Notes under the pieces: model-generated
Database searches by the model: none
What the model was told of the DNA's origin: nothing
What the model saw: the letters and a program-made list of their open reading frames with translations, nothing else
Part shown: positions 1 to 64,000 of the stretch, in pieces
Layout of the letters: each line of letters starts with the position of its first letter
Numbering within the stretch: the stretch's first letter is position 1
DNA from: Magallana gigas
Taxonomy: Eukaryota
Assembly (NCBI RefSeq): GCF_963853765.1
Contig: NC_088861.1
Location: 40,548,001 to 40,612,000 of the forward strand
Length of the DNA: 64,000 bases
Reading direction: 5' to 3'
Program-made: the position numbers and the translations under genes

Positions 1-590
1 TTCCAACTGCTCCGCTGTGAGGAACACCATATACCTTTCATCCAAACATCTGACCTGAAGAATCCTGCTTCAATTAAATCCTCTGCAAACTACAAAATAA
101 CAATACTAATATTAGTCAATACTTAAAAGGTTTACCGAAATATAAGCATTTAGGGGTTTCTATTTACCTTTCGGCACCTCCGGTGTGAATTTCTGGCGAT
201 GCCTGCTGGCCACTCTACCGAGGCCCTGGTCTACTTGCCTGTGGCTCGGCTCTCTTAGGTTACAGTTCTCCACCATATTCTCCAAGATGGTCCTAGCTGC
301 TTTAAAAATGTTTCCCTTTGCCTGCTTCTAAAATAAATACCATGCATAAATACATAATGTATGATCAGTCAAACTGAGGTTGAGCTTTATAAATCTGGTT
401 AAAAAAATAGATCTGGTAAACTTACATCACGTATGGTCACAGCTATAATGTGGGATCCCGGTTTGGCTGGGTAGTTATGGAACTGATGTCCAAGCAAAAG
501 GTGTTCTCCTTCTGGATAATGGTAGCCCTACATTGGTCTAGCGTGTGTCTTAAAGAGCACCGCCAGTTAGTTGATTCACCGCGCTGCATC
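1..590 (-). pseudogene. FLYWCH + MULE (Mutator-like) transposase remnant, spliced; continues off the left edge
   Basis: Manual translation of GT-AG bounded exons (~590-426, 327-168, 82-1): NWRCSLRHTLDQCRATIIQKENTF..HQFHNYPAKPG (FLYWCH-like W-x-C...C...H), then KQAKGNIFKAARTILE...RHRQKFTPEVPK, then ERYMVFLTAEQLE, resembling the MULE 'HLIFAT.EQL' segment. Frameshifts present. Confidence 0.7.
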
Positions 591-1721
591 TAAAATATGC
601 ACATGCGTATTTATTAAGCATAACTTCTTTTATCAATCTATAGACTGTCCTAAGTTATTTATGTGGCATATTTGGCCGCTTTTCATTAAAATATACATAC
701 CTGTGTAAGAAGTGCAATTGAAATCGAAATTATCCGACACATCCGAGAACTACCGATTATTTATTTGCTTTGCGTTATTAATTTACAGCCCATCTATTAA
801 ATTAATTTTGGGCGAATTTATTGATGAAAAACTAGTTTAGGTTTTAATTCGGTTTTGCAAACTTTTCATTTATCTGCAGAACCGGTTTTGAACAAGTTCC
901 AAACCAAAACTAGTTTTTGTATTTTTCGGCTTTAAACTGAAACTAGTTTCCGGGAAACCTAAAACCACCTACGGTTGTGGTTTCGGTAGTTTTAAATCTT
1001 TACAAGATGGCAGACAAGAACGTGTTCGAAAGAGAATTGTTGATTCATGCGGGAACATGCGGGAAAGAATTCAATCAAATACAGGAATTCTCTGCTCATA
1101 TTTGCTGTGAAAGAAGGGGTAAGAAATCAGTTTGTTTGAAGTATAAAAAACTTGGTGAGGGTTTTTAAAGAGTTTTGCCACGCGAATTTGTTCAATTTTT
1201 CGTACAAAAACACGTGTTGTTGACGGCCCTAGCGAACTGTTTATCGAAATGGATAAAAACGAATATCGTTTTTTTTAAATTGAATTTATGAGTTTATCGT
1301 GGAACAAATGTTTGCTTTTGAATATCGAACTATTTTGAAATGTACATGATATAGGGCTAAAGGCTTAATCAATAAACAGCTGAGAGCAGTATAAAAATTT
1401 TACCCGAACAAACTTAGAGAAAAACATTTCAATTAAAACTCTGAGTTTTTAATGAAAATTTCGACCAGGAAAAAATTAACAAGATTTCCGGATGTAACAT
1501 AATTACCGATAGTTATTTTCAGAGATGCATCAATCACAGATAAATAGCTCATGAACGGTTACATATACCAGTAGCTCAGGCATAATTACATATTGGTTTA
1601 CACAAGTAACATGATCAATTGAATTTGTTTGTCAATGGATTTTCAATTTAACAATGAGGGTTATATACCTGTTAGCTGAACACAGTTCATCGTACATATA
1701 CTTTTCAGTTTGTTTATAAAC

Positions 1722-2100
1722 CAGGCACTTAGCATCAAGTGGGCCGAAAGAGGGTGCCCCCCCCCCCCTTTCTTGCGCGCAAGTATTTTTCGTTAATTTA
1801 TATACAAAAAATTGAATTAACATGGACCCCCCCCCCCCCCCCCCCACCGCTCACACTTTTATAGGACCATGTAAAAATCGAATTGATAATAAGGAAACAA
1901 ACAGTAAAATTGAAGTAAAATGTATACTTGCCCCTCCTCCTCATACCCCCACAGAGATTAGGAATTTTCAGGATTTTGTAAAATAACCTTTTTTCTTTTT
2001 GTTTCTTTCGTGTTTTTTTTTTTTGCTTGTCAAGATTTTTTGGACGAGCCCCCCCCCCCCCCCCCATCACACACATTTAAACAACGATGCTACGTGCCTG
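1722..2100. mobile_element. MITE with 15-bp TIR and 5-bp TSD, nested in the Harbinger element
   Basis: CAGGCACTTAGCATC ... GATGCTACGTGCCTG (1 mismatch). TAAAC is duplicated at 1717-1721 and 2101-2105. Internal poly-C tracts. Confidence 0.8.
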
Positions 2101-2347
2101 TAAACAGAAAGATACTCTATAACAAGACCAACACGCAATTTTCTTCAATTAAAAAATGAAGGTTTGATTAAAACTTCACTTATATGTAATAAAAATGTGA
2201 AAATGACCATTGCGTCCAGTCCCTATATAGTTGTCAGTTTTTGTCATCACTTTGTGGTGTGAATATTTATTGAGAGATTTGGTCTAAACGTTTAAATTTT
2301 TAGTACACATTGTAATGACAAGGTCACACCTATTATGATTTTCAATT

Positions 2348-3394
2348 TTATTGATTTCGAAGAACAGAGATGCTTTCTCGTTTTAATTCAGCAGACAATG
2401 GAACACCAAAAGCATACTGAAAGTTGTTTATTTCTTCTTCATCCCTTTCACCTTCTGGAATGTATTCCTCGCCGCTATCAGAGTTGTCTAAACAAAACTC
2501 GTGCAAGGTACAGCTGCTAAGGATAACACTAATAATGCGTTCCATATCAAGCATATCAATAAATTTCAAACGCCGGAATTTTCCTTAAAGTGAACCAAAC
2601 GATCTCTCTATTGACATGCGAGCTTTATATGGTGTTAAGAGCCAATCTTGCAATGGGTACGCAGAATCTTCTAGTATGTGGGTATTGCCGGGGAAAAATT
2701 GTCTGCACTGTTTGCTAGAGCATAAAGACTTGAATTTTTAAGCACCCTTGCGTCATGCACTGACCCTGGCGAGCCACAATATACATCAAGAAAATGCCTG
2801 GAGTATAATTGAGTGGAATCCTTTACGATTTATGTAATTTTCTTGATGTTCAGTTGGAGAACGAATTGGAATGTGAGAACCATTAACGGCACCGAGGACT
2901 CATGAAAACCCTTTCAGCTGTTGAAACTCATTGATAGTCCTTTGTACTCGATGACCAGTAGGCCATTTAATATGAAGTGGCATTATTTCAGAACAGACAA
3001 CGGATGAAATGCGCTTAACAAGGTTAAACACTGTTGCCTCACACACTCCAAATATATCTGCAATTGTTTGTAGGGTTATCTGTGTAGAAACATATTTCAC
3101 ATACAACAGCAACTGCTTTTCAACATAAATCTTCATGCAACCATCTCGATCACCACGTTCCAAATAAGGTGCTAATTTGATAACTAAAGACTCAAAATTA
3201 TGTCTGTTCATCCAAAACCTGTCTCCGAAATCGACCATTCTATACATGGGTAATATTGCCTCTGCATAATTAGTGATGCGAGTCTTCCTATGTCGCTTCT
3301 TTTTAATAAGAAGTGTTGAACTGAGCATAGTTGTCTTGTGTAAAATTTCATGCAAAGGCAGATAAGTTGAAAAATGATCTTCCTCAGATTCCAA
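2348..3394 (-). pseudogene. Harbinger (HARBI1-like) DDE transposase pseudogene
   Basis: HTH region IADIFGVCEATV...IKWP; catalytic motifs GAVNGSHIPI..P, YINRKGFHS, GSVHDARV, DSAYPL..WLLTPY, ARMSIERSFG.L, CTLHEFC. In-frame stops and deletions. Confidence 0.9.
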
Positions 3395-4191
3395 GAAAAA
3401 ATCCAGTAACTATGTCAGAGCTATGTCAGCCATTTTTAAACTAACTTTCCATTTACTGCTTAACATTTAAACCATCTAACTGGTTTCAAACTGAAAAGAA
3501 ACTATTTTAAAACCATAAACCTAAACTCGAACTAGTTTTTAACAATACATTCGCCCTATATATACATAATAGTAACATGACCTAGGAACCCTAGTTTCCC
3601 TATAGTACAGAAGCAACAACCGCGGTCCATCCAGCAGTACAATCTGCATTTTAAATGAAAAATAATGGAATCCTTATTTTTGTTAATAATTCAAAACATT
3701 TGTGCACTATATAGTAAATATTCATACATGTAAATAAAAATATACATTTCATATTAATAATTTCATACCCAGTAGTTTTTTTTAAAACATGTCAAAAGAC
3801 ATATCCTGAGGTGACTCATCCTTGCGCAGTGTCCAATGACATTTCTTTTTCACCATGCAACCTTTCTCAAAACTGTGGACAAGGGCACCGCAAAGTGGAG
3901 CATCCCTTCTCAAATGAAATATTAGGGGATGTATTATGTAGGATTCACATGTAATTGAAGAGACCGAACATTATATCTTCTTAAAATCTCTTTGAATTGA
4001 AATATTTCGTTTTTCTATCCATGTGCACGCTCTGGCGTGTTACATTTACGTGATTGACAAATTCCGTATATTACTAGCAAACATACCACAAATGTTTTAA
4101 ACTTACATAATATAGTTTTATTCTCTTTATTTAGTGACATACATTTCGCATTCAGACAATAACTGCAGGCAAATTTAAGTTCCATTATTAA

Positions 4192-5012
4192 AGGGGCATG
4201 GTCACGATTTTTAAAACATTATTTGTCCAATTTAAATGTTTACAATGCTTCAGTAAAGCATTTTTAAGAGGCAACTAAAATTTGAGTATCATCCATTGAG
4301 TTATAAGCGAATTACAGAGCTTGCAATTCTTTGCTATGTAAACAAAGCTATTGTCTACATTTTGAATGTTGAAGTGCAAATTCCAGTTTTAGACCTGAAA
4401 TGATTGTGTTAACCGTTAGGAACTGTTCATTTATTCTTAAAATGAAAAAAAAGAAGATAGACGAATCAGCTTGAAAAAGATTTTTTACTAGTATACTTAA
4501 CCTACTTAGCCTTGTTTACATGAAAAAGAATTAAGCGCAAGTGAATGCACGGTGAGCGCACGAAAAATGGGAAAGTAGTGGGACTGTATATTGCTAACTG
4601 TAAGTCTAGAAGATAGTTCGGCCATTTAATTTTAAATATATCTAAACTAAAATTTGAGTATCATCCATTGAGTTATAAGCGAATTACAGAGCTTGCAATT
4701 CTTTGTTATGTAAACAAAGCTATTGTCTACATTTTGAATGTTGAAGTGCAAATTCCAGTTTTAGACCTGAAATGATTGTGTTAACCGTTAGGAACTGTTT
4801 ATTTATTCTTAAAATGAAAAAAAGATAGACGAATCAGCTTGAAAAAGATTTTTTACTAGTATACTTAACCTACTTAGCCTTGTTTACATGAAAAAGAATT
4901 AAGCGCAAGTGAATGCACGGTGAGCGCACGAAAAATGGGAAAGTAGTGGGACTGTATATTGCTAACTGTAAGTCTAGAAGATAGTTCGGCCATTTAATGT
5001 TAAATATATCTT
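4192..5012. mobile_element. Kolobok-like non-autonomous element, one end only, with internal ~372-bp tandem duplication
   Basis: TTAA|AGGGGCATGGTCACGATTTT start. 4273-4644 and 4645-5012 are near-identical direct copies. No matching right TIR found. Confidence 0.55.
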
Positions 5013-5739
5013 AGTTTACTGAATATTTCAAAAGTCACAAACATTCTCTAAGATTATTATTTAAACAAACTTCAATACGCTTCAATGTTAATTACAAGTT
5101 CATGAGTATGTGCAGTTCTAGAACAATCAAGAGCTGAGATTCTTTTGGAACAACAGGAAGTGGCAGGACTGATTAAGAACAAAACAGTTCTGGGACTGTT
5201 CTTGTATGTTAAATGGGATAAGGGATTTGCTGTAATATTTAACGTTTAGGTACTGTCCTAGAACAAGTGTATTATGATTATTCTTGAGCAGCACTTTAAC
5301 TAAATGCTAAAAATTGTAAATCGTAAATTGATCTACAACAATCCCTGTTTCTAGTTTAAATCTAATGTATCATTTAAGAGTTTAAAAGATATGTTTAACA
5401 TTTAAACCATTTTCAACACGTTTAATTTTGTTCTATCCCAACAGGATTTTTACTCACATGTCTTGCTGAAAAAACTTTCAAAAGCTTACTTCAATCTCTC
5501 ATTTCTTTATTCATTTAAAAACTAATTATTAATGGCGACAATGTCATCATTACTAGAATCTGCTCAGTTAATCTGATGATTTACAAATCTTCCTAGGTTT
5601 TTCCACCTCGTTTTTTTCTTTATGTTTTGTTTCAATATAATTAATAAAACATTTTATCTGTGTTACTTTATAAAACAAAAATGAAAAACTTCAGTAGAAT
5701 TTTTTTTTCTTTGACCTTTGATTTTTATGTCCTATTGAT

Positions 5740-7385
5740 TGGTAAAGGTCAAAATATCAATTTAAAGTAGTTTGATGGCCCTACGATGTAAGGTTAAAAA
5801 GTTGTAGGTGTTTTAACAAACTTAAGAAACTTTTAGGAGCGATAACTGCTAGAAGGGGGCCTTGGGTCCTTTCGGTATGTATAGATTGAAGAACCCCCGA
5901 AATGTACTGAATACATTAGTTAAAGTTTGAAGTATCTTTCATAACGAGCTGAAAGGCTATATTTTGAAATGTCTCAAGAAATCCTACTACATCCATGAAC
6001 AAGTTTTTCTCTACCACCCTTAACAAAACAGATCAAAAAACTTATTAACTAACAGTTTTTCAACTGCTCCGTACCTTTATGTCATTTTGTTCGGCCAAGG
6101 TAGACGATTCCATCCCAATTGGTATGAACTATCCATGATCAAAAATCAAAAAGTTGGAAGTGAAATTTAAATAATTTCAGGGGAATAACTACTAGAAGGG
6201 GGCCTCAGATCCTCTCGGAATAAATAGATTGAAGAACCCTCTAAGTGTACTGAAGACGTTGGTAAAAGGTCCATCTCTATCTATTATGGTTTCAGAGGTG
6301 TAGCGATAACAAATTTTCGTACAATAGGGGCAATAACTCTGTAATACTTTAAAGGTAGGAGCCAAGGATGTCTGAAGATGTCATACTACATTCATGAAAA
6401 AGTTTTCTCTACCACCCTAAACAAAAATAATCCAAAAACGCATTAATTTACGGATTTCCAAATGACATTGACCCTTGACCTTTAGGTCAATTTTTAGCCA
6501 AGGTAGTCGCCTTTATTCAAAGTGGTCCGAAGTCTCTGACAAATAATAAAAAAACGTTGGAAGTGATTTTATAGAAATTTAAATAATTTCGGTGACAATA
6601 ACTACTAGAAGGGGGCCTCAGATCCTTTCGGAATGATAGATTGAAGAACCCTCTAAGTGTACTGAAGATGTTGGTAAAAGTTCCAAGTCTCTATCTCTTA
6701 TGGTTTCAGAGGGGTAGCGGTAACAAGCTTTTCGTATACAATGGCAATAACTCTTTAAGTTCTTGGAGTTATCAAGCAAAGTGTCATTTGGTGCCATAAC
6801 TTTTTATGCTCAATAAAATAAAGAAAAAATTGTTTCAATATCTCTCAAAATATAAAAAGCTGTCCCTGAAAAAAGAGAAGAAATAATAAAATAGTAGAGT
6901 AACTAATTATTCTCGAACAATTAGAGGTCTTTCCACCTCATTGTTTTGGGGTTTTTTTGTAATAAGATTGCTTCAATAGAATAAATTATCTTTATTTCGT
7001 TACTTCTTAAAAAAGTGTCCAAAAATTAAGTTTGGGAATTTTTATTTCTTGACCTTCATTTTAACCTTTATTTCATTTTGATTGGACAAGGTAGAGGATT
7101 TTATTGAATGGTCGACACTTTCATGGGCAGTAACTGCTGGAAAGGGACCCTTTCGGTATGAATAGATTAAAAGTGCGCCTAAATGTACTGAATACATTGG
7201 TAACAGTTTCAAGTCTCTATTTCTAACGGTTTATGAGGAGTAGCGATAACAAGCATTTTGTACAATAACTCTATAATTGTATCAAGGTAGGGGTCAAAAG
7301 GTTATATTTTGAAATGTCTGATGATGTCCTAATACATCCATGGAAAAGTTTTTCTCTACCATCCTTAACAAAAGAGATCTAAAAA
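5740..7385. repeat. Degenerate tandem array of a Helitron-N/satellite-like unit
   Basis: Recurring AATAACTACTAGAAGGGGGCC...GATTGAAGAACCC...TGTACTGAA blocks at ~5840, 6185, 6597 and 7129, with a secondary AATAACTCT about 135-150 bp after the last three. Confidence 0.6.
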
Positions 7386-10109
7386 CTCATACTTTAAGGG
7401 CAATCGCAACTTCTCGGTCCTTTCCGGCAGAGCTCGGAAAAACACCTCGAATATATTAGGTAGAAAAGTGTCATGGCGGAAGGAAAATGGCGGCGCCCAT
7501 GGTAATAATGCCCCTAAAAGTTACTGACATAAAAAAGCAATGTTTGCTATGTATATCTACCCAAAAGAGGCTTTTTAGACTAGATAATCCAAAATCAGTG
7601 CAGAATGGTTACATACAATCTATTGAAAGAATGTAGAAATACCAAGTTGGCAGTTTTTTGTTTGTTCATCGTGTGTGCACAAATGCCAGGCGGTAATTGC
7701 TATGAAGGAGACGTTCTCCTATCTCATCAAAGAAAGTGACGAAAGTGGGACTGGTGTCAGGACTAACAGATGTATGGCAGACAACATTATAAGATCCGTG
7801 GAAAAGCTCAAGATTTCTAAAACAGAATCTGAGGAAAAGGTCACTCGCACTAAGTCACGAAAGAAAATCGAATTTTCTTCAGAAGACGAAGATTCTCATT
7901 CTGCTCGTAGAGCAACTCAAGGTATTTACGTCATTTTAAAATTGTCTCTATGCATAAAAATGCCCTTCACCAGGTATTATCAGATTATGTAGAGATTAAG
8001 TAAACTTTGTAGAGGATACAGTATGTTATTTGATCTTCAACACCAAACTAAATAATTTTGCAAGAGCAGTACCAGTTATAGTAAAACAGACTATTGGAAT
8101 GCTTTCCGTAAGGTCAATGGAAGCTTAAAACAGTTCGAATAAAGTTCTCACATATGTTAATTACCTCTCATAAATTTATCAGATTATCGAAAGAGTCCCG
8201 GACGAAGATAGTGTCATGTATGCTCTATATTAACCATGTTGTAATTTCTCTTTGTAAAGGCTGATGTGGTGTAATGAGTGCACACTCTCCATTTCGAGAG
8301 AAGAATGGGTTCAAATCCCATCATTGGCATACATTTTAGAGAAATGAATACATGTGTTATATAAATGTGCGGTACATGTGCATGTATGAGTAGATAATAA
8401 AGTTTGAAAAAGGGTTAAAAGCAAAATGAAATAAGTTACAACTGCATCTTGAAAACTCAATTTATTGTTTATTGAAAAGCTTAACTGCTACTTCAAATAA
8501 ATATGTTTTTTAAGTGCTCATGCATAATATAGTACCTTTATATACATGCATTTCTAATGGCAATGACATTGATTTTGATTAAATATCGTTACAGAATGCC
8601 ATCCTAACACTTCTGAGCATAGCTACTCACAAGAAGAGAGAAATACAGCAGAGTTAAATAACATTTTTAAAGATTCTCGAAGAGACCAAAGCTTTACTTT
8701 AAAAACCATAAACTCTGAACTTGTCTCCAAAAATGACAGCAGTGTTCTATTCAATAGAGATCCATTGCGTTTGATGGACCCCCATGTATTTAACAATATT
8801 CTTCTCGAGATTAAAGAGAAATGTCCATATCTGCTTGGTGTTTTGGTATGCGGACTTGGCAGCAAACGGATTACTTAACGACAAGTCTGTTCAATTGTTA
8901 CCATGTATGCCATGTTCCTGCATGCAAGAAATAACAAAGCATCTGCTATGCAGATCATGTACACAGACATTGCAGTAAGAGTTTATTACGTCACAACACT
9001 TCCGGGATCATATGATATGCGTACTTCGAGCCCGATTCGTCAGTGTACTTTCATTTGTCTTCGAGAGTGGCTGTGGTCCACTCTCGCTCGTCAGACATAA
9101 CAGGTTTTAATAGATAACTACGTGGTGGTTATCATATAAGTGTTTATAATCACGTAGTGGTTATTATTTCTTTTTCATATTTAATACGTTACGAGGTAGC
9201 GTATTTTTTTTATATAGTTTTGCTGACAATGAGGTAATAGTATATAAACCATGAAGCATGCATTATTTACACAGCAACCTTATCATCATTACTTTACTTA
9301 TGATAAGTCTTGATTTATTTATTCCTTATAAAATAATCTAAGGATATTAGTACATGCATAGCATTGAATCATCTTTCAGGATTCTCATATTCAAAGACAA
9401 AGTACAGGAATGAATATGCTATTAACCTCAAATCATTTAGTGTCACCGATTACCAGTAATATATCAATTCACACTCCGTCATTAGAAACCTACTTGTAGT
9501 CCTCAAATTTTAATTTTATAACATGATTACATACATGTCATTTAACATGTTTATTTCGACCTCAACACCATTCCACATTCTTTGGGGTTTTTACCTATGA
9601 AAAACAATTTGCATGATAGATGCAATGTGGATTATACAATGTTTTTAGTTACATCTTTTCTTGTTTATCCTTGCCATCTTTCATTTTCATTGTAGCTTCT
9701 GTCAAGATCTTACATTTTCATTGTAGCTTCTATTAAGATTAAACCTTGCTCACATAACACTTTCACCAGAATAAAAAAGAAACATAATAGAGGATTTTGG
9801 AAAAGTTTGTGAAATGCAAATCATTCAAGACATAGCAAGTGGCTTAGATGGAAAATTAAATGGGGACAATTTAGATATGAGTAGTATAAGGCGCCTAGCT
9901 GGGGGGTTCAACTGAGTGCACTTTTTATGCAAATGAGGTAAAAAAACAAAACGGGTTTAAGGTTGAAATGAGTTTTGTTGAACAAGAACATCAAAAAAAA
10001 AACATGAAACAAGTGAAGAAATAAGCACAAAAGTTAAGTTAAAATTAGATCACTGTCCTTCTCTCTGAATGTAGTGATTATTTTCCATTGTTCCTCTTTT
10101 CCTTCTTCT

Positions 10110-10927
10110 TCTTGTCTTTTTAATTCTTTATTTTACAGCAATTCTTGGATCCATTCCGTTTGTTTGTCATTCATTTTTTTTTCTTCAGCCATTTTTTGGA
10201 TGTGAGGCAGGATATCGTTTAACCCCTCGTATAATTCTTTCAGCGGTTTAACGGCAGAGTTTTTATCTCCAGTCTAATTTTTGTTGAGTTACTTCTAGGC
10301 GTTTTTCCACTTGGAATTTCTCGTAATCTTTTTGACTGGCTATGCATTCTGGATAGTATGTGTCTTCTAACAGGTCTTGCTCTTTTTCCGAGATACTTTT
10401 TCTTCGTTTTCCACTTCCAAAACTGTCTGTACTGTAGTTTTTATCTCGGTTATCTCTGATTCTTCTTTTCAGTTGAATGTTTAGTTGTCTCTCAAATTCT
10501 TGGTCTTCTTCTTTTTCCGTCTTCAGTCTTTATTCTTTTTCAGTCTCCCATTCTCCTCAGGGTGATTTGGGTTTTTTTAGGAGGTGATGGGGTAGGGGAT
10601 GGCTCTCCTAGCAACACTCCGGACCCGCCGGAAGAGTGCGGCCGGTCCCCTGCTGACTCTAGGTGCTGGCGTTGCAACAACGTCCTCCAGTGAAGGAACG
10701 CGTCCTGGGGGAGGCGGCGGCGGTGGAGGCAAGAGGTCCACTCTCCCCAAGTCCTGTTCTCTTCCTAGCCTCTCCAGGGGGACAAGGGAGCATCCCGGGC
10801 CTGAAGAAGACTTACAGCCTCTGAAGATATCCTTGCGTAGCTCTCCCCATCCCACTGGTAGGTTACAACCTCCAATACTCTTCGAATATTGGGGACATCA
10901 GTATAAAAATACCTAATTCCAAATGAA
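10110..10927 (-). pseudogene. Decayed GC-rich cargo ORF(s) of the Polinton-like element
   Basis: MNSFGIRYFYTDVPNIRRVLEVVTYQW..., an overlapping Pro-rich frame, then a Lys/Glu-rich segment (EKEEDQEFERQL...EKFQVEKRLE). Broken by stops and frameshifts. A TATA-like box lies upstream. Confidence 0.45.
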
Positions 10928-10991
10928 TTCATCTTGGAGCGATTTACAAGAAATCTAGCAGACGAATGAGAGCTGGGCGGACATGCGCTGC

Positions 10992-11033
10992 TATTTATCA
11001 CTAGATATGACGTCATTTTCATTTATGACGTCA
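10992..11033 (-). promoter_or_regulatory. Putative promoter: two CRE/ATF palindromes plus a TATA-like box
   Basis: TGACGTCA at 11008-11015 and 11026-11033. GATAAATA on the minus strand at 10992-10999, upstream of the minus-strand ORF. Confidence 0.45.
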
Positions 11034-11150
11034 GAATCGTGTACTTGAATCCGCGCCAAGTCTTAAGCAATGCTCTACTAACCAGGCTAGCATGACAACC
11101 GGGTTTCAAGCAATGCAAACTCCCTAGAGAGTCTTATAGAGTGCAAAACA

Positions 11151-11345
11151 TTTATTTTAAATGATAGAAATAAAAAAAACTATGAAATAAAATGTCAAAT
11201 TTTTATTATTTTTTAACAAACAAATTAAACATTTGAACAAACATTTATTCGTTATTTTAAATGGTAGAAATTAAAAAAAACAATATGAAATAAAATTATT
11301 TTTATTATTTTCAAACAAACAAATTATACATTTAAAAAATTGTCT
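11151..11345. repeat. AT-rich imperfect tandem duplication (~100-bp unit)
   Basis: TTATTTTAAATG.TAGAAAT.AAAAAAA..ATGAAATAAAAT..TTTTATTATTTT..AAACAAACAAATTA occurs twice. Confidence 0.6.
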
Positions 11346-11476
11346 TTTTTAAAAACAAATTAATTATTTAACAAATTTCTTTTTAACATAGGCTCTAAAA
11401 CAATTGCAGTCTGTTGAATTCTTTGAAAACGAAATCGGTCATTTGCCAAAGTCATCCATTCACTTGTCCTATCTTC

Positions 11477-11860
11477 CTATGGTATTTCCAACACTTGAAT
11501 GTCCATATTAAACTTTACACTCCGTTTTCTTCGTCTATGGCTTGAGTTTTCAATTTCAGGTATAGAAATTCCAAAGTCACCATCTTCATATTGTCTATTT
11601 GTGAAATCACTCGACGAAAAGCTCTCCCCTGATGGGTGAAAATGCATCTCAGATACCCGAAGTTCTGATAATCCTTGTAGGAGACGCCTGTTAATTTCTC
11701 GAGTAATTGAATCGTGGCCCCCTCGCAAATCCAATAAATTGTGGCTAGTCTTCCGGGGAAAGGATTTTCTACTGCTAATATCAATAGTATGTGAGCAACT
11801 GGTGATGGTCCGAGCCAAAGCAAACACCCTCAATATTTTTTTCCGTTTTTCCTCGTTCAT
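11477..11860 (-). CDS. 127-aa uncharacterised cargo protein with a C-terminal RVxF-like motif
   Basis: ATG-initiated open ORF inside the Polinton-like element, ending RRRKRSVKFNMDIQVLEIP. Confidence 0.45.
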   Translation of the reverse strand: MNEEKRKKILRVFALARTITSCSHTIDISSRKSFPRKTSHNLLDLRGGHDSITREINRRLLQGLSELRVSEMHFHPSGESFSSSDFTNRQYEDGDFGISIPEIENSSHRRRKRSVKFNMDIQVLEIP

Positions 11861-12692
11861 GTCTGCATTCCATTTTGTTACTAATTGATAACCCTCAAAG
11901 GTAAGACTCTATATTTCGCTCATCATCAATTTTTTTTTGGCTTGACAGAATTATAACAAGAGGCCCATGGGGCCACATCGCTCACCTGAGCAACAATGGG
12001 CGTTCAAAAGATATTGTGCCATATGGTCCCTCGGTAGAAAAACAAAAAATAAATATTGTAAAGTATTCGAATTTTACACTTTTTTTGTATACATGTAATC
12101 TTTGACATTGTACCTTCATGAAATACTATTTTTTACCAGAATAAGAAAATTCTACGCAAGATATAAAACTAAACATTTGGTAGAGGTATACTGTTAAGTT
12201 GTTAACTTCCAAATCCCTATATTTTCGTTCTGCCCCCCCCCCCCCACTTTGTAAAGCGATCAAAATATATGAGTGCATATAGTTACATTTTTTTCATCAA
12301 CTACTCAGTACTTACTAGTTATTGTTTTAAAAAAAAATAATAGTTATTGTTTTTTATTTTAAAAACCCTACATGTATAGATGTGAAGAAGAAAATTGTAC
12401 CTCAATGTGCTCAATTTCTCAAATTAAAAACATTCAAAAATTTTATTTGTCTTCTCCATTACAATTAAATGACTGTTATTTACTTCGCGTACAAACCAGG
12501 ATAATTTTCCGCTGTGATATTCTTAGGAATAGCGATAATTACTTTATCCCCGCAACAGAAATGTGTCAGAAATATGGAAACTGTTTTAAAGATGTCGTTT
12601 TTATTTACTCGTGTCTGAAAAACTATCAAAATTGATGTAGATTTCACATTATTTATTGTATAAAGAGAGGGAGAGTAGATATATACAGAATA

Positions 12693-12913
12693 CTGTGGAA
12701 TCATTAAATTTCGTGGGGGCCAATTTTCGTGGATGACTTAAATTTTACAGATTCGTGGGGACGTAATTTCGTGTTTTCATATATATATCTACAAAAGGGA
12801 ATATGACTTTATTACCCTAATTCATCAATTTGTGAAGGATGTTATTTCGTGGATGAGAGGTACCCAAGAATTCCACGAAAAATGAGCCACCACGAAATCT
12901 AATGATTTCACAG
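12693..12913. mobile_element. Tc1/mariner-type MITE (TA TSD)
   Basis: TA|CTGTGGAATCATT...AATGATTTCACAG|TA with internal TTTTCGTGG/CCACGAAA motifs. Relatives at 23194 and 58492. Confidence 0.8.
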
Positions 12914-23410: not shown

Positions 23411-25879
23411 TAGTTTAATTCAACCTGTTTTCTACATCGGTAATTCTCTTGTGAGAAGGAATGGTTTACGACCCTACAAAACAACCTATGAATTTATTCT
23501 TACTACTTAAATAACATAATATAACGTCATTACCTTGAACGCATGAACAAAAGCTGCTATTCCAGTCAGTGGACAGAAACATATGGATAGAATCGACAAG
23601 GCAATCAAATTGGAGAATCGCTCAGTCTGAACAACGATCGCTGAAACAGGACGAGCCGGTGCTGTCTAAGAATGCAAAAGTATAAAATATATCACTATCG
23701 GAAGCCATAACTTTCAAAATTGAGAGTTTCATGGACATCAATATTATTATGCATATAGTTTTCCTCGATTTATGTAGGAGCATAAAAGATATTTTGTGAG
23801 ATTTCATACATTTTCTTTTCTGTGAATTTCAAGATTTTAGTAGATGGCAATATGGGCATCAAAATGATGCATTTAGTTGTTGGCTTTTTTTTTCTTCAAA
23901 TAAACGGGAGTATAGAAAACTTTCTTAGATTAAATACATTTCACAATGGTTATGGTGGCCCCTCCATAAAGCCTAAACATCTAACATGTACCAAGGGGCC
24001 ATGAATATCACATGTATATCTAGGCGTCCCTGTTCATTATAACAACTTAACAGTTTCTACCCACATTTTATGGCCAATGAGTTATGGCGGTCATGAATTT
24101 TATTATCTATCTTTTCCATCCTCTGTATAACTCTTTACAACAAATTGGGTCAAGATAGCCCTATAGTACATGTAGTTATAGAGAAGCTCAAATGTTAACG
24201 CACGACGAAACCAGATCGCAATGTCACTCTAGTGAATCAGTTGGACTTAAAACATTTATCAACTTCCTCCTTTACATTAAAGGAATAAAGTTAAGTTTTT
24301 GATTTTTCATTGTAACGTGAATATATTTCCTTCGATTGCTGTAGTATAATTGCGTTTAAGAAACGAGTTGCCTTTACAACGTAATTTAAATCGTTTGGAG
24401 AGGTAACAAAATTGGCACGAGAACATGAAAAATCGATTTTATGATAAGGAAAACTCCTGTCATGTCTTTCAATATGATCTACATAATGTATCCATTAATT
24501 TACTTGGCCAATATTACATGTTCTACAATAGGATTAAGAGGTTAGAACTGACCATTTAATGGCTTAGGCATATAATATTTGCGTAAGTAAGGAGTGTAAA
24601 GGTAAAAAGCTAGTATGATGTTATTTTCGTACAATATATTTGCTTTAAAAACCCACGTCATGTAATGGATATTTATTCCTCATTTATTATAACTACATAT
24701 ATCAATTACTCGTGAATTATCAATATCCAACCAACGTGAACCGCGTTTAAGTGGATCTGCTGAAGCAATACTGAAATTCTACACCTTCTTTAATATGCAT
24801 AGACGAAAGTAACAAAACGCCATAAGCATAAGGAAACAGATATCGACCCAATTACTTATAAACATGTCCTTGAAAAAAACCTGAAAACAACTTAATTAAT
24901 GGCTTAAATCTAAAGTAAATTTTTAAATGCAAATTTAAAGGAAATATTTAAAGAAAGAATTACTTATTTTACCACAATATGTTCATCTGGTTTTGCAATA
25001 GTGTCATCTAGCTTTTGATACTTGAAGCCGGGACATTGACCGTAATTCCTTGTAGACTGTTCATATTCAGGACACTCATTGTCGCTCGCCGGTGGGGGAT
25101 TGTTTCCCTGATTCTCAGTGCCTTCTTGAAAAAAATGGTTGTTCGGACATTGGTCTTCTGAATGAATGTTATTCTGCCTTTCATTTCTCAAACTGGCCTG
25201 ATCGCCAAATTTGTCGGATTCTAGTTCTAAAAACATATATGTTACAGTTCGAAAAGCACCAACTAATACTAAAACATAAGGATTTACAAATTGAATACAC
25301 TATTCGCTATTTTGCTTAAATACTTATCTTAAGCGTTGTGCCCCTATTAATTATTGATTCTTATACTAATAAAAGAAAAAAAGGTTATTTAATTCTCAAG
25401 CAAAATAGAAAAAATCTAACAAAAAATCAAAACTAAAACGAAAGCAGCTTACTTTCGTACGCCTCCTTAGAAGCCATTGTCATCTGTCTGGATAAAATTG
25501 CATGATGTTAAATAAATACAATACTTACGGGTAGACCACGTGTTTGAAATATTTTCCTGTTTATAAAATTTAAGTAAATATTTTCGTGGCAATACAGTTA
25601 TGAGAACATGGAGTTTCAATTCGTTGCCATTCCGAAAAAAAAATAGTGCAAGAATCATTTTTTTAAAACATGAATTACCTTATGTTGGTTGAAACACAAA
25701 CATCAGGTATACATGGGAAATATGTTATCACTAATTGTGAAGATTTCGACTTTTATATTTTCATGTATTATGACAGTGTTTTATTTGGATATGGAGTTTC
25801 ACTTAAATTGAAAGTTTAAACTATGATTATCAACCAGAATTTAAAGCATTCTGCATGCTGTAAAACGAACAGTTAAAAT

Positions 25880-26818
25880 CACAGGGGCCAAGCCCGTTTT
25901 AACATTAATTTCAATGTCACCATAAATAAAGAAAGGGGTCGAACTCTGACCCAAAAAAAAACTACCAGCTCGCTTCAAAAGCCTAATAAGTCAATTAATT
26001 TTTAAAACACTCGCAATATGCATGTATTTTTCAAAAAAGTAATGTCTGAGATACACTCATGCCGAATTTCAAGTTGATGGGTCTTAAAATAGCGGAGATA
26101 TACGTCATTATTCTCTCGAAGTCGCCAGTTTATTTTTACTAGGACATTTACCGGTCCAGGGCTCACGATGGGATTTTGCCTCTGACAACAGCAGTATTGC
26201 AACAAGTCGAGAAACATTCGCACTAATCTTTGAAAATCTTACATCAAATGCACGCTACTTACATACAAAAACTCCGATAAAATTCCTTAAATACTCTCCA
26301 TAATGAACTTTTATTCTGCAGCCACATCAACTTCTGACCAGACCGGCCATTGTGATAGCTAATGATTAACTCAATTTCATTGGTTAATATTCCTGATGGT
26401 CCAATCAGAATCAGTCTTTCTCGAAGACGTTAAAATGGCCGGTCTGGTCAGAAGTTGATGTAAGATTTTCAAAGATTAGTGCGAATGTTTCTCGACTTGT
26501 TGCAATACTGCTGTTGTCAGAGGCAAAATCCCATCGTGAGCCCTGGACCGGTAAATGTCCTAGTAAAAATAAACTGGCGACTTCGAGAGAATAATGACGT
26601 ATATCTCCGCTATTTTAAGACCCATCAACTTGAAATTCGGCATGAGTGTATCTCAGACATTACTTTTTTGAAAAATGCATGCATATTGCGAGTGTTTTAA
26701 AAATTAATTGATTGGCTTTTGAAGCGAGCTGGTAGTTTTTTTTTTGGGTCAGAGTTCGACCCCTTTCTTTATTTATGGTTACATTGAAATTAATGTTAAA
26801 ACGGGCTTGTCCCCTGTG
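25880..26818. mobile_element. Foldback element with 8-bp TSD (hAT- or P-like)
   Basis: Nearly the whole element is an inverted repeat (arms ~385 bp, ~82-bp spacer), termini CACAGGGG/CCCCTGTG. Exact TSD GTTAAAAT at 25872-25879 and 26819-26826. Confidence 0.9.
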
Positions 26819-27535
26819 GTTAAAATATACACATTGACAACAGGAAATAAATTTGAAAAATGCAAAATTGAAACTCCAAAAATACAAACCAGTAATTAAA
26901 AAAAAGCCCCCCCCCCCCCCCTGCAAATTATATTGCGTTGGAAAAAAGTGTGATTTCAATTTAGTCATGGGAAATATTCAGAATGCAAGATTTTTAACAT
27001 GGTTTGCAAAGACAGGGAGGTCTTTACCCTCGGTCGATTTCGAATAATCTTTAGATCAGTATTATTATTTGATTACAAATCATCCCATAACATTTTTTTT
27101 GCATAAGCGAATTCAAAACTTCCTCTGCCCATTTATCACGGATTACTGTCCAATTATCGCTTACAATGACAAGGAATTCCAAAATACGCGATCGGATTTG
27201 ATCTGTGATATCTAGGAAAATGAAGGATGTCCGATTTTTAATCAGTCTACTCTACAGACCGAGTCATCAATTTTTTATTTAAAAGGTACAGTTTTTGGTC
27301 ATTTTGTGAATCAACTAGTGTATCCTGATGAAAATTGCGGCATTTGAATAAATTCGATACAAACATTCTGAACTCCATTTCGAAGAGTTTTTTTAATTAT
27401 CATAAGCGGATAATAAATAATATACATTTAAATACAAAAAAGTGAATGAATTGCAAAAAAGAGGCTGGAGGAATGTGGCATTTGGCTGTATGAACTTTTG
27501 TATTGTATTGTTGATTTGTTAACAGTTCATAGATA

Positions 27536-28589
27536 CGAGGGTTGTTAGAAAAGTTCGATTGTGAGCGGACTATTCGCATGATACCAGCGAATCTTTTCAT
27601 ATTAAATCTTGACGTATTTTCCAAGAAATATATAAAGATTTGTTCATTTTAAATGCACTTTAAAAAATATACCGATTAATTAATTTGATAAGAAATGCTT
27701 TACGGAACATGTCAGTTTTTAATTGTTTTATATTTTGAACGCATTTTTTTTATTAAAAAAATGTACAAGTCAAGCGCATAAAAATAAACAGAATTTCATA
27801 TAAGATCCCAATAAGTTATGAAGGTCATTTTGTGAAAGTTTCAATTAAATTGAAGAATTCCTGACCGTTTTATCGCCAAATATGGACAACCAACGCTAGA
27901 AAAATGAGTCAAAAACGTTAATGTAAATGGACACATTGGAGCACCGGGCCGTCATAAAATTTTGTGTGCACGTAGAAAAATCTCCGATGGAGACCAAAAG
28001 GTTCTTAGATGCTGATACTTTTACAGAAAAAAAGGTTTACAATTAGAACCATAATTGGAATTGAAGGTTTAAAAATGGAAATACTGATATATTGAGCTCT
28101 TGCAGCACCCCGACTCCCCATACAGCCTGGATCTGGCACCTATGGATTTCGCTTTATTTCCTTCTCTGAAGTCGAAACTGCGTGAACAGAGATTTTCTGA
28201 CCTAAATGATTTACGATAATCATATGACACAAAAGACATCATACAAAAATTTGACAAATAATGGTGTGAACATGAGTTTTATAAATGGGTTAATGGCATA
28301 AAAAATGTGTGAACTAAAAGGTGTTTTCTTTGAAAAAGAGTGACAGATTTAATTTGCCTTGCAGTAGTTTGACGTCACCTGACGTCGTGGAAATATGAAA
28401 TGATGCTCCGTAAATCCAATTCATGCCAATAAAAATCGCTGTATCTTTTGAAAACAACTTCAAAATCATGTGATTTTGGCATACTTATTTTCAAATGGTA
28501 GTCATTTAATAAAATATACGTCATCCTGCAAAGTACGCAGTAGTTTTGCCGTAAATCACTTTGTCCGCGAACTTTATTAACAACCCTCG
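27536..28589 (+). mobile_element. mariner element, internally deleted and decayed
   Basis: TA|CGAGGGTTGTTAGAAAAGTTCG ... CGAACTTTATTAACAACCCTCG|TA. Residual PYSLDLAPMDFALFPSLKSKLR (YSPDLAPxD motif) at ~28105-28190. Confidence 0.85.
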
Positions 28590-30152
28590 TATATACATAC
28601 ATAATAATATTCATATCAACGGGTCACTTGAAAAAAGGCAAGTTTATACAATCATGTTTTTTTTCTAATGAACATTTAATAGTCCTGAAAAAAAACCGGT
28701 TTTACTTTTAACAAGTTTGTAAGAATTAATGATTCAAAATACCGGAACACATGCCTCTTTGCAAATTCAATATACAGTACCACAATATTATAATATTTGA
28801 GTTTAAAGAATACTTTGATAATGTTAAACTCTATCGAAGTCATTGGAAAAAATAGGATGTAAAAGAATTTTAAAGAATAGAAATAGTTGCAAAAATACCT
28901 TAACAATGCATGAAGTTGCGTCGAAGTTTTTTAAACCAAAAAAAAACCACGTGGCTTCCCGCAATGCGGAAATCGTTACCTTTATCTGAACGAAGGTAAT
29001 AAACAGTGTTGAGCAATATGCATTTTCCTTATTCATCATGAACGATTTTGATACGACGAGCATTATACAATGAAAGGGAAATACAAGTAAGAAATCTACT
29101 GTGTTCAAAACATCTATTATTCACAAAGACCCATCGTAGCTATAGAATCATGCAATAACGATAAGGATCCTTTCAATTTAATTTTCACTGCAGAAAAACT
29201 AAATTGTTGCAATGTGTAAATTTTGTAACAGTGACCTTCGCATACATCCGAACTCGCTTCCACTCGTTTCTTAAAGGTAATACAACGATATTACAACGCC
29301 AGCAAGTCTTATTGACTAGAGTCTTACGCCTACAAACAGCAATTATTCAAGTCATTTAAATTTCTTAAGAGTATACTTCGACATGTCTTCAATCGTAATA
29401 ATTCAGCTTATATCAGTTGCTACAGCATGTTCTGCGAAGAAATTGAGAGGATCTTTTATAATAATGTGTATTGCTATTATTGCTGTGGTATCCGAAATGA
29501 TGCCGGAGAGGATTGAATTGACCAGTTCTTCCCTAATTGTAAGTATGGTTCGATTACATGTATAGCTAACAGAGTATCTCATGTCCAAAAACATGCGATA
29601 CAATTTTATGTGTGACGATGAAGTCTTCTCAAAAATTAAAACAGAAACATGAAATTGTCTTCAAAGTAGTCCAAGTTATTTCTTCCGACACCGGCTACAT
29701 ATATTATATATCATCAACCCATTCCTGGGCATAATTTGAAACAATTATTATTAATACATTGCTATATTAAAACAATATGAGCTGTATTTCATTGAATTTA
29801 TTCTTGCTGCAAAAACCTGTAAGCATGATAAGTCTGCATGTAACTTAAACTTTTATTATATCAACGTTTTGAAAAAGAACATTTAATTTTGTCAGAAAAA
29901 ACATTTCTCTTATAAGAAATATATAGCAGATCAATTTTTGTACAGGACGACAATTATTCAATTTTGCTTCAGTTAAAGCTTCTTAGAGGCTTTTCTCACA
30001 AAAAAAAAACATGGCTTACAAGAATTGAAAAGAGTTTTTCAAAAACTGAAATTGAAAAGAAAAAAGAATTTTCCTGGTCAGTTTAGTAGAAAATAACATT
30101 TTCGTATAAAAAAAAAAAACATTATGAAAGTGCAGCTCATATTGCTTTGAAA

Positions 30153-31375
30153 AGCAAGAGGCCAAATGGGCCACATCGCTTACCTGAGCAACAATGGCTT
30201 TATATGGGCGTTCAAAGGATATTGTGCCATATGGCCCCTCGGTAGATCAACCAAAAATGAATATCCGAATTTTACACTTATTTTTGCATATCCCAATCAC
30301 TATATGAAACGATTAAGAAACATGAGAGAATAAAGGTACATCGTATTTTATTTTTAAAAAATATATGTGAAAGAAGAAAAGTGTACCTCAGTGCATCAGA
30401 ATGAATGCGCTCAATTCCTCAAATTAAAAACAATGAAAAATTTAATTGGCCTTCTCCGTTATAAATGATTGTCGTTTACCAGGCACGAATTCATTTCGTA
30501 TGACGTTTCATATCCTTACTCACTTGACTGATAAATAAACCTAACTGAAAAATATTGTCACATATGTTAAAGAGCTATAATAATTCAAATCAATGTATTG
30601 GCGGGCATTTCTCTCTATTTTACCAAAGCCCACCCTTTTTTCATCGTTATTAAAAACAACAAATGTCTACAAACAAAGATGATTTTCCGTTGCAATAATT
30701 ACTTTTATTCTCATAATAATAATGTGTAACGACTATGGAAACTGTTTAAAAGACATATTTATTTGTGTTCGAAAAACTATCAAATATTTGTGTAAATTGT
30801 ATGCACTTCATTGTTTAAGAAGGGGAATCAGAAAGTAGTTATAGCATATTATCATTAAAGCAAGACATTTCTATTGATCAACCAAAATTTCAGCGTCAAT
30901 CGTAGAATAAGCAAGATACATAGTTTTGTTTGAGTCATGTTTTTGTTCATATGAGTTTCATACTTTCAACTGAAGATTTTTAAACTTGGTATTTCCTATT
31001 CAGCATACCTGCATTAAAAAATATAAATGAACCAAAGTATGACCTCAGCATTGCGTACAAATATACAGTAGCATTGTGCGCAAAGCGCTGTACCTTGCGT
31101 ATAACTCGAAGCTTGACTCTCAGGTGTAAATAGAAATTTGTAAACAATTAAACAAGAGAAAAATTTACTTAAACAAAAAACACAATTTATTTCTCATATA
31201 TATTTACTTAGATATTTCTAGCAGCGAGAATAATCTCCGTTTAGACTAAAATTGCAGAGCATCTTAATAAAACATGTTGCATTAATCAACCATTACGTAG
31301 AGATCGTACCGAATTACATGTACCAATATAATGAATAGTATTTTAAAATATGTTGCTAGTGCATCAGATTTTGTG
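30153..31375. mobile_element. Second, truncated copy of the Helitron/Helentron-type element at 11955
   Basis: GCAAGAGGCCAAATGGGCCACATCGCTTACCTGAGCAACAATGG start and co-linear similarity with 11955-13750. Confidence 0.75.
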
Positions 31376-31377
31376 CG

Positions 31378-34208
31378 GTACATAGAATTTCCGAAATGCC
31401 CGGGATTTACCGAAATGCCCGTTGAAAACACCGAAATGCCCGTCGAAAACAACTAAATGCCCATAATTACGACATAAAGAGTGTATGTCTAGTATTGTAT
31501 ATAGATAATTATTATAATTTTATATAAAGTTAATATTTTTGAAAAAATCAGCCGATTTTCGTGGTTATTGATTAAAATGCAATTCATTGAAGAAAGATTA
31601 TTCTTTCATTAAATTTAGTTTTTAAAGTGTTGATAAAAACCCAATGTAACTAAATCTATATAAATCTTTTTATTAATTTGTTTCTTGTAAATAACAATAA
31701 TTAAATTTATTTTGAATAATTCATTTAAACTGGACATAGATGTTTTCATCTCATTAGTTACAGATTATTGCACTGTGACCAATTATCTACTCAAAATTAC
31801 TTTCACGCTTTCATTAACATAGATCGAATACATTTTGAAAAATTATAAAACAATTTGATGCTCCTAATTAAAGATCTAACATGTTCTGCTTTAATGAAAA
31901 TAATTATTTTGCACTAAAAATAATACCGAACAATTTTTGTCTCCAAATTAATACATTATTAGAGGAAATGGTAGTATTTTATGTATCATTTGAATTCTGT
32001 CTTCGAAAAAGTCAGGATGGCAGGGTCGTATCCTTGCCTTCAATGTAAAACTCAATGTCAAAATGACACAATTAAATGCAGTGATTGTAACAAATGGGTT
32101 CATATACACTGTGTGCCCATATAACCAATCCAACTTGAATTGTTGTCGCAGTCGCATCTATCGTTTCTATGCAGAAATTGCTGTTGTAACCACAACGGAT
32201 TTGATCCGGAGAAGTCCCTTAAAAGGTATTTATACTTTGAATACTTTTTTGTCTTACCTTCAATTAGATTTGCATACATAGATTAAAAAAAATAAAAATG
32301 AAATTGTATATATTCAAATATTAAATAATGTATTTAGTCCTAAGTTTTATCAGTGGTACTTGAATAAGAAGATAAATTCAAATCTAATTAAAGGTAAGAC
32401 AATTAAATAGTTGTAAATAGAATTTGTATATTGGTAACATATTAGTATTTTTTGGTTATGAAAGTTTAATACGCCTGTATCTTATTTGCATAAGCTTATC
32501 TAATGATAAGTTAAGAAATTTATAATTTACGTACAGAATTTGCATATCGTCAACATATTAGTATATTTTTTTTAAGTTTAATAAGCCTGTTTCTTATTTG
32601 CAATAAGTTATGAAATTTACATGTATGACTTCTACTCCTCGTTAAGGTATCATCCATTTCTAGTACATTAGTTTTGATTACTTGCAGAAATTATAAATTA
32701 CATAGAATTAATTTATTTGATAATCACGTTAATTTTAATCTCGAAATCTATCCACGTGTAAATAACTAGAAAGGCATATATAACCATTATCAACGATTGA
32801 TTGGTATAATCTTTTATAAGGAGATAATGGTAACATATGCCTTGCTTACATTTGTAATAACACGTGAATACAGATTTATAGATTACGTGGGTATATCTAC
32901 CCCCTATACACAGCACGTGTCTGCTAAAACATCGAACACCCTCTATTGTATTGTGTATGTTTTATACGGTAACGGAGTGGCACGTGCCGCTAAAACAACA
33001 TATTGCTGCTCTGTTGTCGTTTAGATTGAATTAAAAAATGCATGTTTTATATTTTGTTAAAGACAAAACAATTCATTTTTTTTTCCCTGAGCTTTACAAC
33101 TCGTCGGAGTACAAATTATAATACATATAAAATTATATACGAGAGTATAATCATGTACATATCTCGAAATACGAATGGACACAAATATATGATAAGTAGC
33201 TTAAACTGTAGTATCATTACAATGCTGCGTTCTAATTTTGAAAGCGCTAGACACATATATACTTAAATTATTGAGTTCCTTGGTTTTTTGCAATAAAACT
33301 CTTTATATATTTCTTTCATAATTCAGCGTAAAAAGAACACACAAGTATAAAGTGGAACTCAACTTCTTACTGCATACAATACGTTATCAATCCAATAATC
33401 ACTTTTAAATAAGGAAACACTCAACAAATACTTTAACACAAAGTCATTTGTAGTCCAGTCAGTTTTGTTGATAGAATTGCTGTTCGTAGAGCAAAAAACA
33501 ATTTCTTTTGTCCGCAGTCGTTCAGATGTACACAGTCAATGACGTAGTCTTGCGTGTACTTTATTTTTCTGAGGGGAATTATCGACGCATTCTCCATGAT
33601 AATAAGTTTCTTGTTGATCTTCTTCCGCTGTTCTTCAAATCTTTCATCCGTCATATGTTGTGAAAACTTGAATTTTCCTCTACAAAGGACTTCGCATACA
33701 TAAATTTGATAGATCATGCACACATTTTTCAACACATCCACTAGGTTTACAAAGTTTTTAAAGATTTCGCTTGGCGATGACGTGTCACTAATATCATTTC
33801 CTCCAACGAGGATACAGATTATATCGGGGTTAAAAACTGTAATTTCTTGTATATTTGAGGGAGGGGAGGGGGGGGGGTACACTTTCAGACCGCAGACCTG
33901 GCACACCGAAAAATTGTGTATTGCCTGGAATTTTCATATCACTGCAACAAAACTTGTCGAGTCTAGCTCTGTAGCTGGAACCAAGAAATGCTACTTTTGC
34001 CAGCGACATGATTATTGACTATATGCCTAAAAGTAAGAAACATACAAGGTTTTATGTAAATTTTGATAAGTAATTAGAGTTTTTGACTCATAGAAATTGG
34101 TGAGTTTTATTAAGTAGTTTAGATTGGTAAATGGGTGAGCAAAGCTCTGCCAGCTTTTTTAAAACTTGCAAATACCCGGTATTTGGTTAATTAAATTTCG
34201 AAATTACC
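31378..34208. mobile_element. Putative TIR DNA element enclosing an SGNH hydrolase gene
   Basis: Left end GGTA..AATTTCCGAAATGCCCGGG with CCGAAATGCCCG subterminal repeats; right end CCCGGTATTT...TTTCGAAATTACC. The match is degenerate and no TSD was identified. Confidence 0.4.
33433..34009 (-). CDS. SGNH/GDSL-type hydrolase (~191 aa), frameshifted by one base in a C10 run
   Basis: MSLAKVAFLGSSY (block I), FFGVPG (block II), LVGGNDI (block III), DCVHLN (block V). The ATG at 34009 is one base out of frame with the 33433-33906 ORF; the break falls in the homopolymer near 33870. Confidence 0.75.
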
Positions 34209-34244
34209 TTCAATTAATTTAACACGTTGCCATGAATAAATTGT

Positions 34245-34610
34245 ATTGTATTGTCTATTGGTCAACAGCTGTACAGCTCATAGACATATACAATTAATAT
34301 ACACATGTTACAATACATACACTGGTCACTTGAAAAAGGCAGGTTTATACATGAAGTTCTGATTACAAAAGCATTCTTAATATATTTACCTAAATTGTAC
34401 AAATCTTTTACATTTTGTGTTGACAGTAAAAGAATTAATTTAAAGACAGAGGGTTTAATATGATAAAACTTCCTAAGGAATTTTTCTCTTAAGTTACAGT
34501 AATAGGGACATTTCAATATAAAATGATATTCATCTTCTATATCTAAAGTCCATAGAGGACATACACGTCTTTGTAATGGAACAAGCCAGTTTCGATGGTA
34601 AGACAAGCAG
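34245..34610 (-). mobile_element. 3' fragment of a LINE (CR1/L2-type ORF2 C-terminal zinc finger and tail)
   Basis: RVCPL...IEDEYHFILKCPYYCNLR..FL..Y..KPSVFKLILLL, followed by a (CAATA)n-like tail. Confidence 0.75.
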
Positions 34611-36334
34611 ATGATAATCTTAATTTACATATAAGTTGATTAATGATCAGTCAGTGATTGTTGTAATCGCACCAATTAGCAACAGAAATTGTTTTCTATG
34701 TTCAAACTGTTAAATGTTGAAAATGTAAAAGAACTATGTAATTTTGTTAAATTTATTCACTTAAGCTTGAAAATAGGACAATATTTACTAATGACAAATT
34801 CAATGTTAGTTTAATGACAAGTTTAATGTTTAACAAATGAATATTTTTTTTTCAAAATAAAATAGGATTGGACAGCAGGCATGACCCATTTTTGTCCTCT
34901 CCCTACAATCAAGATCAAGATAACATTGTGAAATTAAATTAAAAATACAAGTTGCTGTCCTTTAAAAAAGGACTACAATACGTGGACCATTTGCAGGTGT
35001 TTCCAACGAAAACGTGAAAGCCTTTAGATTATCAGAGATTCCACCGACTCTAGCGCTCTGCTTTTAACCATTAATTTGTACGTTGTACTACGTATACATT
35101 TATGTATAGCCCTGACATTTTATCTCAGAATTTAAAGGGTTCATACTTCTGAAATAATTATGATCTATCTATGAATGAAGTTTGCATGTATAGTATCATG
35201 CATTCTGTGAATTCTACTATTTGCGCACACATTACGATTCGCACTACTTTGTTAACTATGCAGTGACAGCTTTGTGTAAATTAAAAATTTCATATTTTGA
35301 TGTATTTTTCTTGAGATTTAAACTTTTATGCAGGGACATAATTATTCAATCATACTTAAATGCTTTAAAAAATTTAATCGAGAAGTACTCTAGCCTCGCC
35401 TGCTATAAAAGTAAAGTTAAGTTACATGATTGTGTTTTCGGAAAACAACAAAACATTGCAAATTATGCTATTTGATGCATGTTGTAGTTTCGGCATAACA
35501 TAAACTTATTTCATAATACTGATAGTTCATATCACATGCCAATCATTTCTTTAAAAGGAATACTTTGTTTCTGTACTGTTTACCGACAACATTACAATTA
35601 CAGCGCCTTTGAACTTATGAACACATGGCACGGAATCCCGATCCCGATTCAGAAAAACGTGTGCTAGCCTGGTTCCCTGAGCTAACCATTACGCACAGGA
35701 ACCAGGCTAGCTCATGCGCAGTATGAATTTTCCCCATTGCATCCGGTTTAACCTCGCTTATATATTTTCTAAGTATGGTGAATCGAAATAAGTTCGATGT
35801 TGCACTTATTGCACAGTTAGCTATACAACTTAAGGTTAATAACGAACTGAACATTCATTAATTTGACACCTTACCATAAAATTATGAATAGATGTCAAAT
35901 TCTTTTTCCGTAACTGTTTATAATTTACCTATTTATTTTTAATATCATTTATTATATTACTAATTATTTCAATAAGTTATTATTTTAATAATTTCTTTTG
36001 TAAGAAAATTATACCTTGTATAGCTAATATTACCCGAGCGTGGTATCATAGGGAAACGAAGCGCAAATACACACATCCACACACAGACAGTCAACCATGT
36101 CCAATAAGTTTATTAGTGATATGAAAATCATTTATATATACATATACATTCGCTTTGTAGGCTATCACAAGCACTCACTGGCAACCAAAAAGAGATAAAG
36201 AAATGTGTCCATTCCGAAAAACGTCTACTAGAAACTTATTGCGTACATCTACCTGATGACAATCTCAACGTCTTCGACAAGTCATCTTGTTAAAAAGACG
36301 ATGTTTCTTTGAAAATCTTGAGACACTTTCGTCT

Positions 36335-36967
36335 GGCTTTATTGACCGATATATACCGGCGAAAACGACCGGAGATGGTAATTGCCTTTACCGAGCCGTA
36401 TCCAAAGCCAAAACAGGGAGCTAATTCCACCATGTCCTTCTGCGGCTCCTGACCGTGTTAGAGTTATTAGAACACCGCCCCTATTATGACAGTGACCATC
36501 GAAAACACGTTGACCTGATCAGTGACAACAGGGTCGTCAGCGGAACTTACCAGCAAATCCTTGATAACGCGGTGGACATCAATTCCTATTCGGGAATGAG
36601 CCACATTTATGCGTTGAGTGCCGTCCTAGGAAAACCCATTCGATCGTATTATCCACCCCAGCTCGCAGCCGAATTCGTGTCCGAGCCATACACTAGGAAA
36701 GCAGTCGGTAGAGGTGTAAAGGCAACTGAACCACCCATAGCCACCATAATGTGGACACAGATGCAGCTCTCCAGAGGACAATTAACCCCAACTCATTTTG
36801 TTCCACTTTTGAATGTATTAACATGTACATCAAATAAAAGTTTTTTTGTGATTGACAAATGTGAGGATGTTGCAGATAATTTTGCTTGTGTTGATGAAAG
36901 TGAGGATAATTCAGATAAACAATTCTGGAGTCCAGTCTACTTTGTAAGACCAATAATTTGGTATTAA
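36335..36967 (+). pseudogene. OTU-like cysteine protease (vertnin-like), one in-frame stop
   Basis: TTGDGNCLYRAVS (D-G-N-C) is in frame with YSGMSHIYALSAVLGKPIRSYYP...IMWT...PTHFVPLL, interrupted by TAA at 36422-36424. Confidence 0.75.
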
Positions 36968-39426
36968 ATGCCAAACAAGAAATCGTATTGACGCAAGCGT
37001 CAAATGGGCCGCAGAAAATATAATTGTTGTATGAATCATTGGTTGTTTTCATAAAAACACACGACAAAGAAGAAGATATGAGTTTGTTGTACTAGTTTTT
37101 ATGATAAATTTTAATATACATTCTGCAACTTGTTTTGAAGTTTAACATTTTACTATTATCATAAAGAATCGAGTTCGTTACTGTAAGCATTTCTAACGGT
37201 AGTGTATGATCATTGCCATTGTATGAAGTAATTAAGAACACATTGATTTGTACATTACTCTTATACAAAGTTTACAAAGTTCAACTCATCATTTTTCTCT
37301 TGGAAATTATGTATTTCAACCCATTTTTGGTTTTTTTTGTTGTATTGTATTGAATAAAAACTTAATGGATTAGTTTATATGATTTCAAGGGACCATATGA
37401 AAAAATAGAAATGGATTAGTTCAAATTTTCCAGTCAATTAAATTTTCATTTCTATCATATTTTTGCGTAAATAATTGTTGTGATGACATTTCATGATATT
37501 TTTCTACCAAATTTTACATGGAAATATAATAAATACACACACAAAGTCATTTTATTTGACAAGGCACATAGAAATTCAAATATATCATTTATATAAAATT
37601 TCATGTAATTTAGGTCTTGAATATTTCAGGTCTTTAGTATGCCCCGTTTATCGATCCCGATACATTATTTTGAAAAGAATGAAGAACTCCGAAATTTCCG
37701 ATTAGATTATAGTCTCGATAAAAACGCGCCAAACACGACAATCTACTAAGTATGACCCTACTTTTCATTTACTAGTAAAAAAAAAATTATGTAATATTTT
37801 TTAAAAGGCATAAAACATATTTCTACAAGTAAATTTAAATTTAATTCATAAAAATAAGCATAATATTAATTCTATTAAAAAGGGCTATCCCGCAGAAACG
37901 CAGTAGCAATATTTAAATGTATATCAAATAACGGACCGCCTTCCGGCGGCCCGTAATGAGACATAAATACCATAAACACAAATGTTTTTATGTCTCTGAT
38001 GCCAAACAGGGTATCGGTGTTTTACAAACACATGATACTGTCCGTATTTATTAATATAAACTTAGAATATATAATCGTCAAGAAAATGGACTTGTTGAGT
38101 CGATAGCCCAACTGGCCTAAACATTATAAACCGGGGCATGCGGTCGTCCAGTATGTAAATTTACATGTATAGCTAAGTGATTTAATCGCAATATTTGTCC
38201 GTACTGTCCTTAGTGTGAATGATATCAAATATATGTTTACACACGGCTAATTGTATCGTAGGGTTAATGACAAGAAGGCCCATGGCTTGTACAGACATTT
38301 TCTTTAACTTCAAATCTTCTCCCGCACCTATTCCCGATATATTGTTATTAATCAAGTGAGAACTTCTTGCCAATTTAAATAATGATACACGGTACTACTA
38401 TACATATGCGCACAGGATAACCAAATAATATTACGTTTTACTCTCAGCCTTGAACCCGTACCTTATTACATGATCAATGAATATACTAATATTATCCGGG
38501 GTACGATTTCACCGCGTGTATAGTGGTCTAGGGCACAGATGTCTGACATTGTAATATTAATTTTAGAAATATGATAAATTTCTGTACTACAATAATATTT
38601 TAAAATTATTTTAGTACAGAGAATTATCTCATTATCGCAAGAAATATTTTAAACATCATCCAGCTGCTTGTGCTTCCCTCTCCCGTATGCTCTCGAGAAA
38701 AAATAAAGCTGATTTCTAGTGGTGTTTAGCATTTTATAAAAATAACATGAAGTTTGATGACAAAAAACGTAAAACTGTATTATAACGAACACATCAAACA
38801 AATAATTCACAGTACTAAAATATCTTAGATTTTTCTCTCAATCATGTATCATCTCTACATTCACATAAACTAAATGTTTCTAATAGATTTCTATTGAAAA
38901 AGACAGCAAGTGCATCATTTAAATCAACCTCATTGATATCAGGATTATTTATTACTTTCTGCATCAATACCATCGTTGTTCACGACTCATTCTGGCAGAG
39001 TGAAACATCGTGCCCGATGAAAATAAAATCGTATAATCGATAATTTAATTTACAAACAAATTCTGTTGCGCGAGCGCGCGGAGGCGCCGAATACAGTTAG
39101 CCAATACATTAACTTTTTGCGTAACCATTCAATACTATTTCATTGCAAGTATATATTTTGATGCAAACTATCCATGACTTGAATCCGCCAAAGCGTGTCT
39201 ACCAAATCACTCTTATTTTTGCTATTTCGAACTTGTTTATCAATGGGGAAAGTAGGTTTTTGATTAATTTCACAATAATACCTTATCAATTATTATTCAA
39301 TTATATCTTAAGGATATCATCACGCATGTGGTGAAATACCAAAAGTGTAAGCAAGTACTCTGGTGCAGGCATTTTGTAGTTTATTTAAGAAATAAAGTAC
39401 GAGTTTTCGTGAATGTTGCAGAATAA

Positions 39427-41251
39427 TGTCACCCGGGATTTTCTTTGCTTATCTGGTGACAACTGAAATAATGACCAAGGCTTCTTTAATAAAGTTTACG
39501 TCGTTTATTCTTGAGTGTCCAGCAAAAAGTCATAAGTTATTATAAGACATATAAAAATATAAGTAGTAAAACAATGAGTCTTTGCACTGAAAACAATATG
39601 CAACAAAATCTTAAAGTTAAAAATTTACTGACCACATCAATTAGAACCTATGATTCACATGTGCACATAATATCAAATGACAATAGATGTTTCAATACAC
39701 TAAACAATCACTACAAAAATGGGGGAAATTAACTTAAATGGAGAACTCGCTTGACCATGATGAGGTACACTATTTATGAAGACCAAAGCTAGGGTGTTTT
39801 GACAAACATTTGTTAAGTACCAATCAACATGAACAAATAAGCAATCTAGATCCTTAATAATGAGAATAATTATCTGTTGGAGCCTTGGAATGGGACTAAG
39901 GGAATAGAAAACCTATCTATGCACATAACACCTAGAAGTATACGAGTTTCAGTAGTCAAAGACATAAGTGCACATGTACCTGACTATAAAAACAAACAAA
40001 ACTAGAACGATTGCTACAAAAATGCTAAAACATAGTATTAAAAGACATATCAACACTTACACATTGTTCTGGGAACAATTGGTCAATGCAAATAATTGAA
40101 AAACACATATTTCGAGGAAAATATCCTGTCAGCGTACAACTCTCAATTTGTGCGGAAACATAAACAAGTTATATAAACTCTAAACCGGTCACGTGACAAT
40201 ATCCGGAATGTGAAATAGCAATTTTAAAAATGTTGAGTAATTTAGCTTTCTGAATCTCAAAAAGACACAAGAGTTGTAATTGAATAATAATCAATATCCT
40301 ATCCTTGAATTATCATTTTAAATGATTAGTTAGTTAATTTAAGACTTATCACGCCATGCGCGTTTTTCCGGAAATAAAATTAACAAAGAAAATAAATCAA
40401 GATTTTAACTTACTAATTTTGAAATTAACAGAATGAAATAGATTTACCGAATCAAAAGTAATTTTGTTAATGATAGTTAAAATGAATCGTTGAATGCATT
40501 TTAACAAAGACCTTATTAACATTTTGTGACAAATTAAGCAACCTGAATAAACAATGTACATTCATGCTTTCTATGAAAATATTGTACAAAGTGCATGGAA
40601 CAAAATAAACAGAAATAAATCAAAATATAAAATTGTAAGTTGCATATTTATAAATGGTATACATAAAAATAAAAATATAGTTTCCTACCTGAAATAATGA
40701 CCAAGGCTTCTTTAATAAAGTTTACGTCGTTTATTCTTGAGTGTCCAGCAAAAAGTGACGCGCTGGGCACTGGATACAAAAATCAGCCTGGTCGAGGTAG
40801 GGTTCAACAAGGGGTAATTATCAAAACAACAAAAACATATACAGATACATATACCCAAATTACCTATCGGGGGCCTCTCACAGAAAAGATACCTAAAAGA
40901 GCAGGTCTAACAAAGAAACTTAATCCGATGACCTGACACTAATTGAGTCAAGAGGACATCAAAAGAATTTGTTAATCGCATTGCGTGGCTTCGCGTAAAG
41001 GCTATTTGTTGATAAATAAAATGGAATTTAACGTGCAATCAAAATGTGTGAATATGTACCTAACTTCTTAACTTTTTGGCTTTAAGCTAAAATACGTGTT
41101 TATCATTATTCTGCGATAAAGAAAGGATTAACTTAGGAATTTTCTTGACGATGTTAGATTGAAATTGCTAATTTTAAGATAGAATAAATAATTTATTTTT
41201 ATATCAAATTTATTATAAAATATAGAAGAGGGTCGATTAGACCTGATGATA
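39427..41251 (-). repeat. 3' LTR (1825 bp)
   Basis: About 15 differences from 50913-52738 by manual comparison (~99% identity). Preceded on the minus strand by PPT AGGAGGGA (41254-41261) plus TT. Confidence 0.95.
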
Positions 41252-41662
41252 AATCCCTCCTGGTTCGAAAAATAGGGATGTAAAAAAAAAATAATGAGAG
41301 GTGGGTAATGTAATCACATATAAAAAAAATAAATTCTAAGCTAAAGGACTATAACATTGAAAAATAAATTGCATTTAATGTATATGTACAGAGGTAGGTA
41401 TGAAATGACAAAGTATGAATACATGGGGGGGGGGGGGTGAAACAAAAAAAAAGAAAAACATAGGCTTTGTACTCACTTAGGAAGTGGACGACCAAGTGAC
41501 ATGATACAGAACATGGGAGTACAAAAATATATATTGTGGACAAAATACATGACATTAGTTAATATAAACCAAGCATATTTGGTACAATAACATGGTATTC
41601 TTGCACACTCCTTTCACACAAAGTAAGCTCTGCAATTCCAGATCTAATGCAGTGAATAAAAT

Positions 41663-44126
41663 TTACTGTAGTAAACGAAAATATTGGTGGTGGGATAATA
41701 AAAAGTAAACTGTATATGGTTGAGCTAACAAATTTCGCAGTCTGTGAGCCTTATGTGGTGAAATGAGAATGGTGGTGGGAATGTTGATGCGTTTGTTTGT
41801 ATGGGTATTTTCAATAATGAAGTTGGGTGCATCTAATGAGAGGTTTGCCCAAATAAGGTATGTTCTGCGTATGTTGATGTGTTGGATGTCTTGTGGAGGT
41901 TGAATGTTCCAGTTGTCTGGACAGAGTGGGAGTGTTAGTAGTGGGATTAGGATGCAATCAGTTCCAGAAGTGAGTTCCATGTGAAGTGTAGTTTTGTGTG
42001 TTTGTTTGAATTTGTTCCATAGCCTGTGTGCATAGAAACAGATAAGTAAAGTAGTGAAAGCTGAAAGTGTAACATATGGCCATGGTGTCGTGAATGAAGT
42101 GTAGATGTTTTGAAGGATAGGTGATGGTGAGTCAGTGTTTGGACCATTATTGTAATAGGATATGAGGTTAGGATGTGGGGTAGGGAAGGCTGAAGTTGGG
42201 TTAGGAATGTGGGTTACAGCAAGAATAGTTGTTAATTTTTTAATTTTGAAGAAAGACCAAATACAGTATAGCATGCAACGTGTTGTTAACGCAGAAGCTA
42301 CCATAGCAATTGTACCACTAGTATCAGGAAAAGAATCAACAGTGAAGTCAATTTGACCTGCTAACATGGATTCAGCCAAAGATTGAAATACAGTTTCATC
42401 TTTCTTAGCTAGTTTTGCCATTTTATTTAAACTTAAATGATGTTTCTGATCTGCAGCCAAATACTGAGAAAATGAATGATTAAAAATTTTGAATTTAGGA
42501 ATTTTTAGATCAAGATATTGTTGGAATGTTGTATCGCCAAAGATTGTTGAATGAAATTTTGGATCAAAGAATTCTTGGATAAGAGCAGGGTTGACAGGGT
42601 GTAGCACAGTTATGGAATTAGAGATGTTTTGACATTGACCAATTCTAGGGGGTAGATATAAATCTCCTGAAGTAACTGAACACAAACATGGTAAATGCAT
42701 TACACAAAATTGGCAACCTTTAATTATTCTTTGACCTGTTGAGCAATCGAGGGCGAGCATTGAAGTTTGATAAAAAAGGATACTAGAGGGAGATAATTCA
42801 ATAATTGATGGTTTTATCTTGTTTGGAAAAAATCTGAAATCACATAATTTGTATATAAAAGATTTTTTGTTGTAAAATAATGATGACATGCAGGTTGATG
42901 AGGCAGAGGAAGTAAGTGCGAAGTGAAAAGGGCAAAATTTGATTGATGAACCTTTGCAGTTTGCAATTTGATTTGAAGTAACATGTGTGAAGTGTTGGTT
43001 ATCATGTGTGTGCAAAGTAAGTTGGGACATCTGCAAGTTGTGTGGCATGTGAAGTTGATGAATTGATGGGTACAGGAAATGAGTAGACTCTGTACAACAG
43101 AAGTGGTTGCTTATATGGAGAGATTGGGATTTTTAAAGTCAAAAATAATGTAGAATGGGTCCTAGCGTACAAAAAATCACCAAATGAAAAATAATACAGG
43201 GGGTCTTTATGAATAATATTAAATTTGGGATATTTTTGGTCGATTATGTTTTGAATTTGATTTAAAGATGATTTAATAACATGCGGGGTAAGCAAAAAGG
43301 GAGATAACTTGCCTTTTATCAATTCATGAATGCTAATTTTGATGTGTTCTTATGCAAGGTTTAAAGTAGCTGTAGCATTTGTTTGTTTCAAAATTAACTG
43401 TTCTAAAAGAGCAAACTCATTTTCCACAGAATCTACAGAACGATGAAGTAGGTCAGTGAGGGCAACTGTGTCATCATGATTTTTTTTAATTGCACCCATA
43501 ACATTGTTAAATCGAGCATCAACAGTAGAAATGAAAGAAGATAAATGTTTTTCTTGAACAGCCATAGCGTTAGCAATTTTAACATTGTTACGATTAAGGA
43601 GTTGCATATGACGCTGTAAAGTATCAATATCGTCTGAAGTAGCAGTGCCAAAAAGAGATTTGGAGATTTGGCCGACAAAGTCAAATATTGCACGCTTAGA
43701 TCTGGAAGAGCCAATGAATTGATTTCGATGGGGGATTTGGGATTGGGGTATAAGGGTGTGGATTTCACGGACAGTGGAATTGACACTTGCCATTGTTTGG
43801 GTTCTTAAAGTATTAAGTGTTTTAATAATATGTTTGCTGTACTTGCACTGTGGGGCGTTGTTACAGTACAGTTCTCGGTTTAAGTAAACCGCTTTCGGTA
43901 GTGGGATCTGGAATGTGTGGGCCCAATATTCCTGTCCCAGGTAAAGTTGATGGGTTGGTTCAAAGAGGACTCCATAATTCAGTCGTTGGACTGCAGCAGC
44001 ATCACCGGTGGACACAAAACAAAGGAGAGACAAAAGACTCATGATGAGGAAGACGTTGGATAGTCCAGGAGTACCTTTGGGAAGGAAGCAAGATTCAGGA
44101 TTATGTTCTGTACACTTTGTTAGCAC
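41663..44126 (-). pseudogene. env: env-like class I fusion glycoprotein (baculovirus-F/errantivirus type)
   Basis: Signal peptide (LIMSLLSLLCFVSTGDAAA), furin site RSKR then fusion-peptide-like AIFDFVGQISKSLFGTAT, heptad region, Cys-rich ectodomain, two hydrophobic segments. In-frame TAA at 43350-43352 and a 2-bp loss in a (CA)n run near 43005. Confidence 0.88.
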
Positions 44127-44265
44127 TTATAGGTAACATGTTTATGGCATGAGATACATATAAAAATACTAACAATGGTCCATAACGAGTGGCTCAGGGA
44201 GCAGAGATAGAAATAGGATTATAGGAAATGTTAGGTAAAGAGTCTTGGACTAGTCGATGTCAAAT

Positions 44266-47200
44266 CTACTTGTTGAAGCAAGTCAGCCTTTTGTTCTTCT
44301 TTCGGGAAGTCCCTTTTTGTGTCTTGGTGATGTGAAACTTGCGTACCATAGAAGGAGGAAGAGTTTCCTCAGGTTCCCATGTTCGTTCCGCGTGTCCGAG
44401 CCATTTTACTCGGAACAGTTTCTTGCCTTTGTGAAATTTGTATCGGAGGAGTTTCTCCACAAAGAAGGTTTCACTCGAGTCATTGGGTTGGATGGGGTTG
44501 GGTGTGTCTGCAGTTGGCATTGTGGGGGTAGGGGTTGATTTGGCATTTAAAGTTAGATCCTCATCGAGTGCTGGATTTGGTTGAGACAAAGTTGGCTCTG
44601 ACCGTGCATCTAAAGTTAGATTTTCATCCAATGTATTTGGTTGAGACAAAGTTGGCTCAATCATGGTTGGGGTTGTCCGGGATCTGCATCTTCAGGGGGC
44701 AGATGGTTATCAATGATGGGTTCAGTGGGGGGTGGGGGGTCGAGACTTGGTGGGTCATCTGGGTTTTCATACCTTTTAAGCCTGTTGCATGAATGAAGGA
44801 TTTTAGCTCTTTGTGGTTGGAGCATCTTCGCAATTTGTATGTGTTGTTAGGCCCAATAGCTGTTATGTAGAATGGGCCATCCCAAGGATTGTGAAGTTTG
44901 GGAGATAGACCTACTGGTACTTTTGTAGAATGGAGAAGTACGGACTGTCCAACACGAAAGTCTGGCACATCTGTAGATTTCTTGTCATACTGTTGCTTTT
45001 GCTTGATTTGTGCTTGTTTTATGTTCTCTTTCGCTATATCCTTAACGATTTTCAAGTGGGACATAAGATCAGTCACATGAGATTTTGCATCTTTATTGAG
45101 ACCATTTCTTGGAATGAGTGAGGTATCGAAGGGAAGATTCATTTCCTTTCCAAAGACAAGATGGTAAGGGGAAAAGTTTGAAGCTTGTGTACATGGGCTC
45201 ATCCTTATGGCCATCATGACTCCTGGTAATAGCTTACACCAATTGGTTTGTGTTGAGTTGACATAAGTTCTCAGACATTGGGCGATTGTGCTATTCATTC
45301 TCTCACAAGTTGAATTGGTTTGAGGATGATAGGAGCTAGTAAAGTGTCTCGTTACTTGGAAAATTTCACAAACAGCTGTGACAAGTTTACTAAGAAAGTT
45401 TTGTCCTCTATCGCTGACAATAACTTTTGGGGCACCATATCTAGCAAAGATTTCAGAAAACAGAACATTAGCAATTTCTTTTGAGTCTTGTGTTTTTAAG
45501 GGAAAGGCCTCAGGAAATTTGCTAAATGAGTCGACAATTAACAATATGTACTTGTACCCTTCATTTGAAGTTGTAAGTGGACCAAGAATGTCCATGTGAA
45601 GGCGAACGAAAGTGTCCTCTACAGGCATATTGACTAAAGGGGCTCTATGAGGATTTGTGCTTTTCTTAGAATGTTGACAAGAATCGCAAGTACGAATGTA
45701 ATCTGCTACATTTTGGGCCAGAAATACTTCAACTGGATTGCTCTTTAAGTTCTATCCAAACCAAGATGGGCTCCTCCCGCAATGCTGTCATGGTATGAAC
45801 GAAGGACGTCATCCCGTAGACATCGTGGGACAGCTAGTTGTTTCAGGACGGGTTGTACTTGAGAAACTTTCTTAGAACGGGGCTCATAGAAATGAAAGAG
45901 AGAGCCATCTAACAAGACAAAGTGATTACTTTCTGAAATTAATTTATCTCTTTCCAGTTTTGTAGAAGGTACTGTGCCATTCGACAAATATGCGTACATT
46001 GCTGCAAAGTCTGGGCATTCACTTTGTAACTGTCCGACATCATCAACAGTAGATATGGGACATACATGAGGTGTGTCTGACATCAGAACTTGTTGCTTTT
46101 CATTTTTGTAGAAGAATGTGACTTGATTATGTTCTTGAGAAGTGCAGAGATAGAAGTGCTCGGGATTACATCCTCTGGGTCAGGTGCATTTGCTGGTTGG
46201 TCAGGGTAAGTGCGTCTTGAAAGTGCATTAGCAACCTCATTTTCTTTCCCTTTTTATGAACGACTTGAAAGTTGTAACTTTGAAGGAGAATGGACCAACG
46301 AGCTAAGCGACCTGTGTCATGTTTGACAGATTGTAGCCACTTAAGAGCAGAGTGATCAGTGAAGACTATAAAGGGTTTGTCAGCAAGATACACATGATAA
46401 GTTTTGATACCCTCAATAATAGCTAAACATTCTCGCTCTGATATAGTGTAATTTCGTTCAAATTTGTTAAGGGAGCGACCGCCGAAAGCTATGACCCTTT
46501 CAACACCATTGTCATCAAACTGTCCGAGAATGAAACCTAGTGCTGTACCTGAAGCATCAGTAGTAAGAACAAAAGGTTTTGAATTGTCAGGATAAGCTAA
46601 GACAGGTGGGGATGTTAGAGCTGTTTTTAATTGGTCAAAAGCAGCTTGACATTCTTCAGACCATTTGAACTTAACATCTTTCCGCAGCAGAGCAGTAAGG
46701 GGGCTAATGAGAGAGCTATAACCCTGGATAAACTTCCGATAATAATTGCAAACGCGGGGGTGTTAAGGAAGCATATGGGCAATTTGCCGTCTTATTTTGA
46801 CTGTTGTATTCAAAATCGTGAAATTAAATAATTGTTTTGAATAAGATCAAAAACTTAGTATTATCCTTTAAAATAGATGTCAGTGCAATAAATTCGGGTA
46901 GTACATCACTGCCACATTGGTGCATTATCACGTGACAACTATAAATAGCTTACGTATATTCCTTAACATAAAATGAGATAGAACAACACTACCGCGCGGT
47001 TTCTAAAATAAAATAAACATACCAAGCGAAGGCAAAACATCTCCGTTTAATCAAAACCGCTGCTAGAATCCTATGTATTTCCTTATTAAAAAGTTATTCA
47101 TCAGGTTCTCGTAAAACCTTCCCAACATTTATAAAGTTTGCACGGAAAACGGCAAATTGCATTAAAACAACACACAACATGGGATTCTAGCAGCACTTTT

Positions 47201-49498
47201 TAATTTAAGCATTGATCAAACTAACGATACGTATAAAATTTCAAGTTCAATAAACACGGGGTAGTGTTGTTCTAGTCGGATTTTTATATCGTAAACAACG
47301 ACAGAGGAAAGCCTGGCCGAGAAATAAAAGCAAATTTACATACCTTTTAGCGAATGATTGATGAAACTAACATCTACCCCAGTATTCTTATGTTCAATTC
47401 TCAATAAATCACACCACAATACTTATTAGAGTTCTTAGATTAGTTATATTTTGAATTTGTTTACAATGCTTTCCGATCAAATTCACACGGCATTCAACTT
47501 TTAGTCATGACGTCATCAATGTGTAAATCTACGTAATACAAACTAATTTCTGGCGAAAATTGTCTTCAGTAATTTTTATTTGTTTTTGGTCTACGTTTCG
47601 TTGCTTATATATTTGAATATGTACATAATAACTAAGATTTGTGATTTCACGGAATTACATGTAACTCAGATTCCATATGCTTCCTTAACACCCCCGCGAA
47701 GACCAAGGAATGACCGAACATCTTTGGTAGACTTAGGGGTTGGGAAAGTTTTCACTGCATCTGTTTTTGCAACATCAGCTTTCACTCCAGTTTTTGTAAT
47801 AACATGACCCAAATAGTGGACTTCCTTTAGGGCAAAGGAACATTTACTTGGTTTCAAAGTAAGTCCTGCAGATTCGAGGCGAGTAAAAATGTCATGAAGA
47901 TGTTGTATGTGTTGTTGAAAGGAATTTGAGAAGACTAATATGTCGTCAACATACACAAGACAAGTTTTCCAATTAAGACCTTTAAGGACTTGGGTCATGA
48001 GAGCTTGGAAACTAGCTGGGGCATTAACAAGACCAAAAGGCATTCTTTTCCACTGATATATTCCTGTGGGGGTCACAAAGGCTGACTTATGAGCAGTTTC
48101 AGGGTCCATAGGAATCTGCCAGAAGCCTGATGCAAGATCTAAAGTAGAGAAAATATTGGCTTTAGAAATGCCGATAGTATCAAAGACATCTTCAAGTCTG
48201 GGGAGAGGAAAGGTGTGTTGTTTTGTTACAGCATTGAGTTTCCTGTAGTCAACAGCAAAACGAAGTTGTCCGTTCTTTTTCTTGACCATAACTACAGGGC
48301 TCTGCCACATGGAAGTTGATTCCTCTATAATGTCTGCATCTAACATTTCCTCCAGTTGTCGGTTTGTTTCTGCATTTACCTGTGGGGATTGGCGGTAAAA
48401 ACGCTGACGGATTGGATGAGCATCACCTGTTTCAATTCTGTGTGGCTGAAGAGAACACTTACCCAATTCTTTGAGATCTGATGCAAAGACTGACCTATGA
48501 TTTTGGAGAAAAGCATGGAGAATTTGTTTTTGATCACCTGTTAAGTCCGAAGAGGATAGGTCAAAGGAGATAGGTTCCTTAATGTCCTGCTTTTCTGAAA
48601 GGGGTTTGGCACTAGTGGGGGTGTCAAGAGATGCTACCATGTTTGAATTGATACAACAAGCTGATGCAACACATGTATCTGCTGAAAGAGTAACAGGGTC
48701 ATCGGTTGGGTTGATGATCTGAATAAAATGAGTGTCATTGTTGATTGTGTCTATCAAGCATTTAGCACCAACAAGTCCAAGTTCTGGTAAGTCTGGTGAT
48801 GGTTCAAGGAGAACTGATTGGTCATTGGGGAGGTTTGAAATGAACACCTCTACAGATGTGATTGACTTTGGATTGATTTTGATAGAATGGGACACACGGG
48901 CAATACCTGTGTTAATTTGAAGGGAAAGGACTTGCTCTGAAATGGGGTCTTTGAGAGAAAGAGTGTTTTGATTAACATCTAAGACAGCTTTGTTGAGTGT
49001 TAGAAAATCTAGTCCTAGAATGATGGGATGTTGAAATTTTTCAAAAAATTGGAAAGTGTGAGAAATAATACAATTTTCAAAAGAGACAGGTAGGGACAAA
49101 GCACCAAGACTGTGGTGTTTCTCACCACCAACAGCGACAGCATCAGTTGCATCCATCGACTGTAGCTCGTTCCTATCTATACCTAATCTAGCCAAGACAG
49201 ACGCAGCTACACAAGAGATACTTGCACCCGTGTCGACCAATGCTCTTATGGGATGTCCTTAGATTTCAATGCTAACAGTATTTTTCATAATAGGCATGAT
49301 CAAATTGACATTGCTGAATGATTTCTTACGTTTTGATTTGGTTTTGGGTTTCGGGGTAGGTTTTTGGTTAGATCTTGGAGGATGGTTAGGTTTGGAATCA
49401 TTAGAATTGATATACGAAGCATGCTTAGTATGAGCTGTTAGCAGGGATGAGTCATTGTTAGCTTGGTGCCTATCCTCAAGAAGGATAGGCGCGTGCCC
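44266..49498 (-). pseudogene. pol: pol: protease, RT, RNase H, integrase, C-terminal chromodomain
   Basis: LVDTGAS; DYRKLN, DLASGFWQI, MPFGL.NAP, YVDD; TDAS..ERECLAI..TDH; HDS..GAHLG..CDSC, DILGP..SDRGQNF..ERMN, GPF; FFVEKLL..FRVKWLGHAERTWEPEETL. Stops at 49259-49261 and 45745-45747, frameshifts, and a 946-bp insertion. Confidence 0.97.
46753..47698. mobile_element. Non-autonomous DNA transposon with 26-bp perfect TIR and 2-bp (AA) TSD inserted in pol
   Basis: CGCGGGGGTGTTAAGGAAGCATATGG at both ends, inverted. Removing it and one AA restores SFLGL-CNYYRKF. Confidence 0.92.
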
Positions 49499-50545
49499 CT
49501 AGTATGATGAGTTTTGGAAGGTGGGCTGGTTAGAGTGGTTGTTAGATTGCTGCTGATTAGTTGTCACATGTTGAGATGTATGTGGTGGTGTTGGATTTGT
49601 GCGACAGACTGAGGCAAAATGACGCCAATTTCCGCAGTTGGAACATTTAACATTAAATGCAGGGCAAGATGATCTGGAAAAACAGAACTTACCACATCCG
49701 CTGCATGTCTTTCTCCCTCTCCTATTCGTGGGTTGGTTCATCGGTTGAAACCATTGCTGCTGGGGCCAAGGTGAAGGTGGTACCATCCATTGGAAGGGTT
49801 GACCGGGTTGGTTGAAGGACTGACCGGGTTGGTTGAACTGGGCGGGGTGGCTGAAGGACTGGTTTGGTTGGCTGAAGGACTGGTTTGGTTGGTGAAGGAC
49901 TGGCCGGGTTGGTTCCAAGGTGCCTGGGCCTGGGGTGTTTGGGAGAAGGATTCACGTCCAGGGTTGTGTTGCTTCCTCTTTTGATTTTGGAATGGTCTCT
50001 CTTGTGTGGCTGTTAGAGCACTAATTTCACTCTTAAGTGTCTCCCTTATTTGAGATGTGAGAGATTGAATGTCAAAGTCCTGTTTGTTGTCACATTCTAG
50101 TTCTTGTTTTGCCAGGTCAACAGCGTGACCTAATTCCTGGAAAGTTTTGGGCTCTTTCGAGATGACACATATTTTATAGTGTGGATTAATCGAATTGGAC
50201 TTTGTATATTTCTGGGAGGTCATGTCCCAAAGACGTTTTTTCTGCTCTTGAGAGGTAGTCATTGGTTGACTCTCCAGGGTACTGTCTAAGTCCTAGAAGG
50301 GAATTTGTTTCCTTATTTGCAAAGCGACTTTTCAAGCAGTCTTTGAATGTTGTAAGGTTGTTTTTCTGGGCTGGTGATAAGGTTTGGAGCCATGTGGCTG
50401 CTTGGCCTTCAAAATTACACCCTATGGCAAGGAGGGCTTCTGAATCGGAAACATTGTGGAATTTCTGCCAGTTTTCGAGTACAGTTATCCAAAGATGTAC
50501 ATTTTCACTGCCATCAAATTTCTTCAAATTAATTCCTGTGGCCAT
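49499..50545 (-). pseudogene. gag: gag (capsid-like region, Q/P-rich linker, CCHC knuckle), frameshifted
   Basis: KKFDGSENVHLW...FEGQAATW; C-terminal CSNCGNWRHFASVC. Spread over three ORF-track frames. Confidence 0.88.
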
Positions 50546-50899
50546 AATTCTATTTCTAATCTGTTGTTCTTCTAGTGGTTGATGATCTGTTGACGATTGT
50601 GTTATGTGATCCTCAGGGATTTGTTCCTCATCTAAAGTTTCAATTTCTTGATCCTCTGATTCAGATGCTGGTGTTGACTGGAAGTGTTGATCCTCTGATT
50701 CAGATGCTGGTGCTTCGGTTGTTGATTGGGGATGTTGTTCCTCTGAATCAGATGGTGCTATTTCTAGTGTTGATTGGTAATGTTGTTCGTTTGACTCGGA
50801 GGTTTGACTTGTGGTGGTAATGTTTCGTCTTGATGCTGGTTCTCTGTTGATCGCAGGTAGTAGTTGATTGGCTTTGTATTCATGTGGGATCTTGAGCCT

Positions 50900-50909
50900 T
50901 TCTCCACCA
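50900..50909 (-). promoter_or_regulatory. Primer-binding site, probably tRNA-Ala
   Basis: TGGTGGAGAA lies 3 nt after the TGACA end of the 5' LTR. It is complementary to the ...TTCTCCACCA 3' end of eukaryotic tRNA-Ala(AGC). Confidence 0.75.
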
Positions 50910-50912
50910 ACT

Positions 50913-52738
50913 TGTCACCCGGGATTTTCTTTGCTTATCTGGTGACAACTGAAATAATGACCAAGGCTTCTTTAATAAAGTTTACGTCGTTTATTCTTGA
51001 GTGTCCAGCAAAAAGTAATAAGTTATTATAAGACATATAAAAACATAAGTAGTAAAACAATGAGTCTTTGCACTGAAAACAATATGCAACAAAATCTTAA
51101 AGTTAAGATATTTACTGACCACATCAATTAGAACCTATGATTCACATGTGCACATAATATCAAATGACAATAGATGTTTCAATACACTAAACAATCACTA
51201 CAAAAATGGGGGAAATTAACTTAAATGGAGAACTCGCTTGACCATGATGAGGTACACTATTTATGAAGAACAAAGCTAGGGTGTTTTGACAAACATTTGT
51301 TAAGTACCAATCAACATGAACAAATAAGCAGTCTAGATCCTTAATAATGAGAATAATTATCTGTTGGAGCCTTGGAATGGGACTAAGGGAATAGAAAACC
51401 TATCTATGCACATAACACCTAGAAGTATACAAGTTTCAGTAGTCAAAGACATAAGTGCACATGTACCTGACTATAAAAACAAACAAAACTAGAACGATTG
51501 CTACAAATATGCTAAAACATAGTATTAAAAGACATATCAACACTTACACATTGTTCTTGGAACAATTGGTCAATGCAAATAATTGAAAAACACATATTTC
51601 GAGGAAAATATCCTGTCAGCGTACAACTCTCAATTTGTGCGGAAACATAAACAAGTTATATAAACTCTAAACCGGTCACGTGACAATATCCGGAATGTGA
51701 AATAGCAATTTTACAAATGTTGAGTAATTTAGCTTTCTGAATCTCAAAAAGACACAAGAGTTGTAATTGAATAATAATCAATATCCTATCCTTGAATTAT
51801 CATTTAAAATGATTAGTTAGTTAATTTAAGACTTATCACGCCATGCGCGTTTTTCCGGAAATAAAATTAACAAAGAAAATAAATTAAGATTTTAACTTAC
51901 TAATTTTGAAATTAACAGAATGAAATAGATTTACCGAATCAAAAGTAATTTTGTTATTGATAGTTAAAATGAATCGTTGAATGCATTTTAACAAAGACCT
52001 TATTAACATTTTGTGACAAATTAAGCAACCTGAATAAACAATGTACATTCATGCTTTCTATGAAAATATTGTACAAAGTGCATGGAACAAAATAAACACA
52101 AATAAATCAAAATATAAAATTGTAAGTTGCATATTTATAAATGGTATACATAAAAATAAAAATATAGTTTCCTACCTGAAATAATGACCAAGGCTTCTTT
52201 AATAAAGTTTACGTCGTTTATTCTTGAGTGTCCAGCAAAAAGTGACGCGCTGGGCACTGGATACAAAAATCAGCCTGGTCGAGGTAGGGTTCAACAAGGG
52301 GTAATTATCAAAACAACAAAAACATATACAGATACATATACCCAAATTACCTATCGGGGGCCTCTCACAGAAAAGATACCTAAAAGAGCAGGTCTAACAA
52401 AGAAACTTAATCCGATGACCTGACACTAATTGAGTCAAGAGGACATCAAAAGAATTTGTTAATCGCATTGCGTGGCTTCGCGTAAAGGCTATTTGTTGAT
52501 AAATAAAATGGAATTTAACGTGCAATCAAAATGTGTGAATATGTACCTAACTTCTTAACTTTTTGGCTTTAAGCTAAAATACGTGTTAATCATTATTCTG
52601 CGATAAAGAAAGGATTAACTTAGGAATTTTCTTGACGATGTTAGATTGAAATTGCTAATTTTAAGATAGAATAAATAATTTATTTTTATATCAAATTTAT
52701 TATAAAATATAGAAGAGGGTCGATTAGACCTGATGATA
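50913..52738 (-). repeat. 5' LTR (1826 bp)
   Basis: Direct repeat of 39427-41251, adjacent to the PBS. Confidence 0.95.
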
Positions 52739-52850
52739 ATATGAAATATAAAAACCGAGGCGTTAGTCGAGGCTTTTATATTTCAAACAACAGACCGAGG
52801 AGGTTATCCTGCAACATACACAATAACAAGAACTTTATTTCTATTCTACT
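52739..52850. repeat. Palindromic non-autonomous element split by the Gypsy insertion (left arm at 39387-39426)
   Basis: The reverse complement of GGTTATCCTGCAACATACACAATAACAAGAACTTTATTTCT matches AGAAATAAAGT...TGTTGCAGAATAA left of the provirus. Central hairpin around CCGAGGCGTTAGTCGAGG. Confidence 0.6.
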
Positions 52851-53509
52851 AACAGCCCAGTATTTCTAGAGATCGTTTCTCAAATAGAGAGACGATCTAG
52901 GTAATTTTGACGGCTGTTCCTTGTAACCCCAACGGTTTTGTTATTAATGTTTACATGTGTATCGATCAAAGAAATCACATGCAGACGACAGAATTTTTCT
53001 TTGGATTTTTAATACTCTTGAAGTATTTATAAAATATCTTTGAATCGTGTTCCTAATATTAAACGGGCAATTTAATACGATTATTACTATTACACGTGAT
53101 ATATTTTATGTAAAAACACGCAGTGAAAATGTGGTAGGGAGGTCCTAGGAACAGCCGCATTGATCTCTTAAAAATAAACATTTGAGGCAATACACATCGT
53201 TTAGACTGGAACTAACACGTGAAATTGACATGGTTTTAAAACAATTTATGGTTTGAATTGTACTTTCATGATCAGTGCGAGACAAATAGGTATTTATGAT
53301 CTGATAATTTACTGATGACGTTCGTGGACCGTGGTATATTGGAGAATAATGTCCGGGGCATCTCTTTTATCTCGGCAATAACTGTAGTAGAATTGGATAC
53401 AATACATGGATACAATGATTTATTTGAAAGTTGATAACTAAATAAAGGGACAAATATTAAACATATTCATGTTAACTTTATAATGTGTTGAACATTGAAT
53501 GTTTCACAG

Positions 53510-53728
53510 GTTAGTCAAGGTTCCGAAGGTGTACCTGCATCTCAGTATCATCAACTTCTGGATGGTAACCTATCATCGTGTATTGGTCTTCCTGTACAAG
53601 GCGAAGTCCCTCCGATATTCTGGATGAAGATGAATACCTCGTCGATGAATATTTCATCAAGGTCGTACAATGTCACTGTAGTTGGAGACAAGATTTCTTG
53701 CAATCGTCACGGATCCAAGCTTTTACAG
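53510..53728 (+). CDS. Candidate host-gene exon (extracellular-like protein)
   Basis: TTTCACAG acceptor and GTCAGT donor, 219 bp, open in phase 0 (VSQGSEG...LDGNLSSCIGL...SCNRHGSKLLQ). No homology recognised. Confidence 0.4.
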
Positions 53729-54522
53729 GTCAGTAAGTAGGATAGGAATGCATTTATACTTAAAACTGAACACTCGTAAAAAGGCACTGTCACACAGATA
53801 CCTGGTATATAAACCCTTCGAAGTCGTCACACCCTATTGCCCACCTGAAACTTGGGGCCGACGTGTAGTATTCCTTTCGTAGTCTTTGGATTGTATGCAT
53901 TTAATTCATATCCTATGTGCATATTCTGTTTGTAAATAATGCATTGACCAATGTTTTTTCATGTAAGTATTCACCTGGCATGAAAAAAGTGCGTAGAATT
54001 TGATAATTTCATCGCCACCGAGTTACACGGCCAGGCAAGGTGTACGTCCACACAGGTGAGACTTCTACAGCAAAACACTTTAAACTGCTAAGAGGTCTGC
54101 TGCTTATATAGGGGTTGTAGGGATAACTGTGTTGAGAGAGAAATATGGCGGACAGTGCCTATTTACTAGCCCTTGCAGAATTGCAGCAGATACTGCAAAG
54201 GCAGTATATACTGCTATAGCGCTGCAATTATACTTAATTTCTACTGCAAAAATGAAGTATATTAGCAGTACTTATTAGCATAATGTACTGCACATCAGTA
54301 TATGCTGATAATCTACTGTAAATATACTGAAAATGTGCTTCAAAAACTTTTTAAATTTTCTTTTCAGTGAATCAAAATTACAAATGCTGCTTTTGTACTG
54401 CAAATGGGCTGCATTTCTACTGTGTTATCTTTTTATTGAGATACTGCTATTAAACATATACTGCACTTCTGCTGCATTATCATTATCATTCACACATGTC
54501 TGTCATAGGTGTACTGAATTTG

Positions 54523-54695
54523 TACTGCATTATCTTTATCACTTAGATACTGGCATCAAAGGTAATGCATTTCTACTGCATTATCTTTATCACTTAGATA
54601 CTGGCATCAAAGGTACTGCATTTCTACTGCATTATCTTTATCACTTAGATACTGGCATCAAAGGTACTGCATTTTTACTGCTTTATCACTAAGAT
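54523..54695. repeat. 48-bp tandem repeat (~3.5 copies)
   Basis: TACTGCATTATCTTTATCACTTAGATACTGGCATCAAAGGTACTGCATTTC units. Confidence 0.9.
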
Positions 54696-56941
54696 TCTGG
54701 AGGATTTACCATATTCTGCAAACATATTAATTGGTTATATTTGCATTATCTTTAACTGTGAAAACAATTAAGTATACACAATTAATTAAAAACAAAAGCT
54801 TATTACATATGTTTTGATTGTGATTTTTATTTTAATATTTAATATGTCTAAAAGACATTTGCATAAAATTTTAGACCAAATTAAATATCAGTTGCTCAAA
54901 AGGGTTTTTGAGAAATACAAAATACATGTTTAAAAAACTTTTTGTTCCAACAGACGTGAAAATATAGTAGTAGACATGATGTTTCAATATTTATGAATCT
55001 TATATATTATTATTTTTAATAATAGTTGGATAAAAATTCCACATTGTTTTTCTTATCAATTAATATTCATGTACTTAGAAGGTTCCTCAATATATATCCT
55101 CTACATGAAAGCATGATATATTTTTTAACACCAATAGACACTTAATTGACATATATTTGTACTAAATTTTTGTACATAACCTCCACGACAGTTTGTCGTA
55201 AATGCTAGTAAGTACATATGTATACAAAAACACTTGGTCAATGGACATAAAATATATTAATCTTTTTCAATAAGATTTGGAAAAAATGCCACTTGCTTTT
55301 TTCTCTCGTCAATTTCTATGTACATAACAGGTTCTCTGAGATCATCTACAAGCACAACATTTGTTAAACCAATAGACACTTGACAAACATTTGCACAGGA
55401 TTTCCGTACATTAAGTATTCTAGTAACAGCAACGTATTTGTATCAATTTTCAGTTGAACACTGTAAAAAATATCTTATCTGACAAATCCCACTCTTGTTT
55501 TTACATGTGTAGGAGTTTCTTGTATAACATGTTCCTCGGGCAAAAAGGCCTTTATGGGGCCAACCACAAAAGTGTTAAGTCCAATACATGTCCTAGTAAA
55601 TGACTGCAAAGATGACTGCATTTTTTGATAAAAAGACTTTACAGAACCTATTTCTAATTTGTCAACAAGTTCAGGAATTTTATTTTGAATACATACAGCA
55701 GTCACAATTTGGAGATCAATTTTTTGTGTGCCATGGAAAAGATTTCTTAGATCACCATTCAATCCTTCATAAAAAAAAACAAGACTGGGACCACAGTGGT
55801 CCCAAATCTTCAACTTTTGTACACAAATGTAAAAGACAATGAACATTAAATGTGGCGTAACGCTCTGTATAAAGTTCTTCTATACCAATACAAAATCTTT
55901 TGAAACAACATCTAGCTAAATTCAGATCAGTCTGTGAAATTGAAGTCTTCAAAAGTAAGAAAGTGCCAAGCACTAAATTACAAAAATGATCAAAATATTT
56001 TGAAGGGAGTACATCTTCCAAAAGGGGTACATAGTAATAAAGAAGAAATGTTCTAAATTCAGATGCTTTCCAGTCACCATATTCATCAATTTTTTTTGGT
56101 AGGCGTGAAATCATACAATGTGGTCTTAGTTTGTTGATTCTATCATTAAGTACATCAATATGGCTTCTAAGAGACCATTGCTCATTTTTGTGATCTAAAT
56201 CAATCCAAAGCCCAAGGATCATCTTAACAACACCAAGCAAAACACAGTGCATATAATCTATGCCAGTACCTTTGATTAAATCAAACTTTGGAAAAGACAT
56301 CAAAAAGGATATTCCTTTAACTCCCATTTCCGGCACGGGATCTCGTCTTCTTCCACTCAGATATTCTGTTTCTACTCGGTGCGCTGTAGCTTTGGTTTCC
56401 TCCTTTGTCCTTAACTTGTCATGGCTTTCATTACTCTCAGACTTGTAGGGGTAAATATGAGAGTTCCCTGTTGCCGATATTGCAAATGTTTCTCCGGGGG
56501 ATAGACAACAAGGACACCCATATTTACCATTAAACTGTACAAAATCCATCATTAAACATCTCGCTGGTGCATCAGCTGTGCTGCTAAGAAGAACGGCTTT
56601 CACTGTTAACTGTTCTTCTTTAATACTCATGGGAATGCCTGAAAATATTTAAAGATATTCATATTTACTGGCATATGAAATATTGATCAACATATTTTTG
56701 ACATATAATTGCATTGTATATTTTGGGGGGATTTTAAAAGTTTTGTTTTAATATGTTTTGTTGAAAAAAAGATTACTAAAAATGAATAAATCATTCATGT
56801 CTTTGTTTGCTTCTTTACATAATGATTTAAATTGTTTGAACAAAATATTTCTCTTTTTTCCTATGTTCAAGAGACATTCATAATTCTATTGAAAATCATT
56901 GGATTGGGACCAAGTTAAAATTTGACCTGAATGCATTATCA

Positions 56942-56945
<4 letters not shown>

Positions 56946-56971
<26 letters not shown>
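56946..56971. repeat. (TA)13 microsatellite
   Basis: Direct reading. Confidence 0.95.
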
Positions 56972-56978
<7 letters not shown>

Positions 56979-57504
56979 AGTGCAAACTGAATATATCTTA
57001 ACATGGTAACAGTTTACACTTTCTGCATCACTGCAATTTCATGGTAGGGGGATAAAATATGACATACACACCTGTAAAAAGCAAATTGAATTCTTTCAAA
57101 AAAGATCCAAAAAGTAGTTTCATATTTGGTTTCTGAGTTCCAAACCATAGTCCTAAGAAGATGCGGTTTTCTCTTGTGAATCTATCAATAAATTTTGATA
57201 AAATAGTGTTAAGTTGTTAACAGAAGAGTTATTTACAGAAAAATGAATTAATAGGAACCAATGGTTCTACTTTGCCATCTCCGTAATTTGTAATATCCAC
57301 ATAACAAATTTATAAGTTTAAAGTGCTGAGGGCTTAAAAAAATTGTTATATCCGAGATATAGCGTTATCTGTGTTAAACAAGGTTATAAGACATGTTCTT
57401 CGAGCATCTTTTTTGTTTCTCCTTGTAATGAAGAGTTCCAATAAAAATTTTACATTTATAATCATTTTTAAAATCATTAGAATTAACTTGTATATATATG
57501 TATG

Positions 57505-57595
57505 CCTAGATGGCCAAGTGGTTAGAGCCGTGGCCGCTCACTGCCAGGAGCGTAGATTCTAGAAGTCGTGAGTTCAAAGCCCCGGCCGATATTGA
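57505..57595 (+). mobile_element. tRNA-derived SINE head or tRNA-like remnant in a transposase intron
   Basis: A box TGGCCAAGTGG and B-box-like GAGTTCAAAGCC. No complete cloverleaf. Confidence 0.55.
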
Positions 57596-58491
57596 ATTCC
57601 AAAATAGTGAATTTTGCTGTGCTGTATATTTATTTGTTTTTATATCAGCAATTCAAGTGTATTTTCAAGAAGAGTATATAGGAAAATACAAACTCTAGTA
57701 TTTTGAAGAAATGCCTGGTAAGGTATCCTAATTTTTTGCAAGAAAGCTTGTCAAAGTAGTAGTAAACAATTAACAAATTCCTGGAAAAAGTTATATAAAG
57801 TTGAAGAACGTGTCGTCTGACCTTAATGTTTATCATTGAATGTTAAGAGCATCATAATTTCAGAATTCATTATAACTGGTACAAATGTACCTTGCATCAG
57901 GTGGCAGTTCATTGATTACTGCATAAACAGGCCAAACACCAAATATAGATGACTTGAACACAGCAACTCCATCGGTATTAATTTGAAAAGACAGGTGCAA
58001 TTGATGTTTCCTCTCTTCCAGGGTTGTTCCATGGAAAAACCCACTGATGTCAAAATGACTTTGGTATACATTTCCATTGTAGACATCTTCAATAGTGGAT
58101 GTGTTCCCTAGTTCACTCCTTTCAATTTTGCTTTTTCTTATCATGTCAAGAACACCAGGTCCTAAAAAATACATCATAAAATGTAAAATGAAATCATCAA
58201 TATATATTTGTTTGATATATACATTAAAGAGAATTTTACATTATGTTACTTTTTTTGCCAGGGAGGAAATTTTTGTGGAACGACAATCTATCATATGTAG
58301 TATTAAATATGGCATACATATTTACCAATACTTTTTAAATTATCAAATTTTACAGTATTAAAGTGTGGGTTTATTTCACATGCATGTCAGTGCAGGGCCC
58401 TTATGATATTAACACATGGCCAAAATTTTTAAAATAGCATTGATAATTACTGCAATAAAATTAACAATTAAATGTTAGTTACATCTTAATA

Positions 58492-58697
58492 CTGAGGTTT
58501 CATTAATATTCAAGGGTATCAATTTTCGTGGATAAAGTAAAAATCACAGTTTAAAGGATACGTAAATTCGTTGCCAATGACCCTTTCAATACAAAATGTT
58601 AATAAAATTGCATATCAATGAACATTTAATTTCATGGATCAATTCGACAACGAAATCCACGAAAATTGGTATTCAACCAATATTGATGAATCCACAG
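58492..58697. mobile_element. Tc1/mariner-type MITE (TA TSD), intronic
   Basis: TA|CTGAGGTTTCATT...GATGAATCCACAG|TA with TTTTCGTGG motifs. Confidence 0.75.
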
Positions 58698-60213
58698 TAC
58701 TTGCAAGCAAGAATGATAGAATAATCCAAATGAAAATGCTCACTTTTCAAAATTGTTTCCATCTGATCCTTAAGGGGTATGGTGATGAAGTATCTTATGC
58801 TCGTAGATGAACAGTTAGGACATGTTTCTCACTTTGCGTCCTTTTCAATGCTGAGAAAGCACTTATCACAAAAGTGATTGTATATAAAAAGCGTTTTCAA
58901 TTTCCTGAAAAAGTCTTGATACATAGTAAGGGTTGCCCTGCATATATTATCTGAAGGACAATGCACTTCAAGAAGATTTAATAAATCACAAAGGGCAACT
59001 CCTGATAGGTTGTGTCTTGTAGCGAATGTTACAATTAGCAGCATACTCATGCTTACAGTAAGCCTGCTTCCTTGATATAGCGGTTGATTTTCAATATCAC
59101 TCTGATTATCGCTACTTTTTTGGTCTAACTTCTGTTTTTCTTCCTCCAGCATTTCCTCCACCAATATATCATATTCATTTGGAACTTCATCAATGCAATC
59201 AGTTAAATCATCAATTGTTTCTGGACCTAAAGTAATTAGTAATAAGAGATAAGGTAGATATAATAAAATACAAAAAGTTGATGCTAATTATTAAATGTTA
59301 AATAAAATAATTTGTCACCAAATTTATAACAGAGTTTTCATACTATCGGTATATCTTTTTCTTTGGTAAAGTTACAGATCTTTAGAAATATCATTGGAAA
59401 AAGGATGTAATAATTTATTACCTGACATATGTTACATTAACTGCTTATGAATATTGTTAGGTTGTGGTATAAATTCAATATCAACCAGATTATAAGACTA
59501 TAACTGCATTTGGGCGTTTTAGGATTACTAAACCGTGGAAATATAACGGACATGTCGCAAACTGAGGAAATTTGGACTAACTATTTTTTTTTCCCCAAAA
59601 AAATATTTTGGCATCACAAATTATGTTGAGAAGAATGAAAAATTTATTATTTTCTCATATTCTGATGACCGTAATTACGACAGTCATATTCATATCAATT
59701 CATATCATATGCGTGGATTTCTGCGCAGTGCAGAGGTGAATCTTGAATTGGGTCCGTCTTTCTTAATCAATTAAATGTATACGGATTCAGAACTGTTAAT
59801 CTACAAAAATCTATATACCTGTAATTTCATCAACATTTGACTCATGTTCTTCCTCTTTCTCTTGTTTTCTCCACTTCGATGTCCTCGATGTGCCATCATT
59901 TGGCCCGCGTTTTTTCGACGCCATCTTTTTTCTTGGTCATTTGTCAAATCGTCGATAAGCTATTTCGTTTCCTAGCTTATTCTTCCAAAGTTCCATTTCA
60001 CGGATATTTCACATTTCTGTTAATATTTCTTCACTGGAATTATTATAAACAAATTATAAAGTAGTCATTTTACTTTCGTTTAAATAGAAACATGTTAAAA
60101 TAGTGGAGGCGCGCACGAATCATCGTACGATCTACTTAAGAACATTTAGTTCCGGTACCAAAAGTTCCTAGTTGTGAGCGCGGCGATATATAGGTTTATG
60201 CACCTAGACAAAC

Positions 60214-63200
60214 ATGTCAAAATTATTATTAGCCCTTGTCGAATGGCAGGAGGAAGGCTTTCCTCTCGGTGTGATAAATTTACGTGCCATAGAAGACCCG
60301 CGTCTTCCACTTGAAGATTACAGAGTTGGGTTAGACGTTTATGCCAAATGCCAAGGATTCCCGGGGTCACATCCCGCCAAAATTTTAAAGATCGGTGGTA
60401 GGTTCACAATATTATAAACTATGACAATATGATCTTTAAAATTATGGGTCTCATTTATTAATTTATTATACATCTCAATAAACGATAAATATATTGTTTT
60501 CTTGTTCGGACTCTATTTTAAATGATTATATATTTAATTATGTTGAAAATCAGTTATTTCCCCTTTTTACTGAAAAGACATGCAATGGAAAGTAATCATA
60601 ATCATGCATAACATAATACTATTGCTATTAAAATTGTCATTATGTGTTAATTCAAAGCAATATGAAGCTAATTAAACTTTTTCTAAATGTTTGTAACATT
60701 CAATATTATATAACGACATTATAGATGATAAAAGAGAACTACACAATGAAATGGATCTCCTTAGGACAACTCCTATAGCCAATTGTCCATGTTCCACTGA
60801 AGAAGGAACTCGGTAATTATACTTATTGATTTATGTATTGATTATGGTCTGTTTGACTGTTGAACTTGAAAAAAGGGGTAAGCATGAATTAATGAAGTGG
60901 GATTAGTAATTTTTTCACACTACTTGACAGTGTGACTGCATGAAGAATTATAAATATATTACTCTATAAAAATGCAACATATTTATATATATTTAAATTA
61001 TCAATGACACCCCCCCCCCCTTTTTTTTTACTGATAAGTTGCTAAAATTTACATTTGCTGGATGTGAGTGATACCAAACACTACTACAAAAATACTTTAT
61101 CCTCTGTTAACATACTTAAATATTCCACTTATGTCAATGCAAAAAAGTTTTGTACATTTTTTTTATTAAACTGAATTTTTTTTGGTATATATTATACAAT
61201 GATTTTAACTTTGAGCAATATTTAGTCTTCAAGACAAATTTTTTTCAGTACATGCCCTTCGGGCATGTGGACCCATCATTTTAACCCAGCCCATTCAAAT
61301 TTTTACATGCCCAACTCAAAATTCATATATTTACCGGTACATGTATGGTGCAACCAAAATAAATAAAGGTTTTATATCAACTTTATTGTATTAGGGACAG
61401 TGTTTCAAATTCTTTCCAGCTCCCTCTCAATTTCAAGCTCTGTAATATCGATATCGCTTTCTTCACTTTCTGTTTCACTTTCCTCTAAATCTGCATGTCT
61501 CTGCATCTGCCTCATATATACGATAGGTTTAACTAAACACTTCAATGATTATGATTTACACTTATTTGACAAGTCGTACTGAGAATGTAGACTGCACAAA
61601 GCAAGTTACACGAATAACTTGGGTACGATGGAAGAAATGGCGAGTAAACATATTGTACATTGACAGAAAATTCATAGCCCTCCGGGCATGTAATTTGGCA
61701 ATTTTTACATGCCCGCCTGCATATTTACCAGGCCTTGGGCATCGGACTCCCGGGTTAATTTGAAGACTGAATATTGTAAATTTTCTATTTATATTGCAGC
61801 CTACCTCAGGAAAAATCAGCTGGGATTAATAAGAAGCAGAAAGGTGAAAGAGCAACTGAGAAGAATTCAGAACAATACGTAAATCCAACTGAAAAGAAAA
61901 AAGCACAGGATGAACAAAGAAAAAAAAAATTTGAAGAGAAAAAGAATGAAGCAGTTCTAAAGAAAAAAGCCAGGACAGAGCTAAATAACAAAGTTTTGCA
62001 AGAGTTGAATATTGACTTCAATAGGTGAATATATTTTACAGCACTGTATTATTATAAATGTATAAAGCAAAGAAATAGAAATTAAAATGAAGCATATTTT
62101 CAGTATCAGTGTTTAAGGAATACAAGGTATTAATAAACTCTTACCTATTGGCTAACATGCAGTTTGGCACTATTTTTCAGTTAATCTGTAAGTCTTTTCT
62201 ATAGCTAGCAAACTGCTGGCTTAAAGCCATATGCGATTGTGAAATTGGATACCCATTATATTAATGTCACATTTTTTATCAGTAGCAAAGAATTTAAAAG
62301 TTAGTCATTTCAATGCAAACAAATATTCTTTTTAAAATATTGACTTGTCTATACTTTTTTAAACATTTATTGACTGTTGTTCATTCATATTTTATTTATT
62401 TATAGAATTCAAAATGAGAACATAGAGAGTGGAGAAGACCGTCTACCTCTTCAGGACATGGAACTTGAATTTACACAGTTGTGAGTAATAGTTCTCAAAG
62501 ATATCTCCTCATCTTAAAAATAATGTGTATATTTATGAAGAGATACAATTTATAAATAGTGCCTGTTTGGGAGGGTAACAGTTGAAGTTGACACCCCGAG
62601 AAAACCATTGTCAACCGACGCGAAGCGGAGGTTGACAATGGTTTTCGAGGGGTGTCAATTTTATCTGTTATCCTCCCAAACAGGCACTATTTATTTTGTT
62701 ATACTGAATGTCTTAATTTTAAAGAAAATTTTACTGCTTTTATATAGGAATAACGTGAATTCTACAGCAAACCGTACGCACATAATTTTCACACATTTAA
62801 CAATTTTTAATGTTACCCATTGCTAAGTGCGTTGCTAACGCTGAGGGTAATAGAACGGATTATAAACTGCGTCTTAGCCAATCAGATTTCAGTATTTAAC
62901 ATGAAAGTATAACAATATTTAAAAGTGACACAATGTTAAATATAGATAAGAATGGCTCTCGGGTTGATATACAGCAACATCGGGCTAATTTCGGATGTGA
63001 TATAAAATTTGCCAGGTCATGATTTTTATATCATATACTATATAGAAAATTATCAAGGAAATTATAACCAAAAAAAAAAAAAACCTGATGAAAGACCATT
63101 GTCAACCAATTGTTCCAAATTTTTTTTTATTTATATCGCACAGGGCAGAAAAGAGTCTATTTTCTTTAAGTATAACAAAAGGTAGTTACACTTTTTTTCT

Positions 63201-63697
63201 ATGCAAAACACTAATATAGTTTGTAATCATTCTTTTTAGATCTGATGACTCTGATCATGAGGAAATAAATGCCGATTCAGAATTGATTGCTTTAACGTAA
63301 GCAAAATAATTGATTTCACATTTGTATTATATTTAAGTTTTGTTTAAAATCTGAGCTTGCATTAAAATTGTATTAAATCACCTAAATAAATCAGTTTTAT
63401 CATGATATTGGTTATTATTCTAACAAAGATAAATTAATTTTACTCTTTTTCCATTACATTGAATTCAAAATAATCAAATTGTGTCATTTATCTTGAGTAT
63501 CAAGCCGCCTAATTCAAATTGAAAATTTTTATGACTTTGTAGCAAAGTATGATATTGTATTTACAGGGACTTGCCAGTTCAAGAGGTAAATGCCAAAGGG
63601 CACAATACCGTTGCTCAAAAAGCCCCACGAAGCCAGCATATTTCACTGGAGGAGAAATATGCTGAGGCAATTAAAGAAAATGGCATTCTAAAATGCA
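60214..63697 (+). CDS. CACTA accessory (second) gene, 6 exons visible, continues off the right edge
   Basis: Exons 60214-60397, 60725-60812, 61800-62024, 62406-62480, 63240-63296 and 63567-63697 all have GT-AG borders, consistent phases (1,2,2,2,2) and no stops: MSKLLLALVEW...AKILKIG-DDKRE...-LPQEKSAG... Confidence 0.75.
61223..61769. mobile_element. hAT-like non-autonomous element in an intron
   Basis: TAGTCTTCAA ... TTGAAGACTG termini, subterminal ACATGCCC/GGGCATG repeats, AATATT on both flanks. Confidence 0.65.
62547..62916. repeat. Palindromic non-autonomous element, full copy
   Basis: 135-bp imperfect hairpin 62556-62690 (ATAGTGCCTGTTTGGGAGG...CCTCCCAAACAGGCACTAT) plus a tail. Same family as 18493-18795. 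Confidence 0.85.
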
Positions 63698-64000
63698 GTA
63701 GGTTAAATTAATCATTTCAAATTGTATATCTGTTTTTTGTAAATTGTATAAGTCTAAGTTTAGTTATTAATTATTTAAAAACAACTTTTTACAATCTGAT
63801 TAAAATCAGATCCTTCATCCGCCTCTTGTTTTTCTATCCTCAGTTACGTGTTTTGGAAGTTTTGCTAATGCAATTTTTGGATTCTCTGCGGGCCTCTAAT
63901 ATCTAGTTATGCTCCGTCTCTAGCTCGCTGATACCAAAAGATTCGAGAATATCTGCCATCGCTTTGTCATACGATTTCATTTTTGTTAGCAACCCAAAAT

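Follow-up and report, generated by a model that had tools for sequence, protein, structure and literature searches.

A 2026 review of stop-codon readthrough in animal viruses names gammaretroviruses, epsilonretroviruses, and a few unclassified retroviruses as its retro-transcribing examples and makes no mention of retrotransposons (PMC13517186). Structured signals are also described in the accessible text on the alphaviruses VEEV and SINV and on Drosophila kelch, where a spacer of 8-12 nt precedes a stem of 10-14 bp and the loop may span 100-270 nt and be dispensable (PMC3159437). Together, the available portions of these two sources provide the precedent for an 8-nt spacer followed by a stem in readthrough (PMC3159437, PMC13517186).

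Layouts in which a stop codon separates gag from pol are already known from fungal retrotransposons. Readthrough is also known for Skipper. PMC5006619 says nothing of a stop codon in that element. According to the portions available, an in-frame stop splits gag and pol in the fission-yeast chromoviruses Tj1, Tcry1, and Tosmo1-3 and in Candida Tca2 (PMC4600332; bioRxiv 10.1101/2022.12.06.519325; PMC2194720). The Tj1 stop is required for transposition (PMC4600332, in part). The Tca2 junction combines a stop, an 8-nt spacer, and a predicted structure, yet shows no readthrough in a yeast reporter (PMC2194720, in part).

Non-insect errantiviruses with an F-type env occur in bivalves including Crassostrea, and one clade shared by cnidarians, molluscs, and annelids has a chromodomain (Chary and Hayashi, eLife, PMC13524379, in part). 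The main text of that study contains no occurrence of readthrough, read-through, frameshift, in-frame, or recoding, and the accessible content of its seven supplements none of readthrough or stop. A study of mollusc LTR elements (PMC6238403) likewise contains neither stop codon nor readthrough. Full-text literature searches turned up no UAG-spacer-stem signal in an animal env-Gypsy element, and Repbase, Gao et al. 2003, or subscription papers may mention single cases.

The window analysed here is a 64,000-nucleotide stretch of the oyster Magallana gigas genome, and its minus strand carries a 13.3-kb LTR element (39427-52739) with the signal described below at its gag/pol junction. The 5′ LTR (about 1.83 kb, 50913-52739) and the 3′ LTR (39427-41252), both on the minus strand, are 99.18% identical over 1827 aligned columns. 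Profile matches show that the element codes for gag, protease, reverse transcriptase (RT), RNase H, integrase, a chromodomain, and a baculovirus-F-type env, and the order protease-RT-RNase H-integrase between flanking LTRs is that of Ty3/Gypsy LTR retrotransposons. Its RT matches Ty3 with an E-value of 9e-53 and the MuLV-type RT with 1e-11, and the Ty3 RT is its best PDB match. The element therefore belongs with the env-bearing Ty3/Gypsy elements rather than with the retroviruses; its RT is not of the retroviral type that defines Retroviridae. The env-Gypsy identity assigned in an earlier sequence-only reading thus holds on both counts, a Ty3-type RT and an F-type env. A third ORF with an F-type env also makes it an errantivirus in the broad sense, which covers F-type and gB-type env. 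The C-terminal chromodomain of the oyster elements is a feature shared with the Chary and Hayashi clade, to which they may belong.

The window copy is decayed, and all of its coding features lie on the minus strand. Its gag (49502-50914) is spread over three frames, with ORFs at 50186-50914, 49738-50292, and 49502-49951 (Retrotrans_gag E 7e-6), and carries indels relative to RNA-library contigs near 49892, 50171, 50191, and 50806. The gag CCHC zinc knuckle ends 34 codons upstream of the stop. Protease and RT occupy 47699-49258 (Pfam gag-asp_proteas and RVT_1; best PDB match again the Ty3 RT), and RNase H, integrase, and the C-terminal chromodomain lie in several frames at 44266-46750. Between these two parts of pol sits a 948-bp high-copy insertion with terminal inverted repeats (46751-47698). 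The env (41663-44126) is in three pieces, the first of which matches Baculo_F with an E-value of 5e-10. With these and further breaks in pol and env, the window copy itself is now incapable of readthrough-based Gag-Pol production.

The junction nevertheless has the anatomy that the sequence-only reading had claimed. Re-reading the minus strand places gag and pol in one frame, separated by a TAG at 49501-49499, the candidate readthrough codon, and an 8-nt spacer at 49498-49491. The 9-bp stem, with arms at 49490-49482 and 49476-49468, is present as described and reaches 10 bp when one U-G pair is counted, which gives a 5′ arm at 49481-49490, a 3′ arm at 49468-49477, and a 3-nt loop at 49478-49480 in the window family. 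A 39-nt stretch at the junction folds at -17.6 kcal/mol (z -4.1, with none of 200 shuffles as good), and longer sequence contexts give z-scores of -1.8 to -2.6. Beyond the stop, a 79-codon linker (49262-49498) stays open in the gag and pol frame up to a TAA at 49261-49259, and the protease/RT ORF continues in the same frame. That TAA had been taken for a later nonsense mutation, and rightly so: it is private to the window copy, with a sense codon in all four copies read there, three sisters of the same family and one copy of a related family (L002, L003, L005, and L007). A DNA similarity search of the 564 Mb genome (29 contigs) found the TAG and hairpin in 10 of 11 genomic matches, the eleventh (L005) being without the junction.

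The gag-TAG-pol layout is a trait of the clade. From 150 RT matches, 40 ten-kb loci were fetched irrespective of the motif, one or two per apparent family, most of them drawn from the upper half of these matches. Gag-TAG-pol lies in one frame in 15 of them, and four more have the TAG and motif in decayed frames. Three carry a lysine codon (AAG) at the stop position, six lack the junction region, and the remainder comprise eight fused ORFs (from other families), two frameshift-type arrangements, and two loci with pol only. Removal of duplicates (L056, L065, and L066) left 16 one-per-family rows, and the addition of L131 and L151 through protease and DNA similarity completed a set of 18 similarity-picked families with RT identity down to about 57%. 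Conservation of the TAG across family copies had been named in the sequence-only reading as a check on its proposal, and the stop is TAG in all 18. The spacer has G at +1 and C at +6 in 17 of 18 families each and purines at +2 and +3 throughout, and the stem begins at +9 with GCC in all 18.

In 16 of the 18 families, +9 is the first position of an uninterrupted helix of at least 8 bp, compared with 0-2 of 18 for any single offset from +3 to +8. The other TAGs of these loci served as a control, and of 1805 such TAGs 10.4% are followed by a helix of this kind. The two exceptions are L049, with a bulged stem and a divergent spacer, and L077, which is decayed and has lost the 3′ arm. Outside the window family, loops range from 3 to 186 nt and stops lie 41-102 codons before the protease motif. 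A genome-wide motif search gave 47 matches and its reversed control none. Among the 30 matches returned with DNA, 28 have a zinc knuckle upstream in the frame of the stop; the remaining two are followed by a protease motif. The same pattern with the TAG left unspecified gave 53 matches, namely the same 47, five attributed to chance, and a single decayed copy whose codon at the stop position differs.

The layout also extends to other organisms. Five of 13 motif matches in metagenome contigs are the same junction type in other organisms, and three of these contigs carry an RT that is 56-64% identical to that of the nearest oyster family and falls in the same well-supported clade. The other eight lack both the zinc knuckle and the protease motif and were treated as chance matches. 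IMG/VR viral contigs gave no motif match and no RT match. Within the clade, Baculo_F is detected in the window copy, a scan of 12 third ORFs of TAG families gave it in 5, and env-query coverage exceeds 750 aa in seven further loci. The Chromo domain of the window copy recurs in 6 of the 11 pol ends scanned from TAG families, with one of these six under the curated cut-off, and is absent from the scanned pol ends of L061, L064, L067, L068, and L070. Since the RT trees, the first of which excludes L074 as too short, leave the base of the clade unresolved, gains and losses of readthrough are not countable.

Comparison of the arms indicates that the stem structure is under selection at the RNA level. 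For scoring covariation, the last five letters of the 3′ arm served as its anchor. Over the 16 similarity-picked rows, 73 of the 80 cells for pairs 6-10 hold a standard pair, compared with 62.9 after shuffling (0 of 20000 shuffles), and for pairs 8-12 the figure is 96 of 112 cells over 26 rows, ten of them motif-picked, compared with 74.2; the families share ancestry, so these counts are not independent events, and the relatedness of rows inflates such tests. In alignment A2 (9 ungapped rows), two-sided changes occur in 7 of 13 pairs (18 cells, 0 of 500 shuffles), with 89% pairing versus 26-50% in slid registers. Alignment A1 (9 ungapped rows) pairs at 97% and shows a two-sided change in 1 of 10 pairs, which 464 of 500 shuffles reach. 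Stem covariation, the other check named in the sequence-only reading, is thus seen in the upper pairs across families. Pairs 1-3 are invariant, and changes in pairs 4-5 are confined to one side, which leaves these five pairs with little information on structure.

The coding pattern of the same region bears on both RNA and protein. The third codon positions +6, +9, and +12 hold one and the same base in 17, 18, and 17 of the 18 families, while codons +2 and +3 encode six and five different residues, which points to conservation of the RNA. Proline at codon +4 is invariant in all 18, which makes some protein constraint possible. Stem spans of 23, 29, 32, 35, 200, and 212 nt differ from one another by whole codons in all 26 rows. 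The zinc knuckle is in the frame of the stop in 27 of 28 rows, and of the 24 rows with a detectable protease motif, 22 have it in that frame, 41-102 codons on. These frame relations suggest that ribosomes likely translate the hairpin in frame.

Natural variants alter the loop in some lineages and the stop in another. L054/L140, L141, and L151 keep the TAG, the spacer, and a stem of 13-14 bp around loops of 186 and 172 nt, and their stems use different paired letters. In the sister lineage of these long-loop elements, with AAG in place of the stop, five distinct copies were scored (L053/L147, L055/L145, L057/L142, L143, and L146), and L144/L158, also of this lineage, was left unscored. All five read gag and pol in one frame, with a degraded 5′ arm, no helix longer than 5 bp, and the 3′ arm lost, which indicates that the stem decays once the stop goes. 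The single frame of these copies also makes a Gag-linker-Pol fusion a natural product. The LTRs of L053 and L055 are 99.9 and 99.6% identical, so the fused gag-pol form moved recently. The env of this lineage survives only as remnants (53-169 of 848 residues at four loci). The leftover spacer and 5′ arm, together with the TAG-bearing L157 as sister in the tree, suggest that AAG was derived from TAG, and the comparison probably represents a single evolutionary event. L054 and L053 are near-identical in pol and 73% identical in gag, with signs of recombination.

It is highly probable, on this comparative evidence, that the conserved UAG, 8-nt spacer, and stem direct programmed readthrough into pol. 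Most ribosomes would halt at the UAG and release Gag. The stem, which would lie near the mRNA entry channel of the ribosome, would slow termination, and a near-cognate tRNA would sometimes decode the UAG, in perhaps a few percent of events. The resulting Gag-linker-Pol polyprotein would be cut by the element's own protease, yielding a high Gag:Pol ratio. These steps are modelled on the accessible accounts of MoMLV and alphavirus work (PMC13517186, PMC3159437).

An alternative route to pol would avoid decoding of the UAG and rely on re-initiation or internal initiation at a linker AUG, or on a non-canonical bypass like that of Tca2, with the stem serving that process or packaging. In 13 of 16 families the linker does contain an in-frame methionine ahead of the protease motif, often by 16-20 codons, and the Tca2 reporter result, as given in the accessible text, offers a parallel (PMC2194720). 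However, L045, L054, and L070 have no linker methionine, nor do L105, L116, and L124. A route of this kind would leave unexplained the whole-codon changes in the hairpin span, the exact start of the stem at +9, and the decay of the stem once the stop becomes a sense codon, and this route is quite improbable. There is also barely any likelihood that a single ORF acquired the TAG by chance nonsense mutation and that the hairpin is incidental. That explanation would suit a decayed copy with a nonsense TAA 80 codons later, but the combination of TAG and stem is present in 47 copies of this genome, in families with RT identity as low as about 57%, and in other organisms as well.

Two further possibilities act on the RNA before translation. 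The consensus of a 3′ splice acceptor is YAG/G, and the TAG with its following G, present at +1 in 17 of 18 families, matches it, so that pol or gag-pol might come from spliced RNA. The 21 nt upstream contain no pyrimidine tract (mean T 0.27, C+T 0.51), the triplet is always TAG and never CAG, and the site is kept in the gag frame, which together render splicing here very improbable. Two RNA-library contigs from two studies, X12 (2201 nt) and X2 (7527 nt), run through the site without splicing, and no joint falls on the TAG, although such contigs may derive from DNA and miss rare forms and so weigh weakly against splicing. X2 has a single low-depth joint at 49517-49603 (depth 2.6), whose end is not at the TAG, and no env splice joint is among the joints listed for the RNA-library data. 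A-to-I editing turns UAG into a tryptophan codon at the amber/W site of hepatitis delta, and the same change in some oyster transcripts would open the frame. Folding is compatible with editing, as the A of the UAG is predicted to be paired with a probability above 0.5 in 11 of 18 families. The stop codon nevertheless lies outside the conserved stem, and that probability runs from 0.00 to 0.98 among families, leaving editing a very slight chance. Raw RNA reads (X21 and X24, about 1% of each run) cover the junction at a mean depth below 0.5 and fall nearly all on the 948-bp insertion. Genetic-code reassignment was rejected because TAG also terminates pol in L042, L044, L045, and L049. Readthrough from pol into env was rejected as well, with env beginning more than 100 nt past the pol stop and mostly in a different frame.

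Programmed UAG readthrough here would extend an already known recoding strategy to a further group of elements. The signal itself is real; it is conserved, with unusually strong support from sequence comparison, and is very likely functional. For annotation, a single stop between gag and pol would be a design feature and not decay, and pol may do without its own start codon. The variants in nature, which include a short loop, a loop of 190 nt, a bulged stem, and a lost stop, make the roles of spacer, stem, and loop testable. A broader proposal, held tentatively and with appreciable doubt, is that an old lineage of animal env-Gypsy elements, extending beyond oysters, independently evolved a gammaretrovirus-style UAG switch, with a simple stem and a loop of up to 190 nt. 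This switch would be tied to the env lifestyle, as every env-bearing lineage of the clade has it and env-less ones have a fused gag-pol or no gag. If so, the independently evolved switch would provide a natural mutant series for how a 3′ stem blocks termination.

Set against known systems, these elements add an animal Ty3/Gypsy radiation with a UAG-spacer-stem signal and covariation across 26 distinct junctions. The fungal gag-stop-pol elements differ in using TGA, with a GAA-TGA-CT context in those of fission yeast, and the accessible descriptions report no stem or env in them. Tj1 and Tosmo likewise carry a chromodomain, according to the same partial accounts. The MoMLV junction, as far as the available text of PMC13517186 describes it, has an in-frame UAG between zinc knuckle and protease, as here, and shares an 8-nt spacer that opens with G and a structure whose first pair is G-C at the ninth base. 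The label gammaretrovirus-like, used in the sequence-only reading, accordingly stands for the UAG-G, the spacer, and the position after the zinc knuckle, and fails for the structure. MoMLV requires an H-type pseudoknot, whereas the oyster loops vary from 3 to 186 nt and are unconserved. A pseudoknot test on the 24 short-loop rows found none, with loop-to-tail helices summing to 121 versus 117 in shuffled sequences (63/300). The oyster signal would thus work like that of MuLV but outside its structural class, showing MuLV spacing without a pseudoknot. Two further differences are that the G at +5 is not conserved here (4 of 18) and that the MoMLV stop lies inside the N-terminus of the protease, in contrast to the 41-102 codons that precede the protease motif in these elements. 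With a Ty3-like RT, the likeness to the MoMLV signal is probably convergent. In geometry, the junction resembles the stem-loops of the alphaviruses VEEV and SINV and of Drosophila kelch, and the long loops of L054 and L151 match their form. Those signals use UGA and are not gag-pol junctions, whereas the oyster elements use UAG.

Among the relatives of the env- and chromodomain-bearing Gypsy element in the window is a lineage, comprising element loci L053, L055, L057, L143, L144, and L146, in which a lysine codon occupies the gag stop position and gag and pol are fused. Members of this lineage retain only remnants of env, and the gag N-terminus of L053 and L055 is shorter than that of L054, a TAG-bearing relative. 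Among families with TAG at the end of gag, three copies of one element recovered by a genome motif search (G000:C1:69265684, 69275680, and 69285676) are spaced 9996 nt apart and form a tandem array.

Three further Gypsy families consist of an LTR, one pol ORF, and an LTR: L051 (G000:C3:24638133-24648132), L052 (G000:C4:57378376-57388375), and L071 (G000:C1:70704063-70714062). Their pol ORFs are 1578 and 1682 aa in size, with a protease motif inside the first 70 codons, and neither strand contains any other ORF longer than 132 aa. Long open frames are kept in several copies of each family, and the two LTRs are 100% identical in L051 and 99.7% identical in L071. These families apparently lack gag and yet inserted recently. 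In the more distant Gypsy families L075, L078, and L076, a C2H2 zinc-finger ORF lies 3′ of pol in place of env.

The window element's pol is interrupted by a non-coding, high-copy insertion of 948 bp (46751-47698) that has ~24-bp terminal inverted repeats and seems to have duplicated 2 bp of target sequence. RNA reads are rich in its sequence, and it is likely a non-autonomous DNA transposon. Each 1.8-kb LTR contains a 68-nt exact direct repeat, at 50949-51016 and 52176-52243 in the 5′ LTR and at 39463-39530 and 40689-40756 in the 3′ LTR, with units about 1227 nt apart. At the gag stop (49499-49501, minus strand), the stop and its next base could pair with four bases of the stem's 5′ arm (49486-49489); this 4-bp pairing, a consequence of the letters conserved there, would be a weak alternative to the main stem.

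Elsewhere in the window, a long inverted repeat (25877-26821) has 257-nt arms that are 100% complementary and separated by 207 nt, and it is nested in a further 85-nt pair. The minus strand also carries ORF pieces at 55767-59287 that appear to resemble a decayed DNA-transposon transposase.
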